DNA of 64,000 nucleotides from Emticicia agri (GCA_945860265.1 CAMAQF010000008.1:3810-67809); one strand, 5' to 3'. Counted from the stretch's first letter, positions 1 to 64,000 are shown. A program made the numbers and translations. Notes: generated from the sequence alone by a model not told the origin.

Positions 1-2948
1 AAACTGAAACTGTCGAGGTGCTGAGGCTGCTTTTACTACAAACGTATTCGTACTTTTTGCTCCAACTTGAAACTGATTACTATTACCACGAACAACATTA
101 AAGCCAGAATAATTGGCGGCATTTAGCACATTAAAAATATCAGCCGAAAACTCAAAATGCTTCAATAATGTGTATTTTATAGATAAATCGAGCGTATTTG
201 CCCAAGGTAGGCGGTCGATGTTGCGTTTATCACCTGGGCTATAATCGCCAGGGTTAAAGAAATCATTATCACCATTGAGGTCAGTTGTACCATAAATACG
301 AGCATCGGCAATGCGAGTAATTGGCTGGCCACTTTGTATTAAAAATGCAGGCGAAATAACCAAGCCTTTGAGAGGATACCAGAAAAACATCGCATTCATT
401 ACGTGACGGCGGTCGTTTTCGTCATAAGTATATTCGGCTTCGTAATTGTTGGCATCATTGGCTCGTGTATTGATACTACTGGTATTACTTTTGATTAAAG
501 CCAACGAATAACTCAAACGAAAAGCGTATTTATCAGCACCTTTTAGTTTTTGATACACCACATTCATTGCCCAATAACGAGCTTTTCCATCAGTTTCATT
601 CATAAATACATTTCTGGCAATTCCTCTGAGCGTATCTTTTCCAACTATTGCGTATTGCCCTCGACTATCAGCTTTCAATGGCACTGGACGAGTCAAATCA
701 GCTTCGACTACTTTTCTTACTACTACATTTTTTAGGTCATCCAAAGGATAAGCCGATGGTGAATTGATATTGCGAATATAGTATAAATTATTAGTTGCCA
801 CGTAGTTTAAGTCAAGCGAGAAAAGGTGGTCTTCGTCAGCCTTGTTTTGATAACCCATCGAAACTTGGTGCGAATAGGGATTTTGAAAACCATTCGGATT
901 CAGAATTCGGAGGTTATTCGTAAACTGGCGGTCACGTCTTGGTTGCAAATCTGTGTAACTTGGGCCGTTGAGGTAGCTTACATTAGTAGATGTAGCTCGG
1001 ATATTTCCTGGGAAGGTAATTTTGTCAATATCAGCATTCGGGTCTAATTTTCCGAGGCGTTGGAGTTCCTGTAATTGTTTTTTATAGTCAGCCGAAGTGC
1101 TGTTAAATTGCAGGGCATCGCTATAAATAGAATATTTGATTTTATCGGTAAAAATTCCGTAACCACCTCTGATTGTATTTCTCTCATCTATTTTATAGTT
1201 GAAAGCAATTCTTGGAGCTAAATTATTCAAATCACCTTTTTTCCCGCCACCTTTTGTCAAATTATCGTAGTCATAGCGAAGTCCCATTGTAAGGTTTAGT
1301 TTGTTTGTAACCGAAAATAAATCTTCAAAATAAGCACTAAATACATTTTGTCTCGCCCCAAAAGTTGTTGGTCGAAGCTCGACATCATAATTTATCACTC
1401 GTACATCGCTCGGAATATCCTTCACATCAAGGCTCGAATTGATGCCTTTGGCTTTTAGTGCGTCTAATTGTGGTTGTGAAAGTCTCACTACGTAAGTTCC
1501 GTACTGGTTTCCACCACCCAAAAGCGAAAATTCGGATGTGATAAATTCAACCCCCAACTTAAATGAATGTTTGCCTTGACGATAAAAAAACTTTTGTTGG
1601 ATTTGATTGGTGTATTCGGTATCATCAAAAATTGCCCCACTCTGCCCTAAAATTGCGATTGTTGCTCCACTTGGGTCTTGAACGGTGACTGACGGACTGG
1701 TCGGATTGACAGGTTCACGGTAATTCCAGCGGAAATAGGATGTTTGGAAATTGGTTTCTCCTGTCAGATATGAACTCAAAACATACGCATTTTTTATGGC
1801 AACTAAATAAGTACGATTTTTTTGAGCCGAAGCCGCTGAAGGGAATAAATTACCACCTTCAAGGCCACCACCTTGACGGTCAATATCAAAACTGCCATAA
1901 TTTACACGCAAAGAAGATTTGAAACCCTGACTCCAAACTTGCTCAATTTTACCAGAAACATAAGAAAAACGATTGTAGCCCGTCACGGTTTCATTCACGC
2001 CCAATTGCGGAACATTCAATAAATTATCCTTTTTGTCAATTGTCTGTTCAAAATTTAAGTAAAAGAAAGTTTTGTCTTTTTTCAAAGCTCCGCCTATTCC
2101 AAAACCTGCTTGGTCACGCTTGAAACCATCTTTTACTTGATTTCCTGATAAATCTAAAGTGGCAAAAGGCGATTTTGAATCAATCACCGCTCCTGGACGA
2201 GTCAAATAAAATGCTTCGCCAGTGAGTTTATTTGAACCAGACCGACTCGTAACGTTTACAAGACCATTGCTCGTATTACCAAATTCGACTGAATAATTAT
2301 TAGTCAGTACCGAAATACCTTCGGCAAAACCAACGGGTGTATTGAATTTTGCATTTCCGAGAAAACGCTCATTATTATCCATTCCATCAATGAGGTAATT
2401 GGTGAAAGTTCCGCCCAAACCATTAATCGAAACATTCGGAGCTTCGGCGTAGCCAAGAGTGGCTACCGTTAGATTAGGTAATCGAATCAAAGCTCGGGTA
2501 ATATCACGACCTTCAACTGGCAATGCTAGGATTTCTTCTTTGGGAATGATATAAGAAACTTCGGCATTTTGGGTATTCATTTTGGCTCTTTTCGAGTTTG
2601 TGATTCTGACTTCCTCCAAAAGTTCTTCACGAATAGAAGGCAATTCGATGCTTACTTTGGTTGTTTCGCCAGCTTTCAGCGAAATATTACCCAATATGGC
2701 TTCAGCATATTTATCGTTGGCGAATGTATAAATTTTATAGATTTTATTGGTCGATAAATCATTAAATATGACTTTACCAAGCTTGTCAGTCGTTCCAACT
2801 ACTGGTTTTTCATTGACCGACTCAAGATAAACCTCTACACTTTTGATGGGTTTAAGTGTCAATAAATCATTGACTTTTACTTCTAATTTTTCTTGAGCAA
2901 TTGATGTAAACGAATAGATTACAGATAAGATTAGTATGATTTTTTTCA
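1..2948 (-). CDS. TonB-dependent outer membrane receptor with N-terminal carboxypeptidase-regulatory-like domain (C-terminus cut by window edge)
   Basis: Continuous minus-strand reading frame from ATG at 2946-2948 to the window edge. My own translation starts MKKIILILSVIYSFTSIAQEKLEVKVNDLLTLKPIKSVEVYLE (signal peptide plus CarbopepD_reg-like domain). It continues with plug-like text (ILALPVEGRDITRALIRLPNL, NGLGGTFTNYLIDGMDNNE) and a long beta-barrel-like region. The plus-strand ORFs in the track here are antisense artefacts. Confidence 0.85.
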
Positions 2949-3013
2949 TAATAATTAACTTCATATACAGTAATATCGGGGTGTTTTGATTAAATAAAGT
3001 ACAGAGATAAATT

Positions 3014-3032
3014 GCGGACTCAGAAAGTCCGC
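3014..3032 (-). terminator. Hairpin downstream of the DUF2064 gene
   Basis: gcggact-cagaa-agtccgc, a 7-bp stem located 3' of the minus-strand gene ending at 3069, followed by an A/T-rich run on the minus strand. Confidence 0.4.
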
Positions 3033-3068
3033 TTAAAATTGGATAAATTCACATGGCAAAAAGTAATT

Positions 3069-3761
3069 TTAGGCAACGGGAGGTGCTCGTAGGGAAAGTG
3101 AGTGAATCGAACGATTTTCTGTTAAATTCAAATAAAAATCTTGAATTTTTGAAGCAATATGTTCAATGATTTGAAGTAAAAAATCAATGAAATATCGTGA
3201 TGTTGTGTAAGTTTGTAATTCTTGAAAAGTATGAATATCATACAAAGCTTCGAGCATCAGAATACTTTGATTATCAGCTTGTTTGATATAGCTTTCGAGC
3301 ATTTTTTCACTCTGCCAAGCAAGATTCTCGAAAACCTCTGACCTAAAACCTTTGCTCGATATGCCGAGTAAATATACTCCCCCTCGATTATCAGGTCCAA
3401 TAACTGTATCAACTGTTTGGAGTATTTTGGCGGCCGCTAAAATATGATTTTCAACGAGTGCAGGGCAATCATTACCAATACAAATTACTTTTTCAAAACC
3501 TCGCTCGAAAATCACTTGAATAGCTGTCGAAAGTTGCTGTCCGAAGCTAGAATTATTTGGTTTGATTAACTGGCTTGAATAAAAAATTTGCAGATTATTG
3601 GCTTTTGAAACGGCTGCCACAGCTGTAAGTTCTACAAAATGATTCAATTTGTCAAATACCAACTGATTAAATTTTCTCTTTTTTGACGGAGTTAATATTT
3701 TACGATTAGCTTCTTTCGATGCTTCTTGCGTAAAAATCAATATGGCAGTAACTGTTGACAA
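3069..3761 (-). CDS. DUF2064 family protein (TIGR04282-like glycosyltransferase-fold protein)
   Basis: 230-aa ORF with AILIFTQ near the N-terminus and VICIGNDCP, resembling the A-x-LIFAR and IGSDCP signatures of DUF2064. The start codon given in the track is TTG, so the exact start is uncertain. Confidence 0.6.
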   Translation of the reverse strand: MSTVTAILIFTQEASKEANRKILTPSKKRKFNQLVFDKLNHFVELTAVAAVSKANNLQIFYSSQLIKPNNSSFGQQLSTAIQVIFERGFEKVICIGNDCPALVENHILAAAKILQTVDTVIGPDNRGGVYLLGISSKGFRSEVFENLAWQSEKMLESYIKQADNQSILMLEALYDIHTFQELQTYTTSRYFIDFLLQIIEHIASKIQDFYLNLTENRSIHSLSLRAPPVA

Positions 3762-3913
3762 GGTTTTTCTAAGCTTTTCTATAGTCGTTTAACCCACATG
3801 CGTGAATAATTGTTCATTGGTTTTCAAATATGTTCCAAAAAGTTGCCGCAAGGATACAAAACATTCATTTAGATATTCTTGCGGTATCAAAGGCTTTAAG
3901 GTCGTAACTAATT

Positions 3914-4714
3914 TTATTTACTATATTTTGAAATATGTTCTTTGATTTTAGTAGTACGGTTTTCAGGACTTGGGTGCGTACTCATAAATTCGTAACCTTT
4001 CTGTCCGCCGCCTGCTTCGGCCAAAATCTCCATTACTTTAATCATCGAATTGGGGTTGTAGCCAGCTTTTATCATGTATTGTACTCCAAACTCGTCAGAT
4101 TGTAGCTCGTCATTACGCCCAAATTTCATTTCTTGAATCTGTGCTACATACTGAGCGATTTGTCCACCGCCCATACCTGTTCCGTCAGAAGTCGCCGTTG
4201 CCACAGCACCTACCAGTCCATTATAAAAATCCGATTTAGCCATTTGTTGTGCCGAATGACGATGAATGACGTGTCCAATTTCATGTCCTAATACACCAGC
4301 TAATTGATCTTCTGATTTTAATTTTTTTAGAAGTCCAACCGTTATAAAAATCTGTCCGCCTGGTAAAGCGAAAGCATTAATAGTTTGGTCATCGGCCAAA
4401 ACATGAAAATCAAATTGAAAAGGAATACTGATTCCTTTTACTTTGGCTTCATCATCGACTTGTTTTATTAATTTATATCCTACTGCTTTGGCTTGCTGCT
4501 GTACTTCATTGTCATTATAAAGACCGCCGTATTCTTGTGCCATTTGCGGAGCAGACTGCAAGCCCATCACTACTTCTTGCTGTGGCGTGAGGTCGATATG
4601 TTGCTTTTCGCCCGTTATTGGGTTTACTTGGTTTTTGCTGTAATAGCTTATCAAGGCCACAATCGCCATGACTACGCCAATAAAAAGTCTGAATTTTAAA
4701 CCCGAAGACCGCAT
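3914..4714 (-). CDS. M48 family zinc metallopeptidase, membrane anchored
   Basis: N-terminal TM segment, HEIGHVIHRH (HExxH) and a downstream ELQSDEFG third-ligand region typical of peptidase M48. Confidence 0.8.
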   Translation of the reverse strand: MRSSGLKFRLFIGVVMAIVALISYYSKNQVNPITGEKQHIDLTPQQEVVMGLQSAPQMAQEYGGLYNDNEVQQQAKAVGYKLIKQVDDEAKVKGISIPFQFDFHVLADDQTINAFALPGGQIFITVGLLKKLKSEDQLAGVLGHEIGHVIHRHSAQQMAKSDFYNGLVGAVATATSDGTGMGGGQIAQYVAQIQEMKFGRNDELQSDEFGVQYMIKAGYNPNSMIKVMEILAEAGGGQKGYEFMSTHPSPENRTTKIKEHISKYSK

Positions 4715-4809
4715 GATTTATTGAATTTACGATTTACAAATTATATTTTTGTATTATTAAACTAACAATGATCTATCAAGAAACATACCACTGGCGTTTT
4801 TCTCAAAAA

Positions 4810-5958
4810 TTATTTCAGTATTGATAAAGCGGCATCAATATATGTAAAGTTTTCGGGCTGGAAATGATGCACGGGTTTAGTTACTTTTGTCTCGCCCAAA
4901 CGCACAATTATAGCGTTTTTCTCTCGAATCGTATATACATATTGTCCAAAAAGACCATTCATGGACGGAATCGAAAAACCTCTGTGATTGAATACCCAAA
5001 ACTGAAAACCATAAAAATCAACTAGTTTACCGCCTTCGGTTGGTTCTTTTAAATAACTTGCAGGCGAAATTGCCGCTTTCATGTAATCTTCGGGAACAAG
5101 CTGTTTGTCTTTCCATTTGCCATTTGTACGCATCAATTCTCCAAAACGAGCGTAGTCACGGGCCACTCCATTGAAACAGCAAAAGGCTTTTTCGTGCTTA
5201 CTATCTCCATCCAAGAGCCATTTTGCATCGTTTTCTGCTCCCATTGGTTTCATAAAATACTCGGAGGTTAGTTCTGAAATATTCTTCCCAAAGGCTTTTT
5301 CAACTAAAAGCCCCAACACTTGTGTATCGCCGCTACGATATTCCCAATTTACGCCCGCTGGCTCTTTTGCTTCCATTAGATTTACAACATATTCTTGGTC
5401 ATCGGCATAATACATCTTTGCTGCAAGGCCCATGTAGCTTTGGTCACTTTCTTTGTAGCTTGTTCCAGAACTCATCGTTAACAAATCCTTGATTCTTATT
5501 TTTGCCAAATCTCCTTCTTTAAAATGCGGAACGTAATTACCAACTGGTTCATCGAGTGACTTTATTTTCCCTTCGCCTACACCAATACCTACAAGCATCG
5601 AAATGATACTTTTCGCCGCCGAAAACGAACCACTAATACTATCTTTTGTGTATCCATCGAAGTATTTTTCGTAGATAATTTTACCATCTTGAATTACCAA
5701 AAAGGCATGGGTATTATTAGAATCAATCTTCGCCAAAAGCGAATCTGTAAGCTCAATTTTATTGTAAAGAGAATCGTGCGGCCAAACCTGCGGGGCATCA
5801 CCATTTTCGATATTGCGAGATGGGTGCGTACGAAAATCAAAAATAGAATGTTTTCCCCATGCAATAAAATTTCGGACATGGTCAAACGCCGGAAGGTATA
5901 GCGTACCGGTTAATAAAATGGCAGTTAGCGAAACGCCAATGAGAGATTTTTTTAACAT
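4810..5958 (-). CDS. Serine hydrolase, beta-lactamase/transpeptidase-like family
   Basis: 382 aa with a signal/anchor and a SAAK (S-x-x-K) motif in GSFSAAKSIISMLVG. Overall class C beta-lactamase-like layout. Confidence 0.75.
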   Translation of the reverse strand: MLKKSLIGVSLTAILLTGTLYLPAFDHVRNFIAWGKHSIFDFRTHPSRNIENGDAPQVWPHDSLYNKIELTDSLLAKIDSNNTHAFLVIQDGKIIYEKYFDGYTKDSISGSFSAAKSIISMLVGIGVGEGKIKSLDEPVGNYVPHFKEGDLAKIRIKDLLTMSSGTSYKESDQSYMGLAAKMYYADDQEYVVNLMEAKEPAGVNWEYRSGDTQVLGLLVEKAFGKNISELTSEYFMKPMGAENDAKWLLDGDSKHEKAFCCFNGVARDYARFGELMRTNGKWKDKQLVPEDYMKAAISPASYLKEPTEGGKLVDFYGFQFWVFNHRGFSIPSMNGLFGQYVYTIREKNAIIVRLGETKVTKPVHHFQPENFTYIDAALSILK

Positions 5959-6239
5959 TATTTTACATACTAGTTTTTTGTTAAATAGCGATCAGTAAAG
6001 TTAGTGTTTTTATTAAAATATTTGCAAAATTTAACTTATCAAAAGTTTTATTTAAAAGAATCTTGACTATCAAGTATTTAGAAAAAAAATTGAAATTATC
6101 TGAAACATTCGTTGCTAAAAAACAATTATTTAAGTATATTTGAAATAGAATATTACTTTTAAGCAATGTCCCAAATATAAGAAAACATAAATAATTGGCG
6201 AAGAACCCCCGACCAATAAACTCCAAAACTAAAATTCCA

Positions 6240-7226
6240 ATGACCGACGCTGAACTATTACAAGTTGAACCACTTCTTATTGAGGAAAAAACTCGTTTTG
6301 TTCTTTTCCCTATCAAACACGATGATATTTGGGAATATTTTAAAAAACACGAGGCATCTTTTTGGACTGCCGAAGAGATTGACCTTTCGCCAGATTTGCA
6401 AGACTGGGCTAGATTAAATGACGGTGAACGCCATTTTATTTCGCACGTGCTTGCATTCTTTGCTGCCTCTGATGGCATCGTAAACGAAAATTTGGCAGTA
6501 AATTTCATTTCTCGTATTCAATTTGCTGAAGCAAAATGTTTCTATGGGTTCCAGATTATGATGGAAAATATCCACTCTGAAACATATTCACTGCTGATTG
6601 ATACATATATTAAAGACCCAATTGAGCGTGACAAAATGCTTAATGCCGTTGATCATATTCCGTGCGTTAAGAAAAAAGCAGATTGGGCTTTGAAATGGAT
6701 TGATAATGGAAACTTTATCGACCGTTTATTAGCATTTGCGGTTGTAGAAGGCATTTTCTTCTCAGGCTCATTCTGCTCAATCTTTTGGATGAAAAAACGT
6801 GGTTTGATGCCAGGACTTACGTTTTCAAATGAGCTTATCTCTCGTGATGAAGGTTTACACCGCGATTTTGCTTGTTTACTTTATACACAATACATTCAGA
6901 ATAAATATCCAGCCGATAAAGTGTATGATTTGGTACGCGATGCTGTTGAAATCGAAAAAGAATTCGTAACTGATGCTTTACCCGTTTCTTTGATTGGTAT
7001 GAATTCTGAATTGATGTGCCAATACATCGAGTTCGTAGCCGACCACTTGCTCGAATCTCTAGGTTTAGACAAAACTTACAACGCTACCAATCCATTTGAT
7101 TTTATGGACATGATTTCGTTGCAAGGCAAAACCAATTTCTTTGAGAAACGTGTGGGCGAATACCAAAAGTCGGGCGTTATGTCACAAAAGAGCGAGATGG
7201 CTTTCTCATTAGATGAAGAATTTTGA
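6240..7226 (+). CDS. nrdB: Class Ia ribonucleoside-diphosphate reductase beta subunit (R2)
   Basis: [39 protein letters not shown] and [15 protein letters not shown] are hallmark R2 di-iron/tyrosyl radical motifs. The track ORF starts at a TTG (6195); the first ATG (MTDAELL) is at 6240. Confidence 0.9.
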
Positions 7227-7247
7227 TTTTCAACCAAAATTGGCTAC

Positions 7248-7282
7248 AAAAAAGGCTGCAAATTTGATTTACAGCCTTTTTT
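7248..7282. terminator. Bidirectional rho-independent terminator after nrdB
   Basis: aaaaaaggctg / cagcctttttt stem with an A-run before and a T-run after. Confidence 0.7.
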
Positions 7283-7292
7283 GTAGGACATA

Positions 7293-7333
7293 TTTTCAAC
7301 CTGTCGATTGCGAAAACATAAACAGGTTGAAAA
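7293..7333 (-). terminator. Hairpin immediately 3' of the Uma2 gene
   Basis: ttttcaacctgt ... acaggttgaaaa, a 12-bp perfect stem with a 17-nt loop. Confidence 0.5.
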
Positions 7334-7339
7334 CCTATC

Positions 7340-7966
7340 TTAATTTGTAAATTTTACTTTCTTATAAATATCTTTTACCGCTATTTCTTTTCCATCAATC
7401 TGCATTCTATCATTATCATTATAAAAATCTTGATTAAGCCAAATATTTGGATTTTCGGAGCGTAAAAAATTCATCACTCCCAACTCTTTTTGACTCACGA
7501 AAATTATTTGTTTTAAACTCGGAAAAGATTTATACTCGTGAAGTTTTTCGGTTATATCAAAAACCTCGGTTGCCTTTGATAAAACCTCTACAATTATATA
7601 AGGATTCGTAATAATTGCTGTAGAATTTGCCTTAAAAATTGGCTCACCTTTCAAAACCAACACATCAGGCATATAATAACCTCCTTCAAATTTTGGAATC
7701 TGAACGCCTGAATTGCTCCCCAATACATAGTGTTCGTCGCTGTCTGAAAATAGAATATTTAAAATTGCCCCTATGTTCATAACAAGGGTTTCGTGCCAAA
7801 AAGATGTTAATCCCATTGTAATTATTTCGCTTTTGTGGTATTCTACTTTAAAAGGTAATTTACTTGCCATATCTAAATAATCCTCTTCCGATGCAGGAAT
7901 ACAGACAATCTCTTTGGTTTGCAACTCCTCCATAATAGTTTCTTTGATGCTCTTTGCGGCTACCAT
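7340..7966 (-). CDS. Uma2 family endonuclease (DUF820)
   Basis: EDYLDMASKLPFKVEYHKSEIITM ... YYMPDVLVLKGEP matches the Uma2/DUF820 PD-(D/E)xK-like pattern. The ATG at 7964-7966 (MVAAKS) is preferred over the longer track ORF (to 8014). Confidence 0.7.
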   Translation of the reverse strand: MVAAKSIKETIMEELQTKEIVCIPASEEDYLDMASKLPFKVEYHKSEIITMGLTSFWHETLVMNIGAILNILFSDSDEHYVLGSNSGVQIPKFEGGYYMPDVLVLKGEPIFKANSTAIITNPYIIVEVLSKATEVFDITEKLHEYKSFPSLKQIIFVSQKELGVMNFLRSENPNIWLNQDFYNDNDRMQIDGKEIAVKDIYKKVKFTN

Positions 7967-8040
7967 AATCGTTGAATTTTTATCAAATATATAAAAAAAG
8001 CATACCATAGACAACCCTCATCAGCATTTTTGGGTATCTC

Positions 8041-8979
8041 TCATATCTCCACCACAAAGTGCCTCCCATTTGATTGAGGAAGAAAAGCCTCAACGCCAGT
8101 TTTTATTTCTTCGGCCAAAACTTCGAGCAGTTTAGTTTTCACAAAATGGCGATAGGTAACCAAACTTATTTCACGCACAGGTATGGGGGCTCTAAACTCT
8201 CGTATTTGCTTTTTTTGTTTTTCGCTGAAATTTATTACGGCCAATTCTGGCACAACCGTAATTCCATTATTCATTTCAACGATTTTTAGTAGTGATTCTA
8301 TACTTCCAGCTTCGTATTCAAGATTACTAAAATCGGATTTTTTCTTACGCAATTCACACAAATTCATCATTTGCGAACGAAGACAATGACCTTCCTCGAG
8401 CAACCAAAGGCGATTTACGTCGATTTCTTCGGGCAAAATAAACTTTTTCTTGAGCGTAGTTTCTTTATTCGATACAAAAACTACCAGTTTTTCGTAAAAA
8501 AGTGGATATTCTTTCAAGCCTTCAATATTGATAGGCGTTGCCAAAATTCCGACATCAAGATGGTCTTTTTCCAATTGCTCAATAATTTGGTCTGTGTTTA
8601 GTTCGCTGACTTTTACTTTTAGTTGCGGATTATTTTTCAATAAATTATATAAAAACAGTGGCAAAAGATAAGGTGCAAGTGTCGGAATAATACCGATTCG
8701 GATTTTTCCTTTTACTTCGGCTTTCGTATCATTGGCGATTTGTTTTAGGTAGGCCGTTTCCTTCAAAATCACCTTTGCTTGTTTTATAATTCCTTTGCCT
8801 GTTTCGGTCGGTACGACTGGTTGTTTACTTCTATCAAATAAAATTACCTCTAATTCTTCTTCGAGTTTTTTAATCATCATACTCAACGTTGCTTGCGTAA
8901 CACAACATTCATCGGCCGCTCTCTGAAAATGACGGTGTTTATCAACCGCTACTATGTATTCTAATTGCTGAAGATTCAT
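8041..8979 (-). CDS. oxyR: LysR-family redox regulator, OxyR-like
   Basis: N-terminal wHTH (MNLQQLEYIVAVDKHRHFQRAADECCVTQATLSMMIKKLEEEL). EEGHCLRSQMMNLC places two Cys 9 residues apart, like OxyR C199/C208. Confidence 0.8.
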   Translation of the reverse strand: MNLQQLEYIVAVDKHRHFQRAADECCVTQATLSMMIKKLEEELEVILFDRSKQPVVPTETGKGIIKQAKVILKETAYLKQIANDTKAEVKGKIRIGIIPTLAPYLLPLFLYNLLKNNPQLKVKVSELNTDQIIEQLEKDHLDVGILATPINIEGLKEYPLFYEKLVVFVSNKETTLKKKFILPEEIDVNRLWLLEEGHCLRSQMMNLCELRKKKSDFSNLEYEAGSIESLLKIVEMNNGITVVPELAVINFSEKQKKQIREFRAPIPVREISLVTYRHFVKTKLLEVLAEEIKTGVEAFLPQSNGRHFVVEI

Positions 8980-9230
8980 TGATATTTAAATTAGATTTCA
9001 TCTATACAAATGTAAAAAACATAAATTTCACTTAACAAGTTTTTTAAGTGAATAAAATAAGCAAAATCGACTTCAAAAAAATCTTTAATTTTTCTGTGAC
9101 TAACTCGTCTTAAACAAAGATCTATATAAAATACAAAAAGATGATTAGGTTTATGGCAAAATCAATAATAGAGATTCAGAAATTATGATGAAAACGATAC
9201 GTGGCGATTTGCTTATTCGAAATATAAATT

Positions 9231-9262
9231 AAAAAAACACCTAGTCGAAATTCGGCTAGGTG
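9231..9262 (-). terminator. Orphan intrinsic terminator oriented leftwards (no ORF upstream on that strand)
   Basis: cacctagtcg-aaatt-cggctaggtg, a 10-bp stem with one G-U pair. It is preceded on the plus strand by aaaaaaa, which is a U-run on the minus strand. Confidence 0.45.
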
Positions 9263-9475
9263 CATACTGTTACAGTTTAGGGTAGGTATTAATATCTTTT
9301 TTTTGGCTTAGTGTTGAACAATTTCGCTGTAATATTAAATTTCTTATTGGATAAATGCAAATAAAGTAGAATAGAATTTATAAAACTTCTTGCATTTAAT
9401 TTATGAACTCTCCGTTTGGTGAGTAACAATTAGCCATTAAAACAGTTGTTATATTGAAATAAATACTATTTTATC

Positions 9476-9949
9476 ATGCCAAAGTCTTTACTGAAATATA
9501 AAAATTACGACGTCCACTCGATTACGACAATTCATGAAGAAAACTCTAATGCGAATATAGCAACGTGGGTTATGCAAACAGCTATGGGTGGAAAAATGGT
9601 CTGTGTAGCTCTTTATAAAGTTGATTATACCATCGAACTTGTGAGAGCATCTAAGATACTAAATATTAACCTACTACATACAGGGCAGACAAGTCTGATT
9701 AATAAGCTAGGGCGGCGTAGTGGAAAGGATAGTGATAAATTAAAAACCCTAAAATTTGAATTCGATAATCGAGGTTGCCCATTTTTAACAGAAGCAATTG
9801 GCTATATTCAATGCAAGGTTTTACATTCAACCGATGCTGGCGACCATGAACTTTTTGTCTGTGAAGTACAAAAACAGGTGGTATTAAACCCTGAAAAAGA
9901 AGTAATGACCAATAATTTTTTGAGGGAAAAAGGCTTAGTTCGTGGATAA
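9476..9949 (+). CDS. Flavin reductase-like domain protein (FMN-binding split barrel)
   Basis: 157 aa. HSITTIHEENSNANIATWVMQ ... GDHELFVCEV resembles the flavin reductase-like domain pattern. Confidence 0.6.
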   Translation: MPKSLLKYKNYDVHSITTIHEENSNANIATWVMQTAMGGKMVCVALYKVDYTIELVRASKILNINLLHTGQTSLINKLGRRSGKDSDKLKTLKFEFDNRGCPFLTEAIGYIQCKVLHSTDAGDHELFVCEVQKQVVLNPEKEVMTNNFLREKGLVRG

Positions 9950-10067
9950 ATAATAAAGCCTTTTTGGATTTATCTCGTATGCAGTTTTAAAAAACATAAA
10001 GCTGAAAGTATGAGACTCAATAATCTTTTTATATGTACAATTTTGTTGCTTTTTACGCAAAAAAACT

Positions 10068-10098
10068 ATCAATTATCGCACCCTCACGATAATTGATA
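10068..10098. repeat. Perfect 11-bp inverted repeat spanning the stop codon of the NPCBM fragment
   Basis: atcaattatcg-cacccctca-like loop-cgataattgat (atcaattatcg 10068-10078, cgataattgat 10088-10098). Confidence 0.5.
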
Positions 10099-10503
10099 AT
10101 AATTATCAATTGGGGCTACACCAGCTAAATTGGATGGCGTAGTTGGCGGTATGTTTTCTACCGAAAATTTAGCATCAGCCCAATCTCCATGGTCGCAAAA
10201 AGCATTATCTCCAGATGTATCAGTAATTAATTTGAGTTGGTCGGTATTACTTATATTAAGATTTACATTTATCGTTGCTGATGAAGGATACAAGGTCGGG
10301 CTTATATAGGCCAAATTATTATCTTTAAATAGTTTAAAAATAACAATTCCACAGGTTCCATACGAAATCTCATCATCGATACCAATTTTTGCCCTAAATG
10401 TATTGTATTGATTGAGGCTCAAATTATTGATTACTTCCGAATTAGCGTGTGTCCTAAGTCCTTTTTCATAAGTTATGCCATTGAGTGTTAGCGCGTACTG
10501 CCA
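10084..10503 (-). pseudogene. NPCBM (GH98-type carbohydrate-binding module) fragment, gene relic
   Basis: The frame is open from 10503, directly after an in-frame TGA. It reads WQYALTLNGITYEKGLRTHANSEVINNLSLNQYNTFRAKIGIDDE...GDNAFCDHGDWADAKF, which is the C-terminal two-thirds of an NPCBM domain. There is no signal peptide and no catalytic domain, and only about 70 nt remain to the neighbouring gene. Confidence 0.5.
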
Positions 10504-10575
10504 TCATATTTAAAAATAAGTTTCTCTATAGATATAGTATAGGACAAAGGTCTAAAAAGATAAGTTGCTTTTACC

Positions 10576-11358
10576 TTATTTTCCTTTAAAATTAGTTTTG
10601 CGTTTTTGCAAAAAAGCCATTATACCTTCCGCAAAATCGTGGGTTTTACCTAGAATTTCTTGATTTTCTGATTCTTGCTCTAAAATATCATCAACCGTGC
10701 TATTATATGACTGATTCAAAACTTTTTTCATTAATCCAATCGACTTTGTTGCGGCTGTTTTATAGTATTCCGTTAGTTCGTTTATAGCTTCATCGAGTGC
10801 TTCGTAAGGGACTATTTTTGTAACTAAACCTATATTTAGTGCTTCTTCCATATAGACTTTTCGGCCAGTGCTACATAATTCAAACGCTTTTTGCATACCT
10901 ACAATTCGAGGCAAAAAGTACATCGAACCTGCATCGGGCATTAGTCCAATTCCTACAAAAAGTTCGCTCATATAGGCATCGTTATTGGCAATAATCATAT
11001 CACAAGCCAAGGCTAGCGACATCCCCGCTCCTGCTGCTATCCCATTCATGCGGCAGATGATTGGCTTTTCGGCATTTCGAATGGCACGAATCATCGGATT
11101 ATAGTTTTTGCGAAGCGAATCTCCCAACGATGCCATGCCTTCGTCCATACCGGCCTTTAAATCAGCTCCCGAACAAAAAGCTTTATCACCTACACCCGTA
11201 ATAACAATAACTCTAACCGATGAATCATTGGAAGATACTTCCACAGCTTTCGTTATTTCATTGATTAGGGCAGTACTAAGGGCATTATATACTTGTGGAC
11301 GATTGAGTGTAATGGTAGAAACACCATCAAATATTTCTAAGATTATATTTTCATACAT
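10576..11358 (-). CDS. Enoyl-CoA hydratase/isomerase (crotonase) family protein
   Basis: 260 aa. ITLNRPQVYNAL, FCSGADLK and GIAAGAGMSLALACD are crotonase oxyanion-hole signatures. Confidence 0.85.
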   Translation of the reverse strand: MYENIILEIFDGVSTITLNRPQVYNALSTALINEITKAVEVSSNDSSVRVIVITGVGDKAFCSGADLKAGMDEGMASLGDSLRKNYNPMIRAIRNAEKPIICRMNGIAAGAGMSLALACDMIIANNDAYMSELFVGIGLMPDAGSMYFLPRIVGMQKAFELCSTGRKVYMEEALNIGLVTKIVPYEALDEAINELTEYYKTAATKSIGLMKKVLNQSYNSTVDDILEQESENQEILGKTHDFAEGIMAFLQKRKTNFKGK

Positions 11359-11486
11359 AAGTAACTATCAATTATTTGGTTTTGATATATTAAAATTTAA
11401 GAAGTATATATACAAATATACAGCAAATAAGCATAATAATTTGGGTTGGAAAGTGTCTAAAAAAAACATTTTCATTTAAAATTTCT

Positions 11487-11514
11487 TTGATTTGCTTCCG
11501 AAACTCTATATTTG
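11487..11514 (+). promoter_or_regulatory. Candidate Bacteroidota-type promoter for kup
   Basis: TTG (11487-11489), 17-nt spacer, then TATATTTG (11507-11514), matching the TTG-N17-23-TAnnTTTG consensus. Lies 33 nt upstream of the kup start. Confidence 0.35.
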
Positions 11515-11546
11515 CAGACTTTTTTTACAAATAATCAAAAATTGAA

Positions 11547-13670
11547 GTGAGTCTAACTGGAAATGAGCAAGGTAATGGCAACCACGGTAATGGCCATCAC
11601 CACCATAATCTCGACAAAGTATCTGCTGCTGGACTGTTAATTGCCATGGGAATTATCTATGGTGATATTGGCACTTCACCTTTATATGTTCTAAAAGCTA
11701 TTGCAGGAACAGAAGTAATCAATGAAGCAATAATTTTGGGTGCACTATCATGTGTTTTTTGGACACTAACAATGCAAACAACACTCAAATACGTAATTCT
11801 GACTCTAAGAGCCGATAATCGTGGTGAAGGAGGAATTTTAGCTCTTTTTGCATTAGTTCGACGCCATGCCAGATGGCTAACTGTACCAGCAATCATTGGT
11901 GCCAGTGCATTACTTGCTGATGGCATCATTACCCCCCCGATTTCAGTAGCTTCGGCTATCGAAGGTTTACGCATAAAATTTCCTGATATTCAACAAGATA
12001 CAATCGTTAAAATCGTAATTGTGATCATATCAATTATATTTATCGTACAGATTTTTGGCACTAAAAAAGTAGGTTATTTATTTGGACCTTTTATGCTTGC
12101 ATGGTTTTCTATGCTTGCCGTGTTAGGTGTGGTTTGGATAGCCAAAGACTTTACGGTACTTAAAGCAATGAATCCTTATTATGCCTATGAATTATTAGTA
12201 AATCACCCTGGTGGATTTTGGATTTTAGGTTCTGTTTTTTTATGTACAACTGGGGCAGAAGCTCTCTACTCAGATTTAGGACATTGTGGTCGTGGCAATA
12301 TACGTATGAGTTGGGGGTTTGTAAAACTATGCTTATTGCTAAATTATTTTGGACAAGGGGTTTATGTAATGAGCCTGAATGGCCAAATGCTTGGCGATAG
12401 AAACCCATTTTATAACCTAATGCCTGAATGGTTTTTGCCATTTGGTATTTTCATCGCGACTTCAGCTGCCATTATTGCGAGCCAAGCCTTGATTAGTGGT
12501 TCGTTTACGCTTATTTCAGAAGCAATAAGATTAAATTTTTGGCCCAAAATAAAGGTCAATTATCCATCTGACCAAAAGGGACAAATTTATGTGCCGAGTA
12601 TCAATATTTTACTTTGGATTGGCTGTGTAAGCGTCACTTTATACTTTAGTAAAATTGCAGGTGAAATGACTGAAAAAAATATTGCCGATGCTTTGGCATT
12701 GAATAAAAACATTGATTTGGCTGTATTAAAAAAATCATCTGAAGTATTACTTTCAACGGCAATGGAAGCTGCTTATGGTTTAGCCATAACAATGACAATG
12801 CTTATGACAACTATGCTCATGGCATATTATTTATATGCTAAAAAATTCAACATTTGGGCAATAATATTGTTTATCTTAACCTACACTTGCATTGAAGGCT
12901 CATTTTTGATTGCAAATCTCCAAAAATTTCCGCACGGTGGTTATGTTTCTTTAATTATAGCTGGCATTATTGCCTTAGTAATGTATATTTGGATTCGAGC
13001 CTTTAAAATCAAAGCAAGATTGACAGAATACGAAAAACTGGACAAATATACTGAGTCCTTAAAAGAATTAAGTTCAGATATTACAGTTCCCAAATATGCT
13101 ACTCACCTAGTATTTTTGAGTAATGCAGGCCGTGCTTCGGAAATTGAAAACAAGATAATTTATTCCATTTTTCAGAAACGACCAAAACGTGCAGATGTCT
13201 ATTGGTTTGTGCATATTGATACCGTAGATGACCCTTATACAATGGAATATAAGGTCATGACAGTTGCCGATGACGATGTCTATAAAGTAAATTTCCGTTT
13301 GGGCTTTAGAGTGCCACAGAAGATAAATCTTTATTTCAGAAGAGTACTCGAAGACATGGTGAAAAATGGCGAAGTAGATATCCGTAGCCGTTATGAATCA
13401 TTGAACCGTCATAATGTAATCGGTGATTTTAAATTCGTTGTTCTCGAAAGATTCCTTTCTTATGAAAACGAACTGCCTTTCTGGGAAGGTCTAATTATGA
13501 GAGCTTACTTTTTTATCAAACAATATACACCTTCGGAAGACAAATGGTTTGGGCTTGACAGTAGTGCAGTGAAAGTCGAAAAAGTGCCGTTTATTATTAA
13601 AGCAATTGATAATATCAACCTAAAGCGTATTCCATGGGCAGGAAATGGAAATCCTATCGCAGGGCATTGA
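11547..13670 (+). CDS. kup: KUP/HAK/KT family potassium transporter
   Basis: IYGDIGTSPLYV, GGILALFAL, TGAEALYSDLGHCG and AAYGLAIT are canonical Kup motifs. GTG start. Has a His/Gly/Asn-rich N-terminal tail. Confidence 0.9.
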   Translation: MSLTGNEQGNGNHGNGHHHHNLDKVSAAGLLIAMGIIYGDIGTSPLYVLKAIAGTEVINEAIILGALSCVFWTLTMQTTLKYVILTLRADNRGEGGILALFALVRRHARWLTVPAIIGASALLADGIITPPISVASAIEGLRIKFPDIQQDTIVKIVIVIISIIFIVQIFGTKKVGYLFGPFMLAWFSMLAVLGVVWIAKDFTVLKAMNPYYAYELLVNHPGGFWILGSVFLCTTGAEALYSDLGHCGRGNIRMSWGFVKLCLLLNYFGQGVYVMSLNGQMLGDRNPFYNLMPEWFLPFGIFIATSAAIIASQALISGSFTLISEAIRLNFWPKIKVNYPSDQKGQIYVPSINILLWIGCVSVTLYFSKIAGEMTEKNIADALALNKNIDLAVLKKSSEVLLSTAMEAAYGLAITMTMLMTTMLMAYYLYAKKFNIWAIILFILTYTCIEGSFLIANLQKFPHGGYVSLIIAGIIALVMYIWIRAFKIKARLTEYEKLDKYTESLKELSSDITVPKYATHLVFLSNAGRASEIENKIIYSIFQKRPKRADVYWFVHIDTVDDPYTMEYKVMTVADDDVYKVNFRLGFRVPQKINLYFRRVLEDMVKNGEVDIRSRYESLNRHNVIGDFKFVVLERFLSYENELPFWEGLIMRAYFFIKQYTPSEDKWFGLDSSAVKVEKVPFIIKAIDNINLKRIPWAGNGNPIAGH

Positions 13671-13722
13671 TAAAAAATAATTTAAAAATAAAATTCCTGT
13701 TTTAAGGAAAAAACAACAGTTT

Positions 13723-14787
13723 ATGAAAATACTCATCACAGGCGGAGCAGGATTTGTAGGTTCGGCCTTGGCACTTTCGTTGAAAGCAAATTATCCATCC
13801 TACGATATTTATTGTTTGGATAACCTTCGTCGCAAAGGCTCAGAATTAAACGTTGCTCGATTGGGCAAAGCAGGAATCACTTTCGTGCATGGCGATATTC
13901 GTAGTAAAGAAGATTTCGATGCTCTTCCAATTGTTGATACCGTAATCGAAGCCTCAGCCGAGCCTTCGGTTTTGGCTGGAATCAATGGCGGTACACCCGA
14001 TTATTTGATTAATACTAATCTTTTTGGGACGGTAAATTGCCTAAACTATGCTGTAAAATGCAACGCAAAATTCATTTTTCTTTCAACAAGTCGAGTTTAT
14101 CCAATTAAAACCATCGAAACTCTCGATTTTGATGAGCAAGAAACTCGTTATCAATTAACTGATAATCAAGCTATTAAAGGTGTTTCAGCCAAAGGAATTG
14201 CCGAAGATTTTCCGTTAGATGGCGTTCGTTCCCTTTACGGAACAACCAAATTGGCTTCTGAATTAATCATTCAAGAATACAACGAATTTTATAAGCTTCC
14301 GACCGTTATCAATCGTTGTGGTGTGCTTACAGGCCCATGGCAAATGGGAAAAGTTGATCAAGGTGTAATGGTACTTTGGATTGCTAAACACTTCTTTGAG
14401 CAAAAACTATCTTATATTGGTTATGGCGGCGAAGGCAAACAAACCCGTGATATTCTGCACGTGGCTGACCTTTACCGCTTAATTGATTGGCAGTTACATA
14501 ACTTTGAGAAAGTAAACGGTGAGATTCTGAATGCTGGTGGAGGGGTTGATGTAAGTGTTTCTTTGCAAGAATTAACCGAAATTTGCCAAAGGGTAACTGG
14601 CAAAACAATTCCGATTACTAAAATCAAAGAAAACCGGCCTGCGGATATTCGTTTGTACGTAACCGATAACTCGAAAGTAACTGCCTTGACAGGTTGGAAA
14701 CCAGAAATTGGTGTTGAAGAAATCGTAAAAGATATAACACAATGGTTATCAGATAATCGTGCAGATTTAGAGCCGATTTTGAAGTAA
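13723..14787 (+). CDS. NAD-dependent epimerase/dehydratase (extended SDR, CDP-paratose 2-epimerase-like)
   Basis: MKILITGGAGFVGSAL Rossmann motif plus YGTTKLASE (YxxxK). Confidence 0.8.
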   Translation: MKILITGGAGFVGSALALSLKANYPSYDIYCLDNLRRKGSELNVARLGKAGITFVHGDIRSKEDFDALPIVDTVIEASAEPSVLAGINGGTPDYLINTNLFGTVNCLNYAVKCNAKFIFLSTSRVYPIKTIETLDFDEQETRYQLTDNQAIKGVSAKGIAEDFPLDGVRSLYGTTKLASELIIQEYNEFYKLPTVINRCGVLTGPWQMGKVDQGVMVLWIAKHFFEQKLSYIGYGGEGKQTRDILHVADLYRLIDWQLHNFEKVNGEILNAGGGVDVSVSLQELTEICQRVTGKTIPITKIKENRPADIRLYVTDNSKVTALTGWKPEIGVEEIVKDITQWLSDNRADLEPILK

Positions 14788-14841
14788 ATCTTCGCTGATT
14801 CCGACGGTTTCGCTTGTCCAATTAGCTTTAGCACCAAAAAC

Positions 14842-14890
14842 AAAAGTGGCATACATTGTTATCATTGATAAACAGGTATGCCACTTTTTT
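14842..14890. terminator. Bidirectional terminator between convergent genes
   Basis: aaaagtggcatac ... gtatgccactttt, a 13-bp stem flanked by an A-run and a T-run. Confidence 0.7.
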
Positions 14891-14936
14891 ATTATCCAAA
14901 TCTTGCCTAGGACTTCGTTACCTTCGACTTCGCTCA

Positions 14937-15014
14937 GTCAAAGAAAATGCCGTCCGAGCGGAGCAGAGGGCAAACAGTTTCTCACCGAAGCCAAAGAAAA
15001 CGCCGCCCGAGGGT
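14937..15014 (+). repeat. Two imperfect about 34-nt direct repeats, locally GC-rich, containing the CGCCGCCCG core
   Basis: tcaaagaaaatgccgtccgagcggagcagagggc versus ccaaagaaaacgccgcccgagggtagtcgagggc (about 26/34 identical), separated by 10 nt. Confidence 0.6.
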
Positions 15015-15023
15015 AGTCGAGGG

Positions 15024-17396
15024 CTACTTCAACTTTTCCTCAAATAACTTCAAAATACGCTTGTATTCGTCCATCCAAGAAGTTGGTTCTACAAAACCGT
15101 GGTCTTCCATTGGGTAGCTAGCCATTTCCCAATTTTCTTTTTTAAGTTCGATAAGGCGTTGTACCAAACGATACGAATCTTGAATATGCACATTGACATC
15201 AACCATACCATGACAAATCAATAAATGACCTTTCAAACCAGCTGCATGGTAAATTGGCGAACTTTTACGGTAAGCTAAACTATCGGTTTGGGGTTCATTC
15301 AAAATATTTGCAGTATAACCGTGATTATAAGCTGCCCAATCGGTCACGGGGCGAAGTGCCACACCTGCCGCAAAAACATCGGGTGTTGTAAACATAGCCA
15401 TTAAAGTAATAAAACCGCCATAAGAGCCACCATAAACACCTATTTTCTTTGGGTCGATGCCGTATTTTGAAACCAACAATTTTGCTCCATCAACATTATC
15501 TTCTAAATCTTTTCCGCCCATAAAACGATAGATTCCTGTGCGGTGATCACGACCGTAACCTGCACTTGCACGATAATCAATGTCCAACACGGTATAACCT
15601 TTATCAACCAATAAATTATGAAACATATACTCTCTCGAATACTGACTCCACCATTTATGAGCATTTTGTAAATATCCTGCTCCGTGAACAAATATGACCG
15701 CGGGGCGGCCTTCCGCTTTTTTATTTTTCAATTTAGCAGTTGGCTCATAAATTCTAGCAAAAACTTCTACGCCATCACGAGCCAAGAATGAGATTACTTT
15801 TGCATCTTTCCAAGCATAAGCCTTAAATTCATCCGTCAATGAATTGGTCAATTGCTCGGCTTTAGCATTGGGTTTATTTTCTTGCAAAAAAAGCTCCCAC
15901 GGTTTATTGATGTATGAATAACGAATTGCCAAACTCGATTCATCGGGCGAAAGCGTTACATCGTTTGCCCCAACCATACTTGTCAATTTTACTCTTTCGC
16001 CACCTTCGACCGACATTTTATAAAAATGCTGTTCGCCAGAATGTGCTTCGTTGGTAGTCAGATAAAAAGATTTTTTATCTTTCGATAATTGGGTTTGCTG
16101 CACTTCAAATTTGCCTTTGGTAAGCTGTTTTTTCTCGCCAGTTACCAAATTTACAGTATAAAGATGTGAATAACCATCAACTTCTGACTGAAAATAAAGC
16201 GTTTGGGAATCGACCCAACCTAAACCTGCACCGCCGAAATTAAAACCGATTCCAGGGCCACCAACCCATGCTTCGTCATGCTGGCGGTCGAGTAATTTTA
16301 GCTTTCCAGTTGCTGGTTCGAGTTGCATAATCCAACGGTCTTTATTATCAACCGAACGAATATTTACAACCGCATAAGAGCCATCGGGCGACCAAATCGG
16401 GCCTAAAACAATTATTTTTCGGGCAACTACCTTCTTCTTGGTTGTATCTTTCTTGGCATAATCTTTCAAGAATTCTGGCTGCTCCATAATTCCTGGAATG
16501 TCTTTCGTAACTACCTGATAAACAGTATCTTTCTTAGTATCATACACAAAGTTTTCATAAGTTGCTAAAGGCGAACCGACCTTTGTGCGAGCGGCAATGT
16601 CTTCCGTAAAACCAGATTCGGTTACGTAGCTTGGCACAATCGTAGTTTTGGCATTTTTGGGCTGTACCGAAAGACGATAAGTGATGTATCGTAAATCGGG
16701 GCTGATTTGTGGTTGTTCCAAAATTTTATCTTCTGTGTAAATCTCTTTTGGGCGTTTGGATTGGTCGAGTTTGGCCAATTTTTCGGCTTCCTCTTTCTTT
16801 TCTTTGCGTTCTTTCAAGACCTCAAACATGGCTAATTGGTCAGCTTTTAGCCATTTTTCTTCATCATTAGCAGGTTTTGCTTCTGCTTTTTTACTGCCTG
16901 TCAGAAAATTTGATAGCTGCGTTACCGAGCCATCTTCCAAGCTCAAACTAAATAAATTATTACTTCTTCCGAAAATAATCTTGGTTTCGTCACCACTAAA
17001 ATATGGATTCGATTCACGCTCAATTGTGTTGGTTAATTGCTTAATTTTCAAGGTTTTGGTATAAAGCAAATAAAGTTCACCTTGCTTTTCGTAAACCTTC
17101 ATTGAGCGACTAGGGCTGTAAGTACCCGATTGAGCGGGCAATGCTCGACGTTCTTTTGACGTAACTTTTACAGGTATTCTCTCGGGCAAAACAAATTTAT
17201 AGAGCGAATCACCTTTATTTTTATCGGGATTCCACGAAAAATAAAGCGTTTTGCCATCTTCTGACCAAAAAATATTACTTGGAGAAGTACCAATCCATTT
17301 CGATTGGTCTTGCATGATTTTTTCGACCGTAAGGGCTTGACCGAAAGCAGTTTGAATAAAAAACTGAATAATAAAGAAGAGAGAGATTTTTCTCAT
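15024..17396 (-). CDS. S9 family serine peptidase (DPP-IV/prolyl oligopeptidase-like)
   Basis: 790 aa with a signal peptide and beta-propeller-like N-region. The C-terminal alpha/beta hydrolase domain has the GGSYGGF nucleophile elbow, and D and H lie downstream (HGMVDVNV, EDHGF). Confidence 0.85.
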   Translation of the reverse strand: MRKISLFFIIQFFIQTAFGQALTVEKIMQDQSKWIGTSPSNIFWSEDGKTLYFSWNPDKNKGDSLYKFVLPERIPVKVTSKERRALPAQSGTYSPSRSMKVYEKQGELYLLYTKTLKIKQLTNTIERESNPYFSGDETKIIFGRSNNLFSLSLEDGSVTQLSNFLTGSKKAEAKPANDEEKWLKADQLAMFEVLKERKEKKEEAEKLAKLDQSKRPKEIYTEDKILEQPQISPDLRYITYRLSVQPKNAKTTIVPSYVTESGFTEDIAARTKVGSPLATYENFVYDTKKDTVYQVVTKDIPGIMEQPEFLKDYAKKDTTKKKVVARKIIVLGPIWSPDGSYAVVNIRSVDNKDRWIMQLEPATGKLKLLDRQHDEAWVGGPGIGFNFGGAGLGWVDSQTLYFQSEVDGYSHLYTVNLVTGEKKQLTKGKFEVQQTQLSKDKKSFYLTTNEAHSGEQHFYKMSVEGGERVKLTSMVGANDVTLSPDESSLAIRYSYINKPWELFLQENKPNAKAEQLTNSLTDEFKAYAWKDAKVISFLARDGVEVFARIYEPTAKLKNKKAEGRPAVIFVHGAGYLQNAHKWWSQYSREYMFHNLLVDKGYTVLDIDYRASAGYGRDHRTGIYRFMGGKDLEDNVDGAKLLVSKYGIDPKKIGVYGGSYGGFITLMAMFTTPDVFAAGVALRPVTDWAAYNHGYTANILNEPQTDSLAYRKSSPIYHAAGLKGHLLICHGMVDVNVHIQDSYRLVQRLIELKKENWEMASYPMEDHGFVEPTSWMDEYKRILKLFEEKLK

Positions 17397-17444
17397 TTTT
17401 AACGAATTAGGTTTGATGAATGCCTTAGAAAGCAGTAAATATAA

Positions 17445-18035
17445 TCAACCTATTCCAAAAATTCTTTGATTGATTAGCTGTTTTTCTACACCCACTAAGA
17501 AATTGGGCAAGATTGGATAACAAGGTAAAAGAGGAGTAAGAAAAACGGGCAGACGTTGGTCTTTAAAAATCAGTTTTATGTATCCTTCCGTGAGTTGGTA
17601 ATTGGTAGCAACGTAATACTCTAAAACCCGAATATCATCAAAATTAAATGAATCAGTATGCTCGCCAACGATAGTAATTTTCTTTAAAACTGGGTCGAAA
17701 GTATAATCTTTTTGTCCATTTTGCTGCCAATATTGATATTTTATTCGGAAATGTAAAAAGGGAACAAGTAGAGTAGCAAATGCAACAAACACCACCAAAA
17801 ACTGGGCAAGCGAATCATATTTTATGATAAAACTCGTTAAAAAAATGACAATCACTATGAGAATCAAAAACGAAAAAAGAATGTCAGTCAGTGAAAAAAA
17901 ACTGGCACGATAAGTTCGAGGAGTTTTCAACAATGCGTTTTCACCATTCCAATCAAGCGAACGTCGATTTAATGAAAAAATGCCTATAAAAAAATACAGG
18001 AACAAAATTCCGAATAATGCGATTACGGCAAGCAT
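17445..18035 (-). CDS. Hypothetical membrane protein (3-4 TM N-region plus soluble C-domain)
   Basis: 196-aa ORF, tightly packed (4-nt gap) after the LON-domain gene. Has hydrophobic segments; no family recognised. Confidence 0.5.
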   Translation of the reverse strand: MLAVIALFGILFLYFFIGIFSLNRRSLDWNGENALLKTPRTYRASFFSLTDILFSFLILIVIVIFLTSFIIKYDSLAQFLVVFVAFATLLVPFLHFRIKYQYWQQNGQKDYTFDPVLKKITIVGEHTDSFNFDDIRVLEYYVATNYQLTEGYIKLIFKDQRLPVFLTPLLPCYPILPNFLVGVEKQLINQRIFGIG

Positions 18036-18039
18036 TTTC

Positions 18040-18669
18040 CTAAAAATTCAAAGGGTCGAGTTCTTTAAAGTGACCATTCATAGCGATTCGCTCTTTGGTT
18101 CGTTCAACTTCTGTCACAACTGGGATAATTCTTTCGAGGTGGTCTATTAGAATTTCTTGTCTGACTTTTTCATTGGAAGTTATCAGAACCTCATATTCTT
18201 CTTGGATCGAAATACCAATTTTATGAACAATTCGATGGCTAAAAGGCATATATTCTGGTTTTTCGAAATCAACTTTTACTTTCAGTAAATGATAGAGTTT
18301 TTCGACCAGACTTAACAAATAGGGATTAATAACATCATTTAAATCTTCATTTTCGATAAAAATCACCTCGCCTCCAGCATATAATTTACCATTTGCTGGA
18401 TTCTGAAAATCAACGATTCTGAAAATTCGTAAACCTTTGGTTTTGATGTCCATTCGGCCATCTCCGTAGCGTTTTGATAGTAATTTTACTTCGACTTCTG
18501 TACCATATCCTAGTAATTTACCATTGACAAAAGAAGGAATTCCGAAAGTTTTATTTTCGTCTAAACATTCATCTATCAACTGACGATAACGAGGCTCGAA
18601 TATATGTAAATTAAGGTCTTCGTGCGGAAAGACCACTAAATTTAGCGGAAATAGAGGTAAAAAGTTCAT
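18040..18669 (-). CDS. LON substrate-binding (Lon N-terminal) domain protein
   Basis: LPLFPLNLVVFPHEDLNLHIFEPRYRQLI is the classic Lon N-domain opening. At 209 aa there is no AAA or protease domain. Confidence 0.75.
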   Translation of the reverse strand: MNFLPLFPLNLVVFPHEDLNLHIFEPRYRQLIDECLDENKTFGIPSFVNGKLLGYGTEVEVKLLSKRYGDGRMDIKTKGLRIFRIVDFQNPANGKLYAGGEVIFIENEDLNDVINPYLLSLVEKLYHLLKVKVDFEKPEYMPFSHRIVHKIGISIQEEYEVLITSNEKVRQEILIDHLERIIPVVTEVERTKERIAMNGHFKELDPLNF

Positions 18670-18779
18670 TAAGTTCTAAGTGATGAGTTGTGACAGGGTC
18701 GCCTGTGCGATTCTGAGTGCAAACGCTTTTATGTTTACTTCTACTCTCGAGTTCATAGTTTCAAACTTCAAATAGTAGA

Positions 18780-19298
18780 TTATTGTTTTAGCTGCAGTGG
18801 TTTTTCCACACTTAAACCAATCGACATCACGTACGGAAGCGGGTCCTGACGCATATATTGCTTCAATTTGATGGTATATTTTCCTTTTTTAGGAAACTTA
18901 AAATTACGAGTTGAAAGCACTTTATGGTTATAAATATCACCTAATCCTTCACCGAATGGCTTACCCGTTTTGGGATTGAAAAGCGTAACTTCTTCAAGGC
19001 GATTACTGATTTGCTTACCATCTGGCCCGTAGATGTAGCGGGTTACATAAAGATTATTGTAAGGATATTGCGAAGCATTACGAATCAAGAGGTAAATACT
19101 GTAAGGCACTGTCTCGTCTTTAACTTCAAACGTAAAAGAAGGAATATTTTTTACATACCAATTGGTATCTTTCAAATCTTCGTAAGATTTAAAGATTGCA
19201 TTATTATCGCACGATAAAACCCACACCGAAATCAATAGCATGGAATTAATAATCAATGTTTTTTTTAAATATTTCACCAATTTTTGTTTGTTATTCAT
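18780..19298 (-). CDS. gldH: Gliding motility lipoprotein GldH
   Basis: Lipobox LSC. Size and text (YSIYLLIRNASQYPYNNLYV ... LFNPKTGKPFGEGLGDIYNH) resemble GldH. Located downstream of the PSP1 gene, as commonly seen in Bacteroidota. Confidence 0.7.
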   Translation of the reverse strand: MNNKQKLVKYLKKTLIINSMLLISVWVLSCDNNAIFKSYEDLKDTNWYVKNIPSFTFEVKDETVPYSIYLLIRNASQYPYNNLYVTRYIYGPDGKQISNRLEEVTLFNPKTGKPFGEGLGDIYNHKVLSTRNFKFPKKGKYTIKLKQYMRQDPLPYVMSIGLSVEKPLQLKQ

Positions 19299-19382
19299 CT
19301 ATTTTCTCTGATTTTTTTACTTTACTTATTTTGAAACAGACGCGATACTCATTATATACATATCACGTCCGTTTTTATTTAA

Positions 19383-21200
19383 CTATTGCTGCTCGGTATC
19401 TGACTTATTAGACGTGGTTGGTTTTTCGTCACCTTGCTTGTTCTGGGATTTATTATATGTAACACCACCTTTTTTGTGCTGAGGATGTTGCGGTTTCCCT
19501 TGGTTTCCTCCTTGGTTATTCGGACGATTCTGATTAGGGTTTGGTTTTCCTCCTTGTAAGGTAGTACCCAGCGGGGAGCCGCCCTGCGTATTTTCTTGTT
19601 TGCTTATGTTTTGACCTCCTTGTTGTTGCTGTTTAGGATGCCTTTGCTGTCCGCCCTGTTGTGGGCTATTCTGAGTATTGCCCTGTTTGTTGAGATTTTG
19701 GTTGCTCTTTAGCTGGTTGTTCCCTTTATTTTGAGGAGAATCACCACCCTGATGCGAGCCACCCTGATGCGGATTATTTGGTTGAACCGCATTATTACGA
19801 TTCTGATTGTTTACTCCTTGTTGGTTATTTTTTTGAGAATTATTTCCTTGTTTTTGCAGAGAGTCGCTCTCCGGACTTCCTACTTGTAGTGAGCCACCTA
19901 GAGGATTGCCACCCTTATTTTTCTGTTGGTTATTGTTTTTCTGAGCAATAAATTCTTGTTTAGCTAAATCTCCTTGTGGAGTTCCGTGTGGACTATTATT
20001 TCCACGATTTTGCTGTGGCTGATTTGGACGATTTTGTTGGTTTTTATTACCCGAATTTTGCTGTGGCTTTTTAACTTTATCAGTGTATTTTTTATCCAAA
20101 CGGTCTAAATCTGAGTTTCTTGGAGCATTTTTATCAACTATAATTGAATCAATTAGATTCAAGTCTTCGAGCGAGTTTGGTAAAATACCTTTTTCGTTCA
20201 TCTTCATGATTTCTACCACTTGATGAATCGGTAATGAATGCCAGTTGATATCATTGTTATAGCTAAACCACATGATTCGACGGAAAATGTCTGTTTTTTG
20301 TAATACTGCAATTCCTTTTTCGGTTTTCAAAGGCTTTTCTACTGTCGGAATATCGCTCAAAGCATCAAGATAAGTTTCTAATTCGTAATTTAAGCAACAT
20401 TTCAAACGTCCGCACTGACCCGAAAGTTTAGCTGGATTGAGCGAAAGATTCTGATAACGAGCCGCCGAAGTCGGAATCGCACGAAAATCAGTGAGCCACG
20501 TTGAGCAACATAATTCACGACCACACGAGCCAATTCCGCCTACACGAGCTGCCTCTTGACGCAAACTGATTTGCTTCATTTCGACTCTGATTTTGAATTC
20601 AGAAGCCAAAAATTTAATCATTTCACGAAAATCAATACGGTCGTCAGCTGAATAATAAAATGTAGCTTTGGTATTATCGGACTGAAATTCTACGTCCGAC
20701 ATCTTCATTTGTAGCTTTAATTCCTTCGATATTTCACGCACACGATACATCGTTGGCATATCACGAGCGATGGCTTGTTGGTGTTTTTCGAGGTCTCGCT
20801 CGGTGCTTACTCTTAGAATTTTGTGAAGTTCATCGTTGTCTTTTAGGTCTTTCTTAATCATTTGAAGACGAACCAATTCGCCTTGCAACGAAACACTACC
20901 GATATGATAGCCCGAAGCCATTTCGCAAACTACGAAATCACCCGTGTAGAGGTCATAATTGTTAGTATTTCGAAAATATTCTTTTCGTCCGCCTTTAAAT
21001 TTTATTTCAACTACATCATAACGCATTGAGCGTGGTACGTCCATGTTGGACAACCAGTCGTAAGCATTCATTTTATTGCATCCACCCGATGAACAGCCTC
21101 CAGAAGAGCATCCCGCTACGGTTTTTGTATTCGATTTTTCGGTTTGGCCTATGGCTTTAACTGCTCCACAACCTCCCGATGAACATTGTCCACAGCCCAT
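19383..21200 (-). CDS. PSP1 domain protein (RicT/YaaT-like) with Cys-rich N-terminus and long Q/N/G-rich C-terminal extension
   Basis: MGCGQCSSGGCG...CSSGGCSSGGCNKMN, then PSP1 text (VVEIKFKGGRKEYF, GSCGRELCCSTWL, GQCGRLKCCLNYE). The last 229 aa or so are low-complexity Q/N/G/P. The ATG at 21198-21200 is preferred over the TTG at 21221. Confidence 0.8.
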   Translation of the reverse strand: MGCGQCSSGGCGAVKAIGQTEKSNTKTVAGCSSGGCSSGGCNKMNAYDWLSNMDVPRSMRYDVVEIKFKGGRKEYFRNTNNYDLYTGDFVVCEMASGYHIGSVSLQGELVRLQMIKKDLKDNDELHKILRVSTERDLEKHQQAIARDMPTMYRVREISKELKLQMKMSDVEFQSDNTKATFYYSADDRIDFREMIKFLASEFKIRVEMKQISLRQEAARVGGIGSCGRELCCSTWLTDFRAIPTSAARYQNLSLNPAKLSGQCGRLKCCLNYELETYLDALSDIPTVEKPLKTEKGIAVLQKTDIFRRIMWFSYNNDINWHSLPIHQVVEIMKMNEKGILPNSLEDLNLIDSIIVDKNAPRNSDLDRLDKKYTDKVKKPQQNSGNKNQQNRPNQPQQNRGNNSPHGTPQGDLAKQEFIAQKNNNQQKNKGGNPLGGSLQVGSPESDSLQKQGNNSQKNNQQGVNNQNRNNAVQPNNPHQGGSHQGGDSPQNKGNNQLKSNQNLNKQGNTQNSPQQGGQQRHPKQQQQGGQNISKQENTQGGSPLGTTLQGGKPNPNQNRPNNQGGNQGKPQHPQHKKGGVTYNKSQNKQGDEKPTTSNKSDTEQQ

Positions 21201-21535
21201 TTTTGTATATATATAGTTCAACCCACGAATGGGTTTAATGAAAAAATAGGCAAGAAGCCTAATAATTATTTGTTATTTTGATTTTGAAATAACAAATTTG
21301 AATTGAATATTCCGTTAGGAATTAAATATTGGCTAGATATAATAGAATAGGATTTTCATGTCTTAGCTATGAAATATCAGTCATCTAAAAAACTTCATCA
21401 CCTAAGTATAATCGTGAGCGATGAAATTACTTTACCATAGCGACAAACGCCAATGTTAAACCCTACTTGGGATTTGATTTTTTAATATTTCGTATGAAAC
21501 ATTAGTCACTAATTTTAACAGGTTTTTCGCCTATC

Positions 21536-22831
21536 TTACGATTCGAGATACTTCAATAAATCTTTCCCGATGTCGTTTCTAAAATATTTTCCCTCAAATA
21601 TAATCTTTTTTGCCATTGCCTGCGACTTTTTACGTGCAGAATTTAGCGTTCGTGCCATTCCAGTAGTTACAATTACTCGGCCGCCGTTGGTTTCTACCGA
21701 ACCATCAGTAGCAATTTTGGTGCCCGCATGGAAAATAATGGTATCTTTCTCAGCTTCTGGAATCGTTATTACATCGCCTTTACGATATTCTTCGGGATAA
21801 CCTTTCGCTACCGAAACCGTTGCAATTGCTACTTTGGGATAAATCGAAAGTTTGATTTTATCTAATTTCCCATCGGCAGTTGCTTTCATTAATTTTACCA
21901 TATCGGTCTTGATTCGTGGCAAAACCACTTCAGTTTCGGGGTCACCCATGCGAGCGTTGTATTCAATTACATAAGGCTCTCCATCGACATTCATTAATCC
22001 AACGAAAATAAAACCCACATATTTGATACCTTCAGCTTGTAAACCAGCCAAAGTTGGCTTTACAACTCGCTCTTCAACTTTTCCCAAAAACTTAGCATCG
22101 GCAAACGGTACCGGCGAAACCGCCCCCATTCCACCTGTATTCAAGCCTTTATCGTTTACGCCAATACGCTTATAATCTTTTGCTTCGGGCAATATTTTAT
22201 AGTTTTTACCATCGGTCAAAACAAAAACTGAAAGCTCGATTCCTGTTAAAAATTGTTCGATAAGTACTTTGCTGCTGGCATCGCCAAATTTGGCTTCGGT
22301 GAGCATTTCGTGCAAGGCTTGACGGGCTTCATCTTTGGTTTCGGCAATGATTACACCTTTTCCTGCTGCCAAACCATCAGCTTTTAGTACAATTGGTAAA
22401 GTTTGAGTTTCGAGATAAGCCAAACCTTCTTGTAGTCTATTTTTTGTAAAAGTTTTTGACGCTCCTGCAGGGATATTGTATTTCTGCATGAAGCCTTTCG
22501 AGAAGTCTTTGCTACCTTCAAGTCTTGCCCCAGAAGCATCTGGACCAACAATTTTTATTTTTTTGAGAACTTTATCTTTCTTGAAAAAATCGACAATTCC
22601 ACGCACCAAAGGCTCTTCTGGGCCTACAATTACCATTCCGATTTTGTTTTCTTTTACAGCATTGCCAATAGCTTCAAAATCGTTAACTCCGATTGGTAAG
22701 TTTGTTGCGATTTGTGCAGTTCCTGCATTGCCAGGAGCTACAAAAAGATTGGTACAGTTTTTTGATTGTGCAATTTTCCAAGCAAAAGTGTGCTCTCGTC
22801 CGCCCGAACCAAGTATTAGAATATTCATCAA
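21536..22831 (-). CDS. purD: Phosphoribosylamine--glycine ligase
   Basis: MNILILGSGGREHTFAWK, ATP-grasp text and the C-terminal GGRV motif (ETNGGRVIVTTG). Confidence 0.92.
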   Translation of the reverse strand: MMNILILGSGGREHTFAWKIAQSKNCTNLFVAPGNAGTAQIATNLPIGVNDFEAIGNAVKENKIGMVIVGPEEPLVRGIVDFFKKDKVLKKIKIVGPDASGARLEGSKDFSKGFMQKYNIPAGASKTFTKNRLQEGLAYLETQTLPIVLKADGLAAGKGVIIAETKDEARQALHEMLTEAKFGDASSKVLIEQFLTGIELSVFVLTDGKNYKILPEAKDYKRIGVNDKGLNTGGMGAVSPVPFADAKFLGKVEERVVKPTLAGLQAEGIKYVGFIFVGLMNVDGEPYVIEYNARMGDPETEVVLPRIKTDMVKLMKATADGKLDKIKLSIYPKVAIATVSVAKGYPEEYRKGDVITIPEAEKDTIIFHAGTKIATDGSVETNGGRVIVTTGMARTLNSARKKSQAMAKKIIFEGKYFRNDIGKDLLKYLES

Positions 22832-23025
22832 TAGTATAATCTTTGCATTATGAACTAGTAAAGTTCGTCAAGTTTTTTGTAAAATAATACTTTTCTATGT
22901 CAAACCTCTACTTTAAAAATGAATAATTTTGCATAAATAACTAATATTCAACCATTTATACTCTCTATAAACTTTTCTTTTAAATTTATTCAGAAATTTG
23001 TTTTAGCTGTTCAAAGTTCGTAATA

Positions 23026-25197
23026 TTGATATTGTATTTTAAAAAAATGGCATATTATTCATTGACAATGAAAAAACTTTTAAGAAAACTATATTTGAAT
23101 TCTGTTCGGGTCTTCTTGGTTTTTTATGTTTCATTTTTTCTTTTTTCAATTAGAGAAAACATTAATATAAATGATTGGCCAAGTTATAATGGTGGCGATA
23201 ATTGTAACCATTATTCCGCACTCACACAAATTAAACCCGAGAATGTTTCGACCTTGAAATTAGCTTGGATTTACAATTCAGGTGGAGCAGATACCATAAA
23301 AAATACTACTCAAATTCAATGTAATCCATTAATTATCAAAGGTATTTTTTATGGTGTTTCAGCCGGCTCACAAGCATTTGCTGTAAATGCTGAATCGGGT
23401 AAAGAAATATGGAAAACCAACTTGAAAGATAATACTTTCAGTATGACCAGCCGAGGTGTAAGCTATTGGACAGATGGACATGATGAAAGAATATTCTTTG
23501 GTTATGGAGCTTTTCTTTATGCCTTGAATGCCAAAAATGGTCATCCGATTTTATCGTTTGGTACGAAGGGGAAAATCCATCTAATTGACGGAATTAAACG
23601 CCCCGGTGCCGACGATTACGTAGTTTTGAACACGCCACCCGCAATCTATAAAAATACATTGATTGTAGGTATGAGAGTGGCGGAAAGTGCAACTGCTTTA
23701 CTCGGCGACATCAGGGCTTTTGATGCACGAACAGGAAAAAAAATTTGGACATTTCATACGATTCCACACCCCAATGAATTTGGTTACAAAACATGGGAGA
23801 AAGATAATTTTAAAAATTTAGGCGGAGCTAATAATTGGATGGGTATGGCTATCGACCAAAAACGGGGTATTATATATGCTCCAACTGGCTCGGCAGCGTT
23901 TGATTTTTATGGTGGTAATCGAAAAGGTGACAACCTTTTTGCCAATTGTTTACTGGCTCTAAATGCGAATACGGGCAAAAGGCTTTGGCATTTTCAGACG
24001 GTACATCACGACATTTGGGACAGGGATATTCCTGCACCACCAAACTTATTTACAATCTCAAAAAATGGAAAAAAAGTTGCTGTTGTGTCAGTATTGAGTA
24101 AACAAGGGTTCACTTTTGTGTTTGACCGAGTAAGTGGTAAACCTATTTTTCCTATCGAAGAGCGAGCGGTTATGGCTTCTACTATCAAAGGAGAGCAGGC
24201 ATCGCCTACGCAGCCGATTCCAGTTTTGCCTGAGCCATTTACTCGACAAAGCTTTACTGTTCATGATATAAATTCATTTGCATCAAACAAAGAACAAATA
24301 ATTGCACAAGTAAAGGAAGCTTCTACGGGTCAAGCTTTTATTCCATTAGGTAGAAATCGAACGGTTTTCTTTCCTGGAACTGATGGTGGAGCTCAATGGG
24401 GTGGTGCAGCAGTTGATGAAAACAGTATCATGTATGTTCCTGCTAAAGAAAACCCTGTGTACAGTTCATTAGTCGATGCACTTCCAACTAATAATAGCCA
24501 AGCCAATTCTTCGGGTAAAAAACTCTATCAAACACATTGTATGAATTGTCATGGAGTTAATCGGGAAGGCAACGAAGATGGAACATTTCCTTCACTCCAA
24601 AACATTGAAACAAAATATAATGAAACAGCGATACTACAAATCATATCAAAAGGCCGTGGGCTTATGCCTGCCCTAACACATATCAAAGCCGTAGAAAACA
24701 AAGCAATAATTCAATTTTTATTTGGCAAAGATAGCTACATAAAAACAGTTAATAAGTCGAATCTTTCGGAAAGTCCATATAAAAGTACAGGTTATAATCG
24801 TTGGTACGATTCGAACAATTACCCTATTAATACACCCCCTTGGGGAACTCTAACCGCCATCAATATGAACAATGGTAAGCGTATTTGGCAAATCCCGCTG
24901 GGAGAATATCCAGAACTTACAGCGAAGGGAATTCCTTTAACTGGCACTGATAATTATGGTGGACCAGCCGTTACGGCAGGAGGCCTACTATTCATTGCAG
25001 CTACAAAAGACCATCAATTTAGGGCAATTGACCGAAAAACAGGCAATATACTATGGAAAGTAATACTGCCAGCAGCAGGTTATGCTTCGCCAAGTGTTTA
25101 TGAAGTTGGTGGAAAGCAATATGTAGTGATTGCGTGTGGTGGTGGTAAATTAAAGACTAAATCAAGTGATAAATATCTGGCATTTACATTACCCTAA
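23026..25197 (+). CDS. Membrane-anchored PQQ-dependent dehydrogenase (glucose/quinate/shikimate type beta-propeller) with an inserted class I cytochrome c domain
   Basis: Propeller repeats (W-motif text such as GKEIWKTNL, TGKKIWTF, TGKRLWHF, NGKRIWQIPL, TGNILWKV). CMNCH heme-binding motif at 24538-24552 with a downstream GLMPA Met ligand. Propeller sequence resumes after the insert. The start may be the internal ATG at 23068 (MKKLLRK). Confidence 0.75.
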   Translation: MILYFKKMAYYSLTMKKLLRKLYLNSVRVFLVFYVSFFLFSIRENININDWPSYNGGDNCNHYSALTQIKPENVSTLKLAWIYNSGGADTIKNTTQIQCNPLIIKGIFYGVSAGSQAFAVNAESGKEIWKTNLKDNTFSMTSRGVSYWTDGHDERIFFGYGAFLYALNAKNGHPILSFGTKGKIHLIDGIKRPGADDYVVLNTPPAIYKNTLIVGMRVAESATALLGDIRAFDARTGKKIWTFHTIPHPNEFGYKTWEKDNFKNLGGANNWMGMAIDQKRGIIYAPTGSAAFDFYGGNRKGDNLFANCLLALNANTGKRLWHFQTVHHDIWDRDIPAPPNLFTISKNGKKVAVVSVLSKQGFTFVFDRVSGKPIFPIEERAVMASTIKGEQASPTQPIPVLPEPFTRQSFTVHDINSFASNKEQIIAQVKEASTGQAFIPLGRNRTVFFPGTDGGAQWGGAAVDENSIMYVPAKENPVYSSLVDALPTNNSQANSSGKKLYQTHCMNCHGVNREGNEDGTFPSLQNIETKYNETAILQIISKGRGLMPALTHIKAVENKAIIQFLFGKDSYIKTVNKSNLSESPYKSTGYNRWYDSNNYPINTPPWGTLTAINMNNGKRIWQIPLGEYPELTAKGIPLTGTDNYGGPAVTAGGLLFIAATKDHQFRAIDRKTGNILWKVILPAAGYASPSVYEVGGKQYVVIACGGGKLKTKSSDKYLAFTLP

Positions 25198-25932
25198 TCA
25201 AAACTCAAATTTTCCGTCTTTTTCAGTTTTTTTTATGATGCTAAAAATTTCTTTTTTGCCTTTCAGAGAAATCCTGCGAGAAACTTCAACTGCCGAGGTA
25301 AAGTAAGCGATTTTGGTAAAAAGCTCGCCCTGTCCAAAAAAGTCTTTTTGGGTGTTTAATTCAGTCAGCGGAATCGGAACGGGGCTCAGATAACTCAGCT
25401 CGGTTCGGTAATCAATATAGCGTTGTATAGAATCTTGACTACTTACAAAGCGATAATCAAGCATCAGAGCCAATCCTTCATCGAACCACGTTGGAATCTC
25501 TTTTTTGGTTTTCCACCAACCCAGTTTAGTCATAAGTTCGTCGTGGCACATTTCGTGGGCAATCACATCTGTATTTAGTCCATCTTGGTTTAAAATTATC
25601 CACGAACAAAGTGGTGTTCCGATACTAAAACCTGCACCTTCGGTGGTTTTGGCGTATTTTTGGTAAGTCATTGCGTTTTTGGTGAAAATAATTTTTGCTT
25701 GTCCGCTTTTACCTCCCCAAAAGGTTTTTATACGTTTTTCGGCATTTTCTACAAATTTTAATAATGAATCTTGCTGCATTTTCGATATCTTTTCTTCAAC
25801 AAAAATATTGGGTTTTATTTCTTGAAAACTATCATATTCAACAAAAAAGCACCATAAAAACTGCGGAAAAAGCCATGCAAATAGCAAACCAAATGCAATT
25901 ATTGTAAATATTGTTGATTTTAAAATTTTCAT
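25198..25932 (-). CDS. Hypothetical membrane-anchored HExxH protein (putative MA-clan metallopeptidase)
   Basis: N-terminal TM, HEMCHDE (HExxH) and a downstream WFDEGLA possible Glu ligand. No named family recognised. Confidence 0.5.
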   Translation of the reverse strand: MKILKSTIFTIIAFGLLFAWLFPQFLWCFFVEYDSFQEIKPNIFVEEKISKMQQDSLLKFVENAEKRIKTFWGGKSGQAKIIFTKNAMTYQKYAKTTEGAGFSIGTPLCSWIILNQDGLNTDVIAHEMCHDELMTKLGWWKTKKEIPTWFDEGLALMLDYRFVSSQDSIQRYIDYRTELSYLSPVPIPLTELNTQKDFFGQGELFTKIAYFTSAVEVSRRISLKGKKEIFSIIKKTEKDGKFEF

Positions 25933-26077
25933 TTATTTTCTCTCTTTTTTTTGAACGAACAGCATGTTTGCCCTTTGGATGTAACAAAACCAGTATCTGC
26001 GAAGTTATGTTATTAATCGTTTATAACGTAACTTCGCACAAAAATTTTAATCTCACCATTTTAGATAATCATTAAAT

Positions 26078-26515
26078 ATGTACCCAATCATCCAACCAAT
26101 TCACTCATATTTAGCTTTTGCAGCACTTGCTTTGTTGGCAGCAGCTACTATCAACGGAATCATTGGCTCGACAAGCGAGAAAAGTTTTGAAGATAATCAT
26201 CTTAAAATCAACAAATTTGCTTTGATTGCTACGCATACAATGCTTATATTAGGTCTAATCTTATTGTTTGTTTCTCCAGGAGCTCAAGCAGCCTTTTCTA
26301 ATATGAAACTAACAATGAAGGATAGTATTTTGAGAAAAGCTTACATAGAACACCCTACAACAAATATAATAGCCGTTGTTTTAATTACAATCGGTAATGT
26401 TCGTGTAAAGCGTGCGGTTGGTAATGGTCGCAAATTTAAGCAAACTGCTATTTTCTTTGGTTTAGCGTTGATTTTAATTCTTAGCCGTATTCCTTGGTCA
26501 ACTTGGTTAGGTTGA
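26078..26515 (+). CDS. Hypothetical 4-TM membrane protein
   Basis: 145 aa with four hydrophobic spans and several His residues near the helix ends. Lies upstream of the ccmF-like gene. Confidence 0.45.
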   Translation: MYPIIQPIHSYLAFAALALLAAATINGIIGSTSEKSFEDNHLKINKFALIATHTMLILGLILLFVSPGAQAAFSNMKLTMKDSILRKAYIEHPTTNIIAVVLITIGNVRVKRAVGNGRKFKQTAIFFGLALILILSRIPWSTWLG

Positions 26516-26658
26516 TATTTTTTTAGTCCACAGCTTAAAGTTGATATTCCACAGGGAGGACTACAGAGTTTTGGATGTTTACTATCTTTAGTACAAACTA
26601 AACATAATTAATTTTGGGGTAAACTCGTTTTGATTTTAAACCCGATGCAATATTTAAC

Positions 26659-29199
26659 ATGTTAAGACCATACCTTGGAAATATCGGACATATTTCTGTA
26701 ATTATCTCTTTTGTAGCTGCCATTGTTTCTACTTTTGCATACTGGCAGGCTACTCGACCAGAGGTTTTAAAAGATAAGCAAGCAACTGACCAATGGCTCA
26801 AATTTGCTCGTAGAGCATTTTATGTGCATACTTCGGCTATTTTTATTATTTGTGCTTCACTGTTGAGCATTATATTCAATCATTATTTTGAATACCATTA
26901 CGCTTGGGATAACTCTTCGTGGAGTTTGCCTATTGGATATGCCATTTCGTGTTTTTGGCAAGACCAAGAGGGTAGCTTTTTATTGTGGATGTTTTGGAAT
27001 GTTGTTTTGGGTGTTTTGTTAATAAATACTACGCTTCGCAAAACTCGTAATGTTGGAATCGAAGCTCCAACGATGACGATTTTCGCTTTGGTGCAGGTTT
27101 TCTTGGCTTCGATGATTTTGGGTGTAGTGATTTGGGGAGATTTCAAGGTTGGAAGTTCGCCGTTTTTGACTTTAAGAGAATCAATGCCGAATATTCCAAT
27201 TTGGAAAACAAACCCAAGTTTTGTACCTAAAGATGGTAATGGTCTGAATCCTTTACTGCAAAACTATTGGATGGTTATTCACCCTCCTACTCTGTTTTTG
27301 GGTTTTGCGATGACACTCGTTCCGTTTGCATTTTGTATGGCTGGCCTTTGGAAAAAACAATATACAGAATGGATAAAACCTGCATTACCTTGGACGTTGA
27401 CAGCGGCGGTTGTTCTTGGAACAGGAATTATGATGGGCGGAATTTGGGCGTACGAAACCCTCAACTTTGGTGGATATTGGAATTGGGATCCAGTAGAAAA
27501 TGCAGTTTATGTGCCATGGTTGGTTTTGGTTGGAAGTTTCCACACGATGCTTATGGCACGTAAAAATAGTACAGCTCTCAAATATACCATTATTTTGGTT
27601 ATCGCTCAATTTGTATTGATTGTTTACTCAACGTTTTTAGCTCGAAGCGGTATTCTTGGCAATGCGTCGGTTCACTCATTTACTGACTTGGGGCTTTCGG
27701 GGCAGTTATTGATTTATTTACTAACTTTTATCATTGTTTCGGTAGTACTTTCTACAATTCGCTGGAAACATTTACCACAAGATGAAGCAGAAATCTCGAC
27801 ATTTTCTCGTGAATTTTGGGTATTTTCTGGAGTTTTGATGCTTTGCTTGGCGAGTTTTCAAGTAATTGTTACGACTTCAATTCCTGTTTATAATAAAATA
27901 GGTGAGATTTTTGGAGCAAAACTAAACATGGCTTTGCCAACTAATCAAATCGAACACTTCACGCAGTTTCAGATGTGGTTTTTTGTGCTGATTACGTCTC
28001 TTTCCGGCGTTGCTCAGTTTTTTTGGTGGAAACGTGTTCAGAAAAATAGCTTAAACAAGCTAATTAATCCACTTGTAATCAGCCTTTTAGCATCAGCTAT
28101 AATCATAACTTTCGCTAAGGTAAATAACTGGAAATATATCATTTTATTGACCGCAGCGATGTTTAGTATTGCAGCCAATGGCAGTATTTTATTAGATATT
28201 CTGAAAGGAAAATTCAAAGTAGCTGGAGGTGCAATTACACACATTGGTTTGGCAGTGATGCTAATCGGAATCATGTTTTCTTCGGGCTACTCTAAAGTAG
28301 TTTCTTTGAATTTTTCAGGAGCAAAAATCTTTTCCAACGATAGTGATAACAAAGAAAATGCCTTATTATGGCTCAATCGACCGACTGAATTGAGTGAATT
28401 TTCGTTTACGTACAAAGGTCAGTTTGTTGATGTACGAAATGCACCGGGTTATATTGAGAAAAAATACGTTTGGCCTGTTCCTGGCAGTAATTACAAAGGT
28501 ATTGCACGTGCCGACGTAGTGGATGGCGATAAAACGTATTTCAAACGTGGTGATACGCTCGAGTATGAAGCCGAAAACACCTATTTCCAGATTGAATACT
28601 CAGATAAAAACGGAAAGAAATTTAACCTTTACCCACGAGTACAAGACAATGAAAAAATGGGAACGGTACTTTCACCCGATATTAAGAAATTTTGGAACAA
28701 AGATATTTATGCTTTCGTTTCCGGACCGCCAGTTGCCGAAGATGAGCGTGATTGGAGTCGCCCAGAAGAATTTGCAGTAGCGGTTGGTGATACTTTTTTT
28801 GTCAATGACTACGTAGCAATTCTTGAAAATGTAGAAGGAATCAGGGAAGTTGATGGAATGCAATTGGCCGAAGGCGATGCAGCCGCACGTGCAACGGTTA
28901 AAGTTCTGGATAGAAACGTAGCCATAACAATGCGTCCAGTTTTTGCAATTCGAAACCGTGAAGTTTGGAGCAAACCCGAAGTGAATAACGAAATGGGACT
29001 TCGCTTACAACTATCTAAAATCGACCCTGTTTCGGGCAAATTTGCCTTTACAGTAAGTCGAGGTCAGCGAGAGTTTCTCGTGCTAAAAGCGACTGAGAAG
29101 CCACATATTAACCTTCTTTGGATAGGATTCTTTATGATAATTGTGGGTATCACAATAGCAGCAGTTCGTCGTTTTCAACTTGTAGCTGCTCAAGGATAA
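26659..29199 (+). CDS. ccmF: Cytochrome c-type biogenesis protein, CcmF-like heme lyase (PF01578-type WWD domain plus CcmF_C-like region)
   Basis: WAYETLNFGGYWNWDPVENAVYVPWLV is the WWD heme-handling motif. About 15 TM spans, a CcmF-like N-terminus, a large periplasmic domain and a final TM (KPHINLLWIGFFMIIVG), as in CcmF. Confidence 0.7.
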   Translation: MLRPYLGNIGHISVIISFVAAIVSTFAYWQATRPEVLKDKQATDQWLKFARRAFYVHTSAIFIICASLLSIIFNHYFEYHYAWDNSSWSLPIGYAISCFWQDQEGSFLLWMFWNVVLGVLLINTTLRKTRNVGIEAPTMTIFALVQVFLASMILGVVIWGDFKVGSSPFLTLRESMPNIPIWKTNPSFVPKDGNGLNPLLQNYWMVIHPPTLFLGFAMTLVPFAFCMAGLWKKQYTEWIKPALPWTLTAAVVLGTGIMMGGIWAYETLNFGGYWNWDPVENAVYVPWLVLVGSFHTMLMARKNSTALKYTIILVIAQFVLIVYSTFLARSGILGNASVHSFTDLGLSGQLLIYLLTFIIVSVVLSTIRWKHLPQDEAEISTFSREFWVFSGVLMLCLASFQVIVTTSIPVYNKIGEIFGAKLNMALPTNQIEHFTQFQMWFFVLITSLSGVAQFFWWKRVQKNSLNKLINPLVISLLASAIIITFAKVNNWKYIILLTAAMFSIAANGSILLDILKGKFKVAGGAITHIGLAVMLIGIMFSSGYSKVVSLNFSGAKIFSNDSDNKENALLWLNRPTELSEFSFTYKGQFVDVRNAPGYIEKKYVWPVPGSNYKGIARADVVDGDKTYFKRGDTLEYEAENTYFQIEYSDKNGKKFNLYPRVQDNEKMGTVLSPDIKKFWNKDIYAFVSGPPVAEDERDWSRPEEFAVAVGDTFFVNDYVAILENVEGIREVDGMQLAEGDAAARATVKVLDRNVAITMRPVFAIRNREVWSKPEVNNEMGLRLQLSKIDPVSGKFAFTVSRGQREFLVLKATEKPHINLLWIGFFMIIVGITIAAVRRFQLVAAQG

Positions 29200-29232
29200 G
29201 ATATTTATTAATTGTCATTAACATACTGATGC

Positions 29233-29273
29233 AAAAAAATCCCTTTTTGCTCTGTGCAAAAAGGGATTTTTTT
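29233..29273. terminator. Bidirectional terminator between ccmF-like gene and the HLHP-domain gene
   Basis: aaaaaa-atccctttttgc-tctgt-gcaaaaagggat-tttttt. Confidence 0.75.
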
Positions 29274-29361
29274 GTGTTTACTTTTCTACGAAATAGCTAA
29301 TAAATACTAAAATTTACACTTTTCTAAGATTCATTTTTATTTTAAAACAAAAAAATGAAGT

Positions 29362-30987
29362 TTAAATGACATTCGCATCAAAAACACCTGTCAGAATTTT
29401 CCCTTCACGCTTTATTTGCAACCAAACTCGGTAATGCCCAGGCTTGGGGAAGGCATAAGGAAATGTAACTTGGCCGCTATGGTGTCCATCGTTTTCGTGT
29501 TTCATATTTCCCATCAATAATTTATCACGTTCGGCCTCGGTCATGGTCTGAAGTTTTGCCAAAATATTATCAACACTATCTCTGAATTGCTTTCCATTAT
29601 TCATGTTAGGGCGTTTATTACTTGTCTCGTCGATTCGTTTTTGCAAAACCTGCACAGCCGTTGACGAATATGTGCCATTGGGGTGCAAATGAATATACAC
29701 ACTTGCATCATCTTTAATAACGGCAACGTGACCCATCATGCCCAAATAAGTTTGCAATTCAGCAGGTTTTCCGTCAGGAGCAAGCACTGAAAATTCTAAA
29801 TCATAAACTTTGCCAGCTATTAATTTTTGATTGGGTTTTTCTTCCCAAACAATGCTTGAGCCATCTTGCAGCTTGGTTTTTACGCCTGCTGTTCCACAAA
29901 TCGTCATGCCTGAATTTTCTTGAAGTTTATACTCAACACCAAGACCATTAGTTATAACAAAAGTATCGTCTGAGTCTCCCGTGAGCGTTGGTATTATATT
30001 TACTTTTGGTGTTTGTGGAATTTCCACGGTATCAGTTATCGTATTTTGTAAGCTATGATAACGCAATACATCAGCAAAAATCAAATATTTTCCTGCGGGC
30101 ATATCGGGCAACGGAGCTTCAAAAGTTAATGTATCTTTTCGAGAAGGATGCAAATGAGCAAATACTTCCATAGAGCCTACTTTTACCAAAAACATGTGCA
30201 TTAGCTTTCCGTGGTCAGGAATGATAAAACTCATCGAACGGCCTTTAACCGAAATAGAATCTATCTTGAAGTTCAATATTCGCTGTCCGTCTCTAAAATT
30301 AATACTTGAGGTTGCAGTATAGGGGCGATAGATATTCCGTTGATAATCAGCCGTTTCGGCATTCCACCACATATTTCCTCCAAATAGTAATAATCCACAA
30401 AACGAAGCCCCAATCGTTGAGCCAACAATGCGTCGTTTCTTAGTCGAATTGTTTTCACTTTCTCCTACTTTCAACAAACTATCGCCCGTACTTGCTCCAA
30501 TAATCGTAGTCATAATGCCTACTAAAAGCAAAGCCAAACCTGCCAAAATCCAACTCAATGAGCTAGGCAGTTGGCGTTGAGCGGTAGAAATTGCCGCAAT
30601 CGGAATCAACACTTCGCCCTTCCCTCTTGCTCCTTCAATGACTACTTTCACACTGGCCGCACCATTTTCCATAAGCCAAATTTTTCCTTCATATTTACCT
30701 TCTTCGATCATAACCCCTTCGTCGGAACGAGGCGAACCTTCATCGCCAGTCCAATAATAAATCGGACTCATCTTTACACTTTTTATGTCGTTTCCATCGA
30801 CCATCACCGACACTTTGGCAGTTCCCGGAATCACATCGGGTGGCTCAACATATACTTGAACGCTATAATTTCCGGCTTTTCCTTCATGCACAACGCCAGC
30901 ACTACCAATGTGAGCAAAAGCAGAAAAAGAGATAAAAAATATTGAAATTACTTTAAAGAAAGTATTTTTTGATTTTATAAAATTCAT
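29362..30987 (-). CDS. Uncharacterised secreted/2-TM protein with duplicated HLHP-motif domain and Met/His-rich loop (putative metal-binding)
   Basis: Signal peptide ending AFA|HIGS, then two internal TM helices. Two repeats follow: LMHMFLVKVGSMEVFAHLHPSR...PAGKYLIF and MMGHVAVIKDDASVYIHLHPNG...PGHYRVWL. The insert reads LLMGNMKHENDGHHSG. Confidence 0.5.
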   Translation of the reverse strand: MNFIKSKNTFFKVISIFFISFSAFAHIGSAGVVHEGKAGNYSVQVYVEPPDVIPGTAKVSVMVDGNDIKSVKMSPIYYWTGDEGSPRSDEGVMIEEGKYEGKIWLMENGAASVKVVIEGARGKGEVLIPIAAISTAQRQLPSSLSWILAGLALLLVGIMTTIIGASTGDSLLKVGESENNSTKKRRIVGSTIGASFCGLLLFGGNMWWNAETADYQRNIYRPYTATSSINFRDGQRILNFKIDSISVKGRSMSFIIPDHGKLMHMFLVKVGSMEVFAHLHPSRKDTLTFEAPLPDMPAGKYLIFADVLRYHSLQNTITDTVEIPQTPKVNIIPTLTGDSDDTFVITNGLGVEYKLQENSGMTICGTAGVKTKLQDGSSIVWEEKPNQKLIAGKVYDLEFSVLAPDGKPAELQTYLGMMGHVAVIKDDASVYIHLHPNGTYSSTAVQVLQKRIDETSNKRPNMNNGKQFRDSVDNILAKLQTMTEAERDKLLMGNMKHENDGHHSGQVTFPYAFPKPGHYRVWLQIKREGKILTGVFDANVI

Positions 30988-31015
30988 TTTTTGATTTTTA
31001 AAAATACATTGAAAA

Positions 31016-31074
31016 TTATCAGTGAAAAATATTCACTCATTCAGAACGGGCGGCGTTTCGCTTCACTCGTAGAC
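31016..31074 (-). repeat. Intercistronic dispersed repeat, copy 1 (CGCCGCCCGTT core)
   Basis: Minus-strand reading gagtgaagcgaaacgccgcccgttctgaatgagtgaatatttt aligns at about 32/42 positions with the element at 59640-59705. Confidence 0.6.
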
Positions 31075-32298
31075 TTACCTCTGCACCTGTTTCATCCAAT
31101 TTCCCCAAGCAAGACCGATGCGTGTCGATATAAAACTAAAAATAAATGAAAGCGAAATACCTATTAGCCATTCATTCAAAGATTTTTTAGTCCAAGGGCC
31201 AAACTTGAACCGATATTCCCACTCGGCATCATTCTGGAACGACCAAGAATTACTTCCAAAAAACCAATTTCGTGCAAGCGGTGATTCGAGTAAAAATGCA
31301 CCAAACGGATAATGCGTCAAGAATAAAATAAGCGTATATGCTCCCCCCAATATGAATGCTAATATCCAATCGTTTTTAGTCGAAAACTTATCTCTTAACC
31401 AATCAGTTACAAATGCTGGAATAAATAAAAGCATTGGAAAGCCGAGTGTTTGATAGGTACTGATTTTGTTATGAATAGGTCCCAAAAGAGGTTCAGCCGG
31501 CAAAAGTCTTAGCGTAGCATTAACAGCCCAGTGAAAAATCAAAAATATGACACATAGATAGGTAGTTCCCCATTTTTTGTTTGAAGCTCGACCGGCTGCA
31601 AACAAGATAAGTGGAAATGCTACACTGGCAACTTCATAAAACGATGGCTCGTGCATTTCCCAACGTCCCAAAGATTCAGAAAGGAATGTGAAAATAGAAG
31701 TGATTAGAAAAGCCGCCGTAAAAATAAACATCCATTGCAAACGGTTCGTGCGTTTAGTGTTTTCTTCGGCTGAAAGCGATGTTACGTTTTCACTACGATT
31801 CAAAAACGCCAAAACGGCTATCATTGCCCCCATTTGTACGCTCATCAAACCCAAAAGCAAAACTGCATGTGGTGGAGAAAGAATCTGCACATCCAGACCA
31901 TAGGTATTATGCCACCAATCATCAAACGGTGCAGAAGTAATAGAAGCGATTCCGCCCCAAATACAGAAAAGTCCACCCAGTGAACTATAAAAAACACCCC
32001 AAAACTTCACCATTTTGCCTTTTTCGAGTTGATTTCCCCAAAAAGAAGTTTTCAGAACTTGATATCCAGAAAAAATACCCGTGGCAGCCGCTCCAATATA
32101 AGTTACAACGTGCGGAGCAGAAAACAGGCCATCACGACCAATACTCATGTGCCAAGCAATGTCCCACAAGATGCCGAGAATCACGCACATTGATGCAAAC
32201 ACACTCACATACACATAGAGTGGAATAGCCAGTAAAAGTTTTGAAGAGGATGAAAATTCTTTTTCGCTTGTAATAGACTGATTAATAGCCGTTTCCAT
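31075..32298 (-). CDS. Uncharacterised polytopic membrane protein with duplicated D-x-x-W-H ... P-H motif
   Basis: 407 aa with about 10 or more hydrophobic spans. WDIAWHMSIGRDGLFSAPH and FDDWWHNTYGLDVQILSPPH are two copies of one motif. Confidence 0.5.
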   Translation of the reverse strand: METAINQSITSEKEFSSSSKLLLAIPLYVYVSVFASMCVILGILWDIAWHMSIGRDGLFSAPHVVTYIGAAATGIFSGYQVLKTSFWGNQLEKGKMVKFWGVFYSSLGGLFCIWGGIASITSAPFDDWWHNTYGLDVQILSPPHAVLLLGLMSVQMGAMIAVLAFLNRSENVTSLSAEENTKRTNRLQWMFIFTAAFLITSIFTFLSESLGRWEMHEPSFYEVASVAFPLILFAAGRASNKKWGTTYLCVIFLIFHWAVNATLRLLPAEPLLGPIHNKISTYQTLGFPMLLFIPAFVTDWLRDKFSTKNDWILAFILGGAYTLILFLTHYPFGAFLLESPLARNWFFGSNSWSFQNDAEWEYRFKFGPWTKKSLNEWLIGISLSFIFSFISTRIGLAWGNWMKQVQR

Positions 32299-32355
32299 AG
32301 ATTATTGATTAGTTTGTATAATGATATTTCTATTGTTAGTTACTCGCAATCGAAG

Positions 32356-32859
32356 TTAAAATAAACCTAATTGTGATTGATTAGGTAAACTTCCCTCGTG
32401 TCGAAGTAACCATTCTTTTCGCCAAAGATCGCCGCCGTAGCCCACCAAACTTCCATCAGAGCCAATGACTCGGTGGCAGGGCAAAATTATAGTCAACGGA
32501 TTATTACCATTGGCCGTACCAACTGCACGAATGGCTTTTTCGTTGCCAATTCTTCTTGAAAATTCAAGATACGAAATCGTTTTGCCGTAAGGAATAGTTT
32601 TGAGATATTCCCATACATTTCGTTGAAAATCAGTTCCTTGCGGCTGCATTGGCAAATCAAAATCTTTGAGTTTTCCTGCAAAATAAGCATCAAATTGTTT
32701 GATTGTCTCATCAATGATTGGCGAGTTTTCGGGCGTCTCTTCTAACTGACTACTTGGTTTCTTTTGAGCTTCTCGAAACAGCACATCCGTCAAGAAATCA
32801 TCATTTGCTACAATTTCTAATACGCCAATAGGAGAACTATAGTGTTTGATGTATTGCAT
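32356..32859 (-). CDS. ogt: Methylated-DNA--protein-cysteine methyltransferase
   Basis: PCHRVIGSDGSLVGYGG active-site motif and NVWEYLKTIPYGKTISY. Confidence 0.9.
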   Translation of the reverse strand: MQYIKHYSSPIGVLEIVANDDFLTDVLFREAQKKPSSQLEETPENSPIIDETIKQFDAYFAGKLKDFDLPMQPQGTDFQRNVWEYLKTIPYGKTISYLEFSRRIGNEKAIRAVGTANGNNPLTIILPCHRVIGSDGSLVGYGGDLWRKEWLLRHEGSLPNQSQLGLF

Positions 32860-33010
32860 AAGTTTTGGACGTTGCTCATTCTATTTCAAATATACAAAAG
32901 AATATCTGAAAAACTTTTCTGATAATCAAACAGTTATAAATTAGTAGTTTTGTAATTTTGTTGTCTTATTTTAAATTTATGAATGACTCCGAAAATAATT
33001 CGGCAAATAT

Positions 33011-33736
33011 ATGGTAGTACCTTACAAAGAAAAAGATAGCAGCAAGCGGGAGCAAATCGCCGAAATGTTTGATAATGTTTCGCCTAAATATGATTTCTTG
33101 AACCATTTGCTCAGTGGTGGAATTGATTTTTGGTGGAGAAAAAAGGCTATTTCGATGTTGCTTGCCGAAAAACCACAATTGATTTTGGATATTGCAACGG
33201 GTACGGGCGATTTGGCCGTTGAAGCTGTGAAACAACTTAAACCCGAAAAAGTTATCGGCGTTGATATTTCGGAAGGGATGTTATCGTTTGGACGTGAGAA
33301 AATGAAGAAACTGGGTTTAGAAAACAAAATCGAACTTCAAACGGGCGATTCTGAGAATTTACAGTTTGAAAACAATACTTTCGATGCCGTTATCGTTTCT
33401 TTTGGAGTACGAAACTTTGAAAATCTTGAAAAAGGTCTGACCGATATGTGTCGAGTAACCAAATCAGGTGGAACGTGTATGGTCATGGAATTTTCAAATC
33501 CTAAAACTCCCGTTATAAAGCAATTATACAATTTTTATAATGCGACAATCCTCCCTTTCATAGGTAGATTAGTATCAAACGATAGCTCGGCTTATAGTTA
33601 TTTGCCCGAATCGGTAAAGACATTTCCAGAAGGTGAAAATTTCTTGAAAGTGTTTGAAAAAGCAGGATTCCGACAGACAAAATGTATCCCGCTTACTTTT
33701 GGCGTTTGCTCAATTTATATTGGCAAAAAGCCATAA
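33011..33736 (+). CDS. ubiE: Demethylmenaquinone/ubiquinone C-methyltransferase
   Basis: FDNVSPKYDFLNHLLSGGIDFWWRK, LDIATGTGDLA SAM motif and FGVRNFENLEKGL. Confidence 0.9.
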   Translation: MVVPYKEKDSSKREQIAEMFDNVSPKYDFLNHLLSGGIDFWWRKKAISMLLAEKPQLILDIATGTGDLAVEAVKQLKPEKVIGVDISEGMLSFGREKMKKLGLENKIELQTGDSENLQFENNTFDAVIVSFGVRNFENLEKGLTDMCRVTKSGGTCMVMEFSNPKTPVIKQLYNFYNATILPFIGRLVSNDSSAYSYLPESVKTFPEGENFLKVFEKAGFRQTKCIPLTFGVCSIYIGKKP

Positions 33737-33801
33737 TGTTGGCTCATGACTGTCAATAGCAGGAACAGTCCAACATAAGTAAGCTTATTTTTTGAAAATT
33801 T

Positions 33802-34536
33802 ATGAAGAACGTCCCTTTTCTCAGATTATTTTTTAGTCTTTTTTTAGTATCATTGCTCACTCAAAGTGTGTTTGCTCAAGAAACTCGTCGCCATTTTCAG
33901 GCAGACTACGATGCAAAAACACTGAGATTCGGCTATTTTTTGGGATTACCAAGTACTTTTTACAACGTGAAGTTTAATAATTACTTTGTCAATAAAGATA
34001 ATTATTATAGCATTACATCACCTTCTACTTTTGGACTTAAAATGGGAGGTTTGGCTAATTTTAGACTTAACGACTATTTTGATTTTAGGGTTTTACCTAC
34101 GGTATCCATTTACGGAAGAAGATTAGAATATAAATACATAGACACTGCTTTACCAGCCACTGATCCAAATAAGTTAAATGAGAACACCGACTTACGAGAA
34201 ACTGCTTGGTTTGAGCTTCCAGTAATGTTTAAATACAAATCTGAAAGACGGGGAAATGTAAGAATGTATCTTTTTGGCGGACTTCGTTATGGAGTTGAAA
34301 CAAACCCTAATAGTAGAAGAAACAAATCGAAGTTTATCACAAAAACCAGTGATTTTAGTGTAGAATATGGCACTGGAATTGAGTTTTTTAGAGAATATTT
34401 CAAATTTGCTCCAGAAATTCATTTTTCGCACGGCATCAAAAATTTAGTTGACCCAGTCAATAACAAAAATACACCCCTGCAAGGCGTTGACCGTCTTACA
34501 ACGCATACTGTTACACTTTATATATTGTTTGAATAA
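33802..34536 (+). CDS. Outer membrane beta-barrel protein, PorT-like
   Basis: Signal peptide, alternating beta-strand pattern and a C-terminal aromatic residue (LYILFE), about 240 aa. The position directly after ubiE matches the ubiE-porT synteny I recall in Bacteroidota. The family assignment is not verified. Confidence 0.5.
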   Translation: MKNVPFLRLFFSLFLVSLLTQSVFAQETRRHFQADYDAKTLRFGYFLGLPSTFYNVKFNNYFVNKDNYYSITSPSTFGLKMGGLANFRLNDYFDFRVLPTVSIYGRRLEYKYIDTALPATDPNKLNENTDLRETAWFELPVMFKYKSERRGNVRMYLFGGLRYGVETNPNSRRNKSKFITKTSDFSVEYGTGIEFFREYFKFAPEIHFSHGIKNLVDPVNNKNTPLQGVDRLTTHTVTLYILFE

Positions 34537-34619
34537 TATTTTTGAATAGAGATTTGTAGAAACTTATAAAAGTTCTTTCAAACAAACTCAAATCTTTTGT
34601 CTTTTGACTCAAATCTCAA

Positions 34620-34832
34620 ATGAAATACATCGCCATTTTCCTTATAAGACTTTACCAAGCAGGTATTTCGCCTTGGTTTCCGCCATCATGCCGGTACACA
34701 CCTACATGTTCGCAATATTCGGTTGAAGCATTTCAAAAATATGGCTTTTTCAAAGGTTTTTGGCTGACTGCTAAACGCATCGCTCGTTGTGGCCCATGGA
34801 GCCATTCTCATGGCTACGACCCTGTTCCTTGA
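34620..34832 (+). CDS. yidD: Membrane protein insertion efficiency factor YidD
   Basis: [35 protein letters not shown] is the YidD signature. Confidence 0.9.
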
Positions 34833-35091
34833 TTGATTGTTACTTTTTACTCATAACAATCCATCCGATACTTTTTTATTATTAGAAGCCACGTACAAAA
34901 GATGAGAATTATTGATGAGAAATATGTTGGAAAATGATTTCGAGAAAACGTTTTTTCACGTATTACGGCAGACAAATCTCAATTTAAAACAGACATTAAG
35001 TATTGGTGCTTTGCATACAAAACATCATTTTGACAATATTTAGAGTAGTATTATCAGTGTAAAATTTAACTTTGTAGAAAATTTCAAAAAA

Positions 35092-35325
35092 ATGATTACA
35101 AACTTACTTATTCGGATTACAACAAACATTGAGCAATCTGGAGGAAAACCTTGCATCAGAAATATGCGAATTCGAGTTTCTGATGTCTTAGATTTGTTGG
35201 CAAACGGAATTTCTCCCGAACAAATCGTAGCTGACGAGTTACCCGATTTAGAATTACAAGACATTTATGCTTGTTTTGCTTTTGCCTCGGTAAAACTAAA
35301 CCATCCAATTTTGCAAGCTGCATGA
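35092..35325 (+). CDS. DUF433 domain protein (antitoxin-like partner of DUF5615)
   Basis: GGKPCIRNMRIRVSDVLDLLANGISPEQIVADELPDLELQDIYACFAFA matches the DUF433 pattern. Confidence 0.8.
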   Translation: MITNLLIRITTNIEQSGGKPCIRNMRIRVSDVLDLLANGISPEQIVADELPDLELQDIYACFAFASVKLNHPILQAA

Positions 35326-35657
35326 TTTTAATTTTGGATGCACATATTTAGCCAAGTCTTGTATAATAGATAAAAGAAAAGTTCTCAATTAACTGTTTTT
35401 CAGCCACTTTCTTAGGACTTCAAGAAGCAAACAACAGAATAATTTTTCTGGAAGCCAAACAACAAAATGCAATTATTATAAGCAAAGATGATGATTTTGT
35501 GAAGTTATTAGAACAACTTGGAAGTCCTCCTAAAATTATCTGGCTTATTAGCGGAAATAGTTCAAAGCAAAGATTAAAAGAAATTTTTGAACAACATCTT
35601 TTGGTTGCTCTCAAACTACTCGAAAACACCGATTTGGTAGAAATAACAGGGTTTTAA
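35322..35657 (+). pseudogene. DUF5615 (PIN-like, Mut7-C type) toxin-like gene inactivated by three in-frame nonsense codons
   Basis: ATG overlaps the DUF433 stop (ATGA). A single frame reads MILILDAHI*PSLV**IKEKFSINCFSATFLGLQEANNRIIFLEAKQQNAIIISKDDDFVKLLEQLGSPPKIIWLISGNSSKQRLKEIFEQ...VEITGF*. The stops are at 35349 (TAG), 35364 (TAA) and 35367 (TAG). Confidence 0.75.
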
Positions 35658-35717
35658 ATAAGTATATAAATATAGTTTTCAATTAAAATAGCTCCCCTTT
35701 AGGAACTAAGGGTTTTT

Positions 35718-37607
35718 ATGAACAATACCTATTATATCATAGATTTCGATAGCACTTTTACTAAGGTAGAAGGCCTTGACGAACTAGCAAATATTGCTTT
35801 GGCAGGAAGTGCTACACAGGAAAAAGTAGTTGCTCAAATCAGAAGTCTGACCGAGCAAGGCATGAATGGCGAAATTACTTTTTCGGAGGCACTCAGCCGA
35901 CGAATTGAATTATTGAAAGCCAATGGTTCGCATATAAAGCAATTAGTTGACTTTCTGCATACACAAGTATCAGAATCATTTCAACGCAATGAAAAATTCT
36001 TGCGTGAATATGCCGACCGTATTTTGATTGTTTCGGGCGGTTTTAAAGAGTTTATCGTGCCAATCGTTACCTCGATGGGTATAAAAGAAGCGAACGTGTA
36101 TGCCAATACTTTCGTTTTTGATGCTGAAGATAATATCATTGGTGTTGACCAAGATAATGTTTTGGCTCACGAAAAAGGTAAAGTAAAGTTATTAGGTTCA
36201 TTGAATCTCGATGGTGATGTTTACGCCATTGGTGATGGCTATACCGACTACGAACTTCGTGCTTCGGGTCTGGCTAATCGTTTCTATGCATTTACGGAAA
36301 ACGTTGAGCGTGAGAAAGTTACCTCAAAAGCTGACCAAATTGTGTCATCGTTGGATGAGTTTTTGTATCTGAATAAATTAACACGTAGCCAATCATATCC
36401 AAAAAGCCGTATCAAGGTTTTATTAATTGAAAATGTTCACTCGGTTGCTATTGAAGCATTCAAACTTGAAGGCTTTGATGTGGAAACGCACAAAGGTGCA
36501 ATGGATGAGGAGGAGTTATCAGAAAAAATCAAAGGAGTTTCGATTTTGGGACTTCGCTCAAAAACTAATTTGACTAAAAAAGTCCTTGAAAATGCCGATA
36601 AACTAATTATAGTTGGTGCATTTTGTATCGGAACAAACCAAATAGACCTTAAAACTTGTACCGAAAAAGGCATTGCAATTTTCAATGCACCCTATAGCAA
36701 TACTCGCTCGGTAGTAGAATTGGCCATCGGCGAAATGATTTTGTTGATTCGTAATGTATTTACCAAAAGCAACCAAATGCACGCTGGTAAATGGGATAAA
36801 TCGGCCAATAATAGCTTTGAGGTTCGTGGCAAAAAACTCGGTTTGATTGGCTATGGACATATTGGAACGCAACTTTCGGTTATCGGCGAAGCTCTCGGTA
36901 TGGAAATCTACTTCTACGATATTGTAGATAAAATGCCAATCGGAAATGCAAAGAAATGCCGCTCTTTGGAAGAAGTTTTACGCGTTTCGGATGTGGTAAG
37001 TATGCATATTGACGGCCGTAAAGAAAACACCAATGTTTTTGGCAAACGTGAGTTTGAAATGATGAAAGACGGCGTTATTTTTATGAATCTTGCTCGTGGA
37101 CACGTAGTTGAAGTACCAGCTTTGGTGGAAGCCATCAAATCGGGCAAAGTTGGCGGTGCCGGTATCGACGTATTCCCGTATGAACCAAAAACCAACAGCG
37201 AACCATTCGAGAATGAATTACGTGGTTTACCAAACGTAATCCTTACGCCACACATCGGCGGTAGCACCGAAGAAGCTCAAGAAGGAATCGGACTTTATGT
37301 ACCAGAGCGTTTGCTCGAATACATGAATAATGGTAGCACAACGGGCAGCGTAAATTTCCCAGAAGTACAATTGCCATTGCTTCGTGATTCGCACCGTTTA
37401 TTACACATTCACCAAAATGTACCAGGCATTTTGGCGAAAATCAATAATATTTTTGCGAAACACCATATCAATATTATTGGTCAGTATTTGAAAACCAACG
37501 AAACGATTGGTTATGTAATTATGGATATTAGTAAAGGCTATACCAACGAGTTTATCCAAGAAATCAAAGATATAGACGAAACAATTCGTTTCAGAATGTT
37601 GTATTGA
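35718..37607 (+). CDS. serA: Fusion protein: HAD-type phosphoserine phosphatase domain plus E. coli-type D-3-phosphoglycerate dehydrogenase with ACT domain
   Basis: The N-terminal about 215 aa carry HAD motifs (IIDFDSTFT, VSGG, K...GDGYTD). Residues from about 225 to 629 are collinear with E. coli SerA (IGCFCIGTNQVDL-like AFCIGTNQIDL, GKKLGLIGYGHIGTQLS, LTPHIGGSTEEAQE, NFPEVQLP, RLLHIHQNVPG). Confidence 0.85.
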   Translation: MNNTYYIIDFDSTFTKVEGLDELANIALAGSATQEKVVAQIRSLTEQGMNGEITFSEALSRRIELLKANGSHIKQLVDFLHTQVSESFQRNEKFLREYADRILIVSGGFKEFIVPIVTSMGIKEANVYANTFVFDAEDNIIGVDQDNVLAHEKGKVKLLGSLNLDGDVYAIGDGYTDYELRASGLANRFYAFTENVEREKVTSKADQIVSSLDEFLYLNKLTRSQSYPKSRIKVLLIENVHSVAIEAFKLEGFDVETHKGAMDEEELSEKIKGVSILGLRSKTNLTKKVLENADKLIIVGAFCIGTNQIDLKTCTEKGIAIFNAPYSNTRSVVELAIGEMILLIRNVFTKSNQMHAGKWDKSANNSFEVRGKKLGLIGYGHIGTQLSVIGEALGMEIYFYDIVDKMPIGNAKKCRSLEEVLRVSDVVSMHIDGRKENTNVFGKREFEMMKDGVIFMNLARGHVVEVPALVEAIKSGKVGGAGIDVFPYEPKTNSEPFENELRGLPNVILTPHIGGSTEEAQEGIGLYVPERLLEYMNNGSTTGSVNFPEVQLPLLRDSHRLLHIHQNVPGILAKINNIFAKHHINIIGQYLKTNETIGYVIMDISKGYTNEFIQEIKDIDETIRFRMLY

Positions 37608-37692
37608 TATTTTTCGCAAACATTGTATCGATTTTCAAAATACTATGTTTTAATAAAAATTGATATATTTGTTAATAGTAACAAGATATAAC

Positions 37693-37953
37693 ATGGCGTC
37701 ATCAAAAAAAAATATCGAAGAAATTAAAGCCTTATTTCCTAATGAATGGGTTTTAATTGGAAATCCTAAAATGGACGAGGCCGAATTAAATGTCTTGTCT
37801 GGAATTCCAATTTTACACAGCAAAGATAAAAAAGAAGTATGTTATCTAGGTAAAAGTAAAACAAGCGATTTCAATACTATTACAGTTATTTATACAGGTT
37901 CATTTCAACCTGTAAGAACAATGACTGGCATTTTTAATAGTAAGAAAAAATGA
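37693..37953 (+). CDS. Small hypothetical protein (possibly DUF5678-like), translationally coupled to the retropepsin-like gene
   Basis: 86-aa ORF from the ATG at 37693 (MASSKKNIEEIKALFPNEWVLIGN...). Its stop overlaps the next start (ATGA at 37950-37953). Confidence 0.5.
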   Translation: MASSKKNIEEIKALFPNEWVLIGNPKMDEAELNVLSGIPILHSKDKKEVCYLGKSKTSDFNTITVIYTGSFQPVRTMTGIFNSKKK

Positions 37954-38345
37954 AATTTAGTTTTGAAAGAATGGTTGATGGTGGGCTAATTATTGTAGGC
38001 TTAACATTGGATAAAAAGAGCAAACTAAGAATGATTTTAGATACAGGTTGCTCAAATACGACTATTGATAGTAACGCTTTATACTTATCGGGTTACGAAC
38101 TAAAAGATGCTGTAGAAATTGTAGAAATCGAAACGGCAAATGGAATCGTAGAGTCGGAAGTTTTTGAAGTAAACCAAATAAAATCAATCGGAATTCTAAA
38201 AAGCAAGTTTAAAATCCAAGTTTATGATTTTTTAGCTCATTGCATTTTTTCAAATTACGATGGTCTTATTGGGCTAGATTTTTTGGAAGGAACTAAATTT
38301 TGTATTGATACCAATTTAAATGAGATAACAATTACTGCAAAATAA
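37950..38345 (+). CDS. Retropepsin-like (clan AA) aspartic protease, single-domain
   Basis: 131 aa with MILDTGCSNTTID (D-T-G catalytic triplet) and a C-terminal DGLIGLDFL, as in homodimeric retropepsin-like proteins. Confidence 0.7.
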   Translation: MKFSFERMVDGGLIIVGLTLDKKSKLRMILDTGCSNTTIDSNALYLSGYELKDAVEIVEIETANGIVESEVFEVNQIKSIGILKSKFKIQVYDFLAHCIFSNYDGLIGLDFLEGTKFCIDTNLNEITITAK

Positions 38346-38364
38346 AATATATAATCACTATTTT

Positions 38365-38404
38365 AAAGAAATCCACTTCACTGCTCAGTAAAGTGGATTT
38401 CTTT
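38365..38404. terminator. Bidirectional terminator
   Basis: aaagaaatccactt ... aagtggatttcttt, a 14-bp stem between convergent genes. Confidence 0.7.
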
Positions 38405-38418
38405 ATTTATAAAACCTC

Positions 38419-39723
38419 TTACCAAAACTTCACTCCCGACAACCTACTGATTTCGAGTTTAGCCAATAAAGCCTGATAATCATATTGTAATAAATTAAAT
38501 TTTGCTTCTTCTAAACCTGTCTCGGCTGATTGAATTTCGAGCGGTGTACTTACGCCATTAACTAATCTATTTTTAGCCAATTTCAAACTATACTCAGCTT
38601 GAAAAATATTACTTGTAGCCAATTCTTTTTTCTGATTCGCTACTTTTATATCATTATAAGCATTTTCAAGGTCACGGCTTATCTGTATTTTCTGCGACTC
38701 CGTTCCATGCTTCGCTGCATCAAGGTTTATTTTAGCAATTTGCGTGTTATATTCTCCACGTTTTCCTGTATAAATCGGCATTGAAAGTTTTACACCTATC
38801 AATGAGTTTGGTCTTAAAATAGCAATATCAGGCAAATAACCATTACGCACACCAAGCGAAGCATTAGCAGCTAACGTTGGTAAACTACTCATGCTCGAAA
38901 TTTTCACTTCTTGAGCCAAAACACTTTCTTTTATAAGCAAGCTTTTCAAATCAATGTTGTTTACAATCGCCTCATTATAAGCACTTTGCATGTCTGGCTT
39001 TCCATAGGCAAATTGTAACTCGGCATTAGCGGTGATTAATTTTCTTGCATCAGAACCAATCAACGAACTCAAAAAAATGTATTGTCTTTCAAGTTGGCCT
39101 TGTAGGTCTATCACTCGCATTTCGGCATTATTGTAGCGTACTTGCACCTGTACAGCATCATATTCAAGTGCATCGCCACTTTTTATACGGTCGGTAATAA
39201 TTTTGCCGTTCTCTTGCACCAATTTCACTTGGTCTTGCTGCACTAAGATGGCTTTCTGTAAGTATATAATGCTAAAATATAATTGTGAAACTTGATAAGC
39301 CAAGGTATGTTTCAGTGTTTCAATTCCACCTGTTTGTTGCTGAATTTCAAGAACTGTTTTCTTTACACTTTCCTTAAATCTTCCCCAGTCATAAATCACA
39401 TAAGACGCTGCAATACTAGCATTGTAATTATTATGCGGCTGAAATTGAATGATGCGAGGTTCGCCATTAACTGGCAAAGTAGCCTTTGCGATTGGGTCAA
39501 CTCTTGCGTAGCTCACATCGCCACTTACCTGCGGTTTAAGGCCAGTTTCTTGAACTTTGATTCTGTAATCTCCAACGCCGAGTAATTGCTGCTGCTCTTT
39601 TACCCTTGGCGAATAATCGATGGCTTGATTGATAAATTTAGAAAGTACTTGCTCGCTACTCTGTGCAAGCACTTCGTTACCTAGAAACAAGCAAACAATG
39701 ATGAATATTTTATTGATTTTCAT
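38419..39723 (-). CDS. TolC family outer membrane efflux protein
   Basis: Signal peptide from MKINKIFIIVCLFL (ATG at 39723). Two-repeat coiled alpha/beta OMF architecture. Last gene of the emrA-emrB operon. Confidence 0.85.
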   Translation of the reverse strand: MKINKIFIIVCLFLGNEVLAQSSEQVLSKFINQAIDYSPRVKEQQQLLGVGDYRIKVQETGLKPQVSGDVSYARVDPIAKATLPVNGEPRIIQFQPHNNYNASIAASYVIYDWGRFKESVKKTVLEIQQQTGGIETLKHTLAYQVSQLYFSIIYLQKAILVQQDQVKLVQENGKIITDRIKSGDALEYDAVQVQVRYNNAEMRVIDLQGQLERQYIFLSSLIGSDARKLITANAELQFAYGKPDMQSAYNEAIVNNIDLKSLLIKESVLAQEVKISSMSSLPTLAANASLGVRNGYLPDIAILRPNSLIGVKLSMPIYTGKRGEYNTQIAKINLDAAKHGTESQKIQISRDLENAYNDIKVANQKKELATSNIFQAEYSLKLAKNRLVNGVSTPLEIQSAETGLEEAKFNLLQYDYQALLAKLEISRLSGVKFW

Positions 39724-39798
39724 TTTTTTAGTTTCGATATTTAAAACAAAGACTAGAGATAAAACTCTCATAATCAATGTCTAAAATTGATAATTGTA

Positions 39799-41409
39799 TT
39801 AGTGTGATTCGGCTGCTGCTTTGGTTGCAGCCGCAATTTGGTCGGGCGATTTTTTCTTAGTTTTTAATAGTACCACCAATGGTAAAACACACAAGAAAAA
39901 TATGGCAATAATTCTAAAAGTGTCTAAATATGCCAGATAGTACGATTGTTTGTCGAGCATCAATTCCAACTGTCGATACGCTTGCTTAGAGGCTAAAGCT
40001 ATATCACCCGAGCGAGATAAAAATCCCATTTTGATGGCATTGAATTTTTCGAGAAACAACGGATTATTGGGCGTGTAATTAGCCACCAAGTCAGTGCGGT
40101 GTTGGGCATATTGAATTGTAATGTAGTTATTGGCCAATGCAATACCGAATGCTCCTCCAAGCTGACGAATCATGTTGGTAAGCGAAATGCCTGAACCAAA
40201 TTCGCTTGGTTTTAAACCAGCCACCGAGGCATTGATAAGTGGTAATTGTAGCAAAACTGTGCCTAAACCACGTAAAAGTTGTATCGGATAAAAATCCCAA
40301 CGCCCCATGTCGGCGGTTGCTGTTCCGCTATAAAAACCGAAGAAAGCAAAAATCAAAAGCCCAGCCACAACAAATGGTATCGGTGATGCCCCTTCCGACA
40401 TTCGTTTGCCTAAAATCGGAAAGAGTGGTAAAATCGTAAGTGTCGGAAAGAACAATGATAGCCCGGTCTCGTAAGGAGTAAAACCATTGATACGCTGCAC
40501 CATTAATGGGTAAACGAAAACCGATGTAAACAAACCAAAGCCAGAAACTAATACGAAAATCGACGAAAAAGCGAAGTTTCGATTAGCAAAAACTCTTAAG
40601 TTTACTACTGGATGGTCGGTGTTTAGCTCTCGACTGATAAATCCTACTATTCCGAGTGCCGCAAATAAAGCTATTATCGAAATCTCTCTCGACTGAAACC
40701 AGTCTTTCGACTCCCCTTTTTCAAGAATATATTGCAATGAGCCAATACCAATAATCAACAATATAATTCCGAAGTAATCAATCTTTATACTAGCTTTATT
40801 TTTCCCTTCACCTTCATTTCGTGGTATGTATAAAACCGTCAGAATTGTAGCAATTATACAAATTGGCACATTGATATAAAAAATATCTCCCCAAGTAAAG
40901 TTATCGACGATGTATCCTCCCACACTTGGTCCGAGTGTGGGTCCGAGTACGATTCCCATTCCGAAAAGCCCCGAAGCCATGCCTCGTTCTTTACCCGGAA
41001 AAGCATCAAACAAAATGGATTGTGAGGTAGAAAGCAAAGCTCCTCCACCTATTCCTTGAATAAATCTCCAAAAAACAAGCTCCCATAATGTATCAGAGTT
41101 TCCACACAAATACGACGCAATACCAAACAAAATCATTGATGCCAAATAATAGTTTTTTCGACCAAAATATTCGGCCAAAAAACCTGTCATCGGAATCACG
41201 ATTACGTTTGCAATGGCATAAGACGTAATCACCCAAGCTATATCTTCAATTGTTGCCCCCAACGAACCCGCAATCTGATTTAGAGCTACATTGACAATCG
41301 TTGTGTCGAGTAGCTCCATCACGGCGGCCGTTATGGTTGTCAGTACAATTATGAATCGTGCTGCACCGATGGGCTTTTTTGTATTTTCTGTATTTTCCAT
41401 AAACATCAA
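39799..41409 (-). CDS. emrB: MFS drug efflux transporter, DHA2/EmrB family (14 TM)
   Basis: LDTTIVNVAL, GFLAEYFGRKN and GGGALLSTSQSIL are DHA2 signatures. Confidence 0.85.
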   Translation of the reverse strand: MMFMENTENTKKPIGAARFIIVLTTITAAVMELLDTTIVNVALNQIAGSLGATIEDIAWVITSYAIANVIVIPMTGFLAEYFGRKNYYLASMILFGIASYLCGNSDTLWELVFWRFIQGIGGGALLSTSQSILFDAFPGKERGMASGLFGMGIVLGPTLGPSVGGYIVDNFTWGDIFYINVPICIIATILTVLYIPRNEGEGKNKASIKIDYFGIILLIIGIGSLQYILEKGESKDWFQSREISIIALFAALGIVGFISRELNTDHPVVNLRVFANRNFAFSSIFVLVSGFGLFTSVFVYPLMVQRINGFTPYETGLSLFFPTLTILPLFPILGKRMSEGASPIPFVVAGLLIFAFFGFYSGTATADMGRWDFYPIQLLRGLGTVLLQLPLINASVAGLKPSEFGSGISLTNMIRQLGGAFGIALANNYITIQYAQHRTDLVANYTPNNPLFLEKFNAIKMGFLSRSGDIALASKQAYRQLELMLDKQSYYLAYLDTFRIIAIFFLCVLPLVVLLKTKKKSPDQIAAATKAAAESH

Positions 41410-41457
41410 CCCTGCAATTTCCCGCAGTTAAGGGTTTATTCTTCATAAGCCCTTACA

Positions 41458-42501
41458 TTACTTAATTTTCACCTCAACCTCCAAACTCATGCCTGCACGT
41501 AGTTTATCACGCAATTTTTCAACACCCTCAATAGCAATCTTTACTGGAATTTTCTGTGTAACTTTCACGAAGTTTCCACTTGCATTATCTGGCGGAAGAA
41601 GAGCATATTTTGCACCAGTTGCATCAGAAAAGTCAGCGATTTTTCCTTTCAATTCCATATCAGGGAAAGCATCTAATTTAAGATTGACTTCTTGTCCAAC
41701 CGCCAAACGGCTTATTTGCGTTTCTTTAAAATTGGCAACTACCCAATAAAGTGAATCTTGCACGATAGTTGCCAAGGTTTGCCCTGGCTGAATAAACTGA
41801 CCAGGCTCAACACTCTTACGACCAATCTTGCCATTTTCAGATGCATAAACTTTTGAATAAGTTAGCTTTAGTTTTTGTTGCTCAATTTTTACTCTTTGAA
41901 CTGCCAAAGCTGCTTCCGCTTTATGTAAATTTGAAGAAAGCACTTCAATACGAGATTTTGAGGCCATCCAATCTTGATTTTGGCTATCGTATTGAGCAAT
42001 AAAAACCTCCAAATTAGATTTACTATCATCGATTTGACGTTTTGTAATGGCATTATCAGCAAATAATTTTGTATCACGCTCAGCATCTTTTTGAGCTTTT
42101 TCTTTTCGTAAAGCCGTTGTTTTTAGACCAGATTCGGCGGCAGCAATAGTCATATTTGCATTTTTGATGCTTGCTGTTGCACTTTCTAAATCAGTGAGCA
42201 TTTGTTGGTACATTGCTTCCATTTCAACCAATGCCAAAAGTTGTTCACTATCATCAATATCAACCAATAATTGACCTTTCTTTACTTGCTCAAAATCTTT
42301 CATGTTCACGGCATTTACATAACCGCCCACCCTTGGCACAACCGGCACTGTGTAGGTTTCAATTTGTGCATTATCAGTGGTTTCGTAAATCTGATTGTAC
42401 TCATATTTATTATAAGCGTAGATAGCAGCACTTATCACGATTAATAATAAGATGATGCGTGGAATGTAATTTTTAAACGATTTTTTAGGCAAATTTTCCA
42501 T
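41458..42501 (-). CDS. emrA: HlyD/EmrA family membrane fusion protein
   Basis: N-terminal TM, TDNAQIETYTVPVVPRVGGYV, a coiled-coil hairpin and a C-terminal beta-barrel domain. Confidence 0.85.
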   Translation of the reverse strand: MENLPKKSFKNYIPRIILLLIVISAAIYAYNKYEYNQIYETTDNAQIETYTVPVVPRVGGYVNAVNMKDFEQVKKGQLLVDIDDSEQLLALVEMEAMYQQMLTDLESATASIKNANMTIAAAESGLKTTALRKEKAQKDAERDTKLFADNAITKRQIDDSKSNLEVFIAQYDSQNQDWMASKSRIEVLSSNLHKAEAALAVQRVKIEQQKLKLTYSKVYASENGKIGRKSVEPGQFIQPGQTLATIVQDSLYWVVANFKETQISRLAVGQEVNLKLDAFPDMELKGKIADFSDATGAKYALLPPDNASGNFVKVTQKIPVKIAIEGVEKLRDKLRAGMSLEVEVKIK

Positions 42502-42573
42502 ATTTTATTCAGTTTCTTGCGTTTGCTTTAGTTTTTAGCTCTTGGGTTTGATATTTTAATTTTAAGGTTACAA

Positions 42574-42611
42574 AGTAAACTAAGTTTACTAATTTAGTCA
42601 AGTAAGTTGAC
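42574..42611. promoter_or_regulatory. Two palindromes in the marR / emrA divergent control region (candidate MarR operators)
   Basis: AGTAAAC-TAA-GTTTACT (42574-42590) and GTCAA-GTAAG-TTGAC (42597-42611). A TATATTTG -7-like box follows at 42624-42631. Confidence 0.35.
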
Positions 42612-42708
42612 AATTATTTTTTTTATATTTGCTTTGTAGTATATTTATATTTTAATCAGAATTTAATGTAGAGAATTGGGCCCTGCCTGATTAGTTTCAC
42701 GATTAGCA

Positions 42709-43245
42709 ATGAACGAAGAATTACTGGCAGAAGTAGCCAAAATGAAAGCCAATAAAGAAAGATTGATGGGCAAGCTTCTCAACAAAACCTATCGCTACAT
42801 GAGCGATTTGGCGGGCGATTATCTAAAAGGCATCGGCTACGAAAACTTTCGTGTGGGACATATTGTAGCTTTGGTAAACATCGAAGTAGAAGGAACCAGC
42901 ATCAATACCTTAGCAGCATGTGCGGGCATGACCAAGCAAGGAATGAGTAAACTAGTCAAAGAATTGCAAGAACAAGGATTTGTGTTGGTAGAAAAAGACC
43001 CATCGGACGCACGTGCTTTGATAGTAAAATATACCGAAAAGGGCTTACAAGCCATGATTGACTGGCGAAAATGCACAAATTACATTAATCAAAAGTTTGG
43101 AGAAGTGCTTGGTGAAAACAAACTTGAAACTCTAAAAGACCTTTTGAGTGAGTTGGTGCATGAATACGAAAATAATTATGCGATAAGTTCAAAAAATCCT
43201 TTGAATCACATAATGTTGCAAGCCAAATGGACGACGGTCAAATAA
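42709..43245 (+). CDS. MarR family transcriptional regulator
   Basis: wHTH text LAACAGMTKQGMSKLVKELQEQGFVLVEKDPSDARALIVKYTEKG. Divergent from the efflux operon. Confidence 0.85.
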   Translation: MNEELLAEVAKMKANKERLMGKLLNKTYRYMSDLAGDYLKGIGYENFRVGHIVALVNIEVEGTSINTLAACAGMTKQGMSKLVKELQEQGFVLVEKDPSDARALIVKYTEKGLQAMIDWRKCTNYINQKFGEVLGENKLETLKDLLSELVHEYENNYAISSKNPLNHIMLQAKWTTVK

Positions 43246-43314
43246 TTCGAGACTTGTGATGGGTGCATCGCCAAAAATTGATAAATTCGCAGAGTTTTTA
43301 AAAGATGCTCATTT

Positions 43315-44154
43315 ATGTCTGTTACCGAAATCATTATTTTAGTGATAGTTTCATACGTCATTATTTGTTTAGTGGCCTACAAAGTACAGGAGTATTTTAT
43401 TTTTAAACCCGAAAAGCTGTCGCAAGACTTTGAGTTTCGGTATGATAACCATTTTGAAGAGTTATTCCTTGATATGCCCGATGGAGCAAAAATCAACGGA
43501 CTGCTTTTTTATGATGTAGGCGAAGAAACTCGAGGCTTAGTTATTTATTTTCATGGAAATACTCGTAGCATTAAAGGATGGGCAAAATATGCCAAAGATT
43601 TTATCTCGCACGATTATGATGTGTTGATGATAGATTATCGAGGTTTTGGAAAAAGTACTGGTAAACGACACGAAGAACGAATGTATGAAGACTCGCAAGT
43701 GGTTTATCATAAGATGCTTACGAAAGGTTATAACGAAAAAAACATTGTGATTTATGGGCGTTCACTTGGTTCAGGATTTGCTTGTAAACTGGCTTCCAAG
43801 AATCACCCAAAAACCTTGATTCTTGATGCTCCGTATTATAGTTTTTCGCAGTTGACCAATCGCTTTTTGCCATTTTTACCAGTTACTATGATTTTGCGGT
43901 TTTCTATCCGAACCGACCAATATATCAAGTTTGTTAAGTGTCCGATTTACATCATTCATGGCACAAAAGATTTATTGATACCGTTTCGTTCGAGTGTAAA
44001 GTTGGCAAAACTCGTCCCACAGAAAACCCGTTTAATACCAATTTACGGTGGCGGACACAATAATTTACCATCATTTCCCGAATATCACACACATCTCGAA
44101 GAAATATTACTCGATAGATTCGATTTGATTTTTGATAAACACCTTTTAAATTGA
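43315..44154 (+). CDS. Alpha/beta hydrolase (membrane-anchored, ABHD13/BEM46-like)
   Basis: N-terminal TM, YFHGNT, GRSLGSG nucleophile elbow and HGTKDLLIP...GGHNN. Confidence 0.75.
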   Translation: MSVTEIIILVIVSYVIICLVAYKVQEYFIFKPEKLSQDFEFRYDNHFEELFLDMPDGAKINGLLFYDVGEETRGLVIYFHGNTRSIKGWAKYAKDFISHDYDVLMIDYRGFGKSTGKRHEERMYEDSQVVYHKMLTKGYNEKNIVIYGRSLGSGFACKLASKNHPKTLILDAPYYSFSQLTNRFLPFLPVTMILRFSIRTDQYIKFVKCPIYIIHGTKDLLIPFRSSVKLAKLVPQKTRLIPIYGGGHNNLPSFPEYHTHLEEILLDRFDLIFDKHLLN

Positions 44155-44237
44155 CGAATTACGATTGACGAATTATAAATTAAAAATCTGCAAACTATTC
44201 GTAAATCGTAATTCGTAAATCGTAATTTTTTAACTAT
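44155..44237. repeat. Long imperfect inverted repeat built from CGTAAAT/ACGATT units (hairpin between tandem paralogs)
   Basis: cgaattacgattgacgaat (44155-44173) pairs with attcgtaaatcgtaattcg (around 44207-44225), with one mismatch over 19 bp. Loop of about 30 nt. Confidence 0.55.
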
Positions 44238-44253
44238 TATCCATTAATTTTCC

Positions 44254-45057
44254 GTGTTTAAATTAAAATACCTTCAAATTGCCCTTACGATTTACGTTGT
44301 TCTGATTGCAGGCTTAGTACTTTTTCAGCGATTTATTCTTTTACACCCAAAAAAACTGGCAAAAGATTATCTATATGAATTTCCGAAAGCCGAAGAGTTT
44401 TATGTAGTAGTAGCCCCTGAGGTAAAACTAAATGCTCTTAGATTTGCATCAGAAGATAGTGTTTCGAAAGGCGTAGTACTTTATTATCACGGCAATGCCG
44501 ATAATTTGGCTCGTTGGGGCGAATATGCTTCCGAATTTACAAAGCGTGGCTACGACGTAGTGATGTACGATTACCGAGGTTTTGGTAAAAGTGATGGGCG
44601 TCTGGATGAACAAAATTTCATATTTGATGCCCAATATATTTTCGATGATTTGAGTCGTCGCTATAATCCCGATAAAATCGTACTTTATGGGCGTTCGTTT
44701 GGTTGTGGAGCAGCCATTAAGGTAGCTTCGACTAATCCAGTAAAAATGTTAATTCTCGAAACCCCTTATTATAGTTTGCCCGATGCAGCTTTTAGTCGTT
44801 TTCCGATTTTTCCGTTTAAATACGTTTCAGAATTTAAATTAAATGCCTATGAATGGCTGCCAAAAGTGCATTGTGATGTTCACGTTTTTCATGGTACCGA
44901 TGATGAAATCATTCCTTACAAACAAAGCGTAAAGCTTCTCGAATCGGCAAATAAAAACAATGACAAAACCCTCATTACATTACAGGGGGGGCATCATCGA
45001 GGTCTTGATAAATTTAAGGAGTATCAGACTAAATTAGATGAAATTTTGGCTAATTAA
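44254..45057 (+). CDS. Alpha/beta hydrolase, tandem paralog of 43315..44154
   Basis: Same architecture: TM, YYHGNADN, GRSFGCG and HGTDDEIIP...GGHH. GTG start. Confidence 0.75.
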   Translation: MFKLKYLQIALTIYVVLIAGLVLFQRFILLHPKKLAKDYLYEFPKAEEFYVVVAPEVKLNALRFASEDSVSKGVVLYYHGNADNLARWGEYASEFTKRGYDVVMYDYRGFGKSDGRLDEQNFIFDAQYIFDDLSRRYNPDKIVLYGRSFGCGAAIKVASTNPVKMLILETPYYSLPDAAFSRFPIFPFKYVSEFKLNAYEWLPKVHCDVHVFHGTDDEIIPYKQSVKLLESANKNNDKTLITLQGGHHRGLDKFKEYQTKLDEILAN

Positions 45058-45108
45058 GTCTGAAAAAATCATCGTCGGTTTAAGAAAATCACTTAAAACA
45101 CACATTCA

Positions 45109-46119
45109 TCATAAACTCTTTCTACGAATGGTGTAGAAAGGGTTTTTTATTTTTATTTGCTTTTTATCAAGCAAAAGTGCAGCTGCGGTTCGGCCCATTG
45201 TTTCAAAATCGGTCGTTATAACCGTGATTTCCAATAACTCTTTTAGGGTGGTTTCGTTGAACGAGATGACACCAATATCTTCCCCCAGTTTTAAGTTCAA
45301 CTGACGGGTTTTCTTTACCAACTCGGCCAAATCAGTTTCTTCAACCACTAAGTAAGCTGTTCCAAAATATAAAACTTCTTCGAGTGCGTTTTCTTTAATT
45401 TGAAAATCAAGTCCAAAATTCATACAAAACTGACGAAAACCATGCACAATATCACTTGGATAATTTCCATCACTTGGAAAAACCAACACCATTCGGCTAT
45501 ATTTTTCGAGTAAATCACGAAGTTCGTCCAGAGCATCAAATATATCTTTTTCAAAATCCTGATAAACGCTCAAACACGGTTTTATGTATTCGGGCAAATC
45601 TTTATCCAGCAAAATGAGTTCTTCCGAAGGGATTTTTTCTAAAGTTTTCAAGGCTAGAGTTTTATCGTTTTCGGGGAAGAAATGCGGCATAACTACGTAG
45701 TAATTATACTTTCCGATAGTATTTTCTATGATTTCGGCGAAAATCTTGGCATCGTAATGATGAATCTGTAAATCAACGCTTGCCTTATTACCTAAAACTT
45801 TCAAAAAAGCATAATATATCAGTTTTTTATAAGAACTTAACTTATTGAAAACCAACAAGATACGCATCTTATTATTATCAGTTCGGTTTACATAAAAACC
45901 CTTACCCTGCACCGAAGAAATAAAGCCTCGCTCTTTAAGCTCGCGGTATGCTTTCTCAACGGTATCACGAGCCAAGTAGTATTCTTCGCTTAGTTCGCTA
46001 ATTGATGGAAGCTGTTCGTCTTTTTTCAGAACCGCCCGCTCAATATCAGCAACGATTGACTGTACAATTTGCTTATACTTGGGGGTTTTATCGTTGGGAT
46101 TGAATTGTAGTTTATACAT
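45109..46119 (-). CDS. GntR-family transcriptional regulator with LacI/PBP1-type ligand-binding domain
   Basis: GntR wHTH (LPSISELSEEYYLARDTVEKAYRELKERGFISSVQGKGFYV) followed by an effector domain of about 250 aa. Confidence 0.8.
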   Translation of the reverse strand: MYKLQFNPNDKTPKYKQIVQSIVADIERAVLKKDEQLPSISELSEEYYLARDTVEKAYRELKERGFISSVQGKGFYVNRTDNNKMRILLVFNKLSSYKKLIYYAFLKVLGNKASVDLQIHHYDAKIFAEIIENTIGKYNYYVVMPHFFPENDKTLALKTLEKIPSEELILLDKDLPEYIKPCLSVYQDFEKDIFDALDELRDLLEKYSRMVLVFPSDGNYPSDIVHGFRQFCMNFGLDFQIKENALEEVLYFGTAYLVVEETDLAELVKKTRQLNLKLGEDIGVISFNETTLKELLEITVITTDFETMGRTAAALLLDKKQIKIKNPFYTIRRKSL

Positions 46120-46206
46120 TTTTTTAATGTCGTTATTGCTGAAACTTTCTCAACATTTTGATGCAAACTTATCCATCAGGGATTTTCTGAAAGTCTATCG
46201 TTTTCA

Positions 46207-46518
46207 AATAATGGTTAAGTAAAAGTAATAATTATTCATCTTACAAACTAAGTTTTTATTTCGTCCTCGTATTACTTCTGCATGAGCAGTTTTTAAGGCA
46301 AATTCTTTTAAGTCTGAGATATTTTCTAATATTTAAATATTATTAATAATCATAACGTCTTCAAAAAATCTGAGAACTGCGGTGTTTTCATTATCGCCTT
46401 TGAGCCGGCATATAAACCCCTTACTTTGTTCGGCAAGGGCATTTATTTCGTCGAGATGTGCTACGAAATCAGCCAGTAATGGCCTATAAATCTGTTCTAA
46501 TAGTTTGGAGATATTTAC
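46207..46518 (-). pseudogene. DUF3291 domain gene relic (no start codon, in-frame stops)
   Basis: The minus-strand frame reads *VNISKLLEQIYRPLLADFVAHLDEINALAEQSKGFICRLKGDNENTAVLRFFEDVMIINNI*ILENISDLKEFALKTAHAEVIRGRNKNLVCKMNNYYFYLTII*. This is collinear with the DUF3291 pattern (LAQLNIA...SP.LADFVA.LD.INALAE.SPGFVWRL...VNMSVWES.EAL..FVY...H.EV.R.R..WF). TAA at 46333-46335, TGA at 46204-46206. Confidence 0.6.
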
Positions 46519-46559
46519 TTAGGAGAGATGAAATTTTTGTGTTTTACTCTATAGAAAAT

Positions 46560-46595
46560 AAACCTGCAAGGTATTTTTCAAGGCCTTGCAGGTTT
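46560..46595 (-). terminator. Terminator hairpin 3' of pgm
   Basis: aaacctgcaagg ... ccttgcaggttt, a 12-bp stem with a T-rich tail on the minus strand. Confidence 0.6.
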
Positions 46596-46611
46596 TTGAT
46601 GCTTCAAAAAA

Positions 46612-48375
46612 TTAATTCAAATCCAATTCCACTTGAATCGACTTCACCTTTTCTTTTAAAGCCTCTAAAGTAGCATCAAATTCGTCTTTTTTATTCAATT
46701 TGGCTCTTACGCCTATGTAAAACTTGATTTTTGGCTCAGTTCCAGACGGGCGACAGGTAAATTTGGTCCCATCGGCCGTAAAAAATTGAAGCACATTCGA
46801 TGCTTCGATACCCATTTCCCCAGCTGGAATGGCTTTTTCTTCGTTAGTTTTTAAATCTTTTGTAATAAGAGATCTATAATCATCTGTGCGAATTATTTTC
46901 GATCCTGCCAATGATTTTGGTGGTTTCGCTCTAAAATCAAGCATCATTTGTTGTATTTCTTCTGCTCCAGTTTTTCCTTTCCTAGTTAATGAAATCAAAC
47001 CTTCATAGTAGAAACCATTCTTTTGGTACATTTCGGCCAAGAAATCAAATAATGTTAAACCTTCGTTTTTAGAAAACGCAGTTAGTTCGGCAATCATTGC
47101 ACAGCTTGCAATCGCATCTTTATCGCGTACTTTATCGCCAATCAAATAACCATAACTTTCTTCTCCACCGCCAATAAAGGTTTGTTTTCCTTCTAACTCT
47201 CTGATTACTTGAGCAATATATTTGAAGCCTGTAAGCGTATTATAGCAATTTACCCCTGCTTTTGCTGCCATTTCGTCAATCAAATCGGTTGTTACTATTG
47301 TTTTCGCTACAAACTCATTTCCGCTTAGTTTTTTTGCTTTTTTCCATGCTTTTAGTAAATAATATATTATCAAACTTGCTGCTTGGTTTCCATTTAATAA
47401 TTGCCATTCTCCTTTTGGGTCTTTTACTGCCATTCCCACACGGTCGGCATCAGGGTCGGTTGCTATTACCAAATCAGCATTGATTTCTCTCGCTTTTTTC
47501 AAAGCCAAACTCATTGCCTCTTTTTCTTCGGGGTTTGGATAAACTACCGTAGGGAAATTTCCATCGGGCGTGGCTTGCTCCTCTACTATATGAACATTCG
47601 TAAAACCCAGTTGTGCCAAAGCCTTCGGCACCATAGTAATACCAGTTCCGTGAATTGGAGAAAAAACAATGCTTAAATCTGATTGCTTTTTTATCATTCT
47701 TGGATTCACGCATATACTTTTTACAGCTTTCAAATAAGCCTTATCAAGTACTTCACCAATCATCTTGATGCGTTTCTTTACGCCTTTAAACTTAATATCT
47801 TTTACATTCGTAATAGCGTTAACTTCGGCCACAATATTTTTATCGTGTGGAGCAACAACCTGCGAACCATCTACCCAATAGACTTTATAACCGTTGTATT
47901 CACGTGGGTTATGCGATGCCGTGATAACTATACCACTTTGGCAACCCAACTGACGCACCGTAAACGAAAGCTGTGGTGTAGGGCGAAGCTCTTTATAAAG
48001 ATAAACCGTAATACCATTTGCCGAAAGAATATCGGCAGCTACGCGAGCAAACTCTGGTGAAAAATTACGGCTATCGTGTGCAATAGCTACTTTTATTTCT
48101 TGTCCAGCGAAGGTTTTGTTGAGGTAGTTTGCCAAACCTTGAGTAGCTGCACCAACCGTATATTTATTCATACGATTAGACCCAACACCTATTTCGCCAC
48201 GCATACCGCCTGTACCAAACTCTAAGTTTTTGTAGAAAGAATCAGTAAGCTGAGAACTATTTCCTTCATCTATTAGTTGCTGAATACTGGTTTTTGTATC
48301 ATCATCATATTTGCCTTTTAGCCAAGTTTTGATGTTTTTTTCTGCTGTTGTATCTAATTTAAGTGATTTTAGCAT
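46612..48375 (-). CDS. Phosphoglucomutase/phosphomannomutase family phospho-sugar mutase
   Basis: GIVITASHNPREYNGYKVY active-site Ser loop, DPDADR metal loop and GGEESYG sugar-binding loop. Confidence 0.85.
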   Translation of the reverse strand: MLKSLKLDTTAEKNIKTWLKGKYDDDTKTSIQQLIDEGNSSQLTDSFYKNLEFGTGGMRGEIGVGSNRMNKYTVGAATQGLANYLNKTFAGQEIKVAIAHDSRNFSPEFARVAADILSANGITVYLYKELRPTPQLSFTVRQLGCQSGIVITASHNPREYNGYKVYWVDGSQVVAPHDKNIVAEVNAITNVKDIKFKGVKKRIKMIGEVLDKAYLKAVKSICVNPRMIKKQSDLSIVFSPIHGTGITMVPKALAQLGFTNVHIVEEQATPDGNFPTVVYPNPEEKEAMSLALKKAREINADLVIATDPDADRVGMAVKDPKGEWQLLNGNQAASLIIYYLLKAWKKAKKLSGNEFVAKTIVTTDLIDEMAAKAGVNCYNTLTGFKYIAQVIRELEGKQTFIGGGEESYGYLIGDKVRDKDAIASCAMIAELTAFSKNEGLTLFDFLAEMYQKNGFYYEGLISLTRKGKTGAEEIQQMMLDFRAKPPKSLAGSKIIRTDDYRSLITKDLKTNEEKAIPAGEMGIEASNVLQFFTADGTKFTCRPSGTEPKIKFYIGVRAKLNKKDEFDATLEALKEKVKSIQVELDLN

Positions 48376-48729
48376 AACTAAATATCTATAGTTGAATATT
48401 TATATATAAAGATTTGAACAAATTAAAGCAAGTTTTTGATGTTTTTCAAGGATATCGAATATTATACATATACTTTATCAAAAATTACCCCAAAAATGCC
48501 AGTTCCAGCGTCTGGCATCATATTTTACAATTATCGCGTAGTGCTTTCAAATATATTTTATGCAGATAACTATTGTTTTACGGAAAGTCTAGATTCTCAA
48601 AAACTACTCATTATCAAATTTAATCTTAGAAACGTCAAGAAATTAAAAATAAAAAAATTTTAATTTATCAATTTTATCATAGAAATTTATGTTTTAACTT
48701 TAAACCAAACTCTAAAACAAGAATCAAAC

Positions 48730-49647
48730 ATGAAAATGTCATTAAAACCATTATTTGTTTTTTTTGTAGGATTATCACTGGCTTCGTGTGTTGCAAAAAA
48801 GAAATTGACAGCTTTACAATCTCAATATGACAAAGCCCAAGTCGATTTAGTAAAATGTGGTGATAACGTGCAAGACTACAAAGATAAACTTGAGCGTATG
48901 AGCAAATTGCAGCAAGAAAGCGAAGCTCAGAAAAACGCAACCCTTTCGACTGTGCAACAACGTGACCAAAAAATCAATGACTTGAACGACCAAGTTTTAG
49001 ATTTGAGAAAACTGCGTGATAAACAAATGGAGCAAGTAGGTAATCTGACTGTACTTTCAAAAACAGCCAACGATAATATCGACAAAACGCTATCGCAATT
49101 AGCTAATAAAGACAAGTACATCAATTTACTCCAAGCTGCTCGCACAAAAGCAGATTCTATCAATTTGGCTTTGGCCGTGAATCTAAAAAGTACGCTCAAC
49201 AATGGCCTCGACGACCAAGATGTAGAAGTAAAAGTTGATAAAACTGTGGTAATGATTAATATATCGGACAAAATGTTGTTTAGCACAGGAAGTTCGAAAA
49301 TCTCATCAAATGCCAATAATATTTTAGGGAAAATTGCACAAATCATTAAATCAAGACCAGAATTAGAAGTAATGGTTGAGGGTTATACCGACAATGTAGC
49401 AATCAATACAGATTGTATAACTGACAACTGGGATTTGAGCACAAAGCGTGCAACATCCGTAATACGAATATTACAACAAAATTTTGGCATTGATCCAAAT
49501 AAATTGATAGCGGCTGGTAGAGGTGAATTCAACGCTCTAACGAGCAATGATTCGGCAGAAGGACGTGCTACAAATCGCCGTACACGCATAATCTTGATGC
49601 CAAAAATCGATCAATTCTATGATTTATTGAATCCCGATAAGAAATAA
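48730..49647 (+). CDS. OmpA/MotB-domain lipoprotein with coiled-coil N-region
   Basis: Lipobox LASC and a Q/K/E-rich coiled coil. The C-terminal OmpA-like domain reads VEGYTDN...NWDLSTKRA...GRATNRRTRI. Confidence 0.8.
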   Translation: MKMSLKPLFVFFVGLSLASCVAKKKLTALQSQYDKAQVDLVKCGDNVQDYKDKLERMSKLQQESEAQKNATLSTVQQRDQKINDLNDQVLDLRKLRDKQMEQVGNLTVLSKTANDNIDKTLSQLANKDKYINLLQAARTKADSINLALAVNLKSTLNNGLDDQDVEVKVDKTVVMINISDKMLFSTGSSKISSNANNILGKIAQIIKSRPELEVMVEGYTDNVAINTDCITDNWDLSTKRATSVIRILQQNFGIDPNKLIAAGRGEFNALTSNDSAEGRATNRRTRIILMPKIDQFYDLLNPDKK

Positions 49648-49686
49648 TTTTAATCCATAATCAATCGGTGGCAATTCCTAAAAGGC

Positions 49687-49723
49687 AAACGAGGTGAATA
49701 TTTTAAAAAATCTCACCTCGTTT
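49687..49723. terminator. Bidirectional terminator between ompA-like gene and smpB
   Basis: aaacgaggtga ... tcacctcgttt, an 11-bp stem. Confidence 0.65.
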
Positions 49724-49743
49724 CATTTTCAAAACTTCATATA

Positions 49744-50199
49744 TCAATCTTCTCGCATACGCTCACGGGTTACGTCTCGTTCTTTGATGCTATCTCGTTT
49801 ATCGAATAATTTCTTACCTTTTGCCAAAGCAATATCTAATTTGGCAAAACCACCATCATTAATAAAAAGTCTTGTTGGAATTACAGTTAAGCCTTTATCA
49901 GTCAACTTATTAGCCAGTTTTTTCAGCTCTTTTTTCTTTAATAAAAGTTTTCTATCACGTAACGGAGTATGGTTGTAGTGCGTGCCTTGTTCGTATTTCG
50001 ATATATTTAAATTTTTTACAAACAATTCTTCTTTATCGAAATAACAGTAGGCATCTACCATACTGAATTTATTTAATCGTATAGATTTTATTTCAGTACC
50101 AGTCAAGACCATTCCAGCCGAATATTTATCCAAAAAGAAAAATTCAAAACTTGCCTTTTTATTAGTTACATCTACTTTTTTTGCTGCTTTTTCTGCCAT
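49744..50199 (-). CDS. smpB: SsrA-binding protein
   Basis: NKKASFEFFFLDKYSAGMVLTGTEIKSIR ... HYNHTPLRDRKLLLKKKELKKL is the SmpB signature. Confidence 0.9.
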   Translation of the reverse strand: MAEKAAKKVDVTNKKASFEFFFLDKYSAGMVLTGTEIKSIRLNKFSMVDAYCYFDKEELFVKNLNISKYEQGTHYNHTPLRDRKLLLKKKELKKLANKLTDKGLTVIPTRLFINDGGFAKLDIALAKGKKLFDKRDSIKERDVTRERMRED

Positions 50200-50275
50200 T
50201 TTTTTGCTTTCTATAAAAACCTTCTGCCTCTATACTTTTAGTGCCTTTGTGCGTATTTATCACAAAGTTACAAAT

Positions 50276-50310
50276 AAAAAAATCCCTACCTCAAAAATAG
50301 TGGTAGGGAT
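50276..50310 (-). terminator. Orphan intrinsic terminator upstream of the smpB promoter
   Basis: atccctacc ... ggtagggat, a 9-bp stem preceded on the plus strand by an A-run (a U-run for a minus-strand RNA). No ORF lies upstream on that strand. Confidence 0.45.
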
Positions 50311-50941
50311 TCCGACTTACGTGCTTTCCTAATAATCCATGTATAATCTCTATAATTGGATTCGACTCTAAAATGAGAATTTTTTTGAAAATTCTCGAAT
50401 TGGAATTCCCGATTCAGGTAACTTCTCAGAGCAAAGATAAATATTTTTAGAATAAAAAAAAGGTTGTTTTATTTTTCTTATCTAAAATGGGTATCTCTAA
50501 AATGGGTATCAAAAAACTTCATTTTAACTTTACTTTACAGAAAACTTTACTTTGAATACTTAATTAAATCTCAAATATTTTCTGTTTTTGAACTTAAAAA
50601 AACAAATTTTCTTTAGTGTATTAATCTATATGGCCGCTTAATTGCTATTTTACGACAATACTTTTTTTAAACTAAAAGTGTGCCAAACTTTCCAAAGATT
50701 TGATTAAACGGCATGTTTATGCTACAAACAATTAATAATCAACAAATAGATCTTAAAAAAGGTGTCAAACTTTCATGCCGTTAAAAAAAAATCTTGTAAG
50801 CTCCAAATCAGTAGTTCTTAATTTGCTAGAAATTTGGATTTTTCATTTATTTTTCGTATTTTTAATAAAAATTGTGATCAACTGAAAGAAACTTTTGATT
50901 GCGATATATAGTTTTTATAAGTAAATAAATTTTTTAGTCAA

Positions 50942-52192
50942 TTGTTCAAAGCACCCGTTTTTTCCACAGCAACGCAGCAAGAAACTGCAATTTTAGTTGG
51001 TCTCATCACGCAGAAGCAAAATGCTGAACGAACCAAAGAGTATCTAGATGAATTAGAATTTTTAGCCACAACAGCAGGCGTAATCACCAAAAGAGCCTTT
51101 ACGCAACGACTCGAACGTGCTGACCCTAAAACTTTTGTAGGAAAAGGCAAATTAGAAGAAATAAGAATTTGGCTCATTGAAAACCCAGTCGATAGTATTA
51201 TTTTCGATGATGACCTCACGTCTCCGCAAGTCCGAAACCTCGAACTCACATTTCCAGAAATCAAGATTCTTGACCGTAGCTTGCTGATTTTGAATATATT
51301 TTCGCAACGAGCTCAAACCGACCAAGCAAAGCGACAAGTCGAGCTCGCACAATATCAATATATGTTGCCTCGCCTTACCCGTATGTGGTCGCACCTTAGC
51401 CGACAAAAGGGTGGTATAGGTATGCGTGGGCCTGGTGAAAAAGAGTTGGAAACTGATAAACGTATCGTAAAAGACCGCATTGCGTTTTTGAAAGATAAAC
51501 TTGAAAAGATTGATAAGCAGAGTTTTACACGTCGAAAAGAACGTGACCAACTCGTACGCGTGGCTTTAGTAGGTTATACGAACGTTGGAAAATCGACTTT
51601 GATGCGTCGTTTGGCAAAAGCTGATGTTTTTGCTGAAAACAAACTCTTCGCCACAATCGACTCAACAGTAAGAAAGGTAGTTTTAGGAAATATTCCATTT
51701 TTGCTAACTGATACCGTTGGCTTTATCCGAAAACTCCCAACACAATTAATTGAGTCGTTTAAATCAACTTTGGACGAAATTCGTGATGCCGATATTTTGG
51801 TTCACGTAGTTGATATTTCGCATTCATCATTTGAAGAACAAATCGAGGTTGTAAACGTAACTTTGGCAGAAATCGAAGCATCTGAAAAATCAATGGTTCT
51901 AGTTTTTAATAAACTTGACCTCTTCAAGCCAGAATCTGAAGAGAACCTCGACGAACATCTCGAAACTATCACCGAAGATGATTTACAGAGAAACCTTGAC
52001 AAACTAAAAAATAGTTACCTCAAAAAAAACACAGAAAATGTTGTATTTATTTCGGCCGAACACAAAGAAAACTTAGGCGAATTACGCAAGGTTCTGATGA
52101 ATAAGATTCAAGAAAAACATTTCTTGATTTATCCGAATTGGGATCCAACCCAAAACCCAATGTATGATTGGCAGGGGGTTGAGCAAGAATGA
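50942..52192 (+). CDS. hflX: GTPase HflX
   Basis: HflX N-domain text (AILVGLI...DELEFLATTAG, QVELAQYQYMLPRL). G-domain motifs are GYTNVGKST, DTVGF and NKLD. The track start is TTG, so the exact start is uncertain. Confidence 0.9.
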   Translation: MFKAPVFSTATQQETAILVGLITQKQNAERTKEYLDELEFLATTAGVITKRAFTQRLERADPKTFVGKGKLEEIRIWLIENPVDSIIFDDDLTSPQVRNLELTFPEIKILDRSLLILNIFSQRAQTDQAKRQVELAQYQYMLPRLTRMWSHLSRQKGGIGMRGPGEKELETDKRIVKDRIAFLKDKLEKIDKQSFTRRKERDQLVRVALVGYTNVGKSTLMRRLAKADVFAENKLFATIDSTVRKVVLGNIPFLLTDTVGFIRKLPTQLIESFKSTLDEIRDADILVHVVDISHSSFEEQIEVVNVTLAEIEASEKSMVLVFNKLDLFKPESEENLDEHLETITEDDLQRNLDKLKNSYLKKNTENVVFISAEHKENLGELRKVLMNKIQEKHFLIYPNWDPTQNPMYDWQGVEQE

Positions 52193-54549
52193 TTAAACAA
52201 ATTATGGCAAAAGACAAACAAAAATCATATTATGACCAACTGAAAGCTGAAATATTAGCTTTTTTGTCGGTTAATCTCGAAAAACCATACACACTACAAG
52301 ACATAATTATACATTATGATGTAAAAAGTAAGCAAGAAAAAGCCCTTTACGGAATGATGATTGAAGCTCTTTTAGAGGAAGGAAAAATACATCAAACCGA
52401 AAAAGGAAAATATACTGTTGACGTAAACGCAAACGCAGTTATTGGTCGACTCGACCACGTAAATTCAAAATTTGGCTTTATCAGATACGACAACACTAAG
52501 CCAGACATTTGGGTGAGTGCCGACGACATGAATGGAGCAATTGATGGCGATTTGGTAAAGGCAACAACCTACGGAGAATTTTATAAGAAAAACGGAAATC
52601 CCGAAGGGTGTATCATCGATATTATTGAGCGTGGCAGAATAGAACTAGTTGGAAAAATTCAGGTTTTTGGCAATTATGCCGTCGTTCGTCCCGACCATAA
52701 GAATCTTCACGATGATATTTTTATTCCAAAAGATAAAATCAATGGTGCAACGAAAGACGATTTGGTTATCGTGAAAATCGTTGAATATCCAACCAAAATT
52801 CAACAAGGTGTTGGAGAAATTACCGAAATTTTAGGAAAATCGGGTGATAATAATGCAGAAATGCATGCAATTTTGGCCGAATTTGGTTTACCAATCAGAT
52901 TTGACAAAGCCATTGAAGCTGAAGCAGCGGCAATATCGGAACTTATTACAGAAGCAGAAATTGAGAAAAGACGAGATTTTAGAAATATTCTGACTTTCAC
53001 GATTGATCCGCACGATGCCAAAGATTTTGATGATGCTCTGAGTTTCAGAATACTCGAAAATCAAAATTATGAAATTGGTGTTCACATTGCCGACGTAACG
53101 TATTACGTGCAGGAAAGCACACGACTCGAAGAAGAAGCTTTCAACCGTGCCACTTCGGTATATTTGGTTGACCGCACGATTCCGATGTTGCCCGAGAAAC
53201 TCTCTAATAATCTCTGTTCGCTTCGCCCAAATGAAGATAAATTGACGTTTTCGGCGGTTTTTGAAATGACTCATGACGGTCGATTGATAAACGAATGGTT
53301 TGGTCGAACCATCATTCACTCTGACCAACGATTTAGCTACGAAGATGCACAAGATGTTTTAGAGGACGAAGAAGGCGATGTCCTAAATCCTATTACTGAG
53401 CCTGACGAAGTTCTAGAAAAGTACCGTTTCCCGCTACATACGCTCAATCATTTAGCAAAGATTCTAAAAAAAGATCGTTTCAGAAACGGAGCTATTAATT
53501 TTGAAACCAATGAAGTAAAATTCAAACTCGATGAAATTGGTAAACCGATTGGCGTTGTGCTGAAAATCAGAAAAGATGCCCACAAACTCATCGAAGAATT
53601 TATGCTCTTGGCCAATAAAAAAGTAGCGGAGTTTGTTTTCAAACTTAAAAATGAAATAAATTCAGAGGCTAATACAATGGTTTATCGTGTGCATGAGCCA
53701 CCAAATCCTGAGAAATTACAGAATTTTGCCAATTTTGCGGCACGTTTTGGTTATTCCATCAAAACGGATTCGGACAAAACCTTATCGAATTCGATGAACA
53801 AAATGATGGCAGAGGTTGAAGGAACTCCTGTACAGAATGTATTGGAACAATTAGCAGTTCGCACGATGTCAAAGGCTCGATATTCAACCGAACCCTTGGG
53901 GCATTTTGGCCTTGCTTTTGAGCATTACAGCCATTTTACGTCGCCAATTCGTCGTTATCCAGACATGATGGCTCATCGACTTTTACAACATTATTTAACG
54001 GCTTCGCCAAAAAATAGAGCAAATGTTTCTCATGAAGATTTTGAAAAAAAATCGAAACATTCATCCGACCGAGAAAAACTAGCTGCTGAAGCCGAAAGGG
54101 CTTCAATTAAGTATAAGCAAGTAGAATTCATGAGTTTGCAAGAACGCCGAACTATTTTTAGTGGCGTTGTAACTGGTGTAACCGATTTCGGAATTTTTGT
54201 AGAAATCACTTCCACAAGTTGTGAAGGAATGGTTCGTTTGGCTGATTTGAAAGATGATTTCTACGAATGGGATAGAAATAATTATCGAGTTGTAGGAAAA
54301 CGCACAGGTCGAGTAATCAACTTTGGCGATACCGTAAAAGTGACAGTAAAAGGCACTGACCTGGAGCGTAGAAGTATGGACTTAGAGTTAGTTGGTTTGG
54401 AAGGAAAATCATTGCAATTGAGCAATACGAAAGGGAGCAATCGAGATACTTCAAACAGCAGAGGAGGCCGCAGAGAAAAACCAAGTCGAACTGCTCGAAA
54501 AAGCAGCCGAACAAGCGATAAAGACAAAGGTAAACGCAAGAGAAAATAA
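52189..54549 (+). CDS. rnr: Ribonuclease R
   Basis: RNB catalytic text (FTIDPHDAKDFDDALS, VHIADVTYYV, RATSVYLVDRTIPMLPE, HFGLAFEHYSHFTSPIRRYPD), an S1 domain and a Lys/Arg-rich tail. The start overlaps the hflX stop (ATGA). Confidence 0.9.
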   Translation: MIKQIMAKDKQKSYYDQLKAEILAFLSVNLEKPYTLQDIIIHYDVKSKQEKALYGMMIEALLEEGKIHQTEKGKYTVDVNANAVIGRLDHVNSKFGFIRYDNTKPDIWVSADDMNGAIDGDLVKATTYGEFYKKNGNPEGCIIDIIERGRIELVGKIQVFGNYAVVRPDHKNLHDDIFIPKDKINGATKDDLVIVKIVEYPTKIQQGVGEITEILGKSGDNNAEMHAILAEFGLPIRFDKAIEAEAAAISELITEAEIEKRRDFRNILTFTIDPHDAKDFDDALSFRILENQNYEIGVHIADVTYYVQESTRLEEEAFNRATSVYLVDRTIPMLPEKLSNNLCSLRPNEDKLTFSAVFEMTHDGRLINEWFGRTIIHSDQRFSYEDAQDVLEDEEGDVLNPITEPDEVLEKYRFPLHTLNHLAKILKKDRFRNGAINFETNEVKFKLDEIGKPIGVVLKIRKDAHKLIEEFMLLANKKVAEFVFKLKNEINSEANTMVYRVHEPPNPEKLQNFANFAARFGYSIKTDSDKTLSNSMNKMMAEVEGTPVQNVLEQLAVRTMSKARYSTEPLGHFGLAFEHYSHFTSPIRRYPDMMAHRLLQHYLTASPKNRANVSHEDFEKKSKHSSDREKLAAEAERASIKYKQVEFMSLQERRTIFSGVVTGVTDFGIFVEITSTSCEGMVRLADLKDDFYEWDRNNYRVVGKRTGRVINFGDTVKVTVKGTDLERRSMDLELVGLEGKSLQLSNTKGSNRDTSNSRGGRREKPSRTARKSSRTSDKDKGKRKRK

Positions 54550-54674
54550 TTAAACATCTCGAATGTTTAGAAACATTTCTTTTTTATTAAGGTTTAGTAA
54601 ACTGGTAAGTAGCTAAATGACTATTTACCTGTTTATTGTTTACATCATTTTAAATCTACATTCTGATAAATTTT

Positions 54675-54703
54675 GTAGGAACGTCCAAATTGGACGTTCC
54701 TAC
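54675..54703. repeat. Perfect 13-bp-arm palindrome
   Basis: gtaggaacgtcca-aat-tggacgttcctac. Lies 29 nt upstream of the next start codon, with no T-run after it. Confidence 0.6.
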
Positions 54704-54731
54704 GGGTGAAAATTAAAACACTACATCAAAA

Positions 54732-55637
54732 ATGAATATTCTAATCACAGGTGGTACAGGGATGATTGGGCATCGACTCACCGAATTGCTTTTGGCAAAA
54801 GGTCATAAGGTTTCATACTTGAGTAGAAAGAAAGAAAAACTAACTAATGTGGAAGTTTTTCAATGGGATATTCAGAAAGGATATATCGAAGCAGGTGCTT
54901 TAGAGTCAGCTGATTATGTAGTGCATTTGGCGGGTGCAGGCATAGCTAATAAACGCTGGACTGACGAACGAAAAAAAGAAATCATTGATTCAAGAATTCA
55001 GCCTATTGATTTGATTAACAAGTATTTACAAGAAAAAAACATTCAACTTAAAGGTTTTATTTCAGCATCAGCTATCGGGATTTATGGCTGTAATACGGGT
55101 GATGTAAATTTAGATGAAAGTAGTGTTTTAGGAAATGATTTTCTTGCCGAATGCACCAAACTTTGGGAAATTCATGCTAAAAAAGTAAAAAATGCCGCTC
55201 GAATCATAAGCATTAGAATAGGCATTGTTTTGAGCGAAAATGGTGGAGCGTTGCCCAAGCTCGTTCAACCAATTCGCCTTGGTTTTGGGGCGGCTCTGGG
55301 AAATGGCAAGCAATTCATGTCATGGATTCACGTAGATGACCTTTGCGGAGTTTTCGTGAAAGCTATTGAAGTTGAAAAAATGCAAGGAGCGTATAATGCC
55401 GTTTCTCCAAATCCTGTCACGAATCAAGAAATGACAAGTGTTGCGGCAAAAGTCTTGAAAAAGCCACTTTGGTTGCCGAATGTTCCAAGTTTTGCATTAA
55501 AATTAGTTTTCGGAGAAATGGGAATTGTCGTAACTGGTGGCAACTTTGTGCTGAACAAAAGGCTTTCGCAAGAAACCAATTTTCAATATAAATTTATAAA
55601 TATTAAAGACGCTCTGAACGATTTGTTAGGAAAATAG
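54732..55637 (+). CDS. TIGR01777/YfcH-like NAD-dependent epimerase family protein (SDR plus DUF1731)
   Basis: MNILITGGTGMIGHRL; the length and C-terminal domain pattern are typical of YfcH. Confidence 0.8.
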   Translation: MNILITGGTGMIGHRLTELLLAKGHKVSYLSRKKEKLTNVEVFQWDIQKGYIEAGALESADYVVHLAGAGIANKRWTDERKKEIIDSRIQPIDLINKYLQEKNIQLKGFISASAIGIYGCNTGDVNLDESSVLGNDFLAECTKLWEIHAKKVKNAARIISIRIGIVLSENGGALPKLVQPIRLGFGAALGNGKQFMSWIHVDDLCGVFVKAIEVEKMQGAYNAVSPNPVTNQEMTSVAAKVLKKPLWLPNVPSFALKLVFGEMGIVVTGGNFVLNKRLSQETNFQYKFINIKDALNDLLGK

Positions 55638-55715
55638 TCAACTGTCCACGGTCGGCAGTCAACTTTTTAAACCAGCTAACTCATAACTCATAATTCAAAA
55701 CTCAGCACTCAAAAA

Positions 55716-56108
55716 ATGACTTCCATATTTTCAAGAATCATTGCAGGTGAAATTCCTTGCCATAAAATTGCCGAAAACGATCAATATTTTGCATTTTTAG
55801 ATGTATTTCCTTGTGCTTTTGGTCACGTTTTGGTTGTACCGAAACAAGAGATTGATTATCTATTCGACCTCAGCGATGAACTTTATGCAGGTCTCATGGC
55901 TTTTGCCAAACAAATTGAGCCAGCCATTCGTCAAGCAGTACCTTGCAAGCGTTTGGGTGTTGCCGTTATTGGCTTGGAAGTACCTCATGCCCATGTTCAC
56001 TTAATTCCGATGAACAGCATGAATGATATGAATTTCAATCACAAATTAAAACTTTCAGAAGAAGAACTAGCCGAAACTGCTGCCAAAATCAGGAGTTTTC
56101 TAAACTAA
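55716..56108 (+). CDS. HIT family (histidine triad) protein
   Basis: IFSRIIAGEIPCHKIAEND... and the HAHVHLIP histidine triad. Confidence 0.85.
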   Translation: MTSIFSRIIAGEIPCHKIAENDQYFAFLDVFPCAFGHVLVVPKQEIDYLFDLSDELYAGLMAFAKQIEPAIRQAVPCKRLGVAVIGLEVPHAHVHLIPMNSMNDMNFNHKLKLSEEELAETAAKIRSFLN

Positions 56109-56112
56109 TATT

Positions 56113-56394
56113 ATGGAAATTGTTTATGCCATTATCATAGCGATATTACCTCTGTTTTTATCGCTGAGAACTATTTTTTTGCTTCGTAAAAATCCAAAAG
56201 TATCTGATTTTATGAAAAGTATCATCAACGCCATTTTGGGCGGAATTATTTTGGTGTCAATCAGCGTAAGTGTGCATCATTTTATGAATCTTGCAGATGC
56301 AAAATCTAATATGAGTGTGGGCGTTCTGACGAGCGTACAAATAATTATGTCTGGCGTAGTATTTTTGGTTTCTCGGGTTTTGAGTCGGGTTTAG
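56113..56394 (+). CDS. Small hypothetical membrane protein (3 TM)
   Basis: 93-aa hydrophobic ORF, 4 nt after the HIT gene. Confidence 0.45.
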   Translation: MEIVYAIIIAILPLFLSLRTIFLLRKNPKVSDFMKSIINAILGGIILVSISVSVHHFMNLADAKSNMSVGVLTSVQIIMSGVVFLVSRVLSRV

Positions 56395-56454
56395 CAAAAA
56401 AGAATGTTTTTGAAATTATTTATAATTATATTTATTTATTAAAACAGGAATGAA

Positions 56455-56676
56455 ATGCCAACGCAAACTTTAATAATTGAAGCTGAAATTAATAAAATAA
56501 GAGCACTTAAAGCTTTTTTAACCGCATTTGGCATAAGCTATCGTACAGAAAAAACCAAGTACAGTGATACAACAGACTATTTATTGAGCAGTCAAGCCAA
56601 CAAAAACAGATTACACGAATCAATTGAGCAATTGAATAGCGGAAAAACTGAAGTTCACGGCCTCGTTGAATCATGA
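56455..56676 (+). CDS. YoeB-cognate antitoxin with YefM-like C-terminal toxin-binding tail and non-YefM N-terminal module
   Basis: The C-terminal TDYLLSSQANKNRLHESIEQLNSGKTEVHGL aligns with YefM [27 protein letters not shown]. The N-terminal 38 aa or so (LIIEAEINKIRALKAFLTAFGISY) are unlike Phd/YefM. The stop overlaps the yoeB start. Confidence 0.7.
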   Translation: MPTQTLIIEAEINKIRALKAFLTAFGISYRTEKTKYSDTTDYLLSSQANKNRLHESIEQLNSGKTEVHGLVES

Positions 56677-56927
56677 ATCTCACATGGACACCTCAAGCTT
56701 GGGAAGAATATATTTCTTGGCAAAATAATGATAAGAAAATAGTTAGGCGAATTAATGATTTGATAAAAGAGTGTTTACGAACTCCCTTTGAGGGTAAAGG
56801 CAAGCCTGAACCATTGAAAGGTGATTTAAGTGGTTTTTGGTCAAGAAGAATAACAGATGAACACCGACTTGTTTATAAAGTGGGTAATTCAGAAATAGCT
56901 ATTGTTCAATGTAAATATCATTATTAG
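56673..56927 (+). CDS. yoeB: Txe/YoeB family toxin (mRNA interferase)
   Basis: WTPQAWEEYISWQNNDKKIVRRINDLIKECLRTPFEGKGKPEPLKGDLSGFWSRRITDEHRLVYKV...IVQCKYHY is near-canonical YoeB. Confidence 0.9.
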   Translation: MNLTWTPQAWEEYISWQNNDKKIVRRINDLIKECLRTPFEGKGKPEPLKGDLSGFWSRRITDEHRLVYKVGNSEIAIVQCKYHY

Positions 56928-56928
56928 T

Positions 56929-57915
56929 TCACTTCAATTTCCCTTTCAAAACCTCAAATTCTTTCTTTAAAGACGCATTTTTATAAAGAATCTCGTAGGC
57001 AAAATTAGTAATTGGCATTTCTATTTCGTGTTGCTGCATCATTTCGTATATACATTTTACAGCGTAAAAACCCTCGGCAATCATATTCATTTCGAGTTGA
57101 GCTGCTTGCACGCTATATCCTCGACCAATCATATTGCCAAAAGTTCGATTTCGACTAAATTGTGAATAAGCTGTTACCAGCAAATCACCCAAGTAGGCAG
57201 AAGCACTCAAATCTCTCTCCATTGGTGCAATTAAATCTACCACTCGTTTGATTTCTTGCATGGCGTTTGAAACCATAACGGCTTGAAAATTATCTCCTCC
57301 ACCCAATCCGTGCGTAATACCGCAAGCCAAAGCCACGATATTTTTCATAACTGCCGCATATTCTACACCGTAAATATCAGCAAGAACCGACGTTTTTACA
57401 AATCTGCAACGCATCAATTCGGCAAATTCGGTGGCAAGCTCGATATTTGACGAGGCAATTGTAAGATAAGATTGTTTTTCGAGAGCTACTTCTTCGGCAT
57501 GGCACGGGCCAGCGATAATACCCATATTTTGGTGTGAAACTCCATAGTTTTCTGCCAAATAATCGGTGATAAGTTGATTACTTTCAGGAATCATTCCTTT
57601 AATGGCTGAAATAACTTTTTTATTGGTTAAATTCCCTGCTGAAATGGATTTGACGGCATCACCCACAAATGCTGCAGGAACAGCCAAAATTACCCATTCT
57701 GAACCTCGAATTGCTTCTTTAAGATTGGTATAAGGCTTAACTTTTGAAGGATAAACTTCTACGCTACTCAAATATTTTGGGTTATGGTGGTGTTTTTTGA
57801 TATGTTCCACATCACTTACACTTCGCATCCACCATTTTAAATGTACATTTCCTTGACTCAATATCTTTACGATTGCCGTAGCCCAACTTCCTCCACCGAT
57901 TACTGTAATTTTCAT
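56929..57915 (-). CDS. gpsA: NAD(P)H-dependent glycerol-3-phosphate dehydrogenase
   Basis: MKITVIGGGSWATAI, GPCHAEEVA and NVMKNI-like text (AAVMKNIVALACGI). Confidence 0.9.
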   Translation of the reverse strand: MKITVIGGGSWATAIVKILSQGNVHLKWWMRSVSDVEHIKKHHHNPKYLSSVEVYPSKVKPYTNLKEAIRGSEWVILAVPAAFVGDAVKSISAGNLTNKKVISAIKGMIPESNQLITDYLAENYGVSHQNMGIIAGPCHAEEVALEKQSYLTIASSNIELATEFAELMRCRFVKTSVLADIYGVEYAAVMKNIVALACGITHGLGGGDNFQAVMVSNAMQEIKRVVDLIAPMERDLSASAYLGDLLVTAYSQFSRNRTFGNMIGRGYSVQAAQLEMNMIAEGFYAVKCIYEMMQQHEIEMPITNFAYEILYKNASLKKEFEVLKGKLK

Positions 57916-58014
57916 TCTATTCCAACGATTATGAACAAGTTTTGAAAATTTGTTCTACTTTTCTGATGCTAAGTAAATTAAAAGACTTGAATAAAAAAAG
58001 AGATGCCTATAAAT

Positions 58015-58065
58015 AAGGAAGGCTTCACTTTGAGCGAATATCACTCAACGAAGCCTTCCTTTTTA
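58015..58065 (-). terminator. Terminator hairpin directly after the adaptor gene
   Basis: aaggaaggcttc ... gaagccttcctt, a 12-bp stem with T/A runs on both sides. Confidence 0.65.
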
Positions 58066-58107
58066 TATTCGAGAGGGCATATTTTACACGCCCATACAAT
58101 CATTTAT

Positions 58108-59508
58108 TTAATCCTTTTTCTTGTCTTTATCGTCTTTTTTCTCTACTTTTTTCATTATCAGTTCACCATCTTTCAGTTTTTTAGAAACAGCAATAAATGG
58201 TCCCGAAACTATTTCTTCACCTTCTTTCAAGCCACTAATCACCTCAATTGTTCCTGCGGCTGTATCGGTAATACCTGTTTTTACTTCACGAATCTTTGCT
58301 TTGTCTTTATCGTGAATAAAAACTACTTCTTTAGGTTTATCTTTCTTCGTAGGTTTTGGTTCTTGTATAGTTTCAGCTGGAGCTGCCTTATCTTTTTTGA
58401 CATCGGTGCTGGCGGCATCGTCGGCTCCACGAGTGGTTACGGCTGCAATTGGCACACTCATTACACCGATTTTCTTTTCAGTCACAATGTCAACCGTGGC
58501 AGTCATACCTGGTTTGAAAGGATATACTTTGCGAGCCTTGCGGTCAACTAATTCACGGTAAGATTCTGGCAAAATTCTGATTCTTACTTCAAACTCAGTT
58601 ACGGCATCGGATGACGCGGCAGCCAACGAACTTGATCCAGATCCATTGGCGGTATTAGCAATTTCAGTAACGATTCCTCTAAATTTTTTGCCAGTCATGG
58701 CATACGAATCTACATCAATAATGGCAGTATCGCCCAAACTTACACGCACAATGTCGTTTTCGTTTACGTTGATTCTAACCTCCATATTATTCAAATTCGC
58801 AATACGAAGTATCTCAGTACCAGCCATTTGTGAAGTTCCAACAACCCTTTCACCTAATTCAACTGCCAATTTCGATACGATACCGCTCATTGGAGCATAA
58901 ATGCTTGTTTTACGTAGGTTTTCAGACGCATCTTTCAAACCCGCTTCGGCACTTTTAACATTAAATTTAGATGCCTCAACACTTGATTTTGCTGCTTCCA
59001 AGTCTTGGCGAGCAACTTTCAAATTAGTTTCTGCAATTTCTAAATCAGATGCTGAAACAACTTTATCATCAAATAATCTTTTTTGGCGATTATATTCGGC
59101 TTGCGTTCTTGACAAACGAGCTTCCGACTGAGCAATAGTTGACTTTGCTTGCTCGGCATTTGCTTTGGTTTGATTCACTACCGCTTCTGCACGTTGAGCA
59201 ACCGAAACGTAGTTTTCTGGTTGAATTTTTAGTAAAAGTTGTCCTTTTTTTACGGAATCACCTTCTTTAACGTATAAAGCTATAATTTCACCGGGAACGT
59301 CAGGTGTGATTTTCACCTCAACTTCTGGCTGAATTTTACCCGATGCCGAAACGGTTTCTGTAATATCGGATTTTCCAACTTTTACAAATTCAACTTCGGT
59401 TGGTTTTTCTTTGCCAATCCAGCCTTGTGCTTTGGCAACCAATAAAAATATAACAAGTAGGGCAACAACGCCACCCAAAATCCACCAGAGTCTATTTGAT
59501 TTTTTCAT
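58108..59508 (-). CDS. Efflux periplasmic adaptor (membrane fusion protein, MacA/HlyD-like) with Lys/Asp-rich C-terminal tail
   Basis: N-terminal TM, lipoyl/coiled-coil/beta-barrel order (SASGKIQPEVEVKITPDVPGEI, IYAPMSGIVSKL). The tail reads KKVEKKDDKDKKKD. Confidence 0.85.
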   Translation of the reverse strand: MKKSNRLWWILGGVVALLVIFLLVAKAQGWIGKEKPTEVEFVKVGKSDITETVSASGKIQPEVEVKITPDVPGEIIALYVKEGDSVKKGQLLLKIQPENYVSVAQRAEAVVNQTKANAEQAKSTIAQSEARLSRTQAEYNRQKRLFDDKVVSASDLEIAETNLKVARQDLEAAKSSVEASKFNVKSAEAGLKDASENLRKTSIYAPMSGIVSKLAVELGERVVGTSQMAGTEILRIANLNNMEVRINVNENDIVRVSLGDTAIIDVDSYAMTGKKFRGIVTEIANTANGSGSSSLAAASSDAVTEFEVRIRILPESYRELVDRKARKVYPFKPGMTATVDIVTEKKIGVMSVPIAAVTTRGADDAASTDVKKDKAAPAETIQEPKPTKKDKPKEVVFIHDKDKAKIREVKTGITDTAAGTIEVISGLKEGEEIVSGPFIAVSKKLKDGELIMKKVEKKDDKDKKKD

Positions 59509-59639
59509 TGAGAAATTTTATTTAGTCCATAGTCGATGGACACATTATAGAATTTACGAGGTACGATTTACGAAAGGTTATGCACTTCACGCTGTCGCGT
59601 TATAACTAACTCATAATCAATACTTTAATAATATTAAAC

Positions 59640-59705
59640 TTAAGTAATTATCCATTCAAAACTCTATCATTCCTAACGGGCGGCGAACCGCTTCAATCAT
59701 TGAAT
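59640..59705 (-). repeat. Intercistronic dispersed repeat, copy 2 (CGCCGCCCGTT core)
   Basis: Minus-strand reading gattgaagcggttcgccgcccgttaggaatgatagagtttt is homologous to the element at 31016-31074. Both start within 3 nt of an upstream stop codon. Confidence 0.6.
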
Positions 59706-61205
59706 TTAAAACGAAAGCGGTTTATTTTGATAATAATCTAAAATCTTGATTCGGAAAATATAATCGTATTTGGCTTGAATCTGATTGATTCTGGCACGGT
59801 CGAGGTTTGTTTTTGAAATGCTATAATCTAATGCATTTAATGAGCCAACATTAAATCTTGATTCCGCCGCACGGAAAGACTCTTCCAAAGCACTCACTTG
59901 CTTTCCAAGTGCCGAGAATCTTTTTGCTGAATTAGTCAGGTTTACGTAGGCTTGGTCGATGTCTTGACGCAGACGTAAACGTACATTTTCTGCCTGAATT
60001 TCACTTTGTTTTTGGTTGATTTGTGCGGTTGTTAAGCGAAACTTAGTGCTATACCCATTAAAAATAGGAATTCTGACATTCAAACCTAAAGAAGCATTTC
60101 CATTACCACCCAATTGACGGAAATAATTAATTTTCTCGCTCGTTGCACTCGAAGTTGGCAAATAACCAAAAACTGGATAACGAATGCCTGCCACATTTAC
60201 ATAGCCAGCTTCAGTTTCAACAATTTTTTGAGTAAAACTTACTTTTTCAGCAGCCGTCGAATAGGATGAATTAAAAGCAGCACTAGCCGAAATGACTGGC
60301 ATTTTTAAACCTTTGGCAATATCTACCGATTTTTGTGAAGCCTTCACACGCTTATCAGCCGCTTGCACATCTGCCAAAAAACCCTGGGCAATTTCGTAAA
60401 CCTGTGCTGAAGAATTCGGATAAGGCTGAATATTTGGATTTGGCACCTCAACTCTAACAACTTCAATGTTACGATCAGCAGTTGCATTCATTAGTTGTTT
60501 TAAAGTCAATTTCGCTGAAATAATCGCATTTTCGGCATTTACAATACTTACTTCATCATTTGCCAATTGTGCTTTTATATCATACAAATTTGTTTCGGGC
60601 AACGAACCTGCATTGACTAATTTTTGTGTACGTTCGAGTTGTGTTTGTGTAACTTCAATTTGACGTTGAGAAACCGCCAATAAGTCTTGTTGAGAAAGTA
60701 CATTCAAATAACCTACCACAATATTGAGTGTGATTTGGTTTTTCATGGCTTGCAAATCTAGGCGAGAAGCTTCTAAATTTAGTTGATTCAGAGCAATGCC
60801 GTTGCGTGTTTGATAACCATCAAACAGGATTACGCCACTATTCAAACCAAAACCATTTGAACCAACCGTATTCGTAATTATACCATTGGTATAGGGATTA
60901 ATGTTTCTACCTGAAAAAAGGTTGAAGTTTGTTCCGCCATTTAGGCTTGGGTATTTTGCCCATTTCGATTGTTCGAGGGTGTTGAGTCCCTGCTCAACTT
61001 GTAGGCTATTTTGCTTGATTGAAAGATTGTTTTTCAAAGCAAAATCAATAGCTTCTTGCAAAGTCACTTTTTCTACAGTTGAAGCTGTACGCTCTCCACT
61101 TCCTGATACAGCCGACGACTGTGCGAAAGTAAGAGTATTAGCAAGTAGAAAAGTTGAAAGTAAAATTTTAGCTAATTTCATACGAATGTTAGATGCTGCG
61201 GTCAA
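59706..61205 (-). CDS. TolC family outer membrane efflux protein
   Basis: 499 aa with a signal peptide and duplicated OMF repeat with coiled-coil text. Lies upstream of the adaptor gene. Confidence 0.85.
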   Translation of the reverse strand: MTAASNIRMKLAKILLSTFLLANTLTFAQSSAVSGSGERTASTVEKVTLQEAIDFALKNNLSIKQNSLQVEQGLNTLEQSKWAKYPSLNGGTNFNLFSGRNINPYTNGIITNTVGSNGFGLNSGVILFDGYQTRNGIALNQLNLEASRLDLQAMKNQITLNIVVGYLNVLSQQDLLAVSQRQIEVTQTQLERTQKLVNAGSLPETNLYDIKAQLANDEVSIVNAENAIISAKLTLKQLMNATADRNIEVVRVEVPNPNIQPYPNSSAQVYEIAQGFLADVQAADKRVKASQKSVDIAKGLKMPVISASAAFNSSYSTAAEKVSFTQKIVETEAGYVNVAGIRYPVFGYLPTSSATSEKINYFRQLGGNGNASLGLNVRIPIFNGYSTKFRLTTAQINQKQSEIQAENVRLRLRQDIDQAYVNLTNSAKRFSALGKQVSALEESFRAAESRFNVGSLNALDYSISKTNLDRARINQIQAKYDYIFRIKILDYYQNKPLSF

Positions 61206-61416
61206 AGCTTTTCAGACCATTGACTACAACAGTGGCTTTGACAATACAATTTTACGAAAGATTCGTGTACACAGGGATAAGAAATGGATAAACGGTTTTA
61301 TTGAAGTGTAAAGCCGCAAATGGCTGTTTTGGAAGAATATGAAGTCTACTAAAAAATGAAGCCCTCACAGGCGGGAACGCCCCGTATGAAGACTTCGTTT
61401 TACATCCTTTTATCTT

Positions 61417-62217
61417 TTATTTTGAAAGTTCCTTAGCTCTATTTTCGGCTGCCAAAATACCTTTCACGATTCCATCAGGGATATTATTTTCCTGAAAAGT
61501 GCGTAAGGCCGCTTCTGTTGTTCCACCTTTTGAGGCAACAGCTTTTATCAAATCATCAAGGCTTTGCTCGGCATTATTTATTAGATGATAAGATCCCAAC
61601 ATGGTTTGCTTAACGAGCAAACTTGCCATTCCTTCGTCGAAACCCATTTTCTTACCGGCGTCTATCATGTGCTTCACAAAATAATAAAAATATGCTGGCC
61701 CGCTACCGCTCAATGCAGTTACTGCATCAATCATGTCTTCATCTTCTAAATAAACCGAACGACCTGTGGCATTGATTAGATTTTCAACTTTGCGAAGTTT
61801 TAAAGCGTCCAGTTCGGGTGAAGCCGTGAAACCTGTAATTCCCATTCCCAACATTGCGGGCGTATTTGGCATGGCTCTCACAACTAGTTTATGATCGAGA
61901 ACAGTTTGTATTTTTGACATCGGCACACCAGCCATGATTGACAAAACCACTTGTTGTGGCTGAATGACGGCACGGAGTTCGTCTTGTACGGAAGCAAAAT
62001 CTTGGGGCTTTACGGACAGTATAATCAATTCATAATCAGCAATTTGCGAGTTAATTACACTCACAACCAAGCCTTCTTTAGCAGTACGTAATGCTTCGCT
62101 ACGCTCTTGACTTTTTTCTACTAGGAGTAAGTCTGCTTTTTTTACTAAATCATACTGCAAAAATGAGCGAGCAAACGCCATACCCATATTTCCGCAGCCT
62201 ACGATGGCAATTTTCAT
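61417..62217 (-). CDS. proC: Pyrroline-5-carboxylate reductase
   Basis: MKIAIVGCGNMGMAF, AMPNTPAMLG and the SKGGTTEAAL signature. Confidence 0.9.
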   Translation of the reverse strand: MKIAIVGCGNMGMAFARSFLQYDLVKKADLLLVEKSQERSEALRTAKEGLVVSVINSQIADYELIILSVKPQDFASVQDELRAVIQPQQVVLSIMAGVPMSKIQTVLDHKLVVRAMPNTPAMLGMGITGFTASPELDALKLRKVENLINATGRSVYLEDEDMIDAVTALSGSGPAYFYYFVKHMIDAGKKMGFDEGMASLLVKQTMLGSYHLINNAEQSLDDLIKAVASKGGTTEAALRTFQENNIPDGIVKGILAAENRAKELSK

Positions 62218-62340
62218 GATAAAAGGTCTTTTAACCCTAAAAAGAGGGGTGTTTTATTAAAAAAATTGAGCCTTTAAGGGAAAACACTCAATGAAAGTAC
62301 AAAAATAAGTTTTAGGTTTGAGATTTACCAAGTACCACGC

Positions 62341-63342
62341 TTATTTATCTGACTGATAAATGGTTAGCTCATCACCCAAAAGATTTTGCAGGGACATCAT
62401 CTTAATATTTTTAGGCAAAACTGGAGCCAAAATTCCTTTTTTGAGTTGTTTCTGACTTCTAAAAACTCTAATTTCGTCAAATAGCTCTGTTTCAATAAAA
62501 CTTTGCAAAAGCTTCGTTCCGCCTTCAATGATGATTGATTGTAGCCCCCCTGCCCCTGATGGGGGAGCTATTGACAATAGTTCTATTATTATTGAATGTA
62601 CATTTGGCAAATTTAATGTAAGTCCACCGATTAAAACTCCCTCATTAGTGGAAGAGGTGACTGCTTTCCTACTTCCAATCATAACTCGTACAGGATTTCG
62701 GCCAGTCCATTCTCTTACATTTAGTCTTGGTTTATCGTGCAAAGCAGTATTTGTTCCGACCATGATGGCATCTTCTTCGCTCCGCCATTTATGCGAAAGT
62801 TTGTGCGAAAGTGCATTACTAATCTTGATTTGCTCGAAATTTTCGCCAGCAATAAAACCATCAGCCGTTTCAGCCCACTTCAAAATAATATAAGGTCTGT
62901 TTTTCTCAACTACCGTAAAAAAACGAGCATTTAATTGTCTTCCTTTTTCTTCTAAAACTCCAGTAACTACCTCAATACCAGCATCCAGTAGTTTCTGAAT
63001 GCCTTTACCAGCAACCAAAGGAAAGGGGTCGTGGTTACAAATCACGACTTTTTTTAGTTGATACTTAACCAGCAAATCGGCACACGGAGGCGTTTTTCCG
63101 AAGTGTGTGCAAGGTTCGAGAGTTACGTAGGCAGTCGCTTCCGAAAGTAAGGTTTTATCTTTTACCGAGTTTACTGCATTTACTTCAGCGTGCCAATCGC
63201 CGTGTTTTTTGTGCCAGCCCTCACCGATAATCACATCATTCTGCACAATTACGCAACCCACCATTGGGTTTGGACTTACAGTTCCTCTACCGATTTCTGC
63301 CAGTTGCAAGGCACGGAGCATGTATTTTTCGTTGAAATCCAA
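62341..63342 (-). CDS. ribD: Bifunctional riboflavin biosynthesis protein RibD (deaminase/reductase)
   Basis: HAEVNA and TLEPCTHFGKTPPCADL (CMP/dCMP deaminase zinc motifs) plus a C-terminal RibD_C reductase domain (IIIEGGTKLLQSF). TTG start in the track. Confidence 0.9.
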   Translation of the reverse strand: MDFNEKYMLRALQLAEIGRGTVSPNPMVGCVIVQNDVIIGEGWHKKHGDWHAEVNAVNSVKDKTLLSEATAYVTLEPCTHFGKTPPCADLLVKYQLKKVVICNHDPFPLVAGKGIQKLLDAGIEVVTGVLEEKGRQLNARFFTVVEKNRPYIILKWAETADGFIAGENFEQIKISNALSHKLSHKWRSEEDAIMVGTNTALHDKPRLNVREWTGRNPVRVMIGSRKAVTSSTNEGVLIGGLTLNLPNVHSIIIELLSIAPPSGAGGLQSIIIEGGTKLLQSFIETELFDEIRVFRSQKQLKKGILAPVLPKNIKMMSLQNLLGDELTIYQSDK

Positions 63343-63343
63343 T

Positions 63344-63400
63344 GGAATTAATGAGTGAATTAGTGAATGAATGAATTAGTGAATATTTTTGTGAACGAAT
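63344..63400. repeat. Low-complexity GTGAAT/GAAT repeat tract in the ribD / prmC divergent intergenic region
   Basis: aatgagtgaattagtgaatgaatgaattagtgaatatttttgtgaacgaat. The reverse complement of its 14-mer gtgaatgaatgaat recurs at 63974-63987. Confidence 0.55.
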
Positions 63401-63446
63401 AAAGCGACAACCGCATTATTTTCGTTTTTCTCACAAATGCAAATTT

Positions 63447-64000
63447 ATGCAATCAAGTAAACATTTATACGATAATTTACTTCAACAAATTACGACTTAT
63501 GAATCGCAAGAAGCAAAAGAAATTGTTTTTTGGTTAATGGAATTTTATTTAGGTCTTAGAAAAATAGATATTCTTGGTGATAAATCGTTCGAAAAGGCCA
63601 TTGATTGGACAAATATTATCGAGAGATTAAATAATAATGAGCCAATCCAATACATTTTGGGTGAAACAGAATTTTACGGACGAAGATTTTTAGTTAATGA
63701 TTCAGTATTAATTCCAAGACCTGAAACCGAGGAACTGGTAAAATATATTATTAAAAAACAAAAAAACCAATTTTCAGTAAAAAGAAAACAGTTATCAATT
63801 CTCGACATCGGCACTGGAAGTGGCTGTATTGCTATTTCACTTGCGAAAGAATTGCCAAATTTTATAGTATCAGCATACGATATTTCAAAAAATGCCCTCG
63901 AAACAGCAAAAAAGAATGCCGAATTAAATAAAGCTAACGTAAATTTTGAAAAAGTAGATATTTTAAAACCCCCATTCATTCATTCACTCTTTCAATATCC
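63447..64000 (+). CDS. prmC: Release factor glutamine N5-methyltransferase (HemK/PrmC), 3' end beyond window
   Basis: My own translation from the ATG at 63447 reads MQSSKHLYDNLL...PIQYILGETEFYGRRFLVNDSVLIPRPETEELV...ILDIGTGSGCIAISLA. The frame is open to the window end. Confidence 0.8.
   Translation, partial: MQSSKHLYDNLLQQITTYESQEAKEIVFWLMEFYLGLRKIDILGDKSFEKAIDWTNIIERLNNNEPIQYILGETEFYGRRFLVNDSVLIPRPETEELVKYIIKKQKNQFSVKRKQLSILDIGTGSGCIAISLAKELPNFIVSAYDISKNALETAKKNAELNKANVNFEKVDILKPPFIHSLFQY

Follow-up and report, generated by a model that had tools for sequence, protein, structure and literature searches.

A two-gene membrane module from Emticicia agri that may belong to an overlooked family of copper membrane enzymes

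What is the role of two adjacent genes that encode a polytopic inner-membrane protein and an exported, membrane-anchored, histidine-rich partner? This question is raised by a stretch of 64,000 nucleotides from Emticicia agri (hereafter the window), in which gene A (31075..32298; 407 aa, about 10 transmembrane helices) and gene B (29362..30987; 541 aa) are co-oriented on the minus strand and separated by 87 nt. An original prediction, made from the DNA sequence alone, had proposed these two open reading frames with this spacing, both of which we confirmed, and had interpreted them as a periplasm-facing module for the acquisition, chaperoning, or redox handling of copper or iron.

Searches with A and B directly against Pfam and NCBIfam yielded zero matches at E≤1, and neither phmmer against the PDB sequences nor a narrow profile of 35 A sequences gave a relevant match. 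Protein A is here the founding member of an unannotated protein family, which comprises 2,240 clusters at 50% identity (E≤1e-3) from soil and freshwater bacteria of the Bacteroidota, Acidobacteriota, and Gemmatimonadota. One homolog is annotated in a single source as "low affinity Fe/Cu permease", a label that is probably automatic. The hosts of the A-B pair are ordinary heterotrophs, and cultivable soil and freshwater representatives include Dyadobacter, Spirosoma, Runella, Emticicia, Roseisolibacter, and acidobacteria.

Gene B lies directly downstream of gene A in 76 of 80 Cytophagales loci and in every distant locus examined (Acidobacteriota and Gemmatimonadota), and in several of the distant loci the stop of A and the start of B overlap by 4 nt; co-occurrence of the two genes had been named beforehand as a test, and it was borne out in all three phyla. 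No conserved third gene was found, since clusters of neighbors reach at most 24 of the 80 loci and none of them is common to the other phyla. Likewise, no substrate-pathway genes were found linked to the pair at the loci examined, nor was a linked copper regulator or exporter. A 20-bp perfect hairpin with A/T runs on either side, detected by a terminator scan and in the sequence (29231..29275), is a probable bidirectional terminator that would close both the A-B operon and a convergent CcmF-like gene. This CcmF-like gene and a PQQ dehydrogenase with a CxxCH motif, about 4 kb from the pair, had been used as contextual arguments. The argument fails because only the closest Emticicia relatives retain these neighbors, each of which occurs at 1 of the 80 loci; they are incidental. 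A functional link to either gene was rejected on these grounds, and so was a cytochrome c maturation accessory module, as linkage to ccmF/ccsBA or cytochrome genes is not conserved and the distant phyla have no common neighbor. A promoter scan with a sigma-70 model, which is ill-suited to Bacteroidota promoters, gave counts no higher than shuffled sequences, and scanning the window for Rfam families and tRNAs gave zero matches.

The AlphaFold2 (AF2) model of A contains 10 long helices (pLDDT 87, pTM 0.88), in agreement with the ten or more hydrophobic spans counted originally. Its first four helices (TM1-4, aa 24-167; 31798..32229, minus strand) consist of a duplicated pair of helical hairpins, each bearing one copy of the repeated D-x-x-W-H...P-H motif on which the original prediction had been built. 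Motif 1, WDIAWHMSIGRDGLFSAPH (aa 45-63; 32110..32166, minus strand), includes D46, H50, R55, D56, and H63, and motif 2, DDWWHNTYGLDVQILSPPH (aa 126-144; 31867..31923, minus strand), includes D126, H130, D136, and H144. Alignment of TM1-2 with TM3-4 by hhalign (P=2.1e-5, probability 77%) supports the proposed internal duplication. The Asp, Trp, His, and Pro residues of both motifs are invariant among close homologs, the motif residues are at least 90% conserved among representatives 24-49% identical to A, and the ligand residues of the triads are conserved across three phyla, so that the His/Asp residues are retained among homologs as expected for metal ligands. Loop charges and AF2 helices predict that the Asp-x3-His...His residues of both hairpins lie at the periplasmic ends of the helices, which fits the periplasm-facing orientation suggested earlier.

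Copper membrane monooxygenases (CuMMOs) drive the oxidation of methane and ammonia, and their active site, placed in the CuC/CuD region of subunit C, is still under debate, as these enzymes are fragile and their sources are specialists that grow slowly. When a profile of 61 diverse A family members was compared with 177,635 PDB sequences, it retrieved AmoC (E=9e-5, 1.1e-4, and 2.6e-4) and PmoC (E=4.7e-3), and besides these nothing below E=1. Among Pfam families, PF04896 was the only recurrent one, matched by 17 of the 61 members (best E=1.1e-3) with none of the 61 reaching the gathering threshold of 26.7 bits; A407 itself gave no match at E≤10. Comparison of the A family with PmoC by hhalign covered 86 columns (P=5.5e-5) with a score of 43.5, whereas 300 shuffle controls scored 15.7±2.4 and 13.8±1.9 (maximum 23) and a reversed profile 11.6. 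Signals were also obtained for the N-terminal region of A against PmoC (aa 24-167; P=8.3e-6, probability 84%) and for hairpin 1 against the CuC hairpin (P=2.1e-7, probability 94%), and a PmoC HMM placed A first among the 384 ORFs of the window. The narrow A profile aligned with PmoC over 20 columns only (P=0.0026, probability 11%), which is insufficient, and significance was reached only after divergent representatives had been added. The three profile sources used, namely an alignment built from pmoCAB loci, the Pfam family PF04896, and chains of the PDB, all agree.

In PmoC, CuC is bound by two His and one Asp and CuD by two His and one Asn, in the region of the probable active site (PMC13058606). 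With the numbering checked against 1yew_C, D46/H50/H63 of A align with the CuC ligands D156/H160/H173 with equal x3/x12 spacing, an assignment for motif 1 that draws on a BLASTP HSP, hhalign, HMM alignments to AmoC, and conservation. For motif 2, conservation and the register of the 86-column alignment match D126/H130/H144 positionally to the CuD ligands N227/H231/H245 (x3/x13 spacing), hairpin 2 tested alone against the CuD hairpin giving P=0.31. Around motif 1, the A consensus and PmoC are identical at 10 of 19 ungapped positions, and they have non-ligand residues in common in the same order, namely W at position -1 of the first His, an I-x-R-D loop, and F/W-T-P before the last His. By profile comparison, TM1-4 of A is thus a remote homolog of PmoC/AmoC, the CuMMO subunit with the probable active site, and the Asp/His pairs are very probably metal ligands. 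The earlier statement that the pair matches no family holds at the Pfam threshold but has to be revised for A at the level of profiles. Searches of freely accessible papers returned no prior description of PmoC-/AmoC-like families outside canonical operons.

Could this resemblance be convergent, a short metal-binding helix-loop-helix having arisen independently in an otherwise unrelated fold? The statistical support comes mainly from some 22-56 columns at hairpin 1, hairpin 2 alone does not reach significance, and A and PmoC differ in size, helix number, and partners. With the A model as query, Foldseek gave no significant global match, whether against the PDB (best E=0.17) or against a viral library (best E=0.29), and the AmoC chains 9leg_C and 9cl6_C were found with non-significant values (E=1.3-1.5, TM 0.15-0.20). 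However, the ungapped identity around motif 1 extends to non-ligand positions in common order, the alignment covers four helices, along which the two sites agree in order and spacing, and the profile sources that agree are independent of each other. We consider convergence very improbable.

The six further helices of A (aa 177-407; 31078..31770, minus strand; AF2 helices) contain the conserved residues H216, on the predicted periplasmic face, P270, P274, P288, and D299. Comparisons of this region with PmoA, PmoB, and PmoC by hhalign were not significant, and it has no detectable relative; the idea that it is a fused PmoA, in the operon order C-A-B, was discarded (P=0.019-0.056, probability below 3%). 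HMMs for PmoA and PmoB, which as a positive control gave 44 and 32 matches in pmoCAB loci, gave 0 matches at E≤1 in the window and 88 related loci (1.57 Mb).

Protein B starts with a signal peptide (aa 1-25; 30913..30987, minus strand) that is predicted to be cleaved between AFA and H, so that the mature protein would begin with His26, as had been proposed, and the sequence A-H-[IV]-G at this site is invariant across three phyla. The AF2 model (pLDDT 76) reproduces the remaining architecture that had been outlined, a beta domain followed by two transmembrane helices and two further domains. The N-terminal periplasmic beta-sandwich (aa 26-138; 30574..30912, minus strand) is of the CrdA/YtkA (CopC-like) type according to Foldseek and a sequence match, and the transmembrane hairpin (aa 142-218; 30334..30564, minus strand; AF2 helices 142-171 and 180-218) has a KKRR sequence in its cytoplasmic turn. 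Domain 2 (aa 223-330; 29998..30321, minus strand) and domain 3 (aa 331-541; 29365..29997, minus strand) are modeled as beta-sandwiches, predicted to be periplasmic, with four invariant His/Met residues apiece; the invariant positions include D258-H259, H264, and H278-x-H280-P281 in the former and M417, H420, H433-x-H435-P436, and H503 in the latter. The H..H..HxHP motif residues are invariant across three phyla, but the repeat relation of the two domains, also part of the original prediction, is weakly supported by statistics (P=0.006). The Met/His helical insert of about 60 aa within domain 3 (aa ~442-505; nt 29473-29664, minus strand) is present as described but specific to the Cytophagales, and distant orthologs carry a short His-rich loop in its place.

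The N-terminal domain of B resembles, in sequence and model comparisons, the copper-trafficking proteins CrdA and YtkA. Foldseek matched it to CrdA (9ll2_A) with probability 1.00 (TMt 0.57, 114 columns), and this chain also ranks first among the PDB sequence matches of B (aa 71-119, E=0.47). YtkA (PF13115) was matched by 2 of 44 B orthologs (20.4 bits, cut-off 25.9) and CopC (PF04234) by 1 of 44 (E=0.16), and the B protein of the window matched neither. Copper roles have been published for CrdA and for YtkA/CtaK (PMC9182242; PMC13344008). The N-terminal His, originally compared with CopC, YcnI, and PmoF, is better compared with the layout of PmoB and with a domain of the CrdA/YtkA type; no second invariant His was found in aa 26-138 among the orthologs aligned, and a CopC-type site in B is therefore not supported.

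By hhalign, the mature protein, the N-terminal domain, and domains 2 and 3 of B compared with PmoB gave P≥0.13, and the transmembrane segment gave P=0.02 (probability 2.3%). Neither full-length B nor its separate domains aligned significantly with PmoB, PmoA, or PmoC, also when four orthologs from distant phyla were added. Foldseek returned the AmoB chain 9leg_B (E=3.5e-4) among many generic Ig-like matches and no better than those. As far as sequence and model indicate, B mimics the layout of PmoB without sequence homology to it.

These features of B bear on a second explanation, in which the pair is a non-catalytic device for copper acquisition or trafficking and a functional analogue of CopC-CopD or YcnJ-YcnI. 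Here, B would bind periplasmic copper through its N-terminal His, the YtkA/CrdA-like domain, and the Met/His loops, and the Asp/His/His sites of A would bind it transiently and pass it into the membrane or through it, so that, for instance, respiratory oxidases or other cuproenzymes could be metalated. The resemblance of the N-terminal domain to CrdA and YtkA, Met/His-rich loops typical of Cu(I) handling, and a stand-alone two-gene operon without pathway genes, which suits a housekeeping role, are all in its favor, and the importer YcnJ sets a precedent, as its periplasmic copper domain and His-bearing polytopic domain can import copper (PMC13344008). On the other hand, CopD (PF05425) was absent from the 25 most recurrent Pfam families listed for the 61 A members and did not appear when A407 and 10 divergent members were scanned one by one; the sole detectable relatives of A are PmoC/AmoC, in which the corresponding sites are regarded as catalytic; known copper importers have less than two rigidly conserved three-ligand sites plus the eight or more invariant His of B; and neither a copper regulator nor an exporter is linked to the pair. 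We regard a purely trafficking role as possible, if less likely than the main reading given below.

A third explanation concerns the metal, since Asp plus two His is also the classic ligand set for non-heme Fe(II) or Zn. The pair could bind Fe(II), Zn, or Ni through a 2-His-1-carboxylate set and serve in hydrolysis, metal sensing, or transport, or as a structural envelope complex; His-rich beta-sandwich domains bind Zn or Ni too, and the Fe/Cu permease label would be compatible with iron. All similarity signals, however, lead to copper proteins (AmoC/PmoC, CrdA, and YtkA), copper is the best candidate, and the Met-containing motifs of B (M263, M417, M492, and M495) favor Cu(I). This explanation appears improbable.

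The similarity of A to PmoC/AmoC, with aligned ligands, shifts the leading hypothesis from metal chaperoning toward a CuMMO-like membrane metal center. Most likely, A-B is a putative copper-binding membrane complex, either an oxygenase or a copper-handling device. Our main reading, to which we assign a probability of roughly one half, is that A and B are the two co-translated subunits of a self-contained metalloprotein complex in the inner membrane, related to pMMO/AMO but deeply diverged from it. In such a complex, the bound metal would be copper; B would capture it in the periplasm by means of the Met/His loop, the YtkA/CopC-like domain, and the N-terminal His, and would pass copper and/or electrons to A, in the role of PmoB. 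A would hold one or two copper ions at the membrane/periplasm interface, where O2 could be activated and a small or lipid-soluble substrate oxidized, and its six extra helices may stand in for PmoA as scaffold and substrate pocket. Quinol, which is debated as the pMMO reductant, is a possible reductant here as well. More tentatively, A-B could be a catalytically active "minimal" two-subunit copper membrane oxygenase, a sister lineage of pMMO/AMO that would do without PmoA and would use a CuC/CuD-type site to oxidize a small or lipid-soluble substrate.

With only two genes, the system to which A belongs is simpler, yet it keeps CuC/CuD-like ligand triads; the A family occurs in easily grown heterotrophs of three phyla and would offer the CuMMO field a comparative and experimental handle through mutagenesis, metal analysis, and structures. 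If A-B is a minimal oxygenase, it would provide a tractable model of the disputed CuMMO active site and reveal an overlooked oxidative activity in abundant heterotrophs; if it is instead a copper-trafficking device, it would be of a new type, based on a PmoC-like membrane core. In either case, thousands of "hypothetical" proteins would receive a first functional hypothesis, and A-B may be an overlooked copper membrane enzyme family.

Compared with known systems, the pair is like CopC/YcnI-type Cu(II) sites in the His predicted at the mature N-terminus of B, and like the CopC-CopD-YtkA importer YcnJ in joining B to a His-bearing polytopic membrane protein. It differs in that the N-terminal domain of B stays below Pfam thresholds and shows no clear second invariant His or Asp of the kind known from CopC sites, in that A shows no similarity to CopD, and in the two additional His-rich domains of B, which to our knowledge have no counterpart in CopC, CrdA, YtkA, or YcnJ systems. 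Like PmoB/AmoB (PF04744), B has a signal peptide, His as its predicted first mature residue, a modeled order of periplasmic beta-sandwich, two transmembrane helices, and periplasmic beta-sandwich, and a gene directly after that of the membrane subunit. Unlike PmoB, it has three periplasmic domains instead of two, and its HxH motifs (278/280 and 433/435) are in the domains after the transmembrane helices, whereas the CuB site of PmoB combines the N-terminal His and HxH in one domain. With 407 aa and about 10 helices, A is larger than PmoC (about 250-290 aa), lacks the N-terminal helices of PmoC, has six unrelated additional ones, carries Asp instead of Asn at the CuD-equivalent position, and is encoded without a nearby pmoA or pmoB in heterotrophic Bacteroidota, Acidobacteriota, and Gemmatimonadota. 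What A has in common with PmoC/AmoC (PF04896; PDB 7S4H/7EV9, 9CL6, 9LEG, and 9PXF) is a membrane core of four helices, with two triads of the form Asp/Asn-x3-His-x12/13-His at helix ends in the same order, about 70-80 residues apart, and with W-H, I-x-R-D, and T-P-x-H around the first site.

Two open reading frames on the minus strand, separated by 87 nt, encode a polytopic membrane protein of 407 aa (A; 31075..32298) and a His-rich exported partner of 541 aa (B; 29362..30987), exactly at the positions given in the original prediction. The window derives from a Spirosomataceae bacterium (Cytophagales) that resembles Emticicia, and the nearest relative locus, from an Emticicia MAG (L001), shows 91-98% protein identity across the neighbourhood. 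Scans of A and B against Pfam and NCBIfam yielded no match at E<=1, and phmmer searches against PDB sequences yielded none. Among the candidates scored, 2,487 homologues of A and 1,317 of B were found at E<=1e-3, none with a Pfam domain and nearly all named 'hypothetical'. A and B are genuine genes. An exhaustive profile search placed the A family in 2,240 clusters (50% identity) at E<=1e-3 and 1,212 at E<=1e-10; judged by this search, the family is large and deep, and its named members include Thermoanaerobaculia and Bryobacteraceae (Acidobacteriota) and Gemmatimonadota, for example, Roseisolibacter agri. The source labels of A homologues conflict ('low affinity Fe/Cu permease', 'XapX-like', 'FtsH-binding integral membrane protein', 'YhdT') and, being mutually inconsistent, are probably automatic mislabels. 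Contamination or mis-binning likely explains why one B homologue (P0228) belongs to a eukaryotic transcriptome set and why one A-B locus (L005) is binned as Cyanobium.

Every motif listed earlier for the two proteins is present and conserved. In A these are W45-D46-x-x-W49-H50...R55-D56...P62-H63 (motif 1, in TM1-2) and D126-D127-W-W129-H130...D136...P143-H144 (motif 2, in TM3-4), and H216 is conserved too; in B they are H26, right after the AFA cleavage site, H259/H264/H278-x-H280-P281, and M417/H420/H433-x-H435-P436. The internal duplication proposed for A is borne out by the comparison of TM1-2 with TM3-4 (P=2.1e-5, prob 77%).

The two genes, which had been presented as one module, do co-occur: of the 80 Cytophagales loci with an A homologue, 76 have B as the next gene downstream, in the same orientation. 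In one exception the contig stops 522 nt past A, in a Spirosoma MAG (L071) an integrase-bearing insertion (6575-8159) takes the place of B, and the other two have other sequence after A, which in a Cytophagales MAG (L020) is an unrelated 487-aa lipoprotein gene (11192-12655). In distant loci, where A is ~27-38% identical to the window protein, a Pfam-less gene of ~490-507 aa follows A in every locus inspected, overlapping it by 4 nt in several; these downstream genes are B orthologues (E 1e-114 to 1e-145 against the B HMM), and nothing beyond the two genes is common to the distant loci inspected. De novo clustering of all neighbour ORFs from the 80 loci recovered no gene other than B in more than 24 of them. 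Of the neighbours originally proposed as functional context, the gene for the CcmF-like protein and that for the PQQ dehydrogenase each recur in just 1/80 loci, and the argument from genomic context fails. A and B form an ancient, autonomous operon of two genes whose surroundings are incidental.

Between B and the convergent CcmF-like gene, a 20-bp perfect inverted repeat (GCAAAAAAATCCCTTTTTGC...GCAAAAAGGGATTTTTTTGT; 29231-29275) with A and T runs at its flanks looks, by its form, like a bidirectional intrinsic terminator. The CcmF-like protein (26659-29199, plus strand, 846 aa) combines Cytochrom_C_asm and CcmF_C matches with a weak ResB match in one polypeptide, scores far under the NrfE/CcmF NCBIfam cut-offs, and may be not a CcmF orphan but a cytochrome c synthase of the fused system-II type (CcsBA-like). 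Beside it, and kept there in the closest Emticicia locus, are two uncharacterised genes, one for a 244-aa secreted or membrane protein (25198-25932, minus strand) with a HEMCH (HExxH-type) motif and weak peptidase M1/MA matches, the other for a 145-aa four-helix membrane protein (26078-26515, plus strand) with a weak DUF2231-like match. The PQQ-type dehydrogenase (23026-25197, plus strand) contains an internal heme-c motif, CMNCH; a 45%-identical homologue stands immediately upstream of A-B in a Siphonobacter MAG (L018, 7789-9828), the single case among the 80 loci, probably by coincidence, because such dehydrogenases are common. Upstream of A by 57 nt, on the same strand, an O6-methylguanine-DNA methyltransferase gene (32356-32859, minus strand) could be co-transcribed with it in the window genome, a linkage seen in 4/80 loci. 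Scans of the whole window (1-64000) detected neither tRNA genes nor any Rfam family that reaches its gathering threshold.

A Foldseek search of the A model against the PDB gave no significant match; its weak matches included 9leg_C and 9cl6_C (ammonia monooxygenase chain C, E=1.3-1.5), and those of B include 9leg_B, chain B of the same ammonia monooxygenase (E=3.5e-4). Since chains of this enzyme appeared for both proteins, A was compared with PmoC/AmoC, subunit C of the copper membrane monooxygenases (CuMMOs; pMMO/AMO). This subunit carries CuC (two His and an Asp) and CuD (two His and an Asn), which are jointly the probable active site (PMC13058606; PMC11725843). The PmoC reference fragment is 100% identical to the solved chains 7ev9_C (102-237) and 1yew_C (131-266), so its ligands are numbered D156/H160/H173 and N227/H231/H245. 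The motifs of A have the same spacing (D46-x3-H50-x12-H63; D126-x3-H130-x13-H144). The earlier reading of these Asp/His residues as metal ligands is very probably right. The statement that no family could be named stands for Pfam and NCBIfam, but it missed the link to PmoC/AmoC.

In BLASTP, the best local match of A to the PmoC fragment covered residues 46-79 of A, at motif 1 (E=7e-4, as a single comparison). Against PmoC, PmoA and PmoB alignments made from fetched pmoCAB operons, a narrow A profile matched PmoC weakly (P=0.0026), and a diverse one, built from 64 sequences with 24-49% identity to A, aligned with it over 86 columns spanning both motifs, with all six ligand positions in register (P=5.5e-5, prob 66%, score 43.5). 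Null scores were 15.7+-2.4 (max 23.0) for 150 column shuffles and 13.8+-1.9 (max 19.4) for 150 block shuffles, and the reversed profile scored 11.6. Hairpin 1 (TM1-2) against the CuC hairpin alone gave P=2.1e-7 (prob 94%), and the N-terminal region of A against PmoC P=8.3e-6 (prob 84%). Hairpin 2 (TM3-4) showed no independent similarity to the CuD hairpin alone (P=0.31), and its motif has Asp where PmoC has Asn at the same CuD position. An HMM of 61 diverse A members, searched against 177,635 distinct PDB sequences, matched AmoC (9e-5, 1.1e-4, 2.6e-4) and PmoC (4.7e-3) and nothing else below E=1. PF04896 AmoC was matched by 17 of the 61 members (best E=1.1e-3), every other Pfam family by two at most, and a PmoC HMM run over 384 six-frame window ORFs ranked A first. 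The family consensus, WDISWHxSIGRDTFWTPpH, has W-H, I-x-R-D and T-P-x-H in common with AmoC (DASWHQVIIRDTSFTPSH) and PmoC. The C-terminal six helices of A matched nothing, PmoA included. Pure motif convergence, by which A would resemble PmoC without common descent, we regard as unlikely; from these profile comparisons we conclude that TM1-4 of A constitute a remote homologue of the PmoC/AmoC metal-binding core.

The AlphaFold2 models of both proteins, for which the homologue alignments served as input, are usable. That of A (pLDDT 87, pTM 0.88) has ten long helices; that of B (pLDDT 76, pTM 0.71) has an N-terminal beta-sandwich, TM helices 142-171 and 180-218, and two more beta-sandwiches, the second broken by a helical insert. 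The K/R-rich segments of A, after TM2 and around the TM4-TM5 junction (including the N-terminal part of helix 177-205), mark the cytoplasmic side and hence a predicted N-terminus inside, and in the model the motif loops 53-60 and 134-141, together with H216, are predicted to face the periplasm. A KKRR turn between the TM helices of B is predicted to be cytoplasmic, which would make all three beta-domains periplasmic. On this prediction, the His-rich domains of B share the periplasmic side with the metal motifs of A.

Residues of B invariant across three phyla include H26, H259, H264, H278, H280, M417, H420, H433, H435, P436 and H503. Only Cytophagales have the long Met/His insert; elsewhere a short His-rich loop is found instead. 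The two domains after the TM hairpin are weakly similar around the H...HxHP motif (P=0.006). By fold, the N-domain resembles the H. pylori copper-resistance protein CrdA (Foldseek prob 1.00, TMt 0.57), which is also the top, non-significant PDB sequence match of B (E=0.47), and two B orthologues match PF13115 YtkA below threshold. CrdA is a CopC/PcoC-like copper binder (PMC9182242), and YtkA/CtaK is a copper-trafficking domain present also in the YcnJ importer (PMC13344008). Three features speak for the main rival, a device that acquires or traffics copper in the manner of CopC-CopD/YcnJ: the resemblance of this domain to CrdA and YtkA, the Met/His loops, and the lack of pathway genes. We consider this rival possible but not probable, given that CopD was neither among the 25 Pfam families most often matched by the 61 A members nor matched in individual scans of A and 10 divergent members, and that the similarity is exclusive to PmoC/AmoC. 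Another metal or a non-redox role appears unlikely.

The reading we favour, with a probability of about one half, is that A and B form a membrane metalloprotein of two subunits that is related to the CuMMOs. B would take up and hold periplasmic copper and would supply copper and/or electrons. At the boundary between membrane and periplasm, a site of the CuC/CuD type in A would bind one or two copper ions and activate O2 against a small or lipid-soluble substrate, and the extra helices of A would stand in place of PmoA. What the analysis shows is the homology of A, the conserved residues, the pairing of the genes and, as a prediction, the topology; the identity of the metal and the catalysis we infer.

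HMMs of PmoA and PmoB, which recover the control operons, detected no gene of either kind in the window or around 88 related loci (1.57 Mb in all), and domain-by-domain profile comparison of B, distant orthologues added, detected no similarity to PmoB, PmoA or PmoC. No A-family member tested (n=61) reached the PF04896 threshold. Pfam, NCBIfam and the literature searched (subscription-only papers lay outside the search) hold no description of the A-B family. A is outside PF04896 as currently defined and the A-B operon is not a canonical CuMMO. B is like PmoB in architecture only, with a signal peptide, a predicted first mature residue His, a periplasmic beta-domain, a TM hairpin and more periplasmic beta-domains; unlike PmoB, its N-domain has no second invariant His, and its HxH motifs are in the later domains. 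A is best described as a new divergent variant within the PmoC/AmoC superfamily, with a novel partner. Its family, which is widespread in tractable heterotrophs and lacks annotation, is a putative sister of the subunit that carries the probable CuMMO active site.
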